Assembly: GCA_902770595.1 (NCBI GenBank)
Contig: CACXTQ010000007.1
Location: forward strand, 237 to 64,236
From: an uncultured Bacteroidales bacterium
GTDB taxonomy: Bacteria > Bacteroidota > Bacteroidia > Bacteroidales > UBA3663
DNA length: 64,000 bases
Direction of reading: 5' to 3'
Positions 1 through 64,000 of the stretch are shown here, piece after piece. How positions within the stretch are numbered: position 1 is the stretch's first letter; each line of letters starts with the position of its first letter. The notes under the pieces were generated by a model, which searched no databases, was not told where the DNA came from, and worked only from the letters and a program-made list of their open reading frames with translations. Both the position numbers and the translations under genes were made by a program.

Positions 1-1
1 T

Positions 2-505
2 GCCGTTGTAAATGTACGGTTTGTGGTCCATAGTGGTATGCCAGGTGACGGTCTCGCCCATGACATCGGTAGCCTCAGACCCGGCATTGCCTTCGGCAGA
101 GACCTCGATGATCTCCTCCTCGCAACCGATCACGCGCAGCGTACCATCCTTACGAGGCATGAGCAGCACCAGCTCCTCGTTGAGGGCCATGTTGCAGAAG
201 TCCTCGGTGTCGGGTCCATCATCGGGGATGAAGGTGACAGCGGTCACGTCGTAGGAACGGCTAGGCCACTCGCCTTGTGGAGTGGACTGGAGGCTGCTAC
301 GACGGGGGATCATGTCGATTTCGTGCCAGTGTGCATCAGCAGCAAGGACGAAGTCCTCGGACATGACGCCCTTGACAGCTGCAGGCCACGTCACGATCTT
401 GCTCTTCTGGATGAAGTATCCAGTCTTGCGCATGCCAGGCTTGCGAGTCTGGCCGGGGCAGAAAGGCAGACTCTTATAGACGTTGTTAGTAACGCAATTT
501 GTCAT
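2..505 (-). CDS. Phage structural protein, probable major tail/tube protein (3'-truncated by window edge)
   Basis: Read manually from ATG at 505: MTNCVTNNVYKSLPFCPGQTRKPGMRKTGYFIQKSKIVTWP...; open to the edge; lies directly downstream of the capsid gene. Confidence 0.6.
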   Translation of the reverse strand, partial: MTNCVTNNVYKSLPFCPGQTRKPGMRKTGYFIQKSKIVTWPAAVKGVMSEDFVLAADAHWHEIDMIPRRSSLQSTPQGEWPSRSYDVTAVTFIPDDGPDTEDFCNMALNEELVLLMPRKDGTLRVIGCEEEIIEVSAEGNAGSEATDVMGETVTWHTTMDHKPYIYNG

Positions 506-530
506 GATGAATAGGAATTAAAGGTTATAT

Positions 531-560
531 CCTCGGAGGCACGTCTTATGCCTCCGGGGA
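531..560 (-). terminator. GC-rich hairpin between capsid and next structural gene
   Basis: CCTCGGAGGCA-CGTCTTA-TGCCTCCGGGG inverted repeat; no strong U-tract. Confidence 0.4.
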
Positions 561-570
561 CGGACTCGGG

Positions 571-1612
571 TTAGGGAGTGGGAAGGAGATCTGCGACAGC
601 TGGAGCCTTGACGCCATGCAGCTTGACGGCAGTGAAGACGGAAGAATCGAGGAACTTGAACTGGACGCCTGCCCACATGGTGCCGCTTACCATCACGTCG
701 AAAGGCGGGATGCGGTCGACGGTGAGGCTGTCCATCTGCGTCTTGGTGCCGCAGCCGAAGAGCATGTTGGCGGGATGGGTGACCTGGATCCAGTTGGAAT
801 CCTTCTTGGCAGCGAGAGGCAGGAGGATGGCACGGCCCTCAGAGCCGAGCACCTGAGTCTGGTTCCACTTGGTGTTGTACACCACGCTTCCCATCTCATC
901 CTTGTAGCCGCGGTTGTAGTACTCGCAGATGAGAGGATCGACGAAGAAGCGCACGGGCTTGAGCCTGTGTGCCGAAGTCCTTCATCTTCTGGTCGAGGCA
1001 GAGCCAGATGTAGTTGATGGCAGCGAAGGTGTTGGTCACATCGAGGTCGCTGTAGGAAGAGAGGTCGATGAGGTTCTTGTTGGTGGTCGAGATGGCGGCC
1101 GATGCGCCGGTGGACTCCTTGGTACAGATGGTGTCGAAGCCCTCGATAGAGGTCATCGGCGTGGTGCCGGTGTTCTCGTCGTAGGCACCCTTGAACATGG
1201 CGAAGTAGAGCTCCTCAGAGGCCTCCATCAGCTTGCGGGCGATGACCTGCACGGTGATGGGGAGGTTCTTGAGCGCGTCGCCGCTGTTGGGACCCTCGTG
1301 GTAGATGGTACCAGCCACCTCGTTGGGATCGAACTGGTCGATGAGCGACATGAGGCGGGTGGTGAGAGTGCGGCCAAGGATCTCGGCCGAGCTGTTGTCC
1401 TGCGAGTTCTTCTTGTAGAGAGCCCACGAAGCCTTGGCCTTGAGCTGGCCCCAGGTGAGAGAACCGCGCACGCCCTCGACCACTGTCATGTGCTGCAGGA
1501 TGTGGGCAAGTGCATAGACTGCGACGCTACGCAGGATCTTGTCATACTTCTTCGAAGCAGCAATGAGGTCATCAGAGCTGATGGTGATGTTGGAATTGAC
1601 GATGTTAAACAT
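571..1612 (-). pseudogene. Phage major capsid protein split by a frameshift at ~958-982 (real lesion or assembly error)
   Basis: ORF 896..1612 and ORF 571..954 join into one ~345-aa Bacteroidales-phage-like capsid (...LDQKMKDFG / KPVRFFVDP...YNTKWNQTQVLGSEG...GVQF); follows ClpP-scaffold gene. Confidence 0.7.
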
Positions 1613-1640
1613 ATCGGAAAAGATGTTTAAGAGTTAGACG

Positions 1641-2726
1641 TTAGCGAAGCGAATCGACGAGTTCGCTGGCGAGACGTGCTGCCGTAGCGTCGTCGTTGTA
1701 GTCAACGGTGCCTTGGCCCTCGGTATGCACGCCAGGCGACTTATCGCCGGGAGCCTGCTTGAGAGCGTTGACCTGAGCGGTGAGGGTGGCGATCTGCTGT
1801 TCGAGATCTTTCTTCTGCTGCTCGAGACCGGGCACCTTCTCAGCCTCGGCATTGAGGCGGGCAAGTTCGCCCTCGATGGCATCCATCTGCTGCTCGGTGA
1901 TCTCATTGGCCTTGCCCTCTGCGATGTTGATCGCCTCGATGGCCAGCAGGGCACAGACGAACTTAAAAGTTTTCTTCATAATGCTGGAAGATTGGGTTGT
2001 TTGGTTTGACTTGTTGCCATCCTCGGCTGCAGAGGGGGCAGGGTTATTGTTCTCGGGATCGTCAACAGGCTCTTCGGCCACGGGGACATCACGGCCGAAC
2101 AAGTTGACGAGAGGCTGGTACCACTTCTTGCCCTCCGGGAGGTCTGGCAGACCGTAGGCAACCTGCACCTGGGCGAAGTTCTCTTTGGCATTGGTCTTCT
2201 CACCGCCGACACTGCGCACCTCATCGACGAGCTTGAGCTGACCAACGTGAACGGCATCGAGCCAAGCGCCCTTCTTCATGACCTCGAGCACACGGTCGAT
2301 GGGGAGTCCCGACTTGTTGGCATACATCGTGGCGATGACGCGGTCGATGGTCTCGTTGTCCTGGGCATTCTTCTCGAGCTTCGAGATGAAGTCGCGGATC
2401 TCGTCGGCATTCATCATATTCCACGAGGATACCAGGTTACGGCACTTGTGAGCCAGGAACAGGGCATTGCTGTCCATGATAACCTTGGCGGCACCCATGC
2501 AGACGATGGTAGCGGCCGACGCGCACATGCCGACGATGACGCAGGTCACGTCGCCATGGTCACGGAACTGCTGGGCGATGGCAAGAGCGTGATCAACGCG
2601 GCCACCCAGCGAATTGATGCGCACGGTAACCGGCTTGCCCTCCATGCCCTGGAGTTTCCAACGCACATACTCTTTGGTGTACACCCAGCCGCCAATGTCA
2701 CCATCGAGTCCAAAATTGTACTTCAT
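1641..2726 (-). CDS. Phage ClpP-type prohead protease with C-terminal scaffold-like coiled coil
   Basis: VRINSLGG, GMCASAATIV, FLAH ClpP motifs; start MKYNFG at 2726 just below a TATCTTTG element at 2761-2768 (minus). Confidence 0.9.
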   Translation of the reverse strand: MKYNFGLDGDIGGWVYTKEYVRWKLQGMEGKPVTVRINSLGGRVDHALAIAQQFRDHGDVTCVIVGMCASAATIVCMGAAKVIMDSNALFLAHKCRNLVSSWNMMNADEIRDFISKLEKNAQDNETIDRVIATMYANKSGLPIDRVLEVMKKGAWLDAVHVGQLKLVDEVRSVGGEKTNAKENFAQVQVAYGLPDLPEGKKWYQPLVNLFGRDVPVAEEPVDDPENNNPAPSAAEDGNKSNQTTQSSSIMKKTFKFVCALLAIEAINIAEGKANEITEQQMDAIEGELARLNAEAEKVPGLEQQKKDLEQQIATLTAQVNALKQAPGDKSPGVHTEGQGTVDYNDDATAARLASELVDSLR

Positions 2727-2847
2727 GTCGGTAGAATTTGAAATGTGATTTTTGTCGATGCAAAGATACACGCGCGTAATTACAATAAAAAGGACACCGC
2801 GCAATGCTGCACGGTGCCCGACACACACACAATCTCAACAATGGCAA

Positions 2848-3264
2848 TTATGTCGCACAAAGTAGATATCCGATCTTGGAGGTCCAGGTGACGGTCACAT
2901 GCTTGACTCGCGGAGCCTGAGGATCCGCGGGATTGTCATCGACCACCGTCACCACCGGATGCGGCTGCTCGCCCACGCCGATGAGGAAGCTGCGGCCTGT
3001 CTTGTCGATGGCACGGAAGCACAGGGCGCGATTGGTCGGCACTTCGTCCTCCGTCTTGAAGGCAAGCGTAGTGGTATAGATGGTCTCGCCGTTCTCCTGA
3101 CGGCTCTCGATGCGCATGTCACCCGGCACGGGGACACAGACCACCTGGAACGATGCCAGAGGTTCGACCACTGCGCCATGACTGAACGGCACAAGGCTTT
3201 CGGCCTGCAACGGGTCTGAGGTGTACTCGACGTGCTTGATACCTGAATAAACAGTGTTGCTCAT
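2848..3264 (-). CDS. Phage hypothetical protein upstream of prohead protease
   Basis: 138-aa ORF, co-oriented with the phage module, AT-rich leader before ATG. Confidence 0.7.
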   Translation of the reverse strand: MSNTVYSGIKHVEYTSDPLQAESLVPFSHGAVVEPLASFQVVCVPVPGDMRIESRQENGETIYTTTLAFKTEDEVPTNRALCFRAIDKTGRSFLIGVGEQPHPVVTVVDDNPADPQAPRVKHVTVTWTSKIGYLLCAT

Positions 3265-3359
3265 AATAACAATTTTATTACGTAAACCCTTAAAAGACAG
3301 CATTGCCCGACATTGCTAAAACGGGCATTGCCGTAGATATTTTTTTTGGAAAAAAATTT

Positions 3360-3884
3360 TTATTTTACCGGAATCTCCTGGGGAGACTCTATCAGATGAA
3401 TCTCTCTGTAGTATTTGAGCAGTCGCATCACCTGCTTGTAGATGGTATCCTCACTGTCGATGCTGATGCCGTGGCACTCCATCCACGCCCGTGTCTGGAT
3501 CTTCCAGTTGATCATGTCGATGGCACGCTCGGCAGAGATGTTGCGGTCGGCCATCTGGTTCTCGATGAGCGCACGCACGTGGCTGGTCAGCATGACAGCC
3601 TCGAGCGTCGCGCACGAATCCTCGAGGGCACGTTCGCCGGAGACTGTCAGATGGCAGTACTTCTCAGGCGGCTTGTTGCGGTAATCGGGGATGACGAGCT
3701 TGACGTTCCAGGACTTCGGAACGGGATCCGTGCCGACAGGCATCGGCTGCAGCAGGCGATAGAGCAGGTCATGCTCGGCAGACTTGCGAGGAAAGGCGAT
3801 GGCATTGTCATCACGGTCAGCGCCCCACACATGATATACGAAATCACGCATGTACTCGCGGAATGTTAGATAGAGATATATCAT
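3360..3884 (-). CDS. Phage hypothetical protein, possible late-transcription regulator
   Basis: 174 aa with own TATCTTTG element (~3914-3921, minus); helical C-terminus; positioned just before the late genes. Function is inference. Confidence 0.55.
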   Translation of the reverse strand: MIYLYLTFREYMRDFVYHVWGADRDDNAIAFPRKSAEHDLLYRLLQPMPVGTDPVPKSWNVKLVIPDYRNKPPEKYCHLTVSGERALEDSCATLEAVMLTSHVRALIENQMADRNISAERAIDMINWKIQTRAWMECHGISIDSEDTIYKQVMRLLKYYREIHLIESPQEIPVK

Positions 3885-4039
3885 ACGGATGCTGGTTAGA
3901 GAGTATTTCGCTACAAAGATACTAAAAATTCAGATATGTTGTGCAACAATATTCCAAAAAAGTGAAAATTAGGGGTCTAAAAGGCCTCGAAAAGACCATT
4001 TCGACATTTTTTTCTATATTTTTGTGCTGATTTGGTTGA

Positions 4040-4360
4040 AAATTTCCGTAACTTTGTAACGGAGTCTAACTAATTGAAAATCGGGGACTAACGCGAACCA
4101 TCGACCGAAAACGGCCGAAAAAAGTTGTAACATTGTAACGGCATAACAGGTGATTAAAAGCCAGGACCCTATCAATAACCCTAAAATGTTACAATTTTTT
4201 TTTAATGATTTAAAAAAGTTGTAACAAAAATATATATTGATTGTCAGCGCTTTATCTCCGCTCCGTGTGCCTTGTTACAATGTTACAGAAATTTTCAAAT
4301 TATTTTGGGGATAAAAAGGGGTGGAACGGTTGCGCAACAATGCGCAACTGCGCAACAAAC
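4040..4360. repeat. AT-rich non-coding segment with clustered TTGTAAC/GTTACAA and TGCGCAAC repeats, putative phage replication origin
   Basis: GTAAC/GTTAC motifs near 4048, 4056, 4127, 4135, 4188, 4221, 4275, 4282 in both orientations; TGCGCAAC x3 at ~4330-4356; downstream of the primase-helicase. Confidence 0.55.
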
Positions 4361-4447
4361 GACACGCCACGGACGAACGGGCCTCAGATGTCTGGAGGAG
4401 AGGAAGTTAGAAAAGATGCAGTCGTGTCGAAATTAATCCAAAAAAGA

Positions 4448-4479
4448 TTTGGAAAAATCAAAAAAAATGCTTATCTTTG
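4448..4479 (+). promoter_or_regulatory. Bacteroidetes consensus promoter, antisense to phage genes
   Basis: TTTG (4448-4451), 20-nt spacer, TATCTTTG (4472-4479). Confidence 0.7.
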
Positions 4480-4530
4480 CCGCGGAAACGTATGCGCCTT
4501 TTTGCGCCCTATAAAGGGAATGTGGATATG

Positions 4531-4564
4531 ACAAGCCCCGGCACTTGTGGTGTCGGGGCTTATT
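4531..4564. terminator. Hairpin, possibly bidirectional terminator
   Basis: AAGCCCCGGCAC-TTGTG-GTGTCGGGGCTT, just 3' of the phosphatase gene. Confidence 0.65.
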
Positions 4565-4608
4565 GGGTTATGGTGTCTGTTTTGGAACTGATGAAACGAA
4601 GCGCAATG

Positions 4609-5766
4609 TCAGGGCACGCTATCGAGCTTCGGCTCTGGGGCACTTGACGGGTCTACCATAAGCTCTTTCTGCAGTTCCTTGATCTGAGCGTCCGTGACGC
4701 CAACGATCTCAGTGAAGAACAGGTAGCACTGGGTGTAGAAGTCGGGGCCGAAACGAGCCTCAAGATCCTTGTCTAAGTAGCGGAAATCATCCTCACCGTC
4801 TTTATCATCCCATCGCTTGAAGTTTTCCCAAAACATGAATGAGGTCAGCTCATAAAAGCCCTGGGCTATACGCTTGGGTACGCCGCAAATGCCCTGAAGG
4901 TAGTAGCGGAGGGTGCCTGTGCGATCCGCGCCAGCCCAGCAATTGAAAGCGACGCGATGGCCAGCCTTGAGTTCTGAGATAAGTGTCGTGATGACCTTCT
5001 TGAAGTTGGCCTGTCCGGAAGTCAGGGATGCAGAATAGGCAGGTATATTAATATTGGTGCCACGCTCGAAAAGATCTGGTCTCCAAGCCTTATCCTGTGA
5101 AGATCCTGACTTAGGAGTGCGCAAATTCAGTTGGAAATCGATGCCGAGGGACTTGATGAAGTTGTAGTCGTCGCTGCCGACCTCTACGTTGTCGGGGTTT
5201 GCACCGCTCAATACTCTATTCATTTTCATGATAGGATAATAAGCAATGTCGCGGACATTGGGCCACGTCCGAATATTGATCAGTCGAGCGAAGCCGATGG
5301 TCTTGAACTCCCCGTCCTTGATGACTTCTCCATCCTTGAATACCGCCCAACGACAAACCTTTCCCGGAAGCAGATTGTAGCACGCGAAGTAGTTATAATC
5401 CTGTTGAATTGTCTGCGATGGCTCGCCCTCACACTCAAGAAGGAGATAATCTCCCTTGCAGAACACGAGATAGGGGTTGCTCCGGTCAGCCCTGTTTTTC
5501 TCGCCAGATCCGCTGACGTACCCCGTGAAATACCACGTTCGCGAGACGTCGGAGAACTTATAGCCAAGGGCGGGAAGCAGCTTGAAGTAGTAATCTACAA
5601 GGGGATTTACGATGTTGTGGATGGGGCGGCCATCGCTGACGAAATCCTTCCACCCGGCCGAAGCCTCGGCAGCGGCGGTCTGTGCCGCCGTGCCGATGGA
5701 ACTGGAGATCATGCTGCGGACCTTCTCGAAGATGATCCGCAGCGAAGAAAGGGCTAACACCTTCAT
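4609..5766 (-). CDS. Phage-encoded protein tyrosine phosphatase-like enzyme (CX5R family)
   Basis: NVRDI...SG, LGIDFQLNLR and P-loop FNCWAGADRTG, then YELTSF. Confidence 0.8.
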   Translation of the reverse strand: MKVLALSSLRIIFEKVRSMISSSIGTAAQTAAAEASAGWKDFVSDGRPIHNIVNPLVDYYFKLLPALGYKFSDVSRTWYFTGYVSGSGEKNRADRSNPYLVFCKGDYLLLECEGEPSQTIQQDYNYFACYNLLPGKVCRWAVFKDGEVIKDGEFKTIGFARLINIRTWPNVRDIAYYPIMKMNRVLSGANPDNVEVGSDDYNFIKSLGIDFQLNLRTPKSGSSQDKAWRPDLFERGTNINIPAYSASLTSGQANFKKVITTLISELKAGHRVAFNCWAGADRTGTLRYYLQGICGVPKRIAQGFYELTSFMFWENFKRWDDKDGEDDFRYLDKDLEARFGPDFYTQCYLFFTEIVGVTDAQIKELQKELMVDPSSAPEPKLDSVP

Positions 5767-6014
5767 GACTTGTTGGTGTTGAAGAGTCCGTCGATGGCCT
5801 CGGTTACATCTTTGTCAGAGGCCACCTCCACAGCCTGCTGCTCGGGCAGTTTCTCCCACTTGCCTCCCCTTTGGCCGTAAATCGAGCCATCGGTAGGAGC
5901 ATTATCAGCTTTGCCCTTGATGGCCTCGTCCTGTTTGGATACTACGCCGCCGAGCCAGGCGACAACCGAGGCAACTGCACTGACGAGCTGCCCGAGTGTA
6001 ATAAGTTTGTTCAT
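5763..6014 (-). CDS. Small protein with fibritin foldon-like motif
   Basis: ADNAPTDGSIYGQRGGKWEKL resembles the T4 foldon [17 protein letters not shown]; 4-bp overlap with the phosphatase start. Confidence 0.65.
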   Translation of the reverse strand: MNKLITLGQLVSAVASVVAWLGGVVSKQDEAIKGKADNAPTDGSIYGQRGGKWEKLPEQQAVEVASDKDVTEAIDGLFNTNKS

Positions 6015-6027
6015 AGCGGTTAAATAA

Positions 6028-6186
6028 TTAATGGTTTAACTTCAGAGCATCGTCGATGCGCTGTTTGGTCTCAGAATCGGTGGCGACATCGGCAATGGCT
6101 ACCCATTTGTTGTCGCAACGGACATAGGGGCGTCCGTCTTTTGGGGCCTCAGGAACGAGGCCGAACAATTTGCAGATAAGTTTCAT
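6028..6186 (-). CDS. 52-aa stand-alone foldon-like protein (below ORF-track cutoff)
   Basis: MKLICKLFGLVPEAPKDGRPYVRCDNKWVAIADVATDSETKQRIDDALKLNH*, translated manually. Confidence 0.7.
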   Translation of the reverse strand: MKLICKLFGLVPEAPKDGRPYVRCDNKWVAIADVATDSETKQRIDDALKLNH

Positions 6187-6225
6187 CTCGTTTATGGTTT
6201 TTAATAGGCTATAATTTGGCTATAA

Positions 6226-6555
6226 TCATATCACATTCGACTTATAAATCCCCAACCGGCAGCCGAACAAAGGGCTCCATCTGCTACAATCGTAGCAGGC
6301 AGCCGCTTCATCGTCCGGGAACGGACATCCCAGGGCTGCAATATCCTTGTTTTCTACACCTTGAAACGGGTCGAAGCCTTTGCTGTTGATGCAATGCTGG
6401 GTCAAGGGATCATCGGCGATGACCTTGTCAGCGCAATGGCTGCACAACTCATGGGTGTCATCAACCCACCAGCAGTACCCGTGAAGGGGATGCCAGCAGG
6501 GATCATTGTCCCTGCATCCGCATATTTTACAAATACCGTAAGCCATGTTAAACAT
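6226..6555 (-). CDS. Cys-rich phage hypothetical protein (putative Zn-binding)
   Basis: CKICGC..DPC..CWW..LCSHC motif. Confidence 0.65.
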   Translation of the reverse strand: MFNMAYGICKICGCRDNDPCWHPLHGYCWWVDDTHELCSHCADKVIADDPLTQHCINSKGFDPFQGVENKDIAALGCPFPDDEAAACYDCSRWSPLFGCRLGIYKSNVI

Positions 6556-6732
6556 TCATTCTTGCCTGAAGATCCGACAGGCATCGGCACGCCCTTGTTG
6601 CAATATTGCACACAATAACCGAAATGTGATTGCTAGTTAATAATAAAGAACTCAATAAAGAGCGTGCCTTACCCGTCATCGTCTTACATCATAGGCATCG
6701 TTTTTTAGTTGTTAATATCTCTTGTTGTTTTC

Positions 6733-9700
6733 TTAGAAGTCAATTTCAGTTTGAGTCGGGACGAATGGCAAAGATGCATCGCCCTGGTCGAGTGGGTTGG
6801 CCGAATCGACGACGTTCTGGCGCTTGCGTGCGAAGTAGTCCATGAGGTGGTCGCGGTTGTCCATCATGATCAGAACCTCGACGGCGTTGTCATATCCTGG
6901 CATACGCGCGTTGCGGAGGGTCTTGATGGCACCAGGCTTCTTGTTGTCGGTCGATTTGTTGCCGAACTCGCGCGGGTTGAGTTCGTAGTCGTAGTAGTCG
7001 GCAAACGCCTTGAGCTTCGTCATGAAGTTCTGGGCGGTGAGGTATTCGAGGCCGCGCGTGCCGATGCAGGCAGCATAGGCCTCGGCCTTGACCACCTCCT
7101 GGTCGAGGTGTGAAGGGATGGCAGGCTGCTCGGGTTGCAGGCCGATGGCGGGGATGCGGTCCTGCCCCTTGAACCACTTGACCGCCCACTGGTGGAAGTG
7201 CTTGCCCATGGTCTCGAGATCCTGGCGCTTGAGGATGTTGCGCATCGGAGGATTGATCTTGGAGCCGAACTCCTCGAGGAGCACGAAGTAGGACTGCAGG
7301 CAATCGACGAGGAAGTTGTCGTCGCAGTTCCAGTAGTAGGGAGAGTACTGCTTGGTGAGCAGCTCCATGTTGAAGTCATCCTTGATGCTCCAGCGCTGCT
7401 CGCCCGTCTCGGTGTTCTCGCCATGGTAGAAGTCGGCAAACGTCTCGGGCTGCACACGTTCGAGCGTCGATGACGAGAGGTCTGAGAAGACGTAGTTGGA
7501 AGACAGCAGGAACTTCGGCGACTCGTCGAAGTCCAGCGAGAACGGGTCACGGTTCTTGGGGTTGATGCGCATGGTGCCCGTTATGGCGGTGTAGAAGTCC
7601 ATCACCTTGACGTCGGGGTTGATATCGTCGATGAAGATGATGTCGGTGTCGCGCGTCACGTCGGCGAAGACGTGAGGGTTGGCCATCAGGTTCTTGACGC
7701 GTCCGTCGAGGGCAGTCACCGTCATGCCCTGCTTCGAGATGAACGTACAGATGAACGACTTGCCCGAACGGCCGTTGCAGTGGCCCTCCTCGTCGATCTT
7801 GTTGTCGAGGCACATCACGGCAAGGGCGAGCGAAGGCATCTTCTCACGATGGCGAAGGTAGCCAGTGGCGAAGACCTTGGCGATGTACGACTCGGCCTGT
7901 GCCTGCTGCTGATCGGCATTGAGGTTGGGACCGAAGAGGTCGAAGCGGTGCATACGACGATAGGCCTCCTGCTCCTGCTCCATACCAGGTGCGTTGTAGG
8001 GATCCTGCAGCTCTGTTCGCCACTCGGTGCGCGACGAGTTGATATATACGCCCTGCACGTTGCTTACCGGCCAAGGGATGGAACCGAAGTCATCGTTGGT
8101 CTCTGTCATGTTGATCTTGACGCGCACGCGCTTGCGGCCACGGTCATCGGTATCGACGTAGATGCGATGGCAGGGGTCCTTGAGGCGACGGAAGTTGCGG
8201 TGGATGATGTTCTGGCTCCACACGTAGTGGCCCTGCGGATTGTCCTCACGACGGATGATGTTGGCACCCTTGGCCGACACATCGACGATGCAGTTGTCGA
8301 AGAAGATCATCTGAGAGTGAGGGGTGCAATCCACGAAGTTGAACCTGCGGGCAGGCAGTCGCTTGAGGTCAGCTGTCTGCACCTTGGCCACGAGTTCCTG
8401 GATAGGGGTCACCTGCGGGTTGACGTACTGCACGTAGCGGTTCACGAAGTCGTAGAGGGCCGATTCGGAGCTCTTCTCAACCTCGTAGCCATCGACGTGG
8501 ACGATATCGACGGGCTCCGACTTGCCGTCATCGTAGCGCCAGAAGCCGTTCAACGTGAGGAAATACCTCATGTTGACCATGAGGAGCTTGAACTTGGTCG
8601 TGTCGTTCTTTGTCTCCACCGACCAGAACTTGGCCTTGCGTGCCTGGCGCCACAGCAGGTCGATGTCGTGCTGGCGCGGATGATCCTCGACGTAGTCGCG
8701 GAAGTCCTTGCACGCCTTGCCTCGGTCGTTGGTGCCAGACATGTCGGTCTCGTTGAGCCAGATGGTGGCAATGTCGATGTAGGTGAGCGCCTTGAGGATG
8801 CCGCCCTTAATGCCTGCGCCATCGACGTCGGGGATGAGGTAGATGGTGTCGCAGAACTTCTTGATCGACGATATCATGTCGCCCGTCGGCAGGTCGGTGT
8901 CGTTGTTGAACCACACCGGATACTGCCCGTAGAAGCGGCAGCAGAGCGCGTCACGCTCGCCGCTGCAGATGGTCACGGCAGGCAGACGTGAGGCGTCGCT
9001 GTGCGAAGCGAGGTAGGTCTTGAGCGACTGACTCAGCTCGAACAGGCCGTTGACGAAGTTGGGCACCTTCGACCCCTTGGGCGTGTACTGGCACTTGGCC
9101 TCAGACTGGGGCTTGCCGTCGCGGTCGATCCAGGACTCGGGGTTCGAGCGGTAGATTTTGTAGAAGATATGGCCATCCTCTGTACGGCACGAACGCACGA
9201 AGACCATGTAGTCATCGTCGCAATGCTTGATGATGGTCTTCACGCCCTCCTCATAGTTGCCGGTTACAGGGTTGCGGTGCATCTTGCGCCCACCGGTATG
9301 CGATATCCACTTGCACGACACCCAGCCGAGCTCGGCGGCCACGCTGCGGGCACGCGCCATCTCGTCGGGGTCATTCACCGCGGGACCGAACAGCCAGCGC
9401 AGCTCGTGCGGAGTCATCTCCTCGCGGGCCTCCCACTTGTCGCTATGCTCAGGCTCGTCGAGCGTGGCGAAACGGGTTTCCGTATCGGGACCCTTGCGCC
9501 TGGCGTTGCCGATGATGTCATCGTAGCCCATGTAGGCACAGAGATCGCTGACATTCTTGCCGAAGTCGTCGCGCGTATCGGCGAGGCCGCGCATGGTGCA
9601 ATAGACCTGCCACCATGTCTGGGCGAACTCACCCAGCCCGTGGTCCTTGAGCATCCATTGGCGTGGTTCGTTCTGCCTGGCATAGAAGAGGAAGCAGGAG

Positions 9701-9855
9701 GCGTGCTTGTCGTTGTAGGTGGGGTTCTGGAACGCAGGGCTCTGGTTGTGGTTCAGGCAGTGCATCCGGACGTCCTCTGAGAGGCCGAGGACCTTGATGA
9801 GGATGTCAAGACCATCGTGGCTACGTTCACGGATCTTGTCTTTTACTTCCGCCAT
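6733..9855 (-). CDS. Phage DNA primase-helicase (TOPRIM plus P-loop NTPase)
   Basis: 1040 aa; ICSGERDA and LIPDVDGAG TOPRIM motifs; NGRSGKS Walker A; IIFIDD Walker B. Confidence 0.85.
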   Translation of the reverse strand: MAEVKDKIRERSHDGLDILIKVLGLSEDVRMHCLNHNQSPAFQNPTYNDKHASCFLFYARQNEPRQWMLKDHGLGEFAQTWWQVYCTMRGLADTRDDFGKNVSDLCAYMGYDDIIGNARRKGPDTETRFATLDEPEHSDKWEAREEMTPHELRWLFGPAVNDPDEMARARSVAAELGWVSCKWISHTGGRKMHRNPVTGNYEEGVKTIIKHCDDDYMVFVRSCRTEDGHIFYKIYRSNPESWIDRDGKPQSEAKCQYTPKGSKVPNFVNGLFELSQSLKTYLASHSDASRLPAVTICSGERDALCCRFYGQYPVWFNNDTDLPTGDMISSIKKFCDTIYLIPDVDGAGIKGGILKALTYIDIATIWLNETDMSGTNDRGKACKDFRDYVEDHPRQHDIDLLWRQARKAKFWSVETKNDTTKFKLLMVNMRYFLTLNGFWRYDDGKSEPVDIVHVDGYEVEKSSESALYDFVNRYVQYVNPQVTPIQELVAKVQTADLKRLPARRFNFVDCTPHSQMIFFDNCIVDVSAKGANIIRREDNPQGHYVWSQNIIHRNFRRLKDPCHRIYVDTDDRGRKRVRVKINMTETNDDFGSIPWPVSNVQGVYINSSRTEWRTELQDPYNAPGMEQEQEAYRRMHRFDLFGPNLNADQQQAQAESYIAKVFATGYLRHREKMPSLALAVMCLDNKIDEEGHCNGRSGKSFICTFISKQGMTVTALDGRVKNLMANPHVFADVTRDTDIIFIDDINPDVKVMDFYTAITGTMRINPKNRDPFSLDFDESPKFLLSSNYVFSDLSSSTLERVQPETFADFYHGENTETGEQRWSIKDDFNMELLTKQYSPYYWNCDDNFLVDCLQSYFVLLEEFGSKINPPMRNILKRQDLETMGKHFHQWAVKWFKGQDRIPAIGLQPEQPAIPSHLDQEVVKAEAYAACIGTRGLEYLTAQNFMTKLKAFADYYDYELNPREFGNKSTDNKKPGAIKTLRNARMPGYDNAVEVLIMMDNRDHLMDYFARKRQNVVDSANPLDQGDASLPFVPTQTEIDF

Positions 9856-9860
9856 AGTTG

Positions 9861-10124
9861 TCAGTTCAAACGCGGGTCAGAGCCCAAATTAACGAAATCA
9901 TCGCGGTCGATGCCCGTCATCAGCGACAGCGCAGTGATGGTAGCTGCTGGTGGCATCGCGTCGGCGGTGGCAAAATCACGGTATTTGATGGTCCAGGCAG
10001 AGCGGCCAGAATAGGATGCAAGCATCCGGAAGTCGTTCTGCCCGAGGCCCTGCAGATGGCACCAGCCGTTCTGACGGATGCCATCTATTATGCTCTGCTG
10101 TTGGTGAGTGTAAGTCTTGTTCAT
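9861..10124 (-). CDS. Small phage protein, possible HTH DNA-binding
   Basis: 87-aa ORF tightly packed between neighbours. Confidence 0.55.
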   Translation of the reverse strand: MNKTYTHQQQSIIDGIRQNGWCHLQGLGQNDFRMLASYSGRSAWTIKYRDFATADAMPPAATITALSLMTGIDRDDFVNLGSDPRLN

Positions 10125-10127
10125 ATC

Positions 10128-10664
10128 TTATTTGAAGTTGTAGAATCCGAATGGCATGGCGCGGCACACTCTGGCCGACTTGTCGAGGATGCCGGAACCC
10201 GTCATCATCTGCTCGAGCACCTCGCGTCCCTTGGGGCAGACGATGGAGCCATCGACCACCTGCAACACCTTCTTTCCGAAGAGGAGGGCGGTCATGAACT
10301 CGAGGATGCAGCCCTTGGAGTCCTGCCAGCCGTCGCATAGTACCAGGATATCGACCGAGGAGATGATGAACTTGATGTCTTCGCCCAGGGCGACGATGGA
10401 TGACGGGTTGTCGTAGCTGTTGTCGGTGGCATCGTCCGAGAGCTCGAGATTGTCATTGAGGCGCACAGGGTCGTAGATGTCATCGAAGGCCTTGAAGCCG
10501 TCGAGCTGGCCAACTATCGACTTGGTATAGGCGCCAGCGGCCTCGAGATCTTTATCCTGGATATGCTTCACGTATTTCTCGATGACCACCTTTGCCATGT
10601 CGATACGCTGCTCTATGTCATCGTCGGTGTGCCCGCTCATGGGCAGTGATATATAGAATGTCAT
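10128..10664 (-). CDS. DUF4406-like (nucleoside deoxyribosyltransferase-fold) protein
   Basis: FYISLPMSG ... DILVLCDGWQDSKGCILEFMTALLFGKKV motif. Confidence 0.75.
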   Translation of the reverse strand: MTFYISLPMSGHTDDDIEQRIDMAKVVIEKYVKHIQDKDLEAAGAYTKSIVGQLDGFKAFDDIYDPVRLNDNLELSDDATDNSYDNPSSIVALGEDIKFIISSVDILVLCDGWQDSKGCILEFMTALLFGKKVLQVVDGSIVCPKGREVLEQMMTGSGILDKSARVCRAMPFGFYNFK

Positions 10665-10680
10665 AAGTAGATAAGAATTG

Positions 10681-11004
10681 TTACGAAGTTACACTGTCTT
10701 TGCTGTATTTGCTCAATATTGACCGGAAGCTCTCATCGCATAAGTCCACAAATTTCTTTGCCTTTGCAAAATCTTCTGCAGTAGCAGGACTGAACACCTT
10801 GCTTGCCTCCAAGGGGGAGATCCACAGATGGGTACCGATGACACCATTGCGATAAGACCAGTCCTGCCCTTTGGCTAACACAAGGTAATCAATAAGGAAC
10901 TCTGGCTTGCGGTCATCAATTATCATATCCTCGATCCTGCCGATGCCGTTTTGACAAACGACGTAATCACCGATATGGAATCTGATGGTCTTTTTCTCGC
11001 TCAT
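10681..11004 (-). CDS. Phage hypothetical protein
   Basis: 107-aa ORF, 4-bp overlap with upstream gene. Confidence 0.6.
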   Translation of the reverse strand: MSEKKTIRFHIGDYVVCQNGIGRIEDMIIDDRKPEFLIDYLVLAKGQDWSYRNGVIGTHLWISPLEASKVFSPATAEDFAKAKKFVDLCDESFRSILSKYSKDSVTS

Positions 11005-11216
11005 TTCTCAGGTTCATTATCTGGTGACCACTTCAACGAACCGAGGACCTTGCCGTTGTTATCTTTTATATGGAACTTGACGGTCCCCGCATTGCACTTG
11101 GAGCCTATCTTGTCGAGGAAGGAGGCGGCCTCCCCAAGTTCCTGGGAATTGACTGGTGTGCTGTCCGGGACGGTGACGATTACATGCCCGTGCAGGGACT
11201 TAACTCTTATTTTCAT
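11001..11216 (-). CDS. Phage hypothetical protein
   Basis: 71-aa ORF overlapping both neighbours. Confidence 0.5.
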   Translation of the reverse strand: MKIRVKSLHGHVIVTVPDSTPVNSQELGEAASFLDKIGSKCNAGTVKFHIKDNNGKVLGSLKWSPDNEPEK

Positions 11217-11442
11217 CTTGCTTGGCTTTTTTCTTGTGATAATATCTGCTTCTCATATCACGAAGTCGGAGCATCTGTTTGCCGCCGAAGCTGACAATGC
11301 GCCGATATCTGATGCGGTGATATGTATTCATGCACTCACGGCAATATGCCTGGTGACCATCTTTTGTGATCTTCGACTTGTAGAACTCGCTCAACGGGAG
11401 TTCCTTCCCGCAGTACCGGCATCTTTTGGTCTCGACTTCCAT
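11200..11442 (-). CDS. Small Zn-finger phage protein
   Basis: KRCRYCGKELPLSEFY...YCREC motif. Confidence 0.7.
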   Translation of the reverse strand: MEVETKRCRYCGKELPLSEFYKSKITKDGHQAYCRECMNTYHRIRYRRIVSFGGKQMLRLRDMRSRYYHKKKAKQDENKS

Positions 11443-11445
11443 GGA

Positions 11446-12393
11446 TCAATATTTCAGTTTGACGGGTTGGCAACGGCGGTTATAGAGCTTCTCCATCATC
11501 TCGCAGGTATCCTTGACGGTGGCCGACGGGTAGAGGTAGGACGGATAGGCGATGGCATTGCGGCGCAGTCGCCTCGGGTCGAAGTCGGGGTTGTTGAAAT
11601 ATATTGTCAGCCAGGCGCGGCACCACTTGGTAGACTCGATGATCATGTGCGAAGGCGTCATGTAGTTGGGCGATGTGGCATACTCCATGAGGAGGTTGCA
11701 GACCTTCTCGCGCTTCTCTATGGCATCCATCTCGAGCTGTCCGCTCTGGATAACCTGGTTGGGATTGGCGGCAACGCCCTTGGTGGCCACCACGTCAATC
11801 ACCGACTTGGGGATCTTGGGGAACTTGAGGTAAAGCTGCTCGAGCAACACGTAGCTCTCGACGCCCTCTGCCGAGTAGGACGAGACGAAGTCCGACTTGG
11901 TCCAGTTCTTGTGCGACGTGTTGTAGTTGCGTGCCTGGACAACGCCGTAGTCGCTCATAATGATGTAGTCGATGGGGAGTCCGAGGTATCGGCGGGCGAA
12001 GAACCTGTTCTGCCCGTCGATGATCTCGAAATTGTCGTTGACGATGATGGGCGACATCATCGGGCAACGTGCCATCGACTTGACGATGGTCAGCCAGTGG
12101 TCAACGCCGCGGTTAAGGCCCTCGTCCATGAGCGAGAAGGCGTTGTAGTCGTAAGTCGTCCACACTGGCCGACCATCGATGACCACTGCATCCGCACGTT
12201 CGCGCCTCGAGTGGTCGATATCGCACCAACGGGAGCCGTCGGCATGCTCTATGCAGCGCTCCAGCTCAGCCTCGGTCATGAAGCCGCCATCGACGGCAGC
12301 CCGCATCAGCTGGCGCACCCTGTGCTGATGGGCAGCAACAGCGGCCGACATCTCGGCCTGCTGCTTGCCCTGCTCTTCTTTCTTGATGTTCAT
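11446..12393 (-). CDS. ParB/Srx N-terminal-domain phage protein
   Basis: PIIVNDNFEIIDGQNRFFA motif. Confidence 0.75.
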   Translation of the reverse strand: MNIKKEEQGKQQAEMSAAVAAHQHRVRQLMRAAVDGGFMTEAELERCIEHADGSRWCDIDHSRRERADAVVIDGRPVWTTYDYNAFSLMDEGLNRGVDHWLTIVKSMARCPMMSPIIVNDNFEIIDGQNRFFARRYLGLPIDYIIMSDYGVVQARNYNTSHKNWTKSDFVSSYSAEGVESYVLLEQLYLKFPKIPKSVIDVVATKGVAANPNQVIQSGQLEMDAIEKREKVCNLLMEYATSPNYMTPSHMIIESTKWCRAWLTIYFNNPDFDPRRLRRNAIAYPSYLYPSATVKDTCEMMEKLYNRRCQPVKLKY

Positions 12394-12592
12394 TGCTTTT
12401 GTCTTGAATAATAAGTTAAACTAACATTGATGCCTCAATCGGGATTTTCCTCCTCCTCTTCCGGAGATCCCCAGCAATCTGAGGAGTAAGGACAGCGCAA
12501 GTCGCACTCGCCGCCATTGGAGCAAGGAGGCTCCACCTTCCAGGCATCATAGAGACCTGGGGAAATACGCTCTGCCATCTTGAGGAGATTTA

Positions 12593-12994
12593 TCAGACCT
12601 CATAGGGTTGCTCATCCTCCATCATTTCAGAGGGCACAAGTCCATCGTTGACGTCTCTGCTCAATACAAGCTCGACACGTACCGGCTCGTCATCCCAGGT
12701 GGGGAGGCCTTCGACCTGTGCCAGCTCTTCACGTGAGAGCACATCGCCAAGCGACAGGAAACTGGCATCATCGTTCCACCACATGCCATGAGACTGCCCT
12801 TTGCTGTCGGTCCAGTTCTGACGCCATGGACGCTTCAAGCACACATACGACTCGCCATCTTCGTCGGTGACGATCCACCCGGTGAAAAGCACGTCTTTCT
12901 CACACTTGGCAGGAATCAGCACCGTAATGATGAAGACGAAGAGAGCGATGGCCATCATGACCAGGCCAAGCACGAAAATCAGATTTGCATTCAT
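12593..12994 (-). CDS. Phage membrane-anchored hypothetical protein
   Basis: N-terminal hydrophobic helix, 133 aa. Confidence 0.6.
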   Translation of the reverse strand: MNANLIFVLGLVMMAIALFVFIITVLIPAKCEKDVLFTGWIVTDEDGESYVCLKRPWRQNWTDSKGQSHGMWWNDDASFLSLGDVLSREELAQVEGLPTWDDEPVRVELVLSRDVNDGLVPSEMMEDEQPYEV

Positions 12995-13013
12995 AGTCTT
13001 TACCGTTTTAGTG

Positions 13014-13334
13014 TTAGCCCTGTACTGGCACCTTCTCGAGGCCGACGATGCTCACGTCGTTGTTGTAGAAGTTACGGGAGGAACGGCAGACGAAGTGGAT
13101 GTCGGCATTCACGGTGTCACCCACCTTGAGTCCCATCTGCTGTGTGTAGGACACCCACTGGGAGCCGAGGGTGATCTGCACGGAGTTCTCGACGTCGATG
13201 GGGTTGCCCGACGAGTCCCGGGTCTGTTCGTTCCAGCCGAGGATGAGGTCTGACACGGTGTACGAGTTGCCTGTGCGGCTGATGCCGCTACGTGGTGCGC
13301 TGAGCACCTTTACTTTTGCATTCTGGATAAGCAT
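13014..13334 (-). CDS. DUF3127-like OB-fold (SSB-like) protein
   Basis: RSGISRTGNSY...LKVGDTVNADIHFVCR..NFYNNDV pattern. Confidence 0.7.
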   Translation of the reverse strand: MLIQNAKVKVLSAPRSGISRTGNSYTVSDLILGWNEQTRDSSGNPIDVENSVQITLGSQWVSYTQQMGLKVGDTVNADIHFVCRSSRNFYNNDVSIVGLEKVPVQG

Positions 13335-13352
13335 GAGTTTGAGTTTTTGAAG

Positions 13353-13595
13353 TTATTGGAAAAGTTTACTGATGTTGTTGTACGGCACGAGGCCGTTATA
13401 GACCTCCTCCGAGTCCTCTTCGACGAGGTTGTCAGAGGCGAGGTAACTGTCGAGAGCCGTCACCGCCTGCTCGAGCAGGTCACGGAGTTCGCACGGTGGC
13501 GGCTCTGTCTGTGAGGTAGCGCAGCGCAGGGCCTTGCCGACGAGGGCGAGGGCTTCTGCAGCCTTGGTGTAGTCGTGGACGTAGACCTTCATCAT
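13353..13595 (-). CDS. Phage hypothetical protein
   Basis: Start MMKVYV coupled to upstream stop (ATGA overlap). Confidence 0.55.
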   Translation of the reverse strand: MMKVYVHDYTKAAEALALVGKALRCATSQTEPPPCELRDLLEQAVTALDSYLASDNLVEEDSEEVYNGLVPYNNISKLFQ

Positions 13596-14137
13596 TTCAG
13601 TTCTTGAACGTCCGAAGGTTTGCCCAGCCACTGGGCGTAGGCCATGGTCACCGACATGGGCTTCGTCTTGGGGTTCTCCTGGCACATGAGCCAATCGTGC
13701 TCATAGTAGAAGATCCAGTCGAGGTGCAAGTCTATCCACTTGGTGATGGCAGCGCTTCGTGTGCCCATGCAGACGTTGCCGTCCACGTCCATCAGGTGGA
13801 AGTAGTAGTCGCCATTGTCGGCCTTGTAGATGCCCATCCGGGAGAGGCCCTTCATCAGAAGCAGGAAGTCATGCTTTGGGTCGAGGTCGAAATGATCGGC
13901 GAAAATCTCGAACTGCACCTGCTTCACTCGGTAGAGGAATGCGCTCACGTGGCATTCGTATTCGCCCGTCGGCAGCAGGATGTATTTGAACACTTGTCGG
14001 CCCTGGGCGTTGGCCTTGGCATTGAGCCAGTTCTCTTCGAGAGCTGATGACTCGAATGAAGTCTCGGGGGCATCGACATACTTGACTTCTGCATCTGGCC
14101 ACGGATATGGCTTGGTGATATCGTGAATCTTCATCAT
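13592..14137 (-). CDS. Phage hypothetical protein
   Basis: 181-aa ORF, ATGA overlaps at both ends. Confidence 0.65.
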   Translation of the reverse strand: MMKIHDITKPYPWPDAEVKYVDAPETSFESSALEENWLNAKANAQGRQVFKYILLPTGEYECHVSAFLYRVKQVQFEIFADHFDLDPKHDFLLLMKGLSRMGIYKADNGDYYFHLMDVDGNVCMGTRSAAITKWIDLHLDWIFYYEHDWLMCQENPKTKPMSVTMAYAQWLGKPSDVQELK

Positions 14138-14298
14138 TTGATCAATCTGTATTTAACGTGTAGAACATAGACAGCCAGGGCGGCTCCAACGATGGTCTGT
14201 GTGAGGAACTGGGTCTGATGACACACACAGAACGCTACATAACTCGCGGCTGCAAAGAGCAGCAGGACAATAATAGAGGATTTAACTAACTTTTTCAT
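14134..14298 (-). CDS. Small two-TM phage protein
   Basis: MKKLVKSSIIVLLLFAAASYVAF..., 54 aa, hydrophobic. Confidence 0.5.
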   Translation of the reverse strand: MKKLVKSSIIVLLLFAAASYVAFCVCHQTQFLTQTIVGAALAVYVLHVKYRLIK

Positions 14299-14320
14299 AA
14301 GTACAATAATAAGAATTAAA

Positions 14321-14539
14321 CTACTTGGTCGCGTCCTCGTAGCCGCACTTGACGGCGTTGCCTCGATGGACGTAATGACCTGATGAATCACGAACTACAT
14401 ATCGGCAGCAGTCGCAGACATTGCCCACCATGTAGGGATAGTCGTACCCGTTGATTGTCTCATGGGTCAGCCCATAGGGACAGGGTACATTGTCGTAGCC
14501 GGTTGTTGGGTCTCGGCCGCCCTGGATGACTTTTGGCAT
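14321..14539 (-). CDS. First early-lytic gene, Cys-rich hypothetical
   Basis: 72 aa, PCPYG...VGNVCDCCRY; directly below the minus-strand promoter. Confidence 0.55.
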   Translation of the reverse strand: MPKVIQGGRDPTTGYDNVPCPYGLTHETINGYDYPYMVGNVCDCCRYVVRDSSGHYVHRGNAVKCGYEDATK

Positions 14540-14563
14540 TTTTCAAAAACTTTCTTATATTTG
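14532..14563 (+). promoter_or_regulatory. Repressor (lysogenic) promoter
   Basis: TTTG 14532-14535, 20-nt spacer, TATATTTG 14556-14563. Confidence 0.65.
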
Positions 14564-14610
14564 CAATAGGAAAAATATTTTTGCGTGGTGCAAAGTATTT
14601 TTTCACGGTG

Positions 14611-14642
14611 CAAATATAAGGACATTTAGAATTACCTCCAAA
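14611..14642 (-). promoter_or_regulatory. Early lytic promoter
   Basis: Minus-strand TTTG (14642-14639), 20-nt spacer, TATATTTG (14618-14611). Confidence 0.7.
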
Positions 14643-14717
14643 TTTTTTCCGAACTTTTTTTGATTTTTCTCTAAAAAAGTTCAAAAAACATCGATTATTT
14701 ACTAAAAACATAGCAAA

Positions 14718-15161
14718 ATGAGCACAATTAAAGAAAGAATCATCGAAATAATTGAGGCCAAGAATACAAATCTGTACTCTTTCGAGCGTCAATGCGGTTT
14801 CTCAAATGGTTACATTAAGAGTATCAAAGAAGATATCGGCTCGACTAAAATCGAAAAGATACTTAGAGTATTTCCCGACATTTCCCCCACCTGGCTAGTT
14901 CTCGGAGAAGGGCCAATGTTTAAGAAGGACATCTCCTCAGAGGCACATCAGGAAGAAGAAGGAGGCACAAATGCCAACTCCGACGATCACGACGTGTTAA
15001 ATAAATCTAAAAAATACGACTTCGACGTAGAGGAAGAAATCAAGCAGTTGCGCAACGAAGTAGAGCGACTGAAAGAACGGCTCGAAGTCAAGAACGAGGA
15101 GATAGATTTTTACCGCGCCACCATATCCTCTGCCCTGAAGATCAAGAAAGACGAGGAATGA
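14718..15161 (+). CDS. Phage CI-like HTH repressor
   Basis: IKERIIEII...FERQCGFSNGYI...ISPTWLVLGEGPM HTH; C-terminal coiled coil; divergent from early genes. Confidence 0.85.
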   Translation: MSTIKERIIEIIEAKNTNLYSFERQCGFSNGYIKSIKEDIGSTKIEKILRVFPDISPTWLVLGEGPMFKKDISSEAHQEEEGGTNANSDDHDVLNKSKKYDFDVEEEIKQLRNEVERLKERLEVKNEEIDFYRATISSALKIKKDEE

Positions 15162-15377
15162 CCCACATCGTGCAACCATACTGGGTAACTATAGTAGGTA
15201 ACTTTACCAGGTAACTATCCACCACGCCCATTTTGCTGGCTTCAGCAAAAAAAAATGGTGGAAACTTCTCGCCAAAAAGGTTGCCAAATCCTCGCCGAAT
15301 CACCATCACCGCCACACCATCAACCCCACTCCCATGCCCACCAATCACGCATCAATAGAGGGAGCCTCGAATCGCGA

Positions 15378-15396
15378 GACCCCCTCCAGCTCCACA
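15378..15396 (+). other. Prophage att site: duplicated 3' end of tmRNA (ssrA)
   Basis: GACC-CCCTC-CAGCTCC-A-CA = half T-loop, T-stem 3' strand, tmRNA acceptor strand CAGCTCC and discriminator A; no upstream tmRNA body. Confidence 0.65.
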
Positions 15397-15437
15397 AAAA
15401 TCCTATGTGGAATTTACTCTGCATAGGATTTTTTTTA
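15397..15437 (+). terminator. Intrinsic terminator (displaced native ssrA terminator)
   Basis: AAAATCCTATGTGGA...TCTGCATAGGATTTTTTTT. Confidence 0.8.
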
Positions 15438-15488
15438 AACTCCCCTTTTTATTCGTATCTTTGCGGCGCATTATTAATAAATCAGACT

Positions 15489-15761
15489 ATGGAATCACTA
15501 TTTGACATCTGCGGCCTTGTTGGCAGCATCGGCCTTGTGCTGGGTTATCTCCCTCAGGCCATTCAGACCATTCGCACACGCAACACCGACGGCATCTCAC
15601 TGCCGGGCTTCATCATGATGGCCGTAGGTGCCTTCGGCTTTCTGACACAAGGTCTTATCAGCGCAAATTATTACATCACGCTCACCAACTTCATCACATT
15701 CGTATGTAGCGTCATCATCTTTGGCATCAAAATGTACAACGACTACTTCAAGAAGCCGTGA
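15489..15761 (+). CDS. SemiSWEET/PQ-loop transporter
   Basis: YLPQAIQTIRTRNTDGIS motif, 3 TM, 90 aa; TATCTTTG upstream. Confidence 0.85.
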   Translation: MESLFDICGLVGSIGLVLGYLPQAIQTIRTRNTDGISLPGFIMMAVGAFGFLTQGLISANYYITLTNFITFVCSVIIFGIKMYNDYFKKP

Positions 15762-15952
15762 CAGAAGCTGGCAATGGAATCAGTCCTTTCTCGTTCTATC
15801 CTCCGAAACCGAAGGCGCAGCATCGCGTGGTGCTGTGCCTTTGCAGCTTTATAACATCAGAAAGGACAACATTCTTTTGAAAAAACGGTCCGAAATTTGC
15901 AAATGCATTAGGTAGAAAAATCGTTTCATTCGTATTTATCAATAAAAAGTTT

Positions 15953-17269
15953 ATGAAAAGCAGAATCATTCTTCTTCTGATGTCATTCCTGCCATGCTCG
16001 CAACTGATGGCGCAGGCACGGGTGACCGTCACCAACCCCAGCAGCCTGCAGCGACAGGAACTGGTCGCCATCGATGCGCAGCAGGTCTATGACCTCGTGG
16101 GCATCAGTCAGGGCGAGCCCTTCGTCGTGAGCCAGGTGGTGGGGCAAAAGCCCGACGGAAGTGACAAGCTGCGCGAAGTCGATTTCCAGGTCACCTACGA
16201 CGGCAAGCTGCTCATCGACGCATCGGTGCAGCCCGGTCGGACGACAGAATACGTGGTGGAGCGAGGCGTGCCCCGCAGGATGCGCTCCTACGACACCCTG
16301 CCCCAGCGCACAGCAGCAGGCGGATGGGGCGTGGGCAAGGTATGGACCGAAGGACGTCTCTACCCCGAACGTCTCGACGACATCGCCTGGGAGAACGATC
16401 GCGGCGCCTATCGCGTCTATGGACCCGCCTTCCAGCGCAACGGCAGCATCGGCTATGGCCCCGACGTGTGGGTCAAGAACACGCCCGAACTCGTCGTAGC
16501 GCGCCGTTTCAGCATGGAGATCGACATCAAGCCCACGCAGCGCCAGCTCAGTCGTGCAGGCTATAAGGCAGAAGCCGACCAGCTGGTCGATGACAACTCG
16601 TTCCACATCGACCACGGCATGGGCAACGACTGCTATGCCGTAGGTGCCACCCTCGGATGCGGAGCACCAGCCATCCTGTCGGCCGACGGCAACATCTGCT
16701 TCCCCTACGCCTGGCAGCAGTACGAGATACTCGACAACGGCCCGCTGCGCTTCACGATGAGCCTCGTCTTCGGCGACACCCTCATCGAAGGTCGCCGCCT
16801 GCAGGAGCATCGCATCATCTCGCTCGACAAGGGCTCCAACTTCAATCGCGTCGAAGTGTGGTACGAAGACCTTTCCTCCGGCAATCGCCACGACAAGCCC
16901 CTCACCGTCTGTGCCGGCTTCCCGCTCCATGCGCCCAACGAATCGACCGTGGTGCTTGGCAACGACTTTATCCAGTATGCCGACCCGACGGACAATCCTA
17001 CAGCCAATGCCTTTCAGCTCTATGTAGGTTGCCTCTTCCCTGAGGGGGAAGTGAGCACACGCACCGACTTCGGACACGCCATCGGCGTCACCACACTCAA
17101 GGTGGGCGAACACTGGACCTACTATGCAGGTTCCGCCTGGAGCAAATACGACGTCCGCAACCAGCTGGAATGGCAGGCCCGCATCAACACCGTCCTCCAG
17201 GCCCTGCGCAGCCCGTTGGAAACAATGGTCTCCAAGCCCGATTCCGCTACAGACACGACGCAAAAATAA
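15953..17269 (+). CDS. DUF4861-like exported protein
   Basis: Signal peptide; PERLDDIAWENDRGAYRVYGP and FHIDHGMGNDCYAVG motifs. Confidence 0.8.
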   Translation: MKSRIILLLMSFLPCSQLMAQARVTVTNPSSLQRQELVAIDAQQVYDLVGISQGEPFVVSQVVGQKPDGSDKLREVDFQVTYDGKLLIDASVQPGRTTEYVVERGVPRRMRSYDTLPQRTAAGGWGVGKVWTEGRLYPERLDDIAWENDRGAYRVYGPAFQRNGSIGYGPDVWVKNTPELVVARRFSMEIDIKPTQRQLSRAGYKAEADQLVDDNSFHIDHGMGNDCYAVGATLGCGAPAILSADGNICFPYAWQQYEILDNGPLRFTMSLVFGDTLIEGRRLQEHRIISLDKGSNFNRVEVWYEDLSSGNRHDKPLTVCAGFPLHAPNESTVVLGNDFIQYADPTDNPTANAFQLYVGCLFPEGEVSTRTDFGHAIGVTTLKVGEHWTYYAGSAWSKYDVRNQLEWQARINTVLQALRSPLETMVSKPDSATDTTQK

Positions 17270-17382
17270 TTTGTTTCCACCCGTCTTGGGAAGAAAAAAT
17301 GAAATGATTCGTCATTTTTTCCTGTTTGGATTTGGTGGTAAGCACGAATTTGATTATCTTTGCGGCGTTAATTACTACTGCA

Positions 17383-18357
17383 ATGAAACCATACAAGTTT
17401 GAACCCATCCTGAAATCCACCATCTGGGGAGGATATCAGATTGCCCCATTCAAGGGCATTTACACCGCGCAGCCCAACATCGGCGAGAGCTGGGAGATCA
17501 GTGGCGTGCCCGGTCAGGACAGCGTGGCCATCGAACGCGGCCTTATCGACGACGTCGATGTGGGACTCACCCTCACGCAGCTCATCGACAAGTACAAGGG
17601 GCTGCTCGTAGGCAACAAGGTCTATAAGCGCTTCGGCAACAAGTTCCCCCTGCTCGTCAAGTTCATCGACTCGCGCCAGGATCTGAGCGTGCAGGTGCAT
17701 CCCGACGACAAACTCGCCCAGGAGCGTCACGGCTGTGCAGGCAAGACCGAGATGTGGTACATCATCAAGAGCGACGTAGGCGCCAAGATCTATGCAGGCC
17801 TCAAGAAGAGCATCACGCCCGAGGACTACGAGCAGATGGTGACCACCGACTCACGCGAGGGCGAGAATCCCATGGCAAATGTCATAGCCACCCACGAGGC
17901 ACATCAAGGCGACCTGTTCTTCCTCCCTGCCGGACGTCTGCATGCCATCGGTGCCGGATGCTTCCTCGCCGAAATCCAGCAGACCAGCGACATCACCTAT
18001 CGCGTATATGACTTCGGACGCAAGGATGCCCATGGCAAGCCGCGCGAGCTCCATATCGAGCAGGCCAAGGATGCCATCGACTACCAGGTGTGGCCCGAGT
18101 ACAGGACATCCTACGACAGCACACGTCCCATCACGCAGCTCATCAACTGCCCCTACTTCATCGTGCATCGCGTGGTCGTGCAGGTGGCGCAGCAGATCGA
18201 CTTCCATTGCGACTCGTTCGTCGTGGTGGTCTGCCTGTGGGGTGAAGCCAACATCAACGGCGTCAAGGTGCGCCAGGGCGAGACCTTGCTCGTGCCCGCC
18301 TCCGAAAACACGCTCTACATCTTCGGCAACGCCACCTTCCTCACGGCAACAATGTAG
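17383..18357 (+). CDS. manA: Mannose-6-phosphate isomerase, class I
   Basis: IWGG, GESWEIS, FPLLVKFID, LSVQVHP, GKTEMWY, HAIG, EIQQTSD motifs. Confidence 0.92.
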   Translation: MKPYKFEPILKSTIWGGYQIAPFKGIYTAQPNIGESWEISGVPGQDSVAIERGLIDDVDVGLTLTQLIDKYKGLLVGNKVYKRFGNKFPLLVKFIDSRQDLSVQVHPDDKLAQERHGCAGKTEMWYIIKSDVGAKIYAGLKKSITPEDYEQMVTTDSREGENPMANVIATHEAHQGDLFFLPAGRLHAIGAGCFLAEIQQTSDITYRVYDFGRKDAHGKPRELHIEQAKDAIDYQVWPEYRTSYDSTRPITQLINCPYFIVHRVVVQVAQQIDFHCDSFVVVVCLWGEANINGVKVRQGETLLVPASENTLYIFGNATFLTATM

Positions 18358-18390
18358 TCAAATTCGTCAACTTTGCAATCACTTCTATAT

Positions 18391-18423
18391 GCAAACCGCC
18401 CACAAAGGGCGGTTTGCTTTTTA
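18391..18423 (+). terminator. Intrinsic terminator after manA
   Basis: GCAAACCGCCC-ACAAA-GGGCGGTTTGC-TTTTT. Confidence 0.85.
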
Positions 18424-18492
18424 TGCGTAGACTGACAATGGCAAAAATATTAGTTGTTTCTTTGCGGCACGATCTTTGATTTATTGAGGAAG

Positions 18493-18853
18493 AAGTACTC
18501 TGACGGGAGACAGAGTACTTGCGCAAATGGAGGAAGCATCGTGACGGCCGACAGGATGCTTGATGCAGGAGGATTGAGCACTCTGACGGCCGACAGAGTG
18601 CTTGCGCAAATGGAGGAAGCATCGTGACGGGCGACAGAATGCTTACTTCTGGAGAATCGGGTACTCTGACGGGCGATAGAGTACTTGTTCCAATCGGAGA
18701 ATGGCCATTCTTGGCCAAGATTGGTTATGCTTCGATTAGATAGAGCATCCTGACGGGCGACACGATGCTTGCTCCTGCAGGAATGAGTACTCTGACGGGC
18801 GACAGAGTACTTTCGCAATCGGAGAAAGCATCCTCTCGGCCGACAGAGTGCTT
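18493..18853 (+). repeat. Array A: nine 28-bp hairpin units at 41-42-bp period
   Basis: Unit starts 18493, 18534, 18576, 18617, 18659, 18701, 18743, 18785, 18826; 10-bp arms around ACGG(G/C)CGA core; the unit at 18701 is a different palindrome. Confidence 0.9.
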
Positions 18854-18950
18854 GAGGCGATTGAATATTGCCGAGGATACACGAATAGTCGTGAATCGAC
18901 ATGAATTATTATTCGCTTGGCGAAAATGAAACCCTATTTCAGATCGTGGC

Positions 18951-19356
18951 ATGTCCCCCAAGGTACCGTGGAGGATATGCCACGATTGTCGTATGTCCGC
19001 TAACGTTCGTTGAAGGATATGCGAAGGTAGCAGGATGTCCGCTAACGTTCGTTGGGGGATATGCGGAGCTGGGGGCATGTCCCCTAACGTTCGTTGAAGG
19101 ATATGCGACGATGGAGGAATGTCCGCTAACGTTCGCGGGAGGACATGCAACGATGGGAGGATGTCCTCTAACGTTCGCAGAAGGACATGCGACGACGGGA
19201 GGATGTCCGCTAACGTTCGTTGAAGGACATGCGGAGGTGGGGGCATATCCCTTAACGTTCGCTGGAGGATATGCGACGATAGCAGGATGTCCGCTAACGG
19301 TCGCTGGAGGATATGGTTCTATAGAATGATGTCCCCTAACGTTCGTTGGGGGACAT
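18951..19356 (+). repeat. Array B: ten 28-bp hairpin units at exact 42-bp period
   Basis: ATGTCCnnTAACGTTCGTTGnnGGAYAT starting at 18951+42n (n=0..9), 14-bp linkers. Confidence 0.95.
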
Positions 19357-19532
19357 GATCACGAAAAGCCCCCCTCGGTCCCATTTAATTAAAGGGAGAA
19401 GATGCCATCCAGTCCCGATTTATTTATCACGAATTATCGAATTTGAGAATTAAATTTCAAAACCACCGCGGCATATTTTCACTCGTCAAGTATATTAATA
19501 TTCAACTATTTACATTAACAAAAATTGTCTTT

Positions 19533-19799
19533 TTATTGGACAATATCATATATATACCATGGCGACATTTTATCCGTTCTTAATGCCTGCTTGCCCTCGG
19601 GCAAAGATTCTACGATACTCAGAGAATCGTCAAAATCCATCATTTCACCTAATGATATAACCACTGCGTCTGATTCTTCAAGATCCTCTTCGCGCCCAAG
19701 AAACTGCCAATCTCCATTTTCTTCATGTATAATTCTAATTATTTCCGAATTATCATAAATTACAAATCTTGTAGTAATAACGTACTGATTTCTATTCAT
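19533..19799 (-). CDS. Imm33/DUF2185-like small acidic protein
   Basis: IIHEENGDWQFL...ISLGEMMDFDDSL...LPEG motif; low GC. Confidence 0.6.
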   Translation of the reverse strand: MNRNQYVITTRFVIYDNSEIIRIIHEENGDWQFLGREEDLEESDAVVISLGEMMDFDDSLSIVESLPEGKQALRTDKMSPWYIYDIVQ

Positions 19800-19827
19800 C
19801 TTATTTTAGAACAAAAGCCTTCGACAA

Positions 19828-21096
19828 TCAAACTGACAACCACTTCCATGCCGGGATGACTTCGACATTACCATAGGTATCGGGGATGGTATTTTCCTCG
19901 TCGTAAGTCAAAATCAATCTTCTGCGACATGGCATGAACTTTGGCAGTTTCATCAGGGCATCCACTTCCCGCTTGCGGGTTTCCTCATCGCGAAGTGAAT
20001 AACATACTTGAATTGCGAGTTCATCTTCTGGAATATAAAAATCTACCTCAAAATTGTCATTGTAGAAGAAAATCCGTTCATTATCCAAGTCATGACCATA
20101 AAGGCGAAACAATTGAATGGCGACAAGGTTCTCCAACAACATAGCATCCTTGTCCATCAAGAAGAGACCTAATATTCCACTATCAATAAAGTAGTATTTG
20201 CAGTTACCCTCCTTCTCTGCAAGAGTAGTTGCATAATTTCTTAACCGCAATAGCAGCCATGCATCCTCACAATATTCCACATACTTTATGGTCGTTGCCA
20301 AACTTAGTTTGCCTCCTACGGTCGAAAGCAGGTTATTGATGCGATTGTAGGAAATCGGGCGACATACACTCTCTGCCATTTTCCTGACCAGTACCCTGAT
20401 ACCTGCAGTATTCGTTATTTTATTACGAGCAATGATGTCTCCCATATAGATTTTTTGATAAACACTGCTCAAATAATTTCTTTTAGCCGGCAAAAGAGCG
20501 GTGTCGGGAAGGCCTCCATAATGCAAATATTCGTCAAACAGGCGCACCACTTTTGCTCGTTCTTCTGTGGATAGAATGACAAGATCGCTTACAGGAACTT
20601 TGTGTACCGACAGGAACTCCTTGAAACTATACGGATAAACCTCTGCTGTCATAAAACGACCGCCCAATGTAGTATTTATCTCTCCGGAGAGCATCTTTGC
20701 ATTGGAGCCCGTGATAATAATAGTATATTTGCTATCGGCCATCCTACGTGCAAATTTATGCCATCCATCTATATTCTGTATTTCGTCGAGGAAAAGCATA
20801 GGACGTTTCCCATACATCTCCTGATGACACTCCAACAACCGATTGAAGTCTTCCGTGCCGAAATCCTCCAAACGTTCGTCCTCAAAGTTCATATAGAGTA
20901 TCTCATCCCATTTTCGTCCTTCGGCAAGCAGTTGCTGGATACGATGATATAGCATAAATGACTTACCTGCCCTTCGTACGCCCACCAATACATGGCATGG
21001 GAAATCATCCAACCTTATTTGACGAGGTTCGACAACATATCGTTCCACTTCCTGCTGGTTATCACGGAGTATCTGTTTTAGTATTTGCTTATCCAT
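19828..21096 (-). CDS. AAA_14 ATPase with C-terminal DUF4143 (PD-(D/E)XK-like) domain
   Basis: GVRRAGKS, FLDEIQN, ITGSNA, GGLP, KYYFIDSG, LENLV, EVDF..LAIQVC; lower GC than flanks. Confidence 0.9.
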   Translation of the reverse strand: MDKQILKQILRDNQQEVERYVVEPRQIRLDDFPCHVLVGVRRAGKSFMLYHRIQQLLAEGRKWDEILYMNFEDERLEDFGTEDFNRLLECHQEMYGKRPMLFLDEIQNIDGWHKFARRMADSKYTIIITGSNAKMLSGEINTTLGGRFMTAEVYPYSFKEFLSVHKVPVSDLVILSTEERAKVVRLFDEYLHYGGLPDTALLPAKRNYLSSVYQKIYMGDIIARNKITNTAGIRVLVRKMAESVCRPISYNRINNLLSTVGGKLSLATTIKYVEYCEDAWLLLRLRNYATTLAEKEGNCKYYFIDSGILGLFLMDKDAMLLENLVAIQLFRLYGHDLDNERIFFYNDNFEVDFYIPEDELAIQVCYSLRDEETRKREVDALMKLPKFMPCRRRLILTYDEENTIPDTYGNVEVIPAWKWLSV

Positions 21097-21165
21097 ACAC
21101 TTGTTTTATTGTGAATCTGGGTGCAAAGATACAACATATTTAATGAATTTGCAAATATTTCGCCG

Positions 21166-21223
21166 TTTTTATTTAATCCATTAAACAAAATTGGCCCATT
21201 TTTATTTAATCCATTAAACAAAA
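21166..21223. promoter_or_regulatory. Two palindromic 25-bp direct repeats (33-bp period) upstream of the ATPase promoter, putative operators
   Basis: TTTTTATTTAATCCATTAAACAAAA at 21166 and 21199; minus-strand TATCTTTG at 21124-21131. Confidence 0.6.
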
Positions 21224-21226
21224 GCC

Positions 21227-22564
21227 CTACATCTTCTCCTTTGCCTCGATATATTGCTGCCAGGCGAGGTGGGAGTTGCCGCCCGATTCGGCAAGGACAA
21301 GATAGCGGAAGAGGGCGGCGCCTGCTGCCGCACCATTGGCTCCATACTGGGCGAAGTCACTGCTTATGCGCAGACGATCCACCCGGTAATCGTTGCCATC
21401 GCTCGTGTAATGTGCCTCGAAGGCGCAGATGCCCGTCCAGCTGCGGAAGTAACGGATGTACTCCTCGTCGCAATACATGAACCAGTGGTCCTCCATGGCT
21501 GCGGGGATGTGGCCCTTGCGAATGATTGCCATGGCGGCTGCGGGAATCCAGAAGTCGAGCGCCACCTGGGCTATCTCGTCGGAATCCTCAGGCATCGGGA
21601 TGGTCTTCCAGGAGCTTGCCGTGGCGGTCTTGCGCTTATCGGGGAGCGGGTTCTCGCCATTGAGCGCCTTGCTGGAGTCGCCAAGCCCGAGCGTCCAATA
21701 CTCGATGGCCTCGGACTGCTGCTTCTGCTGCTCCTCCTGCTTCTTCGCCAAGCGGGTGGTATGACGCCACGGACACTGCTTGCGAAAGGCTTCGAGCACT
21801 TCCCTCATGTCCTTCGGCAGATACGTGAGGGCCTTCTGCTTCATCCATTCGGGTATGCCCCAAATGGCCTCGGCGATGCTTCCGACGATGGCTCCGAGCG
21901 TGTCGGCATCGGCACCCAGGATGACTGCCCTGCGGATGGCGTCCTCGAAGGAACTGCTGCGGCTGATGACCCAAAAGGCGACGGGCACCGTGCCCTGGCA
22001 GGTCTCGTCGAAACGGTTCTGCACGTCCTTCTCCTCGAAGTCGATGGAATAGCCGTAGTTGGTGAGCGCCCTCTTGAGACCATAGTTCATGATCTGCTCC
22101 CTGCCGATATGTTCGAAGAGGCCGTGCATCTCAAGGCAGTCGTGGATGGCGGAGACTACCGCCTTCGCGCCCTTGATTCCCTCGGGATGATTGTGGGTGC
22201 ACGATGTGGCCTCCACGGCATAATACATCTGGGCGTGACCATTGAGCGAGAACCACGCCACGGGGCTGATCCTCATGGCTGCACCGTTGCCGAAGCTGCC
22301 ATAGGGCTGCGGGTCGTTGCTCCTCACCCACTGGGCAAATCGTCCGCCATAGCCGCCCATGGGATGCGGATACTTGCGGCACCAGGCGTGGATGTACCCG
22401 CCGAAGTCGCGTGCCCCGTGGAGCAGCGCATCCGCCACGGCAATGGTACAGATGGTGTCGTCGGTGTAACTGTTCCTGTCGGAAAACATCTCAAAGTTGT
22501 AGTCGTTGGTGGGATGGAACTCCCAGCGGCTGCCCACTATATCGCCAATGATTGCACCCAGCAT
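21227..22564 (-). CDS. ADP-ribosylglycohydrolase with extra C-terminal domain
   Basis: GAIIGDIVGS, YTDDT, SFGNGAAMRISP, THNH, GADADT motifs; ~170-aa extension with GHIP..MEDHWFMY..RSWTG. Confidence 0.88.
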   Translation of the reverse strand: MLGAIIGDIVGSRWEFHPTNDYNFEMFSDRNSYTDDTICTIAVADALLHGARDFGGYIHAWCRKYPHPMGGYGGRFAQWVRSNDPQPYGSFGNGAAMRISPVAWFSLNGHAQMYYAVEATSCTHNHPEGIKGAKAVVSAIHDCLEMHGLFEHIGREQIMNYGLKRALTNYGYSIDFEEKDVQNRFDETCQGTVPVAFWVISRSSSFEDAIRRAVILGADADTLGAIVGSIAEAIWGIPEWMKQKALTYLPKDMREVLEAFRKQCPWRHTTRLAKKQEEQQKQQSEAIEYWTLGLGDSSKALNGENPLPDKRKTATASSWKTIPMPEDSDEIAQVALDFWIPAAAMAIIRKGHIPAAMEDHWFMYCDEEYIRYFRSWTGICAFEAHYTSDGNDYRVDRLRISSDFAQYGANGAAAGAALFRYLVLAESGGNSHLAWQQYIEAKEKM

Positions 22565-22809
22565 ATTCCTATATATATTAATTGTCTGACAAATGAAATG
22601 ACGCGGTAAAGATAGGACAGAATTCCGAGAATACCAAATTTATCCCCACTTTTTCGCAATCATCCGCCCGTTTTTGTTCGAATTTGGCTTTGCGCAATCG
22701 GTTGTTATGGGTTTTGAAGTTGTATAACTGATGTTTTTCGGCCCCGGATTGGCAATAATTGGAAAAATCTTGTTAGATTTGCATATTCAAAACCCTTTAA
22801 TCAAGAAAT

Positions 22810-23331
22810 ATGAGACACCTCCTGACCATCATCGGCGTGCTGACCATGGCACTTTCGAATACCGCCTGTGCACAACGCACGGATAAACCAAACGAATTAT
22901 TGGACGAAGCCTTGCTGAGCCAGGCGACGAGCGTGACCTATTCGTTCGACAATGGCACGGTGGCTCCTGACTGGCGGTATGACTGTCGGGTCACGGTCTT
23001 CAAGGATTCCGTGCGACTGAGTGTAATCAAGGGGTATGGGGAAGCGCAGAAATATGACTCCATCGTCCCCTTGCAGGCGGGGCAGTACGAGCAATTCATT
23101 GCCAGGATGGTCAACCATTCCATCACGAAGGTTCCCTTCCTCGACCCGAAGCCGGTGGGCGGCCCCACCCACTATCTACTGGTTCGCGGCGATTCGCTGT
23201 TTGTGGAGGGTGAAGAGGGCTATGAAATGCAAGTCGAGAACGGCCGTCTTTTCGGAACATTCCTCATGGTCCTTCCTCCCGATCTGCAGGACATCATGAA
23301 AGCCCCCGAGCGGCTTATTCGGGATTATTAG
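22810..23331 (+). CDS. Exported hypothetical protein
   Basis: Signal peptide ending TACAQ; 173 aa; promoter-like TAGATTTG upstream. Confidence 0.7.
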   Translation: MRHLLTIIGVLTMALSNTACAQRTDKPNELLDEALLSQATSVTYSFDNGTVAPDWRYDCRVTVFKDSVRLSVIKGYGEAQKYDSIVPLQAGQYEQFIARMVNHSITKVPFLDPKPVGGPTHYLLVRGDSLFVEGEEGYEMQVENGRLFGTFLMVLPPDLQDIMKAPERLIRDY

Positions 23332-23463
23332 AATATTTTTCTGATTTTTCCTAAATAAAAGTGATATTTTCTAAATTTTTCGCCAAACCTTGCATATAAT
23401 ACCTTCCATCCTTACCTTTGCACCCGAAAATAATTCTTTAATTTCGCAAAAACGAAGAATAAG

Positions 23464-24231
23464 ATGGAAGCAAGATACTACAAGCATTGGAGTGCAGCTC
23501 TCGGCAGAGAGATGGAGTACAAGACCTTCGGCAATCGGGGTCGTGGTGTACTCGTGTTCCCAAGTCAGGACCAGCGGTTCTGGGAGTGGGAGGACAATGG
23601 CATGATCGATGTGCTTGCTCCCATGATCGAAAGCGGGCTCATCCACCTCATCTGTTGCGACAGCATCGACAAGGAGACCTGGAGCTTGGTGAATGCCACT
23701 CCCCAGGAACAGCACGACTACCGGCAGCTGATCGAACTGCACGAGCGCTGGTACGAGTACATTACCGAAGAACTCATCCCGGCAGTCAACGGTGGACAGC
23801 GACTGATTGTCACGGGTTGTTCGATGGGCGGTTACCATGCAGGCAACGTGTTCTTCCGTCGTCCCGACCTGTTCGACACGCTGCTTTCGCTCAGCGGCCT
23901 CTTCCATGCCGACTACTTCTTCCCGGGATTCACCGAGGAACTCATCTATCGCAACTCTCCGCTCCACTACCTGCGCGACCAGAACGACCCGAGCGTGCTG
24001 CTCGACACCTACCGCGACAAGCTGATCATCCTCTGTTGCGGCCAGGGTGAATATGAGGGCATCACCAACGAGAGCACCTGTTGCCTCGGTGACCTGTTGA
24101 CCGAGAAGGGCATCCCCCACTGGACCGACATCTGGGGATGCGACGTGAGCCACAGCTTCGAGTGGTGGCGCAAGCAGGCGAAATACTTCTTCGAACATAT
24201 CCTGGAGGAAGGAGGACGCAAGGTTGTGTAA
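23464..24231 (+). CDS. Alpha/beta-hydrolase (putative esterase family)
   Basis: GCSMGG nucleophile elbow, DVSH catalytic His region. Confidence 0.85.
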   Translation: MEARYYKHWSAALGREMEYKTFGNRGRGVLVFPSQDQRFWEWEDNGMIDVLAPMIESGLIHLICCDSIDKETWSLVNATPQEQHDYRQLIELHERWYEYITEELIPAVNGGQRLIVTGCSMGGYHAGNVFFRRPDLFDTLLSLSGLFHADYFFPGFTEELIYRNSPLHYLRDQNDPSVLLDTYRDKLIILCCGQGEYEGITNESTCCLGDLLTEKGIPHWTDIWGCDVSHSFEWWRKQAKYFFEHILEEGGRKVV

Positions 24232-24240
24232 GTAAAAAAT

Positions 24241-24398
24241 AAGGGATATTAAAGGATATTTAGGGATAGTAAGGGATATTTAGGGACGTTACCTTGTTTC
24301 CGTTCGGTCACGTCCGAGAGAAGCGCCTCAAGAGAATGGGTCCCAAGAACATTTGTCCCTTCTTATCCCTTAAAATCCCTAAGAATCCCTTCGAATCT
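24241..24398. repeat. Intergenic element with inverted arms built of 10-bp tandem units
   Basis: Five (A/T)AGGGATATT-like units 24241-24287 and about five ATCCCT-containing units 24355-24398 around a ~67-bp core. Confidence 0.75.
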
Positions 24399-24413
24399 TC
24401 AAATTAAACATTT

Positions 24414-25658
24414 ATGAATTTCATCTTTATCTCACCCCAGTTTCCGCGCACTTATCAGGAGTTCTGCATTCGACTGAAGCAGAACGGCGTGACTGTGCTT
24501 GGCATAGCCGATGCGCCCTACGAAACGTTGAGCCCGGAACTCCGGGGCGCACTCACCGAATACTACCGCGTAGATAATATGGAGGAATACGGCCAGATGT
24601 ACCGTGCCGTAGCCTTCCTTGCCCACAAATATGGCAAGATCGACTGGATAGAGTCGAACAACGAATACTGGCTCGAGCAGGATGCCCGACTCCGCACCGA
24701 CTTCAATGTCACCACAGGCATACAGTATGCCAACATCACCGCTATCAAGGAGAAGTCGGAGATGAAGAAATACTACCGCAAGGGCGGCATACCCACGGCA
24801 CGACAGGAAAAGACCGCCAACGGACTGGATGCCCTGCTGCGCTTTGCTGACGAATGCGGCTATCCGCTCATCGCCAAGCCCGATGTGGGCGTAGGTGCAG
24901 GAGGCACGCACAAGCTGCACGACGAGCAGGAACTCCGTGACTTCTTCGGGGCATACGGCAACCAGCCCTACGTCGTGGAGGAGTTCATCACTGGCGAGAT
25001 TTGTTCGTACGACGCCATCGTCGATGCCGAAGGCAAGGCGATGTTCGAGTCGATGACCGTCTGGCCACCCAGCATCATGGACATCGTGAACAAGCGCCTC
25101 GACCTGTCGTACTATATCGGCAAAGAGATGCCACAGTCGCTCCGTACCCTGGGACGCGAGACGGTGAAGGCCTTCGGCGTCATCAACCGCTTCGTACACC
25201 TCGAGTTCTTCCGTCTGGACAAGGCAAGAAAGAACCTCGGCGAAGCGGGCGACTTCGTGGCACTGGAAGTCAACATGCGTCCGGCTGGAGGCTACACCCC
25301 CGACATGATCAACTACGCACATTCGACCGACGTATATAAGATCTGGGCCGACATGCTAGCCTTCGGCAAGTCACGCCTGGCACAGGACAGCCAGCACGAT
25401 GCGGGCAACGCGCTGAGCAAGGCGTGGCCTGACGAGTACTACTGCGTCTTCGCCTCACGCAGGGACATCTACCAGTACGTCCACACTCACGAGGAAATCC
25501 TACAGCGATATGCGGGCAGCATTGTCATGTGCGAGCGCATGCCCGACATACTCTCGGGAGCCATGGGCAACCAGATGTACACCGCAAGACTCAGAACCGA
25601 GGAGGAGAAGGATGAGTTCATCCGCTTTGTCCATGAAAAGAAACAAACTACGACATGA
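24414..25658 (+). CDS. ATP-grasp ligase
   Basis: GYPLIAKPDVGVGA, VEEFI, HLEFF, LEVNMRP motifs. Confidence 0.88.
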   Translation: MNFIFISPQFPRTYQEFCIRLKQNGVTVLGIADAPYETLSPELRGALTEYYRVDNMEEYGQMYRAVAFLAHKYGKIDWIESNNEYWLEQDARLRTDFNVTTGIQYANITAIKEKSEMKKYYRKGGIPTARQEKTANGLDALLRFADECGYPLIAKPDVGVGAGGTHKLHDEQELRDFFGAYGNQPYVVEEFITGEICSYDAIVDAEGKAMFESMTVWPPSIMDIVNKRLDLSYYIGKEMPQSLRTLGRETVKAFGVINRFVHLEFFRLDKARKNLGEAGDFVALEVNMRPAGGYTPDMINYAHSTDVYKIWADMLAFGKSRLAQDSQHDAGNALSKAWPDEYYCVFASRRDIYQYVHTHEEILQRYAGSIVMCERMPDILSGAMGNQMYTARLRTEEEKDEFIRFVHEKKQTTT

Positions 25659-26401
25659 TACAGAAATTCAACATCTTCTGCAAGCCGGCCGGTGAAGACC
25701 GCCGCATACACCTTTTTCTGCCCGACGACTACGACAAGTCGGACGAGCGATATGCCGTCCTTTATATGTTCGACGGCCACAACCTCTTCTTCGACAGCGA
25801 TGCCACCTTCGGCAAAAGCCTTGGGCTGAAAGAGTTCCTCGACGGCTGGTGGAAACACCTGATCGTGGTGGGCATGGAGTGCGCCAAGGACAACTGGGCA
25901 CGCATCCGCGAATACTGTCCGTACGATGTCGTGAGCCGCATCTATGGCCGCATCCCGGGACTCGGACATCAGACACTGGAATGGATCGAGCAGGAGCTCA
26001 AACCCTTCATCGACCAGAACTATCGCACATGGCCCCATCGCGAGGCAACTGCCATAGCAGGCTATTCGATGGGAGGCATGATGTCGCTCTATGCCATTGT
26101 CAGGTTCAACCACCTCTTCTCGAAGGCTGCCGTCATTTCGCCTGCCATCCAACCCGCCATGCAGCAGTTGCGCAACGACATCGGCAAGGCCGACATCGCC
26201 CACGACACACGCATCTTCTTCTCATGGGGCACGGTGGAGCAGCAGGGCAATCCGGGACTCGAGGACCGCATCCGCGAGATGGAATGGCTCGTGCAGCAGA
26301 AGGGTGCTAGCACCTATCTCTTCCGCAACGAAGGAGGCAACCACAACGAGGCATCGTGGCAGCACGAGGTGCCCACGTGGATGCACTTCCTTTGGGAATA
26401 A
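25655..26401 (+). CDS. Alpha/beta-hydrolase (putative esterase family)
   Basis: VLYMFDGHN, GYSMGG, HNEASW motifs. Confidence 0.85.
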   Translation: MIQKFNIFCKPAGEDRRIHLFLPDDYDKSDERYAVLYMFDGHNLFFDSDATFGKSLGLKEFLDGWWKHLIVVGMECAKDNWARIREYCPYDVVSRIYGRIPGLGHQTLEWIEQELKPFIDQNYRTWPHREATAIAGYSMGGMMSLYAIVRFNHLFSKAAVISPAIQPAMQQLRNDIGKADIAHDTRIFFSWGTVEQQGNPGLEDRIREMEWLVQQKGASTYLFRNEGGNHNEASWQHEVPTWMHFLWE

Positions 26402-26428
26402 CCACAACCTCATAATAAGCAACAGATC

Positions 26429-27652
26429 ATGAACGTCATATTCATCTCCCCACACTTCCCGCTGCACTTCTGGAACTTCTGCGACCGCCTGAAGCGACTC
26501 GGCGTCAATGTGCTCGGCATTGGCGATGCACCCTACGACAGCCTGGCCTCCGAGGTAAAGAACTCCGTAGGCGAATATTACTACGTCACTTCGCTCGAAG
26601 ACTACGACCAGGTGTATCGTGCCGTGGGCTACTACATCGGCCGCTACGGCAGGATAGACTACGTAGAGAGCCAGAACGAATACTGGCTCGAACTGGAGGC
26701 ACGGCTCCGCACCGACTTCAACATCACGAGCGGATGGAAGACCGACGAGCTGCAGAGCGTGAAACTCAAGTCGCAGATGAAACTCGGCTATCGGCGTGCC
26801 AAGGTGAAGACGGCACGCCACCATCTCATCGACCAGCCGGACGAGGCACTGCAGTTTGCCGCGAAAGTGGGCTATCCCGTCATCGTGAAGCCCGACAATG
26901 GCGTGGGTGCCAGCAACACGTGGAAGATCGGCGACGAGGCGAGTCTGAAAAACCTGTACCACGAGACATTGGCGCATTACCCCGCCCATCATTTCATCAT
27001 GGAGGAATTCGTGCCCGGACACATCGAGACCTTCGACGGCATCACCGATGCACAGGGCAACATCGTCTTCTACACCGGACAGGTGATGATGGCAACGCCA
27101 CTGGCCATGCTGCAAGGCACGGGCGAGAACGTGAGCTACACGCAGAACGTGCAGGCCACCGACCTCAATGACATCGGGCCGCGCGTCGTCAAGGCATTTG
27201 GCCTGCGCAACCGCTTCTTCCACTTCGAGTTCTTCCGCCTTGACGAGGACAAGAAAGGCCTCGGGAAACGAGGCGACGTGCTGGGTCTGGAGGTTAACAT
27301 GCGAGCACCGGGCGGCTACATTCCCGACAAGATGAACTACGCCTACAACGTCGATGTCTATCAGATATGGGCCGAGGCATTGACGCTGGGCGAAAACCGT
27401 TCGTTCCCCAACTATCACTTCCAGCGCTACGTCACCCACTTCGGCCGAAGCGAGAAGGTGGAATACAGGCATTCGGCCGATGAGGTACGTGCCCAGCTTG
27501 GACACAAACTGCTGCTCGAGAAGGTTCCTCCGAAGAGCATTTCGGGCGGAATGGGAGCACAGGTCTTCGTGGCCTGGAGCGAATCGCTGCCCGAACTGGA
27601 GGCACAGGCCCGCTTCATCCTCGAGCGCAGCGACGGGAGCAACTGGATGTGA
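26429..27652 (+). CDS. ATP-grasp ligase, paralog of 24414..25658
   Basis: GYPVIVKPDNGVGA, MEEFV, LEVNMR; shared NEYWLE..ARLRTDFN. Confidence 0.88.
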   Translation: MNVIFISPHFPLHFWNFCDRLKRLGVNVLGIGDAPYDSLASEVKNSVGEYYYVTSLEDYDQVYRAVGYYIGRYGRIDYVESQNEYWLELEARLRTDFNITSGWKTDELQSVKLKSQMKLGYRRAKVKTARHHLIDQPDEALQFAAKVGYPVIVKPDNGVGASNTWKIGDEASLKNLYHETLAHYPAHHFIMEEFVPGHIETFDGITDAQGNIVFYTGQVMMATPLAMLQGTGENVSYTQNVQATDLNDIGPRVVKAFGLRNRFFHFEFFRLDEDKKGLGKRGDVLGLEVNMRAPGGYIPDKMNYAYNVDVYQIWAEALTLGENRSFPNYHFQRYVTHFGRSEKVEYRHSADEVRAQLGHKLLLEKVPPKSISGGMGAQVFVAWSESLPELEAQARFILERSDGSNWM

Positions 27653-27674
27653 TTTTATAATATTTTATCAATCG

Positions 27675-28994
27675 ATGCTACACATTGACAAAGCCAAGGT
27701 AAGACGCCTGCTGCTGACTGGCAACTTCGGCCTTGAGAAGGAGATGCTGCGCGTGACGGCCGACGGACGCATGGCCCACACACCGCATCCCTTCGCCGAC
27801 GACGAGCACATCACGCGCGACTTCTGCGAGAACCAGACTGAAATCAACACAGCAGTGTTCAAGTCGGCCGACGAAGTGGTGGGCAACCTTTACGACCATA
27901 CTCGACGCATACAACAGCGCATCGCCAAACAAGGCGAACTGCTGTGGCCATTCTCCAATCCACCCTACATCCGCGACGAGGAGGACATCCCCGTGGCGCA
28001 ATTCGAGGGCGGACGCTCGTCGAAGACCGCCTATCGCAACTACCTCTCCGACCGCTACGGACGCTACAAGATGACGCTTTCGGGCATCCACTTCAACTAT
28101 TCCTTTTCGGGTGACCTGCTTCGCCAGAACTACGAGGCTGAGACGGGCTTTCACGTCAAGAAAGGCCAGGAGACCGCTGCCTACCGCGCCTACGAGAGCC
28201 GCCTCTATCTCGACCTTGCCGAGCGACTTGTGTCGTACGGATGGATCATGACCGTGCTGACAGCGGCTTCGCCCATCCTCGACCCCAGTTTCTTCGAACA
28301 AGGGAAACAGGAGAAGAACGGTGCCACGTTTGTGGGCATGGCGAGTGTGCGATGCTCGGAACTGGGCTATTGGAACGCCTTCACGCCCGAATTGGATTAC
28401 AGCAGCATCGGCACCTATGCCGACAGCATCCAGCACTATGTGGACAAGGGTTGGATCAAGGCTCCTTCGGAACTCTACTACCCCATTCGCCTGAAACCCC
28501 GTGGCGCGAACCGGCTGGAGACGTTGCGCGAGCAGGGGGTCAACCACATCGAACTGCGCATGATCGACCTCAACCCACTGCGCTTAGAAGGCATCGACGT
28601 GCGCGACGTGAAGTTTGCACAGCTCCTCCTCGTTTGGCTTGCCGCTACACCACGCCAACCCATCACTTCGAAGGACCAGATGCAGGCCATCGCCAACTTC
28701 AAGAATGCCGCCCACTATGACCTGAGGACGGTGAAGATCGTGATGCCCGATGGTGAAGTAAGCACCGCAGCCGAAGCAGCACTGAAGATACTGGGCTCGA
28801 TGCGCAACTTCTTCCTCGGCATCGACGCCACAGGCGAGGTCATGGACGTGCTGGATTATCAATATCGTAAAATCACCTCACCCGAGGATTACCGCTACGC
28901 ATGGATCGTGAAGCGCGTATTCTCGGAAGGTTTCAAGAAAAAAGGACTACAATTATGTGCGAACTACTCGGCCTTAGCAGCCGAAAGCGAATAG
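27675..28994 (+). CDS. gshA: Glutamate-cysteine ligase (GshA / GshF N-terminal type)
   Basis: FGLEKEMLRV, HITRDF.E.Q.E, LWPFS, SGIHFNYS, ELYYPIRLK, HIELRMIDLNP. Confidence 0.8.
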   Translation: MLHIDKAKVRRLLLTGNFGLEKEMLRVTADGRMAHTPHPFADDEHITRDFCENQTEINTAVFKSADEVVGNLYDHTRRIQQRIAKQGELLWPFSNPPYIRDEEDIPVAQFEGGRSSKTAYRNYLSDRYGRYKMTLSGIHFNYSFSGDLLRQNYEAETGFHVKKGQETAAYRAYESRLYLDLAERLVSYGWIMTVLTAASPILDPSFFEQGKQEKNGATFVGMASVRCSELGYWNAFTPELDYSSIGTYADSIQHYVDKGWIKAPSELYYPIRLKPRGANRLETLREQGVNHIELRMIDLNPLRLEGIDVRDVKFAQLLLVWLAATPRQPITSKDQMQAIANFKNAAHYDLRTVKIVMPDGEVSTAAEAALKILGSMRNFFLGIDATGEVMDVLDYQYRKITSPEDYRYAWIVKRVFSEGFKKKGLQLCANYSALAAESE

Positions 28995-29731
28995 AGGTAA
29001 ACGGTTATCTGCGAACATTTTATTCCCACAGTGAGCGACATTGCCACGGGTGGGGACTGGCACTCTTCTACGGCGATGCCGTATCGTTGGAGAAGGAAGC
29101 CATCAGTGCCAATCAGAGCCACTACCTCATGCAGCGTATCGCCCACCCCATACTCATCGACAACATGATTGCCCACATACGCCTGGCTTCGGTAGGCCGC
29201 ATGTTCTACGAGAACAGCCATCCCTTCGTGAAGCACGACAATCGTGGACGCTCATGGACACTTGCCCACAACGGCACCATCTTCGACTTCCCCCACCTCG
29301 ACGACTTCAAGGAGGCACAAGAAGGACAGACCGACTCGGAACGCGTACTCTACTATTTCCTCGACGAGATCAACCGCAAGCAGGACCGCCTCGGACGGGC
29401 ACTCTCGCCCGAGGAGCGTTTCGCGCTGCTCGACAAGCTCATAGCCGACCTTTCGGTCCACAACAAACTCAACCTCCTGCTTTGGGACGGCGAATACATG
29501 TACGCCCACACCAACTATCGCGACACATTGCATCTGCTGCAAAAGGATGCCGACACCATCGTCTTCTCGACCCAACCTCTTTCGGACGAAGACTGGCGAC
29601 CTGTGCCCTTCCTCCGGCTGCAAGTCTATCGCAAGGGGCATCTGGTCTATACAGGCACCCACGAGAGTGAGGAATACTTCGACCCTGTGAAGGACTACGA
29701 GTACCGCAATTTCGACTACGCACATCTATAG
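28955..29731 (+). CDS. Class II glutamine amidotransferase (YafJ/EgtC/Dug3-like)
   Basis: N-terminal MCELLG (Cys2 nucleophile), HGWG, AHIR.AS, N.HPF, AHNG, GQTDSE. Confidence 0.9.
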   Translation: MCELLGLSSRKRIEVNGYLRTFYSHSERHCHGWGLALFYGDAVSLEKEAISANQSHYLMQRIAHPILIDNMIAHIRLASVGRMFYENSHPFVKHDNRGRSWTLAHNGTIFDFPHLDDFKEAQEGQTDSERVLYYFLDEINRKQDRLGRALSPEERFALLDKLIADLSVHNKLNLLLWDGEYMYAHTNYRDTLHLLQKDADTIVFSTQPLSDEDWRPVPFLRLQVYRKGHLVYTGTHESEEYFDPVKDYEYRNFDYAHL

Positions 29732-29996
29732 CGCACAAGCGTCACAAGTACATTGTCGAGTGTCACGATGCTATATCATATTGCAGATATAGCATCGTGA
29801 TTTCGCGTTGTGGTCAATTCTTCCACACACAGATTACAAAAAGAAACTTTTTTCATTAAAATACTCTCCTTTTCGCACCCATTCGGCAATTCTTCACTAA
29901 AAAAATCCAATCTGTCGAAAAAAAAGTTATATTTGCAGCGATTTAAAATCACATGCAAACACCCTATACTAATTACTAACTTCAAATCTAATCATT

Positions 29997-32900
29997 ATGA
30001 TGCAAATTTTTCAGAAAAGGCACGCCCTGCTGACCCTGTTTGCACTTTCGGCATTTACCTATGCCCAAGCGCAGATCAAGGTGAGCGGCGTAGTTGTCGA
30101 TGAAGCCGGCATGGAAGTCATCGGCGCATCCGTCCTCGAAAAAGGAACACAGAACGGTAACGTCACCGACCTCGACGGCCGCTTCGAGTTCCAGACCGTG
30201 AGCAGCAATCCTACCCTTGTCATCTCGTTTGTGGGCTACACCACACAGGAGGTGAAAGCCACCACCGCCCCTCTCCGCATCGTCCTCGCCGAGGACAGCC
30301 AGGTGCTCGATGAAATGGTGGTCGTCGGCTACGGCGTGCAGAAGAAGAGTGTCCTGACCGGTGCCATCTCGTCGGTGAAGCCCGATGACATGATGAAGAC
30401 CGCCAACACACGTCCCGAACAGGCCCTGCAGGGCAAGACCTCGGGCGTACAGGTAATGTCGTCGTCGGGAGCCCCCGGTGAAGGCATCAAGATCCGTGTG
30501 CGCGGTGTATCGTCGAACGGCAAGGCCGACCCGCTCTACATCGTCGATGGCCTCCGCACCGACGACATCTCGACCCTCGAACCTTCGAACATCGCCTCGA
30601 TGGAGGTGCTCAAGGACGGTGCCTCGGCAGCCATCTATGGTGCTGAAGGCGGCAACGGCGTCATCCTCATCACCACCAAGTCGGGCAAGGCAGGCAAGAC
30701 ACAGGTCACCTACGACTTCCAGTATGCCATCCAGAGCCTGGGCCGCACGCCCGAGATGATGAACGCAGCGAAATACAAGAGCTACATGACCGGCGCAGGC
30801 CAGAACATCGTCGATTCGAAATACGACACCGACTGGCTCGACGAGATGTTCGAAGCAGCTCCCATGATGAAGCACAGCCTGTCGATGACGGGCGGCAACG
30901 AGAAACTGACCTACTTCGGCTCGGTTTCGTACCTCGACCACGAAGGTATCGTTGTGGGTGACCAGGACAACTACAAGCGCTACAGCGGCATGTTCAACGG
31001 CTCGGTACAGGCCACCAAGGGCTCAAGATGACCAGCAGCATCCAGATGAACCGCAACGTCAAGACCTCGTTCAGCCTCAACGACGAAAGCCGCGGTGTGA
31101 TTGCCAACGCCCTGATGCTCGACCCCATGACACCCGCCTTCTACACTGCCGACGAGCTTACAGCCAACATGCGCAACATGCTCGCAGCAGGCCGCAACCT
31201 CATGATGAACGGCGACCGCTACTATGCCATCTCGGACAACGTGTCGGGTGAGTGTATCAACCCCATGGTGCAGCGTGACCTTGCTCAGACGCGCACCGTG
31301 ATGAACTCGATGATGGCCAACGTAGGCCTAGAAATCACTCCCTTCAAGGGATTCGTCTTCAGTTCGAAGTTCGGTGCCAACTACAACCAGTACCGCGCCC
31401 ACGCCTATCGTCCCGCCTACTACTACAGCACCGAGATGAACAACAGCTCGTCGATGGTGAGCGAGTCGGACTACACGACCTTCTACTACCAGTGGGAAAA
31501 CTTCGCCAACTACAACACTTCGATCAACGATGTCCATAACCTCGCGTTCGTTGTGGGTACAGCCGTTTCGGAGCGCAACTTCGAGACACTCTCTGCTTCG
31601 GGCTATCCCCTGCTCAACGACTCGGAGAACTTCGCACACCTGAGCTACCTCTCCAGCCAGACGGGCACCAGCGCCAGCGGCACCACCATCATCGACCGCA
31701 AGTTCTCGTACTTCGGCCGTGTGAACTACGACTACAAGAACAAGTACCTCTTCGAGGCCACCATCCGCCGCGATGCAGCAGGCCTGTCGATCCTGCCGAA
31801 GGACAAGCGCTGGGGTACCTTCCCTGCAGCCTCTGTGGGTTGGGTCATCAGCCGTGAGGAATGGTTCCCGAAGACCGACTTCATCACCAACCTGAAACTG
31901 CGTGCCAGCTGGGGCCGCAACGGTTCGCTCTCGAACCTCGGCAGCTACAGCTACTCGGCAGCCATCTCTTCGACACTCAGCACCTTCTCCTACTATAGCT
32001 GGTCACCCATCGTGGCTCCGCGTCAGTACCAGAATGCCGACGGTTCGTACAGCACCGCCGCACAGCCCGGCACCCTCGGCAACTACAACCTGACCTGGGA
32101 GACCTCCGACCAGTGGGACCTCGGCATCGACCTGCGCATGCTGCGCGACCGACTGACGTTCGGCTTCGACTACTACCGCAAGACCACCAAGGACCTGATC
32201 ACCAACAACACCCCCGCCCTCGAAGCCGGCAACTCGGCTTCGCCCATCAACGGCGGTGACGTGCTCAACAAGGGTATCGACATCGAACTTGCCTGGAACG
32301 ACCACATCGGCGACTTCACCTACAGCATCAACGGCAACATCTCGTTCCTCAGCAACGAAGCTACACGCCTCGACGAGTCGATCTCGCGCATCTCGGGTGC
32401 CAACCTGATGCAGTGGACCGGCGCAACAGCCTTCGAGAAAGGTTATCCCGTCTGGTACTTCCGCGGACTGAAGGGCAAGGGCGTGGATCCTTCGACAGGA
32501 CAGGCCATCTTTGAGGACTACAACGGCGACGGCAACATCAATGCCGACGACTACCAGGAGATCGGCTCAGCCATCCCCGACTTCACCTATGGCGTCACCA
32601 TCACCCTCGGCTACAAGGGCTTCGACTTCACCGTATTCGGTGCAGGCTCACAAGGCAACGAGGTGCTGATGGGCTTCCGTCGTCCCGACCGCCCGACCAC
32701 CAACAAGCTTGCCACCTTCTACGACGACGCATGGACAGGTGCCGGACAGGGCGCCAAATATCCTTCGACCATCGAGCAGGTGAACAACACCAACTTCTGG
32801 AATTCGGACTTCATGGTATTCGACGGCAGCTACTTCAAGATCAAGCAGATCCAGCTTGGCTACACGCTGCCCAAACCCGTGCTTGCCAAGATGTTCCTCT

Positions 32901-33064
32901 CGAACCTTCGCGCATACTGCTCGCTCGAAGACTTCTTCACCTTCACCAGCTATCCCGGCATGGATCCCGAAGCCTCGACAGGCGACAACAACGCCCAGGG
33001 CATCGACCGCGGATTCTTCCCGGCTTCCAAGAAGGTTATGTTCGGTCTTTCACTTTCTTTCTAA
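29997..33064 (+). pseudogene. susC: SusC/RagA TonB-dependent transporter with 1-bp frameshift at ~31019-31021 (possibly assembly error)
   Basis: VVVGYG, LQGK.SGV, PLYIVDG, VLKDGASAAIYG; GCC ACC AAG GG CTC AAG ATG restores ATKWLKM with one inserted T; ends LSLSF. Confidence 0.9.
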
Positions 33065-33085
33065 TCACTTAAATTTTGCAACACT

Positions 33086-34675
33086 ATGAAAAAATATATT
33101 TATGGTGCCTTGGCACTGATGATTCTGCCTTATGCAAGCTGCGAGGATTGGATGGACACCGAGCAGCAGGGTGCTATTGCCATGGAGAACTTCTACTCCA
33201 ACGAGGACGAGGCACTGCAAGGAATCTATGCGATCTACGACAAGCTTCAGGCTGACGACCTGAACATGTTCTACTACAAGAACAACCTGGCCGACGATGC
33301 ACAGGGTGGCGGCGGTTCGCCTTCGGACAACGCCATGGGCCGCGAGCTCGACGAGTTCCGTTTCGGTTCGTCGAACTCCATCCTCTCGGGTGTGTTCTCG
33401 CACTACTACCAGGTGATCTATTGCTGCAACCTCTATCTGAAGAACTTCCCAGCCGAGACGGCTACTGCCAACGAGAAGCAGTGGCGCGGCGAGGCGCTCG
33501 CCCTTCGTGCACAATCGTATCTCGAACTCGTCACCCTCTGGGGTCCTGTGCCCCTCGTGATCGAACCGCTTGAGGCAGGCAACTACAACCAGCCAGTCAC
33601 ATCGGAAGAAGAGATCTATGCACAAATCGAGGCCGACCTCACCGAGGCCATCTCCGTGCTGCCCGTGAAGAGCGCCTACAGCGCCAAGGACAAGGGACGC
33701 GTAAGCAAGGGCACTGCCCAGGCATGGCTTGGCAAGGCTCAACTCTACGAGGCAAGCCCGGGCTTCCTGAACAAGACTGCCAAGTATGCCGACGCTGCCA
33801 ACAACCTCAAGGCGGTGATCAGCAGCGGCGAGTATTCGCTCATCCCCGACTTCCGCCAGGTATGCCGCGTCTCGTCGGAGTTCGGCCCCGAATCGGTATT
33901 CGAGGTTTCCTACACGGGCGACAAGACCGCGCACTACGAGTCGTGCCACCTTGTGGCCTACTGCGGACCTCGTTCGCCATGGTTCAGCAATGCCGGCACC
34001 TCGGGACTCTCGATCTCGGGATGGGGCTTCTGCAACCCCAACAACTCGGGCCTCTTCGAACTCTATCGTGACGAGGGTGACCTGATCCGCATGGAAGGCA
34101 CCGTCCTCGACGAGGAGTACTTCGAGGAGTTCTACGGTGTGCCCAACTGCCTGCATGCCGCCGACGGCAGCATCCCGTTCGGTTGCGACGGACTGATTCG
34201 CATGAAGTACGGCGCATTCCTTTCGGAGACCGTCGATCCGAGCGATGAAGGCTGGCACTGTATCGGTGGCACCAACTACCGCATCACCCGTTATGCCGAC
34301 GTACTGCTGATGGCTGCCGAAGCCATCCTCCAGAGCGGTGGCAACGTCAGCGAGGCACTGAGCTACGTCAACCAGGTGCGCAGCCGCGTCAACCTGCCTG
34401 CCCTCACCAACCTTACGCTTGACGACATCAAGAAGGAGCGTCGCATGGAACTTGCCTTCGAGTTTGTACGCTACCAGGATCTGCTCCGCTGGGGCGATGC
34501 TGCCACCGTGCTTGCCAACCAGGGCAAGAAGGTGTCGCTCGGCACCTTCGAGAATGGTGTCGAGCAGTTCCTCACTCCCGACAATGCAGGTTTCAAGAGC
34601 TACAACCGCTACCTGCCTTATCCTGAGACTGAGCTCACCGTCAACAACCTGATCACCCAGCACGAAGGCTATTGA
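33086..34675 (+). CDS. susD: SusD/RagB lipoprotein
   Basis: Lipobox ASC, GEA..LRA..Y..LV..WG.VP, RYADVLLM.AEA, ERRMELAFE. Confidence 0.93.
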   Translation: MKKYIYGALALMILPYASCEDWMDTEQQGAIAMENFYSNEDEALQGIYAIYDKLQADDLNMFYYKNNLADDAQGGGGSPSDNAMGRELDEFRFGSSNSILSGVFSHYYQVIYCCNLYLKNFPAETATANEKQWRGEALALRAQSYLELVTLWGPVPLVIEPLEAGNYNQPVTSEEEIYAQIEADLTEAISVLPVKSAYSAKDKGRVSKGTAQAWLGKAQLYEASPGFLNKTAKYADAANNLKAVISSGEYSLIPDFRQVCRVSSEFGPESVFEVSYTGDKTAHYESCHLVAYCGPRSPWFSNAGTSGLSISGWGFCNPNNSGLFELYRDEGDLIRMEGTVLDEEYFEEFYGVPNCLHAADGSIPFGCDGLIRMKYGAFLSETVDPSDEGWHCIGGTNYRITRYADVLLMAAEAILQSGGNVSEALSYVNQVRSRVNLPALTNLTLDDIKKERRMELAFEFVRYQDLLRWGDAATVLANQGKKVSLGTFENGVEQFLTPDNAGFKSYNRYLPYPETELTVNNLITQHEGY

Positions 34676-34810
34676 TGCCTCGGCGCTGATAATGCCTACA
34701 AGGTCTCCTGTCCTGGTCCGCAAAGAACAGGATAGGGGACCTTTGATGCTTTTCACGTCAGCAAAGACAACAGTGTTCCCTGAAAAATCCTTTATCATAT
34801 AATAATATAA

Positions 34811-38689
<3,879 letters not shown>

Positions 38690-38704
38690 CCTCTTTTAAT
38701 TATT

Positions 38705-40261
38705 ATGCGTACCCCAACAAAACTCTTCTTCCCGCTTGCAGCCGGGCTACTTATCGTCACGAGTTGCAAGCAGGAACCTGCCATGAGCATCAAGGAGATG
38801 GTCCAATCCACCCGTGACAACTATTACCAGACGGTCCAGCCTACAGCTCCCACACAGGCCCACCAGACCATCACCATCGATCCGGCAGCCACCGCACAGA
38901 CCGTCAAGGGCTTCGGCACCTGCTTCAACGAGCTGGGCTGGGCCAGCCTGAAGACGCTGCCCGAAGAGACGCTCCGCGACATCTTTGCCGAACTCTACGA
39001 ACCCGGCAAGGGCGCCAACTTCAATCGTGCCCGCATGTCGATAGGTGCCAATGACTTTGCCCTCGACTACTATTCGTGCGACGACACCGACGGCGACTTC
39101 GAACTGAAGGATTTCAGCATCGAGCGCGACAAGCAGAATGTCATCCCGATGATGAAACTTGCCCTGGCCGCCAATCCCGACATCTACTGGTTTGCTTCGC
39201 CCTGGTGTCCTCCCAAATGGATGAAACTGACCAAGCACTATGCCGAGCGCTCGATCTCGAAAAAACTCATCGAACGCATGAAGAAGGCACAGGAGGCTGC
39301 TGCCAAGGCCCAGGGCCCCAAGCCCGGTGAGGAAGGCGGTGTGAGCGCTACCTCAGGATTCTTCTCCGATGGTCCCCTTGCCTTCCGCATGGAGCCACAG
39401 GAGAACGATGCCCTCCCCGGCGAGGAAGGTGCAGAAGGCAAGACTTCGTTCAACATGAAGCCCGAATATCTTGATGCCTATGCCCGCTATTTCGGCAAGT
39501 TTGTCGATGCCTATCGAGCTGAAGGCGTCAACATCCAGGTGGTGATGCCGCAGAACGAGCCCAACTCTGCCCAGCCTTATCCTTCGTGCTGCTGGCTTTC
39601 GCGCGACCTCAACATCTTCGTAGGCCAGTATCTCGGACCCGAGATGGCAAAGCGCGACGTGCAGGTCTATTTCGGCACCTGCGAACGTCCCGATCCCGCC
39701 AAGATTGACACCCTCCTGCAGGATCCCGAGTCGAGCAAGTACGTCAAGGGCGTAGGTTTCCAGTGGGCAGGCAAGGAAGCTCTTCCCACCATCTACCGCA
39801 ACTATCCCGACATCGACCTCGTACAGAGCGAACAGGAGTGCGGCAACGGCAAGAACAACTGGGAGGGCGCCATGCACTCGTGGGATCTGCAACGCGAATA
39901 CTTTGCCAACGGTGTGACGCAATACTACTACTGGAACACTTCGCTCTTCTTCGACAAACCCTCACGCTGGGGCTGGTTCCAGAACTCGCTCATCACTGTG
40001 AATGAGGCGGACAAGACCTGGACCTTTACGCCCGAATACTACGAGTTGAAGCACCTGAGCCACTTCGTACAGCCCGGCGCCAAGCGTCTCGTCCTCGGAG
40101 GTACCTATGAGGAGGTGCTCGGCTTCGTCAATCCCGATGGCAGCATCATCCTCGTGGCAGGCAACCAGACCGATGCCGATGCCAACATCGCCCTCACCTT
40201 GGGCAAGCAAAGCCTCAACGTCACCATTCCTGCTGCTTCGCTCTGCACACTGGTGCTCTAA
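38705..40261 (+). CDS. GH30 glycoside hydrolase lipoprotein
   Basis: GFGTCFNELGW, ASPWCPPKWMK, PQNEP acid/base, QSEQECG nucleophile. Confidence 0.88.
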   Translation: MRTPTKLFFPLAAGLLIVTSCKQEPAMSIKEMVQSTRDNYYQTVQPTAPTQAHQTITIDPAATAQTVKGFGTCFNELGWASLKTLPEETLRDIFAELYEPGKGANFNRARMSIGANDFALDYYSCDDTDGDFELKDFSIERDKQNVIPMMKLALAANPDIYWFASPWCPPKWMKLTKHYAERSISKKLIERMKKAQEAAAKAQGPKPGEEGGVSATSGFFSDGPLAFRMEPQENDALPGEEGAEGKTSFNMKPEYLDAYARYFGKFVDAYRAEGVNIQVVMPQNEPNSAQPYPSCCWLSRDLNIFVGQYLGPEMAKRDVQVYFGTCERPDPAKIDTLLQDPESSKYVKGVGFQWAGKEALPTIYRNYPDIDLVQSEQECGNGKNNWEGAMHSWDLQREYFANGVTQYYYWNTSLFFDKPSRWGWFQNSLITVNEADKTWTFTPEYYELKHLSHFVQPGAKRLVLGGTYEEVLGFVNPDGSIILVAGNQTDADANIALTLGKQSLNVTIPAASLCTLVL

Positions 40262-40285
40262 AACGCTGACAGCACGCTGAGCATA

Positions 40286-40325
40286 AAAAGGCCCCGACCA
40301 TCATGATGGATGGTCGGGGCCTTTG
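40286..40325. terminator. Bidirectional terminator between convergent operons
   Basis: AAAGGCCCCGACCATC-ATGATG-GATGGTCGGGGCCTTT. Confidence 0.85.
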
Positions 40326-40339
40326 GTTTGTCGCATGTA

Positions 40340-40380
40340 TCGGAGTATTCGGAATATTCAGAGTACTCGGAGTATTCAGA
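40340..40380. repeat. 9-bp tandem repeat (TC(G/A)GA(G/A)TAY)
   Basis: About 4.5 units; same family as 55410-55459. Confidence 0.75.
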
Positions 40381-40395
40381 AAAGAATGCGCTGGA

Positions 40396-43300
40396 TCATT
40401 GCCGGTTCTCCTCGGTGAAGATCACCTTTCTGCCACGATGGATATAGATGCCGGGCGAGGTGGGCTTTTGACCGAGACGGAAGCCTTGCAGCGTGTACCA
40501 CTCGGTGTCGTCGGTCGTCTCACGGTCAATGAGACTGATGCCATTGAGCTCGGCCAGGTCGATGACGAAGGGTTCCCACGGCGTGCCGATGTTGGCATCG
40601 GTGCTGAACGAGAGTGCGTCGCAGATGGTGATGATGTCGCCGTCGAGCGCTGCGCGAATCTCCATGGGCTGTCCGTTGCCCTGTCCGCTGATGAGCAGGT
40701 AGTAGAGATCGCTGGGGGAGGCGACGGCTGCTCCTCGGCATTCATCATTGATAAAGACTCCCAGCTCGGCTGTGGTGACATCGTCGAGGCCATCGACGAG
40801 GCGGATCACCATCGACATGTTGTCGGGATACAAAGTGGGATCGACAGGCGAGAAGACAGTCAAGGAATCTTCGGCCTGCTCGTCTTCCTCGTAGCGGGCA
40901 CGGACAGTTCTGGCGACTGGACCTGATGGATAGAAGAACTCCTTCTCGACGTCGTCGTTGCTCCAGTAGAGGTAGCCCTTGCCCGACTCCATGACGTGAA
41001 GGTTGCCTTCCCATCCGTTGTGGCCGTAGTAGGCGAAGCCCTTCTGCGACTTCACCTCGTCGCCCACCTTCGGATTGGCGCCGGCCAGTGCCTGGTCGAG
41101 TGTCATGTTAGAAGTGGGAAGATAGGCTATCCAGTTCCAGCGATTATTTGCCAGGGTGACGGGAGTGTCGTAGAGCTTGACAGGTTCGCCGGTCACGGGC
41201 AGCGGTGTAGGCAGTGGCGAGCTGGTGTCGAGCTCGGTGAGTGCCATCTTGTACATCACATTGGAGTGAATGTGGTCGAGCACGCCGTCCCAATAGACAC
41301 CGTTGCAATAGTAGGTGCCAGTGCTACGGTCCTTGATATAGACGTTCCACGAGGTGAGGTCGTTAAAGACTTCCGACGTAAAGGTGTTGGCGGGTTCAAC
41401 ACCAAGCGAGATCCAGTTCCAGTTGGGCGTCAGTTCGAGCTGCTGCTCAATCAACTTGCCCTTGGTAAAGATGACAGGCATGTCGAAGTTGCCGTAGTTT
41501 ACCGAGGGGTCGAAGCTGACGCCGATGGGAGCACCTTCAAGGGAGACGTTGACGCTGGAGTAAGCTACACCGGTAGAGGCATCCCAGATGCGGAAGGTGA
41601 CAGGCTTGTGCAGATCGATATCGACGATCTTACCGTTCACGCTCTTCTGCGGCGTACCATAGACGCTCATGGCTACGTAGGATGAACCTCGGAAGGGTTC
41701 GATGTTGGCTATGCCACGGCATTCGCCGTCGATGAATGCGGCCACGCAACTCTCACGATTGCCCATGAGAACACCGTTGATAAAGACCTGACCGACGATG
41801 CTCATTGCACTCTCATACTTGTCGGGATCGACGCTCCAGTTGGGCATCTTGCCGCGTACCTTTGCAATGATGCGCAGCGGCTCGAGAATCTCGTCGTTGC
41901 CCTGCAGACCCAGCGTGACATCGTAGTTACCCACGCTCAACAGTGGCTTCACCCAGAATCGCAGCGTCTTAGTGGACTGCGGAGCCAGCTCGCCGATGTT
42001 CTCGAGCGGAGAATCGTCGATGGCATCGACCAGCGACAGCCAACTTGGCATATTATATAAGGTATAATACTCGGTCTTACTACCCTTGTTTACGATGTCC
42101 ACATTGAAATATGTGTCCTCGCCATACTGCTTGATGACAGTGACGCTGTCCTTGGTCCACTTCAAGGTGTTGAGCTGCACATAGGCTGTCCAGCGAATGG
42201 GAGCCGACTTGTTGCCGTTCATGTCGTGAATCTGATCGACGGTGATGTTGAGCGTACTGCCTTCGAGTTCGCGAGCCTCCACACCGGCGGTATTTCTCAA
42301 GTTGATTACCATCTTGCGCTCAGAGGCCACAGGTACAGCGTCGATACGCTGCTCGACCACGGCGTTCTTGAGTGGTGGAGCGATAGAGGCAGCAGGATCG
42401 GATTGCTCGGATGACATCGCAACATACTGAACAGACTGGTCGGAGCCTGGGGTCATGTCGGCGAGAGTAAAGACCTTGGTGCGTACGCCATTGACCTCGC
42501 CCTCCTCTTCGAATGGATAGTAGGCCACAAGGCCGCGCGAATAGAAGTCGGCAGTGTCGAGGGTGTTGTACATGTTCTGGAGCAGGCGTTCCTCGGAGAG
42601 CGTTGCCTTCCAGATACGCAGTTCGTCGAACATTCCCTTAGAGTTGCGTCCAATCGTCATCGTATGACCATCGAACACGGGCATTTCGCGCTCGGCGATG
42701 ACTGCTGTGCGCCTGCCATCGACATAGAAGCCGACGGACTGTCCGCGCACAACGTTAAGGGCCAAATGGTGCCATTCGCCGGGCTTCGCCACTTCGGGTG
42801 TCGCCACGATGAGTGACTTCGCACCGTAGTCGAGCACGATGTTCTTCTCGGCATCGTAGTGGAGATTGAGTCGATAGGCATCCTTCGAGCCTGCCTCGAA
42901 TATACCTTCCTCGCCTTCGCTTGCAGCGTTGCTGAGGCTCCACAGTTCGATGGCGTAGCTCTCGTCGATGTAGGTATTGATCTTCCCGATATTTACGTTC
43001 ACACCGGCGGCATCCTTTACGTTCTCCAGACCGAAGGCGAAGTTCTTGTTGTTGATCAGCCAATTCTGGTTCACCTGGAAGTCATGGGTGTGGCGCGAAT
43101 CGACGGCCACGTTGCCATGGCCTTCGTTCATCGGCCAATAGTTCATCAAACCATAGACATAACTGTCCTTGGCCTGGTACTTCTTGGCAGCGACATCGTT
43201 CAGGTCGCGACAGTTACTGTAGAGTGCGAGGTCGTGCATTGCACCCTGCATGTTGCCGAGATAGAGGTAGTTGTCGTCGTTGTAGCCGATGGCAGCCAAA

Positions 43301-46300
43301 GCATCTTCGTTCACTTTCATCTTGTTGAAGAGGTTGATGTTCTGCTTGCCTACCTGGGCGATGGCCGAAATAGCCATATCGGACAGCTTGAAGTTGAGGG
43401 CGATGAAGGTCCACTCGTTCTTGGGCAGCACTTCGTTGCTGGAAAGCTTATCATTGCCGACATTTACAACCAAGTGTCCAGTCTCGTCGATAGCGAGAAC
43501 AAAGCGGTTGCGACCATGCATCAGGAAGGTGCCAGGCTCGTTCCACATCATCCATAAGCCGATGGTGAAATCACCGTTCAGGAAGATGGGGTTGATGGTG
43601 ACCTGGCTGTCGTCGCCCAAACGCTTGGCCACTTCGTGCTGTACCGTCTGGTTGTTGAGCTTGGCGGTGACGATGACGTTCTTGTCGGAAACGTAGCCGG
43701 GGACGATGTCCTCGTTGAACTCTACGCTGAGGTCGTCGCCGTAGCTTAGAATGCCATTGGCAGGCGTGGGCGTGGTGAGCTGGCTTGGAGCCATGTTGTC
43801 CTTCACCACGGTAACTTCATCACTATAGGCAAAGATAGATTCAGTGCCGTACTTCGTCATCGTATAGGCGCGGAAAGTATAGGTGCCCTGCGGGAAGGAG
43901 ATGGCATCCTTCATGTCGTAGGTGAGTCGCAGGTCGCCTTCGTCGGGCAGCGGTTGACCGCCGAGCTTTGTCGTATCCTCTTTGTTCACCACGAACTGCA
44001 ATCCAGAGGGCTGTGACCAAGTGGTGGAGCCTTCGTAGAGATACTCTACGCCGAGTTTCTTCATGTTCTTGAACTGGCGGTCGAAGTTGGTCACCTTCAT
44101 CTCGAGCTTGCCGTCGGTGTTCTGCATGTGCTCGATGTTCAACACCGGTTCGTTGATGACCAAGCTGATGGGACTCGAACTGGGTTTGAAATGCACGTTG
44201 AACGTCACAAAGTCGCTGATCTTGTTGGGCTGATAGGTCGAAGCGAACTTGATCATGAGATCCTCATAGTCGAGCACGCTCTGGTCGCTCTGGCGTAGGG
44301 TAATCACCTTCTTGACGGTCTCTCCGGCAGGGATAAAGATAGTGCGTCCGTCGGCAGGATAGCCGTCCATCATCACCTGCAAGGCCTGCTGGTTGGAGGA
44401 TTCGATGACCATAATCTTATAGCTGAACTCGAAACCCTGATTGGTGTTGTTGAGGTTGGAGAGGTGCAGTGTGAGCTGTCCTGTCTTTCCAGCGGGCACA
44501 TCACTCAGGGTAATCGATTTAGCACTATTGTCGGCATCACCGTCGAGGCTGATGCGTATGCTGGGTTGCTCCATCTGCTCAGTGCCATTGCTGAGTGTGT
44601 GCTGTCCAGCCTCGAAGTACTTGGTCTTCTCCTCACCCTCGTAGGGGTTGTAGCTCTGGCCTCCGATGAGGAAGAAGCTATCGCTCCATCCACTGGGCGA
44701 CTTGTAGGAGCTCACACTGAAGTCGGTACCACGATTGCTGTCGCTGAACGAATAGTCGAACTGTGCCCATTCCTTATGGTTCTCGTCGGGATCGCTCTCA
44801 GATGTTGCCATCGTCCAGCCGTTCTCGGTATTGACATCCAATCCCCACTTCAAATAGGCAGCTGTCTCGCTTATTTCGGATAAATATCCTGCTTTGATGA
44901 TACCTCCCAGCTTATGATTGTAGTTATGTTTCTTCTGGTAGGTGGTGTCGCAGCGGCTGCTGTATGAATTAGGCGAACCTGTATCGAACGAAATATTTTC
45001 GCGGAAATAATCAGCTCCGTTGATGGCTTTGAGCTTGTCCTCCTCGTTATCGGCCATCAGCTTATGCCAGCTTTCAATCTGATTGGTACACCACAAAACA
45101 CTGTCTGGGAGGAATGTCTCGCCATCCCAGTTCCTTGGCGCAATCTGACGATAGGTGGTGGTATCGCCCAGATTGGGGTCGTCCTTCTTCAGCCATGTGG
45201 CATAGACGCTGCGGTCGCTGGTGTTCACGTAATTCCTTGCCTCATTCTCGTCTTTGACGAAAGTGAACAGCGAGAGGCGCGTGTCCTCCCACTTGGGTAT
45301 CATCACATTTTCCAGTTCGTAGGCCGAATACATGAAGGAGGTGGTGATGCTGTCGCCCATCGACAGGGCATCTTTCAGGTCGAGCTCGAATGGATAGTTG
45401 TTTCCTTTGCGGAAGAAGCCGAGCTTGCGGCATGTGCCGATAATGATGTTGGTGGATGCACCGATAAAGACATCGCCTGACGCGCCAACGTAGGCTGACC
45501 CTGTACCTGTCGAAATGGATTTCGTAGCAGTGACAGACCATGTCTCGTCGGTCTGGTTATTGCGGTTTACCGAATAATGTACTCCTCCTGTACTTGAAAT
45601 GGTTTGTGATAATTTGGTGGTACTTGCAAGGACTCCAATGCCACTCAATATCTCGAGTTTTATACCTCCGGCATTGGTTGTTGTAATCGTCTCGTCGCCA
45701 TAGAAACCATGAGCCGTACTCCTCATTTTCGTTTTTGTGGTACCTGTGGTCCACGTAGTCTTGGAGTTGGCTCCTGGAGGGTCGCGCAGCACCATAGCCA
45801 CCTTGTCGGGGCCAAGGGTGACGAAGTTGTTGCCGGTGGTCAGCGAACCTAAAACGATGGCGTTGACACCACCGTACGTATAAGTGCGGCTATTACGCTC
45901 CATGCTCATGCTGAGTTGACGGGTGTAAGGCTTGACGATGTTGGGTAATCCTGTCGTGAATGTGAATTCGTTCTTTCCTCGGGCATCGAGCATTAACTGG
46001 TCGGACTTCACGTCGTAGATGTCGCCAGGTTGCAAGCCCAATGATTCGTTATCGACGCGGGCTACAACCATCTGCTGGTCGTTTATCTCGTTGGTGATGG
46101 TCACTATCTGCCCGTTCAAGGCAAGCGTGTCTGCCACGGCTTCGCCGCTATCATAGTTTGAATAAGCCTCATAGCCCCAGACGCTCATCTTCACCTTGTC
46201 GCTACCATCGTAGATGGGGTAACTGTAGGTGTAGGAGATCTTTCCTTCGTTATCTATCGTCCAAAGGCTATCAATCTTGGTCGTGCCGAAACTATCGGTG

Positions 46301-49300
46301 AAATCATCGAAGCTCGTCCTGCCGAACACGCCTCTGGGTGCGTCACCTTCGCCGTTGATACTCATCTGCCACAGCTCCAACTTCGGCTCCGAGAAGTAAG
46401 TCTTGATCATCTTCGTGTTGTAGGTGTAGGTCTTCGTCACTTCGACGCTGTCGCTGGACATCACCTTGATCGAATCGATTTTTTGCTGAGCCACGTTGGT
46501 AAGGTCGATTTCGGGCAGCGAACCGAACTCGATGTCGTGATTTGATTCAATGAGCAGACTCTTCACCTTGTACTTCAACGGGGGTACCAAAGCTGAAAAT
46601 TCACCGGTAAGTGAGTCGGTCTGGATTTTAATATACTTCGCATCGTAGCTCGTGCCGGTCCATGCTCGACTCCTGATACTCGTGGTGTCACTTTCCCATG
46701 AGCGATTGGTCGTTGCATCGCTGATATGGTCATCCTGACAGTTGAACGAGAACGACTCATTATTGAGTGCCAGTTGGACAGTTGCCATGCCGATGTTGTT
46801 CCTCGACAAGCCGAAGCCCACGGCCAGCGTGTCGTTGCACAAGCCGCCGCCCACACGGCCTACGAAGTTCACCAAGGTGGAGTCGGCAAAGTCGTACTGT
46901 ACGGTGCGATCGAAGTCGAACACTCCCTGTGTAGGATAGCGTCCGCCTGCTACCATCTTGTGGCTGCCGAGCTTGGCCTCCACGAAATGCTTGCCAATAG
47001 GCACAGAAAGTTCATAGCGACCGCTTGCGTCACTCTCTACCACCTTGCCGTTGGAGTTCTGCAGCGTACCATCCACGTACATCTGAACTCCTTCAACGGG
47101 CACGTTGGTACCTGCATAATAGATGTGGCCGCTCATCGTGAACGACGACACGTCCTCGAAGTCGGTTTTGTTGTGGACGAGCGAGTTGTAGCCAATAAAA
47201 AGAATGGCCTTGTTGGGATTGAACTCGTGGATGCCATACATGGGCACGATGGAATAGGACGTTCCTTCACCCGAGAACGGTATGCCCTGGATGATGTAGT
47301 TGCCGTCCTTGTCGGTCTTGGCCTTCAACTCGAGGGCATCAGGCGTAAGTGTCGAGGTCTGGGCGTTGCTGCCCACGCGACCATGGTGCTTGTGATAGTT
47401 GGATCCGTCGCGTGCATAGTCGAAGAACTGTGTGCGCAGGCCTTCGTCGAAGGTCCAGTAAGTCTCAAGGTCGTCCTCGTTGCCCACCAGCAGATGGTCG
47501 TAGTTCTCCAATAGTGCTTCCTCATCAAGGCACTTGGTCCAAAGGCGGAACTCATCGACGGCACCCTTGAAGTGACCCAATACGAATCGATTGGAACCTC
47601 GCAAGCCAAGATTGCCTTCAAGTGTAGCGGTTGCTTTCCGGATGGTGGGACTGCCGTCCGACTCGGGGTTGATCAGGTAACAGGTCAGCGTCGATCCTTT
47701 GCGGATGAGTGCCACGTGGTTGTAGGTATTTTCCCTCAGTGTGAGGCCCTCGAAAAGATGATTGACAGAATGACCTCCGATCAGTTTCAGTTCGGTCAGC
47801 TGCATATCGTTGCCACCGCTCTTGCTCACCTCGAAGCGGAAGTATTTGTACGTGCCCTGCATTTCAGGGGCGATGTCGTAGCTCACGTCGGTAAAATTGG
47901 TGGCAGGCAGGGCATCGTCGGCGTTAGCGAACACGTCGCGATGGTCGATCACGATCCAACTATCGCTCTCGTTCTGCTTGGCCTTCAGCGTCCAGACCTT
48001 GGGGTTGCGGTCGGGGTAAGTCTCAGTGTCGTCACCCGTAGTGAGGGTATAGCCAGTTACGTTGACAAGCTCGGAGGCTGTGAATTCGCAGAACCATACG
48101 CCGTTGGTCATTCGACTACTGCTCGAACACCACTTGTAGTTTTTGCCGTCCACCAGGGCTTGATAGCTTTGGCTTTTACTAAAGCCTATAGAGCCGGCGG
48201 TAGCCTGATAGGTAATGTCATCTCGGCTCTCGGTGAAGCCGAGCTGTCCGTCGGCCGTCATGCTCAGTCCAATGTTACTGCCAAAGTCAGCAATCCTGCT
48301 GTTGCTGAACACTTCGGGGAATAGCCACATCTGGAAGGAGAAGTTGTCGGTCGAGAAATACTCATCGGCATAACCTGGGGAAGGGTACTGCCACGTCACG
48401 GCACCATTGGTATCGGTGAAATACATGGAGTGGAACTGTTCCAGATCGTCACCCGCGGTATTGGTCATCCTCATTACCACATCGACACCCTTCACCGCCG
48501 TACCAGTCGAGCCGTAGGAAACACGGCCAGCCACGGTGCCTGTACACTTGGCGAATCCGATGGTGGTGATTTCATTGTTGATAATGACACCGTCGTCGCA
48601 CTTGTCCTGCACTGTGACGCGATAGTCGTAATAAACACCAGGCAGGGCGGTTTCGTCAGTATAGAACAGGTAGTCGTCGATGCTCGACATACGGGTCAAC
48701 GTCTCCCAGGCTTCGTCCTCTTGTTCAGCGCGGCGACGCTCGACAATGTAGGTCTTGGCCACAACGGAGCCTTGCGTATTGACGTGCCAGGATAGCTTCA
48801 CCGAGCCGTCGTAGGCACCCTTCGAGGCATCAATCTCTTTGAACAGCGTACCATTGCCGATAGCCTTCATGCTGACGGGATACTCGTTGAACACCTTATC
48901 GCCGTCCTTATCCTTGATGATGCCTACGATGCGATAGTTATTCGGCTGGCAGGCATTGAGTGGTTCCTCGGTGTAGGGGATGCCCGTCTCTTCGTCGATC
49001 TTGTTCTGTCGGTTAGTGTGCTCGTCAGTAGAGCGGTGCTCCCAGCGGAATTCAGTCTGCATGTCGGATGGCGTAATGGTGCAGACTGGATCCTCCTCAT
49101 CGTTCACATAAATCTTGAATCGATTGCCGAAGCCTTCGGGATAACCGTCGGATTTCCAGGTGAACACGATGCGGTCGTCGAGACACTCCACCGACAGGTC
49201 GTTGACGGGCACCGAGCGTACGGTGCTCACTGTTGTCGAGGTTTTCGTATCTTCGCGCTGCGTATTCTCGTCCCAGAAGACTGGCACGTAATAGATATCA

Positions 49301-50373
49301 TAGACGGGTGAGGCCTCATTCGTATAGCCGCTATCCGAATAAGATCGCTTGCCTTGGCCGAGTTTGGCGATCTTTTCACCGTCACGATAGATTACCCAGT
49401 CGTAGAAGGTGAAATTGCCGGGAATAGAGCCTACCGTCCAGGTCAAGTTGACTTTCTTCTCGCTCTGGTTGAACACACCTTGCAGGCTTGCAGCCTTGAC
49501 GATGGGAGGTTCGATGGAGACGGTGTCGGTGATGATGTCACTGGGGTTGGCGTAGTCACCACCATCAAGGCGGGCATCCACTTTGTAGTCACCCACGTAG
49601 ATGGCTCCAGGCACGGACGAAGACCACGAGCCGCCGTTGACTCGATACTGCAGTGTGCCATAGTTGTCCTTCCAAGTGTCTTTGGCAACCAGGTTCTGAG
49701 TGTCGCCGTTATATACCAGGCCTGAGGCAAAAGCGGGTTTCCTCTTGAACGTAAGTTTCTGCTCCACGAAGTTCATCTGGACGTATATATATTCACCGCC
49801 AGCATCTCGATTGAGATCGGCAGGATTAGATGAATCTTCCCAACAAATGCATTTGGCATTGTCGTTACCCTTTCCGGTTACTATGGAAAAGTCCTTGATG
49901 ACGCGCTTCTTGTTGTTGAAATCGTGATTGGTCAGGTTGACACGCTCCTTGGTATAAAAGAGGTAGGGATTGTCTCCGCTTGCTCCACGGTTCAAGTTAC
50001 CAGTGAATCCGTCGTTGTGATCGCAGAGGTGATAAGTCTTGCCATTCCAGTTATACGATGATGACGGATGCTTCACGTCTTTCACTGCAAGGTCGGTGAT
50101 GTATTCCTTCTCGGGATCTGCATTTTCTTCGGTCTTGTAAGCCAGGTAGATAAACCATCCGCCAGCTTTCCTGTTGAGGTCATAGTCGAGAATCGAATAG
50201 CCTTTTCTTTCCCACTCACTATGCAGGCTGGAGACTTGGTCACCATCCTCGCATCCGATTACCACAACTTCGGTGACATATTTCTCGGCATGCACGACCG
50301 TCATCGACGCGATGAGCATCACGACGATGAGGAACAGTCGATGTCGCAAAGAGATTGACAGTTTCGTTTTCAT
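40396..50373 (-). CDS. Giant (~3325 aa) secreted multi-LamG surface protein with Prevotella-type C-terminal sorting domain
   Basis: Signal peptide; repeated DLNRxAGG.YIY motifs at N-terminus; three LamG-like modules (DEFRLW, YWPMNEG, DELRIW); C-terminal WYTLQG..PTSPGIYIHRGRKV. Confidence 0.85.
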   Translation of the reverse strand: MKTKLSISLRHRLFLIVVMLIASMTVVHAEKYVTEVVVIGCEDGDQVSSLHSEWERKGYSILDYDLNRKAGGWFIYLAYKTEENADPEKEYITDLAVKDVKHPSSSYNWNGKTYHLCDHNDGFTGNLNRGASGDNPYLFYTKERVNLTNHDFNNKKRVIKDFSIVTGKGNDNAKCICWEDSSNPADLNRDAGGEYIYVQMNFVEQKLTFKRKPAFASGLVYNGDTQNLVAKDTWKDNYGTLQYRVNGGSWSSSVPGAIYVGDYKVDARLDGGDYANPSDIITDTVSIEPPIVKAASLQGVFNQSEKKVNLTWTVGSIPGNFTFYDWVIYRDGEKIAKLGQGKRSYSDSGYTNEASPVYDIYYVPVFWDENTQREDTKTSTTVSTVRSVPVNDLSVECLDDRIVFTWKSDGYPEGFGNRFKIYVNDEEDPVCTITPSDMQTEFRWEHRSTDEHTNRQNKIDEETGIPYTEEPLNACQPNNYRIVGIIKDKDGDKVFNEYPVSMKAIGNGTLFKEIDASKGAYDGSVKLSWHVNTQGSVVAKTYIVERRRAEQEDEAWETLTRMSSIDDYLFYTDETALPGVYYDYRVTVQDKCDDGVIINNEITTIGFAKCTGTVAGRVSYGSTGTAVKGVDVVMRMTNTAGDDLEQFHSMYFTDTNGAVTWQYPSPGYADEYFSTDNFSFQMWLFPEVFSNSRIADFGSNIGLSMTADGQLGFTESRDDITYQATAGSIGFSKSQSYQALVDGKNYKWCSSSSRMTNGVWFCEFTASELVNVTGYTLTTGDDTETYPDRNPKVWTLKAKQNESDSWIVIDHRDVFANADDALPATNFTDVSYDIAPEMQGTYKYFRFEVSKSGGNDMQLTELKLIGGHSVNHLFEGLTLRENTYNHVALIRKGSTLTCYLINPESDGSPTIRKATATLEGNLGLRGSNRFVLGHFKGAVDEFRLWTKCLDEEALLENYDHLLVGNEDDLETYWTFDEGLRTQFFDYARDGSNYHKHHGRVGSNAQTSTLTPDALELKAKTDKDGNYIIQGIPFSGEGTSYSIVPMYGIHEFNPNKAILFIGYNSLVHNKTDFEDVSSFTMSGHIYYAGTNVPVEGVQMYVDGTLQNSNGKVVESDASGRYELSVPIGKHFVEAKLGSHKMVAGGRYPTQGVFDFDRTVQYDFADSTLVNFVGRVGGGLCNDTLAVGFGLSRNNIGMATVQLALNNESFSFNCQDDHISDATTNRSWESDTTSIRSRAWTGTSYDAKYIKIQTDSLTGEFSALVPPLKYKVKSLLIESNHDIEFGSLPEIDLTNVAQQKIDSIKVMSSDSVEVTKTYTYNTKMIKTYFSEPKLELWQMSINGEGDAPRGVFGRTSFDDFTDSFGTTKIDSLWTIDNEGKISYTYSYPIYDGSDKVKMSVWGYEAYSNYDSGEAVADTLALNGQIVTITNEINDQQMVVARVDNESLGLQPGDIYDVKSDQLMLDARGKNEFTFTTGLPNIVKPYTRQLSMSMERNSRTYTYGGVNAIVLGSLTTGNNFVTLGPDKVAMVLRDPPGANSKTTWTTGTTKTKMRSTAHGFYGDETITTTNAGGIKLEILSGIGVLASTTKLSQTISSTGGVHYSVNRNNQTDETWSVTATKSISTGTGSAYVGASGDVFIGASTNIIIGTCRKLGFFRKGNNYPFELDLKDALSMGDSITTSFMYSAYELENVMIPKWEDTRLSLFTFVKDENEARNYVNTSDRSVYATWLKKDDPNLGDTTTYRQIAPRNWDGETFLPDSVLWCTNQIESWHKLMADNEEDKLKAINGADYFRENISFDTGSPNSYSSRCDTTYQKKHNYNHKLGGIIKAGYLSEISETAAYLKWGLDVNTENGWTMATSESDPDENHKEWAQFDYSFSDSNRGTDFSVSSYKSPSGWSDSFFLIGGQSYNPYEGEEKTKYFEAGQHTLSNGTEQMEQPSIRISLDGDADNSAKSITLSDVPAGKTGQLTLHLSNLNNTNQGFEFSYKIMVIESSNQQALQVMMDGYPADGRTIFIPAGETVKKVITLRQSDQSVLDYEDLMIKFASTYQPNKISDFVTFNVHFKPSSSPISLVINEPVLNIEHMQNTDGKLEMKVTNFDRQFKNMKKLGVEYLYEGSTTWSQPSGLQFVVNKEDTTKLGGQPLPDEGDLRLTYDMKDAISFPQGTYTFRAYTMTKYGTESIFAYSDEVTVVKDNMAPSQLTTPTPANGILSYGDDLSVEFNEDIVPGYVSDKNVIVTAKLNNQTVQHEVAKRLGDDSQVTINPIFLNGDFTIGLWMMWNEPGTFLMHGRNRFVLAIDETGHLVVNVGNDKLSSNEVLPKNEWTFIALNFKLSDMAISAIAQVGKQNINLFNKMKVNEDALAAIGYNDDNYLYLGNMQGAMHDLALYSNCRDLNDVAAKKYQAKDSYVYGLMNYWPMNEGHGNVAVDSRHTHDFQVNQNWLINNKNFAFGLENVKDAAGVNVNIGKINTYIDESYAIELWSLSNAASEGEEGIFEAGSKDAYRLNLHYDAEKNIVLDYGAKSLIVATPEVAKPGEWHHLALNVVRGQSVGFYVDGRRTAVIAEREMPVFDGHTMTIGRNSKGMFDELRIWKATLSEERLLQNMYNTLDTADFYSRGLVAYYPFEEEGEVNGVRTKVFTLADMTPGSDQSVQYVAMSSEQSDPAASIAPPLKNAVVEQRIDAVPVASERKMVINLRNTAGVEARELEGSTLNITVDQIHDMNGNKSAPIRWTAYVQLNTLKWTKDSVTVIKQYGEDTYFNVDIVNKGSKTEYYTLYNMPSWLSLVDAIDDSPLENIGELAPQSTKTLRFWVKPLLSVGNYDVTLGLQGNDEILEPLRIIAKVRGKMPNWSVDPDKYESAMSIVGQVFINGVLMGNRESCVAAFIDGECRGIANIEPFRGSSYVAMSVYGTPQKSVNGKIVDIDLHKPVTFRIWDASTGVAYSSVNVSLEGAPIGVSFDPSVNYGNFDMPVIFTKGKLIEQQLELTPNWNWISLGVEPANTFTSEVFNDLTSWNVYIKDRSTGTYYCNGVYWDGVLDHIHSNVMYKMALTELDTSSPLPTPLPVTGEPVKLYDTPVTLANNRWNWIAYLPTSNMTLDQALAGANPKVGDEVKSQKGFAYYGHNGWEGNLHVMESGKGYLYWSNDDVEKEFFYPSGPVARTVRARYEEDEQAEDSLTVFSPVDPTLYPDNMSMVIRLVDGLDDVTTAELGVFINDECRGAAVASPSDLYYLLISGQGNGQPMEIRAALDGDIITICDALSFSTDANIGTPWEPFVIDLAELNGISLIDRETTDDTEWYTLQGFRLGQKPTSPGIYIHRGRKVIFTEENRQ

Positions 50374-50381
50374 AGGTATAT

Positions 50382-51299
50382 TCAATTATTTTTTGTTAAT
50401 TTCAATGACGAATCATAGTACTTGCCAGCATTCAACTTAGCCTTGGCCGTGCCGGTGTAGATGTTGCCCGAACCATCATGGACGGTGAAATGGAAGTCGG
50501 ACGATTGGGCCACAGGGAACATGGCCACATAGACACCGTCGGTGTTAGCTGAATTGAGGGTGATGGTGAGTGTGCCTTTGACTGAGTTGGCAGTCTCGAC
50601 TGTCACATTATCTTTGGTCGATTTGACATCGAACTTAACCGTGCCCGTCATCGGATAGTCAACACCGCCAGTTATGCCGTTCCTTATCTTCAGCTCCTTC
50701 ACCGCGATGGGGTTTGTGCCGTCGGTAAACTTGAACTTACACAGGGCGAGCAGGCTCGTCATCGGCGAGGCTGTGCCCGTGGCCTTTTTGCCCTCTACCT
50801 TCGTCACATCTGCCACGCCGAAAACATAATGGTAGCGCAGGCCCACGTCGGCAAGCGTGCCCGTCTGTTCTCTTAGATCGACGGTGTATGAAGCTTTGCT
50901 ATCAGAATTGACGGATACGGAAGTCACCGACGGATAGATCACTGCCAGGTGGTCACCCTTGCGGCAATTGACACTGCCCTCGAGCAAGGAGGTTTGCGTA
51001 GATGAAGCGGCTGTCAGATTTCCAAAATACATATCACCCGATAAGTTGCTCAGGTTGACGTAGGTCGCTTTGTCGCCTTCAGTCCACGCTGCCGAAAGCG
51101 TCTCGCCGTCAATCGTCGCCCTGGTAAGCGAAGCGTCACTGATGGTAAGCTGACGAAGCGCACGACCGTCGGCGTCCTCCTCAATGCCCGACAATGGGCT
51201 GTCGTCATCCGACGAGCAAGCGGGGAGACATACGACCAGGGGCGTACAGCAAATCACAAACTGCAAAGATTGCAAGATATTTTGTCTGGATAACTTCAT
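50382..51299 (-). CDS. Fimbrillin/Mfa-like lipoprotein
   Basis: Lipobox LPACSSDD, TRA processing motif, W.EGD, YP, C-terminal LNAGKYY. Confidence 0.75.
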   Translation of the reverse strand: MKLSRQNILQSLQFVICCTPLVVCLPACSSDDDSPLSGIEEDADGRALRQLTISDASLTRATIDGETLSAAWTEGDKATYVNLSNLSGDMYFGNLTAASSTQTSLLEGSVNCRKGDHLAVIYPSVTSVSVNSDSKASYTVDLREQTGTLADVGLRYHYVFGVADVTKVEGKKATGTASPMTSLLALCKFKFTDGTNPIAVKELKIRNGITGGVDYPMTGTVKFDVKSTKDNVTVETANSVKGTLTITLNSANTDGVYVAMFPVAQSSDFHFTVHDGSGNIYTGTAKAKLNAGKYYDSSLKLTKNN

Positions 51300-51387
51300 A
51301 TTATTATATATATGTATCAAGTCGATGGATCTATTATCCCTTGGTTAATAAATTAATCAAAAATCTCTCCTGAAATCCCATAGAGTC

Positions 51388-51558
51388 CTATTCTTCCCAA
51401 GGGCCTTTTCTGGAAGGCGCTCCTTGACTGAATCCGCCATCGGAATCATCGTCATTGTTATATCCCGACATGGTGGCTCTAAAACCATCACTGCAAACGA
51501 TGATATCGGCGTTGTCAAGATAGACAAAGATGATTTGGGGTTGATTGTATCGCTTCAT
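51388..51558 (-). CDS. 56-aa peptide with YxxP leader-like motif
   Basis: MKRYNQPQIIFVYLDNADIIVCSDGFRATMSGYNNDDDSDGGFSQGAPSRKGPWEE*, directly below a minus-strand TATTTTTG element. Confidence 0.7.
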   Translation of the reverse strand: MKRYNQPQIIFVYLDNADIIVCSDGFRATMSGYNNDDDSDGGFSQGAPSRKGPWEE

Positions 51559-51793
51559 AGTTGTTTATTATTATAATTTTGTTTGCAAAAATAGCGAAAA
51601 AGGAATTACAATCCAACTATTAGAATAAAAAAATATAAAATATACGCGACAAGAAAGATAATAAAGCGACAAAAAGGGTAAAAAAGGTAAAAAATTGTCG
51701 CCCCAACCAGAAAACTAAAAGCACTATCCCATACCGAGATAGTGCTTTCATTATTCGAGTTTTGCAGACACTCTACCTGCTTAGCTTATTCCA

Positions 51794-52465
51794 TTATTTC
51801 AATTGCTTGCGCACATGATTGATGCGGACGAAAGCGGTGTAGTTGGCGAGCACAGCGATGATGATCTGCGGAACGAGCAGGAACCACATCGGGTCGAAAC
51901 TGTCGCGGCAGGCATCGGCACAAAGGCCACAGAGGATGGCTCCAACGCTGGTGAGCACGACGCGCTCGGGACGCTGCATCAGTCCCACCTTACACTCCAC
52001 ATCCAGACCTTCGGCACGAGCACGTACGTAGCTCACCATGATGGAACCGATGAGCGACAGGAACGTGATTACCGTGGCCACAGGATGACCTGTCTGGATG
52101 AAGTAGAAGGCGATGCCGCTAAGCGTGAAGAGTTCGGAATAGCGGTCGAGTACCGAGTCGTAGAAAGCACCAAACGTACTCGACAGATTGCCCACGCGGG
52201 CCATACGGCCATCCACCATATCGAGGATGCTGAAACCGATGATGACCCAACCGGCCAAGCCTACCCACCAGTAGCAAGTAGCTGGCACATAGAGCGCCGA
52301 GTAGATCAAAATTGCTGCTGCTGCAATATTGCCCAGCAGCCCCATGGTCGTGATCATATTGGGGGTCACACCAAGACGAATCATAAAACGGATACCTGGA
52401 TCAAGTACTCGGTAAACAAATTGCTGAATACCATCACGAAGGTGATCATAGAGACTCTTTTTCAT
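51794..52465 (-). CDS. CDP-alcohol phosphatidyltransferase (PIP synthase-like)
   Basis: TPN.IT, D..DG..AR, G.FYDS..DR, SYVRAR.E, G.MQRPER. Confidence 0.9.
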   Translation of the reverse strand: MKKSLYDHLRDGIQQFVYRVLDPGIRFMIRLGVTPNMITTMGLLGNIAAAAILIYSALYVPATCYWWVGLAGWVIIGFSILDMVDGRMARVGNLSSTFGAFYDSVLDRYSELFTLSGIAFYFIQTGHPVATVITFLSLIGSIMVSYVRARAEGLDVECKVGLMQRPERVVLTSVGAILCGLCADACRDSFDPMWFLLVPQIIIAVLANYTAFVRINHVRKQLK

Positions 52466-52502
52466 ATCTTTATATTTTAATTGACAATGATATCACCCAT
52501 AA

Positions 52503-52991
52503 TCAAAAGAACTGCCGGCAGACCATCATAACAATCAGGCCATAGATGCCCGAAAGGATGTCGTCCATCATCACACCCCAACCGCCGGGCAGCGACTCCA
52601 TCTTGCGGATGCCAAGGGGCTTGAAGATGTCGAACAAGCGGAACAATGCAAATGCCATCACCACGTAGATCCAGAAGCGTGTAGCTCCCCATGGTTCGTT
52701 GGGCACAGCCAACAGACAGATCCATACGCCCACAACCTCATCGATGACGACGCGCTTCGGGTCCTCACCCCAGAACTTCTCAAGTCGGTTGATGGGCTGG
52801 ATGCTCAGCAGCGTGAAGGCCACGATACAAATGGCATTTACCACCTGCAGGGTCCAGAAGTCGAGCAGCACAAAACCTATGAGCCACAGTAGCGTGGCTG
52901 CAGCTGCCCCCCACGTTCCAGGAGCGAAGGGCATAAAACCGGAGTAGAAGCCGGTGGCCAAGAATACATCAAGAGGACGAGGACGAGACAT
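52503..52991 (-). CDS. pgpA: Phosphatidylglycerophosphatase A family
   Basis: APGTWG, DP..VVIDE..G, FRLFDIFKP, G.MMDD. Confidence 0.92.
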   Translation of the reverse strand: MSRPRPLDVFLATGFYSGFMPFAPGTWGAAAATLLWLIGFVLLDFWTLQVVNAICIVAFTLLSIQPINRLEKFWGEDPKRVVIDEVVGVWICLLAVPNEPWGATRFWIYVVMAFALFRLFDIFKPLGIRKMESLPGGWGVMMDDILSGIYGLIVMMVCRQFF

Positions 52992-52995
52992 ATGT

Positions 52996-53108
52996 GGGGT
53001 TTGAGGGGTTATGAAGGGTTCGAGAAGTTCGAGAGGTTCGAAGGGTTAAGAGGGGTTGCTTGTCGGGACTCAGTTCTTCCCCCTAAGCAGGGGGATTAGA
53101 GGGGGTCT
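52996..53108. repeat. 9-10-bp GGGTT tandem units followed by a REP-like palindrome
   Basis: GAGGGGTT/GAAGGGTT units; TCCCCCT-AAGC-AGGGGGA hairpin; inverse-orientation relative at 61688-61735. Confidence 0.6.
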
Positions 53109-53113
53109 GTTCC

Positions 53114-53899
53114 CTATGGTGAAACATAAAGTTTATAGCGGCGATTGAGCCATTCGAAGAGGGCGATGCCGACCAGTGAAACAATGATACCGGCAATCAC
53201 ATCGATGATGTAGTGATGCGCCGAATAGACGGCAGCAAACCATGTGCCCAGGGTAATGAGCCAGAATATCAGGAGCACCCAACGATTGGCTCGATAACGC
53301 ATTGCATAGAGCGTCGCGATAAACATATAGGCGGCATGCAACGAAGGCATGGCTGCAAAGACGTTGGCGTTCTTGTCGTAGAAAGCATGATAGAACGGGA
53401 CGTGGGTCAAGGCATCGAAACGTGCCAAGCCCGCGCAACTGCCGGGTGTGGTGAAGTCAGCCTCGAAGCCGTGATTGATGACATACCACGGCGGGGCAGC
53501 GGGATGCACATAATAGATGACGAAGCCCACAAGATTGACCATCAGGAATCCCCAGCCCATGCGCAAAGCCCGGTCGATGCGTCCCTCACGAGTCAGCCAA
53601 AGGGCATAGCCCATCGGGACAGGCAACCAGCACAGATAACTGAAACCCGCTATCAGATCGAGCAACGCATGATGGTGGTGCTGGAAGTAGGCTCCGGGAA
53701 TCACCTTCGTCGCTCCGTCCATAATGCCGAAGAGTTGCAACTCGAGATCGTGAAGAGGTTTCAGATCAATCGAACTGACGTTGTAGTTGGGATAGAGGCC
53801 CAACGACCCGTAGATGGCAAAATAGACAAAGAACGGCAAGAGAGCCAGCACATAGGTTGCGATGCTGATGTCGTAATATCTTTTAGATTTAGATCTCAT
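53114..53899 (-). CDS. Inositol phosphorylceramide synthase-like (Aur1/PAP2_3)
   Basis: HPAAPPWY, AGLARFD, FAAMPSLH, HHYIID..AG. Confidence 0.88.
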   Translation of the reverse strand: MRSKSKRYYDISIATYVLALLPFFVYFAIYGSLGLYPNYNVSSIDLKPLHDLELQLFGIMDGATKVIPGAYFQHHHHALLDLIAGFSYLCWLPVPMGYALWLTREGRIDRALRMGWGFLMVNLVGFVIYYVHPAAPPWYVINHGFEADFTTPGSCAGLARFDALTHVPFYHAFYDKNANVFAAMPSLHAAYMFIATLYAMRYRANRWVLLIFWLITLGTWFAAVYSAHHYIIDVIAGIIVSLVGIALFEWLNRRYKLYVSP

Positions 53900-53958
53900 A
53901 ATCCATTCTAATTACATCTTACGTCTAACATCTAACATCTTCCTTCTGACATCTTCCA

Positions 53959-55215
53959 TCATTTCCCTAGAACGATGCGGAAACCGCAGTGCATGATGAC
54001 GCTTTGCAGATTCTCGGCATCTCTCGATCCACGCGTATATTCCTGACGGCTGGCCGAACCGAAGGCTGATGTGCTAGACTGATACCACGAGCCTCCACGC
54101 AGGACGAGTGTATCGCCCTCGTAGAAGTTGGCGGCATGCAACGGCAGATGACGTGCATTGAACGCGCCATCGGCAATGCTGTCGCGATAGGTGTAGCGAT
54201 AGTAGGTATTGAGCACCCATTCGGATACGTTACCCGCCATATCGTAGAGCCCTAATTCATTGGGCTCCAATTCGCCATGAGGATGCATACCAAAGTTCTT
54301 GGCTCCCAGACCTATGGTGAACGCATTACCCGCATTCCATGCCACATCGTTGTAGGTGTCGCTGCCTGGATAACGGAAACCGCGGCTGTACATACCACCA
54401 CGAGCTGCACATTCCCATTCGGCCTCGGTAGGCAGACGGAAGCGATAGCCTTCGCTGTTGGGCATGTTGCAGAGCTGGTTCAGACGCTCGCAGAAAGCCA
54501 CGGCATCTGCGTACCACACATTGTAGGCGGGATAGTTGTCGCCGCGACCTACGGCAGCATACCAGGCGCTGTCGCGACGGTCGTTGGCCTGCACTTCGAT
54601 GCAGCGACGTCCCGTAGGCCAATTGCCCTCGCCCATCACGGCAGTCCATTCGGCTTGTGAAACCTCATACATGCCGATGTAGTAGTCGTTGGCCATGCTC
54701 ATCTCGGTCACAGGGCCTACCCAAAGGTGTCCGTTGTCAAGACCCGTAGCATCAGGCATACGATAGATTTGGGTAAAATAGATTGTATCGACTTTCACCG
54801 ATCCATTGGGGAGAGTGTGGCGATAGGAACGCTTGTCGGTGAGATGTACGTAATCGACAAACGGATTGTTCTTGGTGAAGGAGATCGCACCATTCTCATC
54901 GGTGTAGGCTGTAAGCTTCATCGAATCGCGCACTGTCGTATAGGACGTATTGTAGTTGGCACGAGAGGCCGAACGCGACTGAGCGCCCATATAGAACTGG
55001 CAAGCCTCGACCTTCACCATATTGTCGAGCAGACGACCGATGACAGTGCGCTGCGATTCGGTCAGTGAGTTGCTCAGATTGACCTTGCCCACCGAGTAGT
55101 ATTGGGCAGTGTAGTCGAGCGACGGATCGTCGGCATCACAAGCCGACAGGAAAAACATGCCCAAAAGGGCAATACAAAGTGTAGTATATTTGTTCATTAA
55201 CGTTTTATTGGCCAT
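53959..55215 (-). CDS. FGE-sulfatase (SUMF1)-domain lipoprotein
   Basis: Lipobox LSAC; YEVSQ..W, RLPTEAEWE.AARGG, PNELGLYDM.GNV.EW, RGGSW, GFRIV. Confidence 0.88.
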   Translation of the reverse strand: MANKTLMNKYTTLCIALLGMFFLSACDADDPSLDYTAQYYSVGKVNLSNSLTESQRTVIGRLLDNMVKVEACQFYMGAQSRSASRANYNTSYTTVRDSMKLTAYTDENGAISFTKNNPFVDYVHLTDKRSYRHTLPNGSVKVDTIYFTQIYRMPDATGLDNGHLWVGPVTEMSMANDYYIGMYEVSQAEWTAVMGEGNWPTGRRCIEVQANDRRDSAWYAAVGRGDNYPAYNVWYADAVAFCERLNQLCNMPNSEGYRFRLPTEAEWECAARGGMYSRGFRYPGSDTYNDVAWNAGNAFTIGLGAKNFGMHPHGELEPNELGLYDMAGNVSEWVLNTYYRYTYRDSIADGAFNARHLPLHAANFYEGDTLVLRGGSWYQSSTSAFGSASRQEYTRGSRDAENLQSVIMHCGFRIVLGK

Positions 55216-55409
55216 ATTTCGGACGCAAAGTTACTAAATTCCCACCAAACGGCAAAATTTACGCGCGCGTTTTAATAGATTTTTACACGAAAATGCTGAC
55301 AGATGGCACAAATTAGCACTTTATTTTGGCAATTTAATCATTTAATTGGGCAAGAATGATGCTTCAATCATATTTTTTGCGTATCTTTGCAAGGTCATAT
55401 TCCAAAGAA

Positions 55410-55459
55410 TCCGAATACTCGGAGTGCTCAGAATACTCCGAATACTCAGAATACTCCGA
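55410..55459. repeat. 9-bp tandem repeat in addA leader
   Basis: TCCGAATAC/TCGGAGTGC/TCAGAATAC units x5.5. Confidence 0.8.
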
Positions 55460-55468
55460 CCTCCTAAT

Positions 55469-58400
55469 ATGTCCATCACCCAAGATAAACAACATCCGCT
55501 CAACATCTACCGTGCCTCGGCAGGTTCGGGAAAGACGCACCTGCTCACAGGATTCTATCTCAAACTCATCTTTTCGCCGCAACTACTGCCCGAAATCCAC
55601 TCGGGCGAATTGAAGTTCAGCGAAATACTGGCAGTGACCTTCACCAACAAGGCCACGGGCGAAATGAAGAACCGCATCATCGACCAGCTATTTCTCCTCA
55701 GCCAGGACCCCTCTCATTCCGACTATTTCGATGACATTACCCCGGCCTTTGCCAAAGGAGACCTCTCCGACCCCACCGAGCACCAACGCGTCAGCGATGT
55801 CATCCGTGACAAGGCCACCCGACTGCTCGTACAGATTCTGAACGAATATTCATCGTTCAACATCTCGACCATCGACAGTTTCTTCCAACGCATCGTCCGC
55901 AGTTTTGCCCGCGAACTCAATATCCCGGGCAACTACGAGGTGGAACTCGATTCCAACCGTGTGCTTGAAGCTGCGGTCACCAACTTCCTCGACAAACTCA
56001 ACAGCAAAGACGATCCGCACCTGTTCAAATGGATGATTCGATTCTCGGAAAAACGCATTGAGGAAGGCTCGGGATGGGATTTCCGAAGCAGCCTTATCTC
56101 CTTGGCAAAGAAAATCTTGGGAAGCGAAATTTACCGTCAACACAGCGATGCCATCCGTGCCTTCACCTCCGACAAGGAACAACTCGGAAAATATGCCCAG
56201 ATGCTCGACGAACTGGTGCGTAATTGGCGCAAATCGGCCAAATCATTGGGCGAACAGGGCAAGCAGCTGATAGAGCAAAACGGTCTGCAACCCACCGATT
56301 TTGCATGGAAAGGTTCAGGTACCATATCATATTTCGACAAACTTCTTGCAGGCAGTTCCGAACAACCATCTCCGCGTTTCGTCGATGTTGCAGAAAACTC
56401 TGACAAACTGTTCAAGAACAAGGATATTCCACAGAACGTCAAGGATGCATTCCAGCAACTGATGCAGCAGTGCATCGCCCTGACCTCGGGCGACACCTAC
56501 AAGAACTTCCTCACCGCTCGTGTCATCCAGAGCAACTTTTACGAACTGGGCATCCTCGCCAACATTGACAAGGAAGTGACCGCCTACTGCAACGAGCAGA
56601 ACATCATGCTGCTGAGTTCCACCACCGAGATGCTTTCGCGACTCATCGACAAGGACGATGCTCCCTTCATTTACGAAAAGACGGGCACACGCATCCATTC
56701 GTATATGATCGACGAATTCCAGGACACTTCGGGGATGCAGTGGGGCAACTTCAAACCCCTGCTCTGCAACTCTCTTGCGCAAGGCTATCAGAATCTTATC
56801 GTCGGCGACGTCAAGCAGAGTATCTACCGATGGCGTGGTGGCGACTGGAACCTCCTGAACTCCGAGATCAACGATTTTGAGGCATGGGCGCACCACGACG
56901 ATTCCACCTCGCTCACCACCAACTGGCGATCGTTGCCCGCCATCGTGCAGTTCAACAATGCTTTCTTCCAAGACCTTGCTGCCAAGCTCGACCAGATGAT
57001 TGGCTCCGAGCGAATACGGGCCATCTATGCCGACGTCGAGCAAAGCATCGCGCCTCCCAAACGGGGCGACGACAAACCCCAAGGTTATGTCAACGTGAGT
57101 TTTTTGGAACCGAAGGACGAAGACGGCATTCCCATCAAATCGCCACACGTCGAAGACTTCATTGCCGAGGCTTCGCGACAACTGCCTTTGACCATCATCG
57201 AATTGCAGCAGAAGGGATTCCGACCCAGCGACATCGTCATCCTCTGCCGCAGGAACAAGGAATGCAGTTGGGTGGCCGAGGCCCTGCTTCGCTTCAAGAA
57301 CGAGCACCCCGATAGCCCTTATTGCATGGACATCATTTCGGGCGAAGCCTTACTGCTCTCAGCTCGTCCCGCCATACAGACGCTCATCCATCTGATGGCC
57401 CATCTGCTATCACCCGAATCCGACATCTTCTGTGCCATTGCCTGGTGCAGTTTCTTCCAACTCGATGGTAGCACCCCCGAAGAGGCCATCGAAAAATATT
57501 TCCAACTCGACAAGTCGAAGCGTGCCTTCCATCCCGAATTGGCCCACCGTCCCCTATATGAGATGACAGAGGAACTCATTGCCCTATTACCCGACAATGC
57601 TCGACAACAGGACGGCCCCTTCTTGCAAGCCTTCCGCGACATGGTGCTCGAATTCGTACAAACCAAGGGCAGCGACCTCTCGGCTTTCCTCGATTGGTGG
57701 ATGCAGACGGGTTGCAACAAGTCGATCACCACTCCGGCCGAACAGGATGCCATCCTCATCATGTCGATTCACAAGTCGAAAGGCCTAGGCAAACCTGCCG
57801 TCATCCTTCCTTATGCATCGTGGGACCTCGACCTGAGTACACGCAGCAACGACATCATCTGGTGCGAGCCCAAGGAACCGCCCTTCAAGGTCGAGCTCTC
57901 CGACCTTGGAACAGAGGGTCAGGACATCAATCAGAATATCCTTCTCCCCATCTCCTTGAACAGCGGACTGGACAAGACCATCTTCAAAGCCGATTATGCC
58001 GAGGAACGCGAACGTGTCGTCATCGACAATCTGAACACAGCCTATGTTGCATTTACTCGTGCAAAAGAGGCCCTCATCATTATGGTTCCGAAGTCCGAAA
58101 AGGCCGAAGGAAGTGGTTTGAAGGAAAGACTTCAACAATACTGCACCGCACAAGGCAATTCCAATGGACTCGTCCTTGGAGATTGGCCACGTTCCGACGA
58201 CTTTGCCACCGAACGCGAAACATCGACGTCTCCGACTTCAACGCTGGCAACCGTGGTTGTTCACCCTACCCGCTTGCCCAATCTCACCATCCTCCACGAC
58301 CCAGCCAAACCCGATATTACAGCCAAGGAGAAAGGCAACTACATCCATGCTGTCATGCAGGAGATACGCACCGCCGACGAAGCCCCCCAAGTCATAAGTG

Positions 58401-58753
58401 ATCTTTACGCACGTGGCGCTATCGACGAAACTGTCATTTCCGAGCCACAGATGCAGCAGACCATTGCCCGCATCCTTGCAATGCCCGAGGTAGCTCCCTG
58501 GTTCAGGCATGGCCTGCAAGTGCTCAACGAACTCACCATCATGAACACCCAAGGCGTTCAGGAACGTCCCGACCGCATTGTCATCACACCCAATGGACAC
58601 GCTATCGTCATCGACTTCAAGACCGGCAGCAACCATCCGGGATATCGCCGACAAGTGTCCCGCTATATGCGCCTCCTTCGACAATTGGGCTACACGTCAG
58701 TCTCAGGCTTCCTCCTTTTTATCAAGGACGAATCCATTGTCGAAGTCCGATAA
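55469..58753 (+). CDS. addA: UvrD/AddA-like helicase-nuclease
   Basis: ASAGSGKT, TFTNKA, STIDSF, IDEFQDT, VGDVKQSIY.WR, IHKSKGL, YVAFTRA, C-terminal PDRI..IDFKTG. Confidence 0.88.
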   Translation: MSITQDKQHPLNIYRASAGSGKTHLLTGFYLKLIFSPQLLPEIHSGELKFSEILAVTFTNKATGEMKNRIIDQLFLLSQDPSHSDYFDDITPAFAKGDLSDPTEHQRVSDVIRDKATRLLVQILNEYSSFNISTIDSFFQRIVRSFARELNIPGNYEVELDSNRVLEAAVTNFLDKLNSKDDPHLFKWMIRFSEKRIEEGSGWDFRSSLISLAKKILGSEIYRQHSDAIRAFTSDKEQLGKYAQMLDELVRNWRKSAKSLGEQGKQLIEQNGLQPTDFAWKGSGTISYFDKLLAGSSEQPSPRFVDVAENSDKLFKNKDIPQNVKDAFQQLMQQCIALTSGDTYKNFLTARVIQSNFYELGILANIDKEVTAYCNEQNIMLLSSTTEMLSRLIDKDDAPFIYEKTGTRIHSYMIDEFQDTSGMQWGNFKPLLCNSLAQGYQNLIVGDVKQSIYRWRGGDWNLLNSEINDFEAWAHHDDSTSLTTNWRSLPAIVQFNNAFFQDLAAKLDQMIGSERIRAIYADVEQSIAPPKRGDDKPQGYVNVSFLEPKDEDGIPIKSPHVEDFIAEASRQLPLTIIELQQKGFRPSDIVILCRRNKECSWVAEALLRFKNEHPDSPYCMDIISGEALLLSARPAIQTLIHLMAHLLSPESDIFCAIAWCSFFQLDGSTPEEAIEKYFQLDKSKRAFHPELAHRPLYEMTEELIALLPDNARQQDGPFLQAFRDMVLEFVQTKGSDLSAFLDWWMQTGCNKSITTPAEQDAILIMSIHKSKGLGKPAVILPYASWDLDLSTRSNDIIWCEPKEPPFKVELSDLGTEGQDINQNILLPISLNSGLDKTIFKADYAEERERVVIDNLNTAYVAFTRAKEALIIMVPKSEKAEGSGLKERLQQYCTAQGNSNGLVLGDWPRSDDFATERETSTSPTSTLATVVVHPTRLPNLTILHDPAKPDITAKEKGNYIHAVMQEIRTADEAPQVISDLYARGAIDETVISEPQMQQTIARILAMPEVAPWFRHGLQVLNELTIMNTQGVQERPDRIVITPNGHAIVIDFKTGSNHPGYRRQVSRYMRLLRQLGYTSVSGFLLFIKDESIVEVR

Positions 58754-58757
58754 AATA

Positions 58758-58786
58758 AGCCCCCGCCGTTTGGCGAGGGCTTTTCT
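58758..58786. terminator. Terminator between convergent genes
   Basis: AGCCCCCGCC-GTTT-GGCGAGGGCT-TTT. Confidence 0.75.
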
Positions 58787-58803
58787 ATTTATCAGTCAAT
58801 CAA

Positions 58804-60486
58804 TCAAAGATTGTTGAGCACGCTGGCAAACTTGGCGAACTCGAGGTCGTTCAGAGCCTTGTTCTTCAACGAGCTGTCCATACCGATAGCCTTGCGGAGG
58901 TTGTCACCCACGCTGGTAGCGTTGTTGGTGCGAGCAGCAACGATAGCCGACAGATAGTAGGTCATAGCGTTCTTGTCCTTGATGCCATCGAGGATCGACT
59001 TGGCAGCGCTGTAGTTCTTGTTGAGGATGTTGGCAACAGCAGCGTTGTTGGTCTTCACGTCACCGAAGCTCTGTACAGCCTGTGCATACTGGCCCTTGTT
59101 GGTGAGCAGGGTACCCATAGCCTCGCCATATTCAGCGCAATCACCAGCCTTGCCGAGATAAGTCTGGGCAGCCTGCCAATCGCCATTGTTCATGGCAACG
59201 AGACCCATGTTGAGGTTAGCCTGTGGGTTGTTGGCGTCCTTGTTGAGGATGCTCTTCCAAAGGTTCTCAGCATCAGCATACTTGCCCTGGGTGTAGTAGA
59301 GGTCAGCCAGGTCGTTGGCAGCACGAAGGTCCTTGCCGAACTTGCCCTGGGTGTACTTGTAGATAGCCTCCTTCACATTGTCGTTCGACATGTTGGCAAG
59401 ATAGAGAAGCTCCTCAACGGTGAGTTCGTCCTTGCTGTTCTTCCAGAGGTCAGCAATCTCGTCATCGGTGTGGCCGATGTTGCGAACGGTAGCAGTAACC
59501 TTCGAATAACGAAGCTGTGGCAGAATCTCGTCAGCCAGCTCCTTGTAAGCAGCCGAAAGGTTGCGGATCTCCTGCTCGCGACGGTCAGGATCGCTGATGC
59601 GGCTCAGCACGTTCAGCACGAGCTGCTTGTCCTGGATGCTGCTGTTCTCAACGAGCTCCTTGAAGCCTTCCCAATCCTCAGCAATCTGCTCGGGAGTGAT
59701 CTGGCCCTGCATCTTGGCCTTCTTGAGGAACTTGTTCAAGTAAGCAGCCGAGCTCTTCTCACGACCTGCTGCCAGACGCTCGTTGAGCGAGTAGGCGCCT
59801 TCCGGAGAAGCGGTGCTGACCATGTCGAGGCCCTCGAACTCACGACGATCCTGGTTCTTGGTGGCAGTGATGGCAGCCTGCATGTCCTTCACCTCCTGCT
59901 TCTTCTCAGACTCCGAAGCACGAAGGTTGGTGCTCTGGTACTGGTAGATCATGGTGGCGATGTACTTGTCGAAGGTATCCTTCACGAAGTTGTCCTTGGC
60001 ATAGGCAGGGGTATTGCCGTAAGCAGAGCAGAGGCTCTCGGTGGCAATCACACCATCAGCGATATAAACACTAGGCAACTTGTAGGGCTTGCCCTTAACT
60101 TCGGCATCAAAGTCAAGACGGAGCTTCGAAGCAGCCATCTCGTCCTTGTAGAGGAATGAGCAGCGGAATGTACCAGTGCCACCATACTTGTAGTTGATCT
60201 CCTGGTCGTTGCCGCTAATCTTCTCGCCCTGGAAGGTTACGGGTGTGCCTGCGGTCTCGCCAGTGGCATACTCCAATACAGGAGTAATGGTGATGCTGGC
60301 CTTCTTGTTGAAGTACTTCTCGGGATAAGTCACAGTAACAGTTGCATTCACCTGGCCACCCTCCTCAACGAGGGGATTGGGATTGCAAACGAAATTGTCA
60401 GCAGTAAGCGGATCGAGCTTACCGCACGAAGTAACGGCAGCAAGCATAACTGCTGCGCCTGCGGTCAAAAAGACTTTCTTGATCAT
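58804..60486 (-). CDS. Conserved Bacteroidales TPR lipoprotein
   Basis: Lipobox VTSC; ASPEG..LNERLA..R OmpA-like motif; C-terminal TPR helices. Confidence 0.85.
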   Translation of the reverse strand: MIKKVFLTAGAAVMLAAVTSCGKLDPLTADNFVCNPNPLVEEGGQVNATVTVTYPEKYFNKKASITITPVLEYATGETAGTPVTFQGEKISGNDQEINYKYGGTGTFRCSFLYKDEMAASKLRLDFDAEVKGKPYKLPSVYIADGVIATESLCSAYGNTPAYAKDNFVKDTFDKYIATMIYQYQSTNLRASESEKKQEVKDMQAAITATKNQDRREFEGLDMVSTASPEGAYSLNERLAAGREKSSAAYLNKFLKKAKMQGQITPEQIAEDWEGFKELVENSSIQDKQLVLNVLSRISDPDRREQEIRNLSAAYKELADEILPQLRYSKVTATVRNIGHTDDEIADLWKNSKDELTVEELLYLANMSNDNVKEAIYKYTQGKFGKDLRAANDLADLYYTQGKYADAENLWKSILNKDANNPQANLNMGLVAMNNGDWQAAQTYLGKAGDCAEYGEAMGTLLTNKGQYAQAVQSFGDVKTNNAAVANILNKNYSAAKSILDGIKDKNAMTYYLSAIVAARTNNATSVGDNLRKAIGMDSSLKNKALNDLEFAKFASVLNNL

Positions 60487-60651
60487 AGTAAAAATTATTA
60501 GTTGATGTTTGATTTGATATGTTCTTTTACTGGATTTGTTGATGATTTGCCGATAATAATGCGCTGCAAAGATAATCAATTATTTCGAGAAATGTGCATC
60601 TTTCTCCAAATATTTCACAAATTTAGGCTATTTTTTTAATCTTTTAGTCAT

Positions 60652-61548
60652 TTATCGCATCTTATTGCGCGGATGATAGGTCAAAATCTCCTCACGCAGC
60701 ATCTGCCGATCCACCTTCGTGTAGATCTCGGTGGTTGAGATTTGCTCGTGTCCCAGCATCATCTGGATGGCTCGCAAATTGGCGCCGCCCTCCAGCAGAT
60801 GGGTGGCAAACGTGTGGCGGAAAGTGTGGGGCGACACCTCCTTCTGCACATTGGCCTCCTGGCAATAGCGCTTCACGATGTTGAAGACCATAATGCGCGA
60901 CAACTTCCTTCCGAAACGATTCAGGAAGACATAATCCTCGAAACCACGCTTCACGTCGAGTTCGTTGCGGAACAGGTAATAGTTATGGATTTCGCGCAAA
61001 GCACTTTCGGCAATTGGCACGATACGCTCCTTCCGACCCTTGCCGAAGACCTGGATAAAGCCCTCCTTTTCGAAGATGTGTCCAATGCGCAGTTCGGTGA
61101 GTTCACTTACGCGCAGACCGCAGGAATAGAGCGTCTCAAGGATGGCACGGTTGCGCTGTCCGTCACATGTCGTCGGGTCGGTAGCGGCAATCACACGGTT
61201 CACCTCGTCGAGCGTCAACACCGTCGGTACGTGCTCGGGCAACTTTGGCGAGTCGATGCAGTCGGTTGGATCTGCCTCCAGTTCTCCCTCCAACCGGAGA
61301 AAACGATAGTAACTGCGAATGCCTGCCAGTATGCGGTTCTGCGACGTTGGAGTGATGCCTACGTCGCGCAGTCCCCACAAGAACGTCTCGATATCCGACT
61401 GCTCCAAGGCCTCCAAGGGCTTGCCCAGGTTGTCGGCAAACTTCTGCAGTTTTTCGATGTCATGCAAGTATGCCTCCACCGAATTATCGGTCAAGTTACG
61501 TTCAAATTTGAGGTGCGAATAATATTTTGCCGCCTGTTTCTTGTCCAT
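60652..61548 (-). CDS. xerD: Chromosomal tyrosine recombinase XerD
   Basis: LYSCGLRVSEL, GKGRKERIVP, SPHTFRHTFATHLL, LGH..ISTTEIYT. Confidence 0.9.
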   Translation of the reverse strand: MDKKQAAKYYSHLKFERNLTDNSVEAYLHDIEKLQKFADNLGKPLEALEQSDIETFLWGLRDVGITPTSQNRILAGIRSYYRFLRLEGELEADPTDCIDSPKLPEHVPTVLTLDEVNRVIAATDPTTCDGQRNRAILETLYSCGLRVSELTELRIGHIFEKEGFIQVFGKGRKERIVPIAESALREIHNYYLFRNELDVKRGFEDYVFLNRFGRKLSRIMVFNIVKRYCQEANVQKEVSPHTFRHTFATHLLEGGANLRAIQMMLGHEQISTTEIYTKVDRQMLREEILTYHPRNKMR

Positions 61549-61737
61549 TTCAAAAAAATAGCCTATATTTGCAGCGCAAAAATACGCATTTTTTTGGTTA
61601 AAAACAAATATAGGGGAGTAAAAAAGTAGTAAAAGGGAAGTAAAAAGGGAGTAAAAGGGACAAATGTACAATTGAGTTCTACTCATAACCCTTCAAACCC
61701 CTCTTAACCCTTCAAACCCCTCTTAACCCTCGACCAT

Positions 61738-62232
61738 ATGCATATCCTCATCATCAACGGCCCCAACCTCAACCTCTTGGGCCATCGCGAACCCGGCATC
61801 TACGGTGCACAGACTTTCGAAGACTTCCTCGAAACACTGCGTCAGGCTTATCCTGATGTCCAGATCGACTACTTCCAGTCCAACCACGAAGGTGACATCA
61901 TCGACCGTATACACCTCGCAGGGTATGGTGACGATGCCAACCTTTCACTTCACTCGGACGCGACCAACGGGAGCAAATCTTCAAACCCCTCGCTTTGCGA
62001 CGGCATCATCCTCAATGCTGGCGCCTACACCCACACCTCCGTTGCCATCCACGATGCCATCAAGGCTGTACCGATTCCGACCATCGAGGTACACATCTCT
62101 AACGTCCACACGCGCGAAGAGTTCCGCCACCACTCCTTCATCTCACCCGTTGCCCACGGCATCATCGTAGGTTTCGGCATCGACGGATACCGCCTCGCCC
62201 TGGAAGGATTGCTCAAAATGCTCGCACGTTGA
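61738..62232 (+). CDS. aroQ: Type II 3-dehydroquinate dehydratase
   Basis: [43 protein letters not shown]. Confidence 0.95.
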
Positions 62233-62235
62233 CCG

Positions 62236-62916
62236 ATGGAAAAGAAACTACGTTACGAGGAACTCGACAATGCGCTTGACGAATACGTTCGTGCCCACAT
62301 CGACCCCGAGCCAGAACTGCTCCACCAGGTGCAGCGGCTTACGCACCTGCGACTGACCTATCCACGCATGTGTTCCGGTCACCTTCAGGGAAGACTGCTC
62401 AAAATGCTCTGTCAGCTTGCTGGTGCTCACCGCATCCTCGAACTGGGCACATTCAGCGGCTATAGTGCCCTCTCGATGGCTGAAGCCCTCACACCCGATC
62501 CCGTCACCGGGCGTTGCGAACTCCACACCATCGAAGTATTTGACGAACTCGAAGACTTCCTCCGCGACGTGATGCACCGAGCTGGAGATCTCGGCAAGTT
62601 GGTCCACCTTCATTTTGGTGATGCCCTCCAAATCATTCCTCAACTCGAAGGTCCCTTCGACGTAGTCTTCATCGATGCCGACAAACGAATCTACGACCAG
62701 TATTACGAACTCGTCATGCCCATCACCCGCCCCGGCGGACTCATTCTCGCCGACAACACCCTTTGGGATGGCAAGGTCCTCAATCCTAATCCTCCCGAAA
62801 GCGACGCCCAAACCATCGGCCTCCAGCGCTTCAACGACATCATAGCCCGAGATCCCCGCGTCCAGAAGGTCATCCTCCCCATGCGCGACGGCCTCACCCT
62901 CATCCGCAAACTATAA
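62236..62916 (+). CDS. SAM-dependent O-methyltransferase
   Basis: LELGTFSGYS, FD.VFIDADK, GG.ILADN.LW.G, RDGL. Confidence 0.92.
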   Translation: MEKKLRYEELDNALDEYVRAHIDPEPELLHQVQRLTHLRLTYPRMCSGHLQGRLLKMLCQLAGAHRILELGTFSGYSALSMAEALTPDPVTGRCELHTIEVFDELEDFLRDVMHRAGDLGKLVHLHFGDALQIIPQLEGPFDVVFIDADKRIYDQYYELVMPITRPGGLILADNTLWDGKVLNPNPPESDAQTIGLQRFNDIIARDPRVQKVILPMRDGLTLIRKL

Positions 62917-62978
62917 CCCTACATTGTCAATGCGGCAGCCATCCTTGGCTGCCAAGTATTAATAAAGAAACAACAACA

Positions 62979-63314
62979 ATGGAAAATACTCGATTAGACA
63001 AAGTGAACCGCCTGCTCGAAAAAGAGCTGGCTGAGATTCTCCGTCAGGAGACCGCCAAGACACGCGGCCTCCTCGTCAGCGTTAGCGCAGTGCGCACAGC
63101 ACCCGACCTGTCCTTCGCCAAGGTTTTCGTCAGTGTCTTCCCTTCTGACAAGGCTGCCGACACCGTCAAGAACCTTAACGACCACGTGAGTGGCATACGT
63201 GGTGCCCTCGGCAACAAAGTGCGCTACCAGCTCCGTGTCATCCCCGAACTGCGCTTCGACATCGACGACTCGCTCGATTACCTCGAGCGCATCGACGAGC
63301 TGCTAAAGAAGTAG
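62979..63314 (+). CDS. rbfA: Ribosome-binding factor A
   Basis: DLS.AKVFVS, LR.IPELRF..D.S. Confidence 0.95.
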   Translation: MENTRLDKVNRLLEKELAEILRQETAKTRGLLVSVSAVRTAPDLSFAKVFVSVFPSDKAADTVKNLNDHVSGIRGALGNKVRYQLRVIPELRFDIDDSLDYLERIDELLKK

Positions 63315-63396
63315 CCCGTTTCATCCCCACCGTTCTTTCCCTGCGTCCTTGTAGCAGCCGTTTTTTGGCTGCTACCTTTCAATAGCACACAGCACA

Positions 63397-64000
63397 ATGC
63401 TCGCCCTAAGAATCGCCCTGCGCTACCTGTTCAGCCGCAAGTCTCATAGTGCCATCAACCTCATCACGTTGGTGGCCGCATGCGGTGTGGGCATTATCAC
63501 AGCCGCGATGATCTGCATGCTTTCGGTCTTCAACGGCTTCGAGGGCCTCGTTAGCAGCCTCACGTCCCGGTTTGACCCCGACCTGCGTCTGCAGCCCGCT
63601 GTCGGCAAGACCTTCCACGACAATGACACGCTGCGCAGTCTTCTCCTCTCCCATCCCGATGTTGAGGCCGTGGGCGTCACTCTTGAAGAGACTGTCCTGC
63701 TCAGTTACGGAGGGCATCAGCTCCCAGCTCGTATGAAAGGAGTCGATGCCACCTTCGAACAGGTCACCTGCATCGACAGCATCCTCCTCGGCGAAGACGG
63801 CTTTCTCCTCAAGGACGAAGTAGCCGACTACTGCATCCTCGGTGCGGGCCTTGCCAGCGTTGTCGGAATCAATCGAGGTTTTGTGCGTCCTCTCACTGTC
63901 TTCTGTCCTCGTCTCGTCGGCAAAGGAACTATTGATGTTACTCACCCCGAGGATGCCTTTTCCGAAGCAAACCTCTACTGCAGCAATATTTTCATGGTCC
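63397..64000 (+). CDS. LolC/E-type ABC permease (partial, runs off window)
   Basis: MLALRIALRYLFSRKSHSAINLIT...LSVFNGFE...FDPDLRL, read manually. Confidence 0.85.
   Translation, partial: MLALRIALRYLFSRKSHSAINLITLVAACGVGIITAAMICMLSVFNGFEGLVSSLTSRFDPDLRLQPAVGKTFHDNDTLRSLLLSHPDVEAVGVTLEETVLLSYGGHQLPARMKGVDATFEQVTCIDSILLGEDGFLLKDEVADYCILGAGLASVVGINRGFVRPLTVFCPRLVGKGTIDVTHPEDAFSEANLYCSNIFMV

Follow-up and report, generated by a model that had tools for sequence, protein, structure and literature searches.

The two tandem arrays that lie side by side at positions 18493–19356 of the window (the whole 64,000-nt stretch of Bacteroidales DNA analysed here) have relatives throughout their genome, and they are probably lineage-specific repeated DNA, selfish rather than part of a local gene system. 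With moderate confidence, we read the arrays as a clade-specific palindromic minisatellite, similar to MITEs and BIMEs, that spreads as whole arrays and evolves by recombination in the register of the unit. The window lies on contig C7 of a genome assembly (G000) that comprises 125 contigs and 3.64 Mb.

The original prediction, made from the letters alone, described 19 units in two adjacent arrays. Inspection of the sequence, Tandem Repeats Finder (TRF) and a repeat search agreed on this number, with nine units in array A and ten in array B, and we found all the quoted unit sequences, the 28-bp palindromes, the 13–14-nt linkers and the likeness of linkers across the two arrays. Array A (18493–18855; no strand assigned, as for its foreign unit and the spacer below) comprises eight family-A units and one foreign unit. 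The family-A unit is an imperfect 28-bp palindrome with a CGGNCG core and linkers of 13–14 nt, and the repeat search recovered eight copies of this 28-nt unit at spacings of 41, 42, 41, 42, 84, 42 and 41; the alternation of 41 and 42 produces an 83-bp higher-order repeat. The 84-bp gap is filled, in register, by a single unit of another family, A2 (18702–18729), whose palindrome core is TTGGCCAA and which builds its own arrays at many other loci. A unique spacer (18856–18918), bridged without any difference by RNA-library contigs, separates array A from the family-B leader (18919–18949, + strand), a sequence that is kept 5' of the first unit in most B copies of this genome and of its relatives. 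Array B (18950–19356, + strand) has ten units at a strict 42-bp period: the repeat search found nine copies of the 42-nt unit at exactly 42, and ten when the last unit was included. The palindrome of its first unit is longer, nearly perfect and built on a core of its own (arms at 18943–18964 and 18965–18986), while the last linker and the last unit are position-specific across copies. TRF reported periods of 41 and 83 at 18497–18687, and of 42, 84 and 126 at 18948–19357.

An open frame of 142 aa with 14-aa repeats (18901–19329, + strand) traverses array B. Together with the strict 42-bp period (14 codons) and some variable positions that are synonymous in this frame, it would suit a repeat protein or a multi-core peptide precursor built of 14-aa repeats. 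We consider such a coding role extremely improbable: three of the six frames of the consensus unit are free of stops anyway, the ATG is not conserved in paralogous copies, no Pfam family was matched, the sister families have a 41-bp or 41/42-bp period, and coding does not explain the palindromic symmetry of the DNA. The 41/42 period of array A disrupts any reading frame. We thus judged the 142-aa frame to be an artefact of the stop-free unit. Similar ORFs of 100–190 aa with 14-aa repeats also occur over other arrays, and gene callers would probably turn them into hypothetical proteins.

BLAST of the window arrays against their own genome gave 60 hit clusters, and TRF identified 71 loci (25.9 kb) with periods of 41–43 bp or multiples of these; the arrays make up about 0.7% of the genome and many of them are found at contig ends. 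Among the 108 tandem-repeat loci of at least 120 bp and with a period of at least 20, 54 had a period of 41/42 and another 17 had multiples of it (83/84/126/166/208/210); the next most frequent period was 69 bp, which corresponded mostly to coding leucine-rich repeats. The consensus units could be sorted into no fewer than seven palindrome families unrelated to each other (A, A2, B, C, D, E and F), so that the prediction of a geometry conserved on unrelated sequences could be extended from two families to at least seven, with further families at 41/42 bp in a related genome (G007). Probes for the seven families recovered 564 non-overlapping units, 523 of which were placed in 63 arrays of at least four units, and each family was represented at 6–52 loci. 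A global minimum-free-energy fold of whole arrays joined arms from different units, so that the arrays could not be parsed from it, and span-limited folding was used in its place; the distance between hairpin centres was then 41–42.5 nt in 238 out of 469 cases and exactly 42.0 in 191, with typically 7–12 units or hairpins per array.

Some arrays mixed families in register, such as A with A2, or C with D in the form of 84-bp higher-order repeats, and A and B arrays adjoined at three loci. Once whole arrays had been brought into one orientation, 132 of 160 family-A units showed the asymmetric core as A..A and five as T..T, which indicates direct orientation, and the linkers of family B are direct repeats. 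We also observed a second, GC-rich palindrome family in the same genome, with a core like GGCAGCCATGCATGGCTGCC, direct-repeat linkers rich in G and C, and an irregular spacing of 40–88 bp. This family (C6:148213–148372, C6:155023–155244, C18:34194–34501, C35:10060–10260, C72:2848–3005, C100:2607–2746 and C46:83–213) is REP-like and distinct from the 42-bp arrays.

A drifting selfish repeat would not be expected to keep the narrow 41–42-bp period over unrelated palindromes, whose spans vary from 21 to 32 nt in G007, and the period hints at a constraint that our preferred reading does not name. An alternative reading is a set of phased DNA sites, in which cruciform-prone or protein-binding DNA every four helical turns might serve a structure-specific protein such as gyrase, an HU-type protein or a similar nucleoid protein, as has been proposed for BIME-2 and REP325 of E. 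coli (PMC2817692, PMC4550694). This analogy, a period that stays constant while the sequence and even the span of the palindrome change, the frequent 126-bp higher-order repeats, and the interchange of units of different families in register are all consistent with it. We nevertheless regard phased sites as unlikely, given that no protein could be assigned to them, that restriction to a sub-clade of one genus would be odd for a core chromosome function, that close species lose or swap arrays so that their place is not conserved, and that many units are poor palindromes, with only 7–8 of the 12 arm positions paired in family A. A tentative possibility is a satellite DNA whose 41–42-bp phasing is actively read, by machinery specific to structure and spacing that would recognise any palindrome every four helical turns. 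Such machinery, be it a nucleoid protein or a novel system for transposition or recombination, would explain the constant period in unrelated palindromes, the in-register interchange and the size of arrays near ten units. In that case a function of the arrays, or of their RNAs, in organising the chromosome or insulating gene ends would be expected in this clade of rumen Bacteroidales.

Regarding the genomic context, for which counts are based on crude ORF-based gene calls, 64 out of 65 arrays of at least 200 bp lay outside long ORFs. Most arrays were within about 100 nt of a gene end, mostly near 3' ends. The 45 arrays that had both flanks and a clear better-folding strand comprised 17 convergent, 21 tandem and 7 divergent contexts; in the tandem contexts, 8 arrays were sense and 13 antisense to the genes, which is uninformative since palindromes fold on either strand. 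Array orientation was not associated with local GC skew or gene-strand bias in any family, in tests with small numbers (Fisher p≥0.4). In the window, array A follows a mannose-6-phosphate isomerase gene (17326–18357; Pfam), and a terminator-like hairpin with a T-run, read from the sequence (18391–18423, + strand), precedes the array, so both arrays lie beyond that gene's own terminator. Downstream, on the other strand, Pfam confirmed the predicted AAA_14+DUF4143 and ADP-ribosylglycohydrolase genes; the predicted Imm33-like family was not detected, and the ORFs of 88, 173 and 275 aa had no family at E≤0.01. An ATP-grasp family gene was also present a few kb from the arrays (24414–25658, + strand), and we saw no connection between them.

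The arrays had been proposed to act together with these neighbours, namely the AAA-DUF4143 gene, a small ORF and the ADP-ribosylglycohydrolase gene. In favour of such a local system, 2 of the 7 AAA_14 genes that passed the cut-off in the genome directly adjoin an array (C7 and C24) and one more is found at 2.2 kb. About 69 out of 71 arrays have no AAA_14 neighbour, however, their neighbours being unrelated, and the orthologous arrays of relatives adjoin quite different downstream DNA. No consistent gene neighbour emerged across the arrays genome-wide. With homologous arrays scattered over the genome in this way, the partnership was not upheld and a local system is highly improbable, close to refuted.

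Some arrays had conspicuous neighbours of their own. The multi-copy flank of three family-C arrays was considered as a transposase, and turned out to be a small AraC-type HTH gene (164 aa; C50:42766–43260, that is L170:517–1011, with similar flanks at C5:1–900 and C41:1–120), which is present in at least three copies with a family-C array after each 3' end. At another locus, four ORFs form a 3.9-kb block that separates the left flank from an A2 array (G010 C38:94907–98851; L284); the block is present in G010 and G043 and missing in G000 C63. One of the four ORFs is TPR/DUF6377-like and the remaining ones are unannotated, and there was no transposase among them. Arrays often border variable gene content.

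Family B behaves as a discrete element of about 430 bp, and BLAST matches in relatives typically cover the same ~430-bp span. Its copies in this genome and in other species share the leader, the first unit with its distinct core, a characteristic second linker, the last linker and the last unit. Of the 17 B copies examined, most had the conserved leader, and 4–5 carried a tail formed by the inverted leader, while in the others the element ended with the last unit. As the units are palindromes, the ends of the element are inverted repeats in any case. Units from the same ordinal position of different B arrays were 77.0% identical, compared with 71.2% for different positions and 75.2% within one array. 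These shared features speak against the birth of each array in place, that is, its independent origin at each locus by slippage amplification of a local terminator-type hairpin with a preferred step. This origin would account for the position of arrays directly 3' of genes, for the many unrelated families, and for a hairpin flanking the family-E locus that resembles a unit and is retained beside a different array in G043. It is very unlikely, because the same families recur at 6–52 loci each, different loci and species share the leader and both end units, copies from different loci partly group by position (77.0% vs 71.2%), and the fixed 41–42-bp step is left unexplained.

The Y1/RAYT transposase family (PF01797) had no match in G000, G010, G013, G015, G021 and G047; a single match in G024 was the sole exception among the six other array-rich genomes. 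These genomes are only 77–90% complete. At seven loci compared with 3–5 close genomes, we found no clean empty site with a target-site duplication: an array was either present at the orthologous site, exchanged for one of a different family, or missing where the flanking DNA differed as well. That neither a mobilising enzyme nor a clean empty site was found counts against a MITE- or BIME-like element. Separately, we noted a dispersed repeat of ~138 bp (C12:34770–34909; L184:471–610) that has dozens of 76–84% identical copies in G010, G047 and G043. At the orthologous position of G043 (C159) the repeat is missing and its flanks adjoin directly; it resembles a separate MITE whose insertion is cleanly polymorphic.

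Sequences similar to A and B were abundant in 5 out of 24 species sampled from the same genus (21–39 matches each), weak in four more, and not found in any of the 16 genomes that represented 16 other families of the order. A scan of named genomes for the exact pattern returned multi-hit records only in ruminant-gut MAGs labelled as uncultured Bacteroidales, and the region had no match in plasmid and phage collections. G007 had no A or B match, yet 11–12 arrays of period 41/42/84/126 were found in 322 kb of its sequence, with palindromes quite different from those of A and B. No comparable arrays were detected in the DNA sampled from G048 and G016, which belong to the genus but are more distant (~200 kb each), and from two other families (G025, 200 kb; G027, 111 kb). 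G016 did contain an array of another kind (C10; L271:88–513), with a 66-bp period, 6.5 copies and a CRISPR-like look.

The pair of A and B arrays 3' of the isomerase gene was also present in G047 and G010, that is, in 3 of the 17 orthologous loci examined, and array B had ten units in all three genomes. The array region was 72–77% identical between them, versus 97% for the adjacent gene and 88% for the downstream flank. Length differences between close species corresponded to whole units: −294 bp (7×42), −122 bp (about 3×41), +42 and +83. The family-E locus carried a 42-bp array in G000 and G010, and a 41-bp array of another family in G043, between flanks that were 91–92% identical. Finally, one conserved gene end was followed by a B array in G000, an A2 array in G047, no array within 1.5 kb in G010, and a B array ~800 bp away in G043.

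The palindromic units would form hairpins from either transcribed strand, and each array could be transcribed as a string of about ten hairpins, which might act as a 3'-end stabiliser, as a protein sponge or as a precursor cut into units of ~42 nt. The original prediction had pointed to co-varying arms, and this held within array A: across its eight units, 92.5% of the cells were paired vs 87.6% in shuffled data (6 of 500 shuffles reached this value), and both sides had changed in 8 cells vs 3.5 (0 of 500). This covariation reflects two unit subtypes, so there are few evolutionary events behind it. Family B was marginal, with 81.5% paired cells in 150 of the 174 units found vs 81.0% in shuffled data (40 of 500) and a covariation score of 0.136 vs 0.125 (36 of 500). 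At the level of units, covariation did not extend to the whole genome: over 65 arrays, pairing between arms of the same unit minus pairing between arms of different units averaged −0.01 pairs (24 higher, 28 lower; Wilcoxon p=0.41), and the permutation p was ≤0.05 in only one of the 65. In the columns with a Watson–Crick consensus, uncompensated changes vastly exceeded compensated ones (compensated/uncompensated: B, 9/117; C, 0/144; D, 0/35; A, 19/458; A2, 4/158; F, 0/26). From this null result and the rarity of compensation, palindromy appears to distinguish families and subtypes and not to be maintained in single copies.

Other properties of the arrays gave a mixed picture of an RNA role. The predicted + strand bias towards G.T pairs in array B was borne out in part, since pairs of the G.U type were common at two positions, but an A.C mismatch was about as common at a third; across families, the G.T versus A.C bias was not significant in B, went toward G.T in C and toward A.C in A. 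Folding energy differed strongly between strands in many arrays. We rejected a linker motif GGA/GGAG common to all arrays, which could have indicated a CsrA-like sponge or SD-like sites: the GGA-rich strand and the better-folding strand agreed in 21 arrays, disagreed in 24 and tied in 18. No Rfam model matched the arrays at its gathering score, whether in the window (searched with E up to 10) or in arrays from six further families.

Part of the stretch was found in 11 RNA-labelled runs, and contigs from four runs of four studies were compared. Contigs from the RNA libraries of three studies matched parts of the locus without any difference, among them the unique junction (18786–18961 in run X1, 18857–19125 in X3 and 19119–19314 in X2), and there were also pieces with one difference (18585–18787 in X3 and 19286–19460 in X2). 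Assembled contigs of this kind attest the presence of the locus in independent samples and in RNA libraries and give no strand, level or ends, and DNA may occur in RNA libraries. Run X3 covered the isomerase gene and the arrays but not the downstream AAA gene, which is at most a weak hint, as expression levels cannot be ranked from contigs. The exact pieces count against selfish DNA and may indicate an RNA role, as may the strand difference in folding energy and the significant covariation inside array A. Against these stand the absence of unit-level covariation, the excess of uncompensated mismatches, the marginal result for family B, biases that are opposite in different families, linkers that do not track the better-folding strand, the lack of an Rfam match, and the position of the arrays past the terminator of the upstream gene. 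We therefore find a structured RNA doubtful, and the selected multi-hairpin RNA of the original prediction has weak evidence behind it.

The clade-specific palindromic minisatellite that we prefer can be described as follows. Its unit is an imperfect palindrome plus linker of 41–42 bp, and its element a series of about ten direct units, to which family B adds a leader and sometimes an inverted tail; the elements are intergenic and mostly near gene 3' ends. Whole elements would be copied to new intergenic sites by some mechanism acting in trans. After placement, as comparison of loci and species shows, whole units are gained or lost, 83-, 84- and 126-bp higher-order repeats are formed and families are mixed in register; divergence is faster in the arrays than in the flanking DNA, and an array can disappear or give way to another. 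Palindromy would be a property of the founder unit, either needed for copying or made by hairpin-templated repair, and would be left unprotected in each copy; transcription of the arrays would be read-through or incidental. A further point counts against this reading: both arms differ together between subtypes and families, so something regenerates or selects palindromy.

If the arrays are selfish or structural, their value is mainly practical and evolutionary. They break short-read assemblies and create spurious ORFs, and in an abundant uncultured lineage of the ruminant gut they flag intergenic sites next to gene ends that change fast. A period held at 41–42 bp while the sequence and span of the palindrome turn over fully is unusual among described bacterial repeats and may reflect a mechanism that gauges the spacing and not the sequence.

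The arrays had been predicted to be of an undescribed type, and this was supported by the absence of an Rfam match and by literature searches, which returned no description of 41–42-bp palindrome arrays in Bacteroidales. They share with CRISPR and TIGR arrays palindromic repeats at regular spacing with short intervening sequences. A TIGR unit is 36 nt long. The arrays are not CRISPR, as predicted, since their 13–14-nt linkers are variants of each other and not unique spacers; the region has no phage or plasmid match, and there was no cas-type family among the neighbours scanned. Very similar in geometry is the sopC centromere of the F plasmid, which consists of a dozen tandem ~43-bp units, each with a short inverted repeat. 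A plasmid centromere array of this type occupies one locus and has a single partition protein bound to it, in contrast to the ~70 chromosomal loci and many unrelated palindromes found here.

REPINs and the REP-RAYT system of Pseudomonas are likewise short intergenic hairpin repeats that behave as non-autonomous mobile DNA (PMC3116915), but they are inverted doublets mobilised by RAYT, whereas our arrays are direct tandems of about ten units and RAYT was not found. BIME-2 and REP clusters are high-copy, extragenic imperfect palindromes in regularly spaced clusters near gene ends, and they have in common with our arrays about 6–12 units with linkers, partial transcription and a higher-order alternation of two unit types (PMC2817692, PMC4550694). 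The 564 units of this genome are, like REP and BIME units, extragenic, high-copy, imperfect palindromes of 20–40 bp. They differ in their direct orientation, as BIME units alternate (inverted) within a cluster; in that RAYT/Y1 was not found; in the many unrelated palindrome families instead of a few and the period fixed at 41–42 bp; and in their host, an uncultured ruminant-gut clade of Bacteroidales and not enterobacteria. BrickBuilt, a minisatellite-MITE of Porphyromonas gingivalis, likewise belongs to Bacteroidales (PMC4596501), and family B resembles it in having a tandem-repeat core between a conserved leader and tail or end units. BrickBuilt is set apart by units of 23 nt and no spacers, compared with a palindrome plus linker of 41–42 nt here, and our arrays further differ by their several unrelated unit families; target-site duplications were not found at the seven loci compared. 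The nearest described systems are the clusters of the BIME-2/REP325 type and the BrickBuilt minisatellite-MITE.

Follow-up and report, generated by a model that had tools for sequence, protein, structure and literature searches.

How can a hairpin that is unrelated to its neighbours occupy one slot of a tandem array in exact register with them? The question is raised by positions 18701-18728 of the stretch of DNA analysed in this study (64,000 nucleotides in total, hereafter the window), where a 28-nt palindrome, ATGGCCATTCTTGGCCAAGATTGGTTAT, lies within array A (18493..18853), a row of nine slots comprising eight A-type hairpins and this flagged unit. The pairing described in a first-pass annotation of the window was reproduced by our palindrome scan, which found 10 Watson-Crick pairs and 2 G.T pairs for 13-nt arms around a central GC; with 14-nt arms and no gap, the corresponding numbers are 11 and 2. 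The hairpin centres of array A are located at 18506.5, 18547.5, 18589.5, 18630.5, 18672.5, 18714.5 (the flagged unit), 18756.5, 18798.5 and 18839.5. The flagged unit is thus in exact register, since its centre is 42 nt from that of each neighbouring hairpin, as the annotation had claimed, but a uniform 42-nt period could not be upheld for the array as a whole, in which intervals of 41 and 42 nt alternate. The A-type hairpins also belong to two alternating subtypes (GTACT.. and GCATC..). Both array A and array B, which follows it, were additionally picked up by Tandem Repeats Finder and by a repeat finder.

Within the window, the flagged 28-mer has no second copy when up to 3 mismatches are allowed, and 100 shuffles yielded 0 matches. 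In the genome, 94 further places are found within 4 mismatches of it (both strands counted), which puts this palindrome far above chance and contradicts the possibility, left open by the annotation, that no other copy exists. Its nearest relatives, units at C1:135891 and C9:15516, differ from it by 1 mismatch. When compared with the consensus units of six palindrome families (A to F, described below), it shows 2 mismatches in 28 positions to C, 12 to F, 16 to both A and B, 18 to D and 20 to E. The reported lack of similarity to A and B units was therefore borne out, and the difference between 2/28 (C) and 16/28 (A) identifies the unit as a copy of a third abundant family, with 117 units genome-wide, of the kind that the annotation had proposed to look for. 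In other words, the flagged hairpin is a C-family module located in slot 6 of array A.

The module together with its two 14-nt linkers spans positions 18687..18742. The A-to-C linker, gttccaatcggaga, and the C-to-A linker, gcttcgattagata, are similar (as judged by eye) to those found at A/C junctions in other mosaics (C70:4264-4725, C1:54223-54640 and C63:13296-13670), which indicates that a whole 42-nt module occupies the slot. BLAST matches of 82-84% run across the A/C junction.

These figures bear directly on a rival explanation, according to which the flagged unit is a decayed A unit that became palindromic by chance, or the arrays encode 14-residue protein repeats. The first part is contradicted by the distances given above (16/28 to A, 2/28 to C and a single mismatch to the units at C1:135891 and C9:15516). 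The second draws on ORFs that run through both arrays on both strands, e.g. 18901-19329 (+), which specifies 142 aa with a 14-residue repeat. Against it stand the 41-nt periods of the A and F arrays, which break any reading frame and so rule out a conserved one, the palindromic nature of the units, which are open on both strands, and the finding that an ORF of at least 120 aa reaching beyond the array overlaps only 4 of 63 arrays. We regard this explanation, in either form, as extremely improbable. The ORFs of 142-173 aa passing through the arrays of the window (18901-19329 on the + strand, 18725-19246 and 18450-18902 on the - strand) were judged spurious, and it should be borne in mind that annotation pipelines may call them as genes. 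The pattern also differs from that of a CRISPR array, in which nearly identical repeats alternate with unique spacers of about 30 nt: here the 14-nt linkers are conserved within arrays while the repeats vary, and no Rfam CRISPR-DR match was found in the region 17000-21000.

The surroundings of array A were examined as well. Upstream lies an ORF (17326..18357, + strand; true start probably near residue 20) which, from the look of its translation, we take to be mannose-6-phosphate-isomerase-like and call manA. Between manA and array A, a terminator-like G+C hairpin with a T run (18391..18424, + strand) was read from the sequence; it is conserved in two sister genomes (G010 and G027). On the other side, a small ORF is followed by what is presumably an ATPase-like ORF (the translations of these neighbours were judged by eye). 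Array B (18951..19356, + strand) consists of ten B-type hairpins with a period of 42 nt, oriented like those of the arrays that are linked to the B-type helix-turn-helix gene (see below). A weak extra palindrome (18873..18900; 10 of 14 Watson-Crick pairs) is placed between the two arrays, out of register, 47 nt past the last A unit; it matches no family and its status is uncertain.

Two other kinds of repeats were noticed in the course of the analysis. The window carries tandem 9-bp units, TCGGAGTAT / TCCGAATAC, at 40340-40380 and 55410-55459; related palindromic clusters were found genome-wide (47-52 members on 19-24 contigs), and these look like a separate dispersed repeat family. A G+C-rich 28-nt hairpin, CGGTGGCAGCC...GGCTGCC, is present in about 42 copies spread over 26 contigs, possibly as a repeat family of terminator-like or other nature.

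In order to place array A in its genomic context, the whole assembly (G000; 3.64 Mb, 125 contigs, 84% complete) was scanned for palindrome chains. All 28-nt palindromes were clustered, and six consensus units (starting with AAGCAC, ATAACC, ATACAG, ATGTCC, GGTCCA and TAGCAC) were then used in a search at up to 8 mismatches. This census yielded 265 A, 117 C, 108 D, 100 B, 49 E and 21 F units (about 660 altogether), compared with 0-2 for each of the reversed-consensus controls. The units form 86 clusters, of which 63 contain at least three units (arrays) and 21 are single units; the arrays, at least 63 in number, are intergenic and are distributed over at least 40 contigs. A seventh family, G, is represented by a ten-unit array at C20. 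All share a common design, in which a 28-nt palindrome and a 14-nt linker are repeated head-to-tail with a 41/42-nt period, and 59 of 72 array blocks in G000 have 9-11 slots (the arrays of related genomes also have about 10 units). When the relatives are included, more than twelve unrelated unit sequences are found with the same 28-nt palindrome and 14-nt linker at a period of 41-43 nt. Units of one array are more alike than units of different arrays, and the linkers are conserved within arrays, the repeats being the varying part.

The mixing of families observed in array A is by no means an isolated case. Both A and C units are present in 18 of the 63 arrays (13 AC, 3 ABC and 2 ACD), with C units in register inside A arrays and A units in register inside C arrays. 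This agrees well with the proposal of the annotation that the units are exchangeable modules drawn from a larger pool. The mosaics are often regular, e.g. CCACCACACCA, AcAcAcAcAcA and ACACAC, or the D/E alternation edededede, and many arrays close with one unit of another family (D9+E, E9+C, A10+C). The window locus reads AAAAAcAAA, gap, BBBBBBBBBB in the genome-wide census, and its paralogous composites at C18 (AAAAcAAAA followed by 11 B units) and C54 likewise carry one C unit in the middle of the A block.

The slot was also compared between relatives, as the annotation had recommended, using manA as an anchor for orthologous loci (576 relatives were found); all of the genomes compared are metagenome bins. 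In three sister genomes (G010, G027 and G031), manA shows 99% amino-acid identity to that of the window. In G027 it is followed by AAAAAcAAAA, again with a single C unit in slot 6, which differs from that of the window at 2 positions, both of them G.T-forming transitions on the + strand. In G010 the order is AAAcAAcAA, i.e. two C units within a repeated A-A-C pattern. In G031 (L098, G031:C271), similarity to the window ends right after the manA stop codon and unrelated genes follow, with no arrays; the breakpoint of this rearrangement or insertion coincides exactly with the site of the arrays. DNA contigs from another study match 18585-18730 and 18701-18970 without differences. It follows that the C unit has been inherited, while the number and order of units drift between close relatives. 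Variation was also seen at the level of samples: contigs from two RNA-library runs and one DNA run contain a joint that goes back 41 nt at 18585-18625, i.e. an extra 41-nt unit variant of array A.

Beyond these close relatives, the orthologous slot could not be followed. Synteny after manA is not conserved in the 80 other species inspected, and a hairpin chain of any kind was found at 1 of 80 loci (L011). At this locus (L011:2690-2900), where manA is 95% identical, a separate hairpin array with a 41-nt period and an unrelated unit is located upstream of manA. Of 61 genomes searched, 9 carry the C pattern, namely G000 and 8 of the 36 congeneric species (55-119 matches per strand). It is missing from all 24 genomes that represent other families of the order, and the reversed control gave 0. 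The D pattern was found in 8 of the same 61 genomes, all of them among the 9 that carry C.

What distinguishes these arrays from anonymous repeats is their association with a gene. All-against-all BLAST of the 250-bp flanks showed that these are mostly unique (26 similar pairs among 126 flanks); the few arrays whose flanks do resemble each other have in common a small ORF that is directed towards the array with its 3' end. When three of the encoded helix-turn-helix (HTH) proteins were used as tblastn queries, 20 loci were detected in G000. An array directly follows the gene at 14 of them: 13 have an array of families A-F located 14-246 nt past the gene, and the fourteenth is the ten-unit G array at C20. 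The other six comprise one locus at a contig end, one with no array, one 35-residue fragment and three weak matches. Viewed from the side of the arrays, an HTH gene or its remnant is present within 600 bp in 14 of 63 cases and in none of the other 49. The latter include the window, whose array we read as an orphan mosaic; its paralogue at C18 retains a 77-residue HTH remnant. The first hairpin begins 13-31 nt past the HTH stop codon in many linked arrays, and exactly 18 nt past it in those of the C, D and G types.

The same pairing was observed in related genomes. Of the homologous HTH loci found there, 52 are followed by 200 nt or more of sequence, and 47 of these 52 carry an array with a 41-43-nt period (some were scored at the doubled period of 84 nt). 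Two of the remaining five have only 2-3 weak copies, and three have no array. In three additional cases the sequence stops 6-123 nt from the gene. These 47 loci include species that lack families A-F and possess different units, which are still ~28-nt palindromes with a 41-43-nt period (3-7 units). The pairing thus persists at HTH protein identities of 26-55%, with wholly different units. As a baseline, the single hairpin chain among the 80 manA loci of other species may be used.

The type of the array follows the type of the protein. A tree of 42 HTH proteins groups the C-linked (8/8) and A-linked (6/6) members, as well as the D-linked ones, into a single clade per type (support 100/96 to 100/99), and all 10 A-type HTH loci detected in relatives (five species) carry A arrays. 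Arrays behind C-type HTH genes hold foreign units at fixed slots (e.g. ccaccaCCCc): at 7 of 8 such loci, from six species, 1-2 A units are present, and the eighth contains one A and one D. In G000 itself, the only copy of the C-type HTH gene is interrupted by a stop codon and lies at a contig end.

Two further observations concern the gene neighbourhoods. At C6:65843-66812 of G000, an E-type array is located 110 nt upstream of a divergent, distant HTH homologue (34% identity, 118 residues), an arrangement unlike that of all other linked arrays. In several cassettes of G000 (C69:336-1052, C44:491-1111, C90:2-511, C3:98276-98761 and C68:13817-14326), the HTH gene is preceded by an ORF which, judging by eye from the translation, presumably encodes an N-acetylmuramoyl-L-alanine amidase. 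All of these cassettes are located within ~1 kb of contig ends; they are thus multi-copy and break assemblies.

The linked proteins are small (128-170 residues), stand-alone HTH proteins of the AraC type. The D- and B-type proteins match Pfam HTH_18 with 52.5 and 63.5 bits, respectively (cut-off 33.6), whereas those of the A, F, G and C30 types remain below the cut-off, with 17-24 bits; PF12833 is listed for relatives of the C-type protein in a precomputed table. In NCBIfam, only the DNA-binding ends of AraC-family regulators were matched, weakly and below the threshold, and the public names given to the family are limited to "helix-turn-helix transcriptional regulator" and "AraC-like DNA-binding protein". 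An AlphaFold model (28-sequence alignment; pLDDT 87.1, pTM 0.80) predicts a seven-helix AraC-type fold with two HTH motifs. Compared with 3w6v_A, 3lsg_A and 1bl0_A, it gave target TM-scores of 0.77-0.86 and rmsd values of 1.6-1.8 A over ~100 residues, and it superposes at 1.6-1.8 A on both the DNA-binding domain of AdpA with DNA and MarA with DNA. In an alignment examined by eye, a W-R-x-x-Q segment is nearly invariant and a later helix varies between subfamilies; we assume that these are the equivalents of the two HTH recognition helices of MarA (the first and the second, respectively). At the N-terminus, the proteins also carry a conserved extension (~40 residues), and their C-terminal helix is long.

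Since the HTH clades match the array families, the units can be read as cognate protein-binding modules. The explanation that we favour, although we place it only slightly on the probable side, is that the units are the binding sites of the bacterium's own HTH paralogues, and that the arrays constitute a pool of modules exchanged in register. This pool includes at least seven unrelated 28-nt palindromes (A to G), all packaged alike, as 28 nt plus a 14-nt linker in about ten head-to-tail repeats. Each type has a "master" array of about ten units, starting 13-100 nt past the stop codon of its HTH gene, which specifies about 135-165 aa, and each unit would be a candidate double-stranded DNA site of the corresponding paralogue. 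The 42-bp spacing is equivalent to about four helical turns, so that consecutive sites would face the same side of the helix. Orphan copies, placed between genes and with no HTH gene of their own, make up the majority of the arrays and include that of the window; they would serve as extra landing sites. The period and linker design common to all types would make the units exchangeable in register, and exchange, probably by recombination or gene conversion between arrays, may give rise to stable mosaics such as A4-C-A4. The flagged C unit would then be one putative site for a C-type protein amid a row of putative A-type sites. As to the cellular role, we can offer a guess, i.e. a protein-loaded landmark, insulation or a roadblock at gene ends.

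The family of the flagged unit, the pool of modules, the mosaics and their inheritance, the linkage of gene and array and the fold of the protein are direct results of the analysis. Protein binding, the mechanism of exchange and any cellular role are what we infer from these patterns, and several considerations call for caution. The reading is weakened by the 49 of 63 arrays that lack an HTH gene nearby, by the Pfam scores of the A-, F- and G-type proteins, which remain below the cut-off, and by the interrupted state of the C-type gene in G000. Gene and array are physically linked, so that related loci are not independent of one another and matching clades could result from common descent alone; co-diversification by itself is no proof of interaction. 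Moreover, MarA and other domains of the AraC type usually act as monomers on asymmetric sites of ~20 bp. Binding of this type would fit a 28-nt palindrome poorly, unless two monomers bind.

A palindrome may act at the level of DNA or, after transcription, as an RNA hairpin. A competing explanation is that the arrays function as RNA: runs of hairpins in 3' UTRs would stabilise or terminate transcripts or be processed, the founding copy would simply be carried by the transcript of the HTH gene, and any hairpin, the foreign unit included, could stand in for another. The spacing between gene and array is tight (13-31 nt in many cases, as given above), which implies their co-transcription and fits a role in RNA too. 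The gene contexts point in the same direction, since arrays favour the 3' ends of genes: among the 53 arrays not placed at contig edges (10 of the 63), 27 lie between convergent, 19 between tandem and 7 between divergent genes, according to crude ORF calls. RNA-library contigs cover 18585-18787 (including the flagged unit), 18786-18961, 18857-19125 and 19119-19460, and the downstream genes at 19584-19900 are uncovered in two RNA runs and covered in a DNA run. Such contigs can show neither strand, ends nor level, and DNA may be present in RNA libraries; the uncovered stretch 18408-18575 (X16, X17) and the many short-sided joints in the RNA-run contigs carry no interpretable signal. Orientation was not decisive either, as asymmetric arrays, the gene-linked ones included, are codirectional with the upstream ORF in 15 cases and divergent from it in 7. 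A covariance-model scan of 17000-21000 against Rfam gave 0 matches at E-values up to 1.

The substitutions within the units are more informative in this respect. The arms vary independently within each family, and double changes that preserve pairing are no commoner than in shuffles, i.e. no family shows an excess of compensatory changes. The idea of the annotation that length and structure are selected independently of sequence is supported only between families, whose unrelated units keep the common geometry. Because the A and C units are nearly palindromic and their orientation is ambiguous, per-array counts of G.T versus A.C mismatches are confounded, and we therefore recounted them on the sense strand of HTH-oriented arrays, which gave 171 G.T versus 234 A.C. 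By family, the G.T/A.C counts are 19/65 for C, 3/58 for D, 5/19 for A, 88/53 for B and 16/1 for F; G.T is thus the more frequent mismatch in the B and F types, and also in G. Both substitutions that separate the C units of the window and of G027 produce G.T pairs on the + strand, as would be expected of an RNA hairpin. Taken together, the lack of compensatory excess and the overall count, in which G.T does not exceed A.C (most clearly in C and D), argue against a sense-strand RNA hairpin as the common object of selection, and the mismatch pattern fits imperfect double-stranded palindromes. A function in RNA would, in addition, give no reason for the unit sequence to track the HTH clade, and we consider it unlikely as the general explanation.

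Of similarly low probability, in our opinion, is the view that the arrays are minisatellite-like elements comparable to REP/BIME or MITEs, selfish or neutral, which spread and become homogenised through recombination, that their adjacency to HTH genes reflects hitch-hiking or an insertion preference, and that the foreign unit is a functionless by-product of gene conversion. Several of the observations described above would suit such elements: the high copy number within one clade (C in 8 of the 36 congeneric species and in none of the 24 genomes that represent other families), the greater similarity of units within arrays than between them, unit composition that differs between sister species and unit number that differs between samples, the lack of arrays after the same gene in G031, and the decay of units with no compensation. 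Nevertheless, a Y1 (RAYT) transposase was not found in the 84%-complete G000 assembly (PF01797, 0 matches; control genomes were matched), and the 26 similar flank pairs trace to the HTH cassette, so that a MITE-like leader or tail is absent from the mostly unique flanks. The 9-11 slots and the fixed 28+14 geometry, maintained across unrelated sequences and species, are hard to explain with no constraint, and the link between gene and array survives at 26-55% protein identity, with wholly different units.

How, then, do these arrays compare with known systems? Searches of the open-access literature turned up relevant papers on REP/REPIN and BrickBuilt elements, but none that describes these arrays or their pairing with a gene. 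Architecturally, the closest system is sopB-sopC, in which sopC sits downstream of sopB. The sopC site of the F plasmid contains 12 direct repeats of 43 bp, in each of which SopB binds a 16-bp inverted repeat (PMC3177203). The likeness, i.e. a gene for a DNA-binding protein placed beside about ten tandem repeats of ~43 bp that hold inverted repeats, applies to the gene-linked arrays; the array of the window has no such gene. A partition centromere of this kind relies on a ParB-family binding protein with a ParA ATPase as partner, on one replicon. Our system differs in that the protein is of the stand-alone AraC type and not ParB/SopB, and in the presence of dozens of chromosomal arrays on at least 40 contigs, most of them lacking the gene, with several paralogous specificities and mosaics.

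As regards genomic lifestyle, the nearest counterpart is the REP/BIME-RAYT system, whose BIMEs alternate two REP types in tandem with fixed linkers, and which, like the arrays described here, consists of high-copy, short extragenic palindromes of 20-40 nt favouring gene 3' ends. REPINs flank the gene of their cognate RAYT protein (PMC3116915) and REP palindromes bear a GTAG or CGTC tag at one end (PMC3733652). The units identified in this study have no GTAG/CGTC end tag ("gtag" occurs only in some linkers), their linked gene encodes a DNA-binding domain with no catalytic domain, the Y1 transposase was not found in G000, and they are arranged head-to-tail in arrays of ~10 units with a strict 41/42-nt period. 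Among the repeats described in Bacteroidales, the nearest is BrickBuilt of Porphyromonas gingivalis, which is composed of 23-nt units with no spacers and of leader/tail subunits with inverted-repeat ends, in 19 copies (PMC4596501). Both are Bacteroidales-specific, strictly intergenic, multi-copy and built of short tandem units (PMC4596501), but our arrays consist of 28+14-nt palindromic units, share no flanks, belong to several families and are linked to an HTH gene. The linked protein, finally, has the two-HTH AraC-type fold of MarA/SoxS/Rob and of the AdpA domain (AraC/XylS). Unlike these proteins, it lacks a ligand or dimerisation domain, has an N-terminal extension and a long C-terminal helix, and is multi-copy, each paralogue being followed by a tandem palindrome array.

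Whatever their function, the arrays explain a practical nuisance, since together with the multi-copy gene cassettes they are present at many contig ends in metagenome bins. To our knowledge, dispersed palindromic repeats are common in bacteria, and, apart from the REP/RAYT pairing, most of them have no known partner protein. Here, the repeat types can be assigned to one particular family of minimal DNA-binding proteins, which has diversified, and the mosaics are inherited across species. Variants of protein and site that match each other in nature would be useful for studying the evolution of AraC-type specificity and as a source of orthogonal parts.

We may also venture a broader and more speculative view, clearly less probable than the binding of cognate paralogues as such, namely that the arrays and genes form a chromosome-marking system. 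Minimal AraC-type proteins would have radiated, each acquiring a private palindromic "address" in ten-site, four-turn arrays, with one array behind its own gene and dozens at gene ends; mosaics such as the A4-C-A4 array of the window would then act as combinatorial landing pads recruiting two paralogues in a fixed order. If true, this would represent a natural programmable protein-array code, previously undescribed, with possible uses in the insulation between convergent genes, as replication or transcription roadblocks, or in nucleoid organisation. In any case, with these results an anonymous repeat becomes a system of protein-DNA recognition that can be tested, and one that belongs to abundant Bacteroidales of the rumen and gut.
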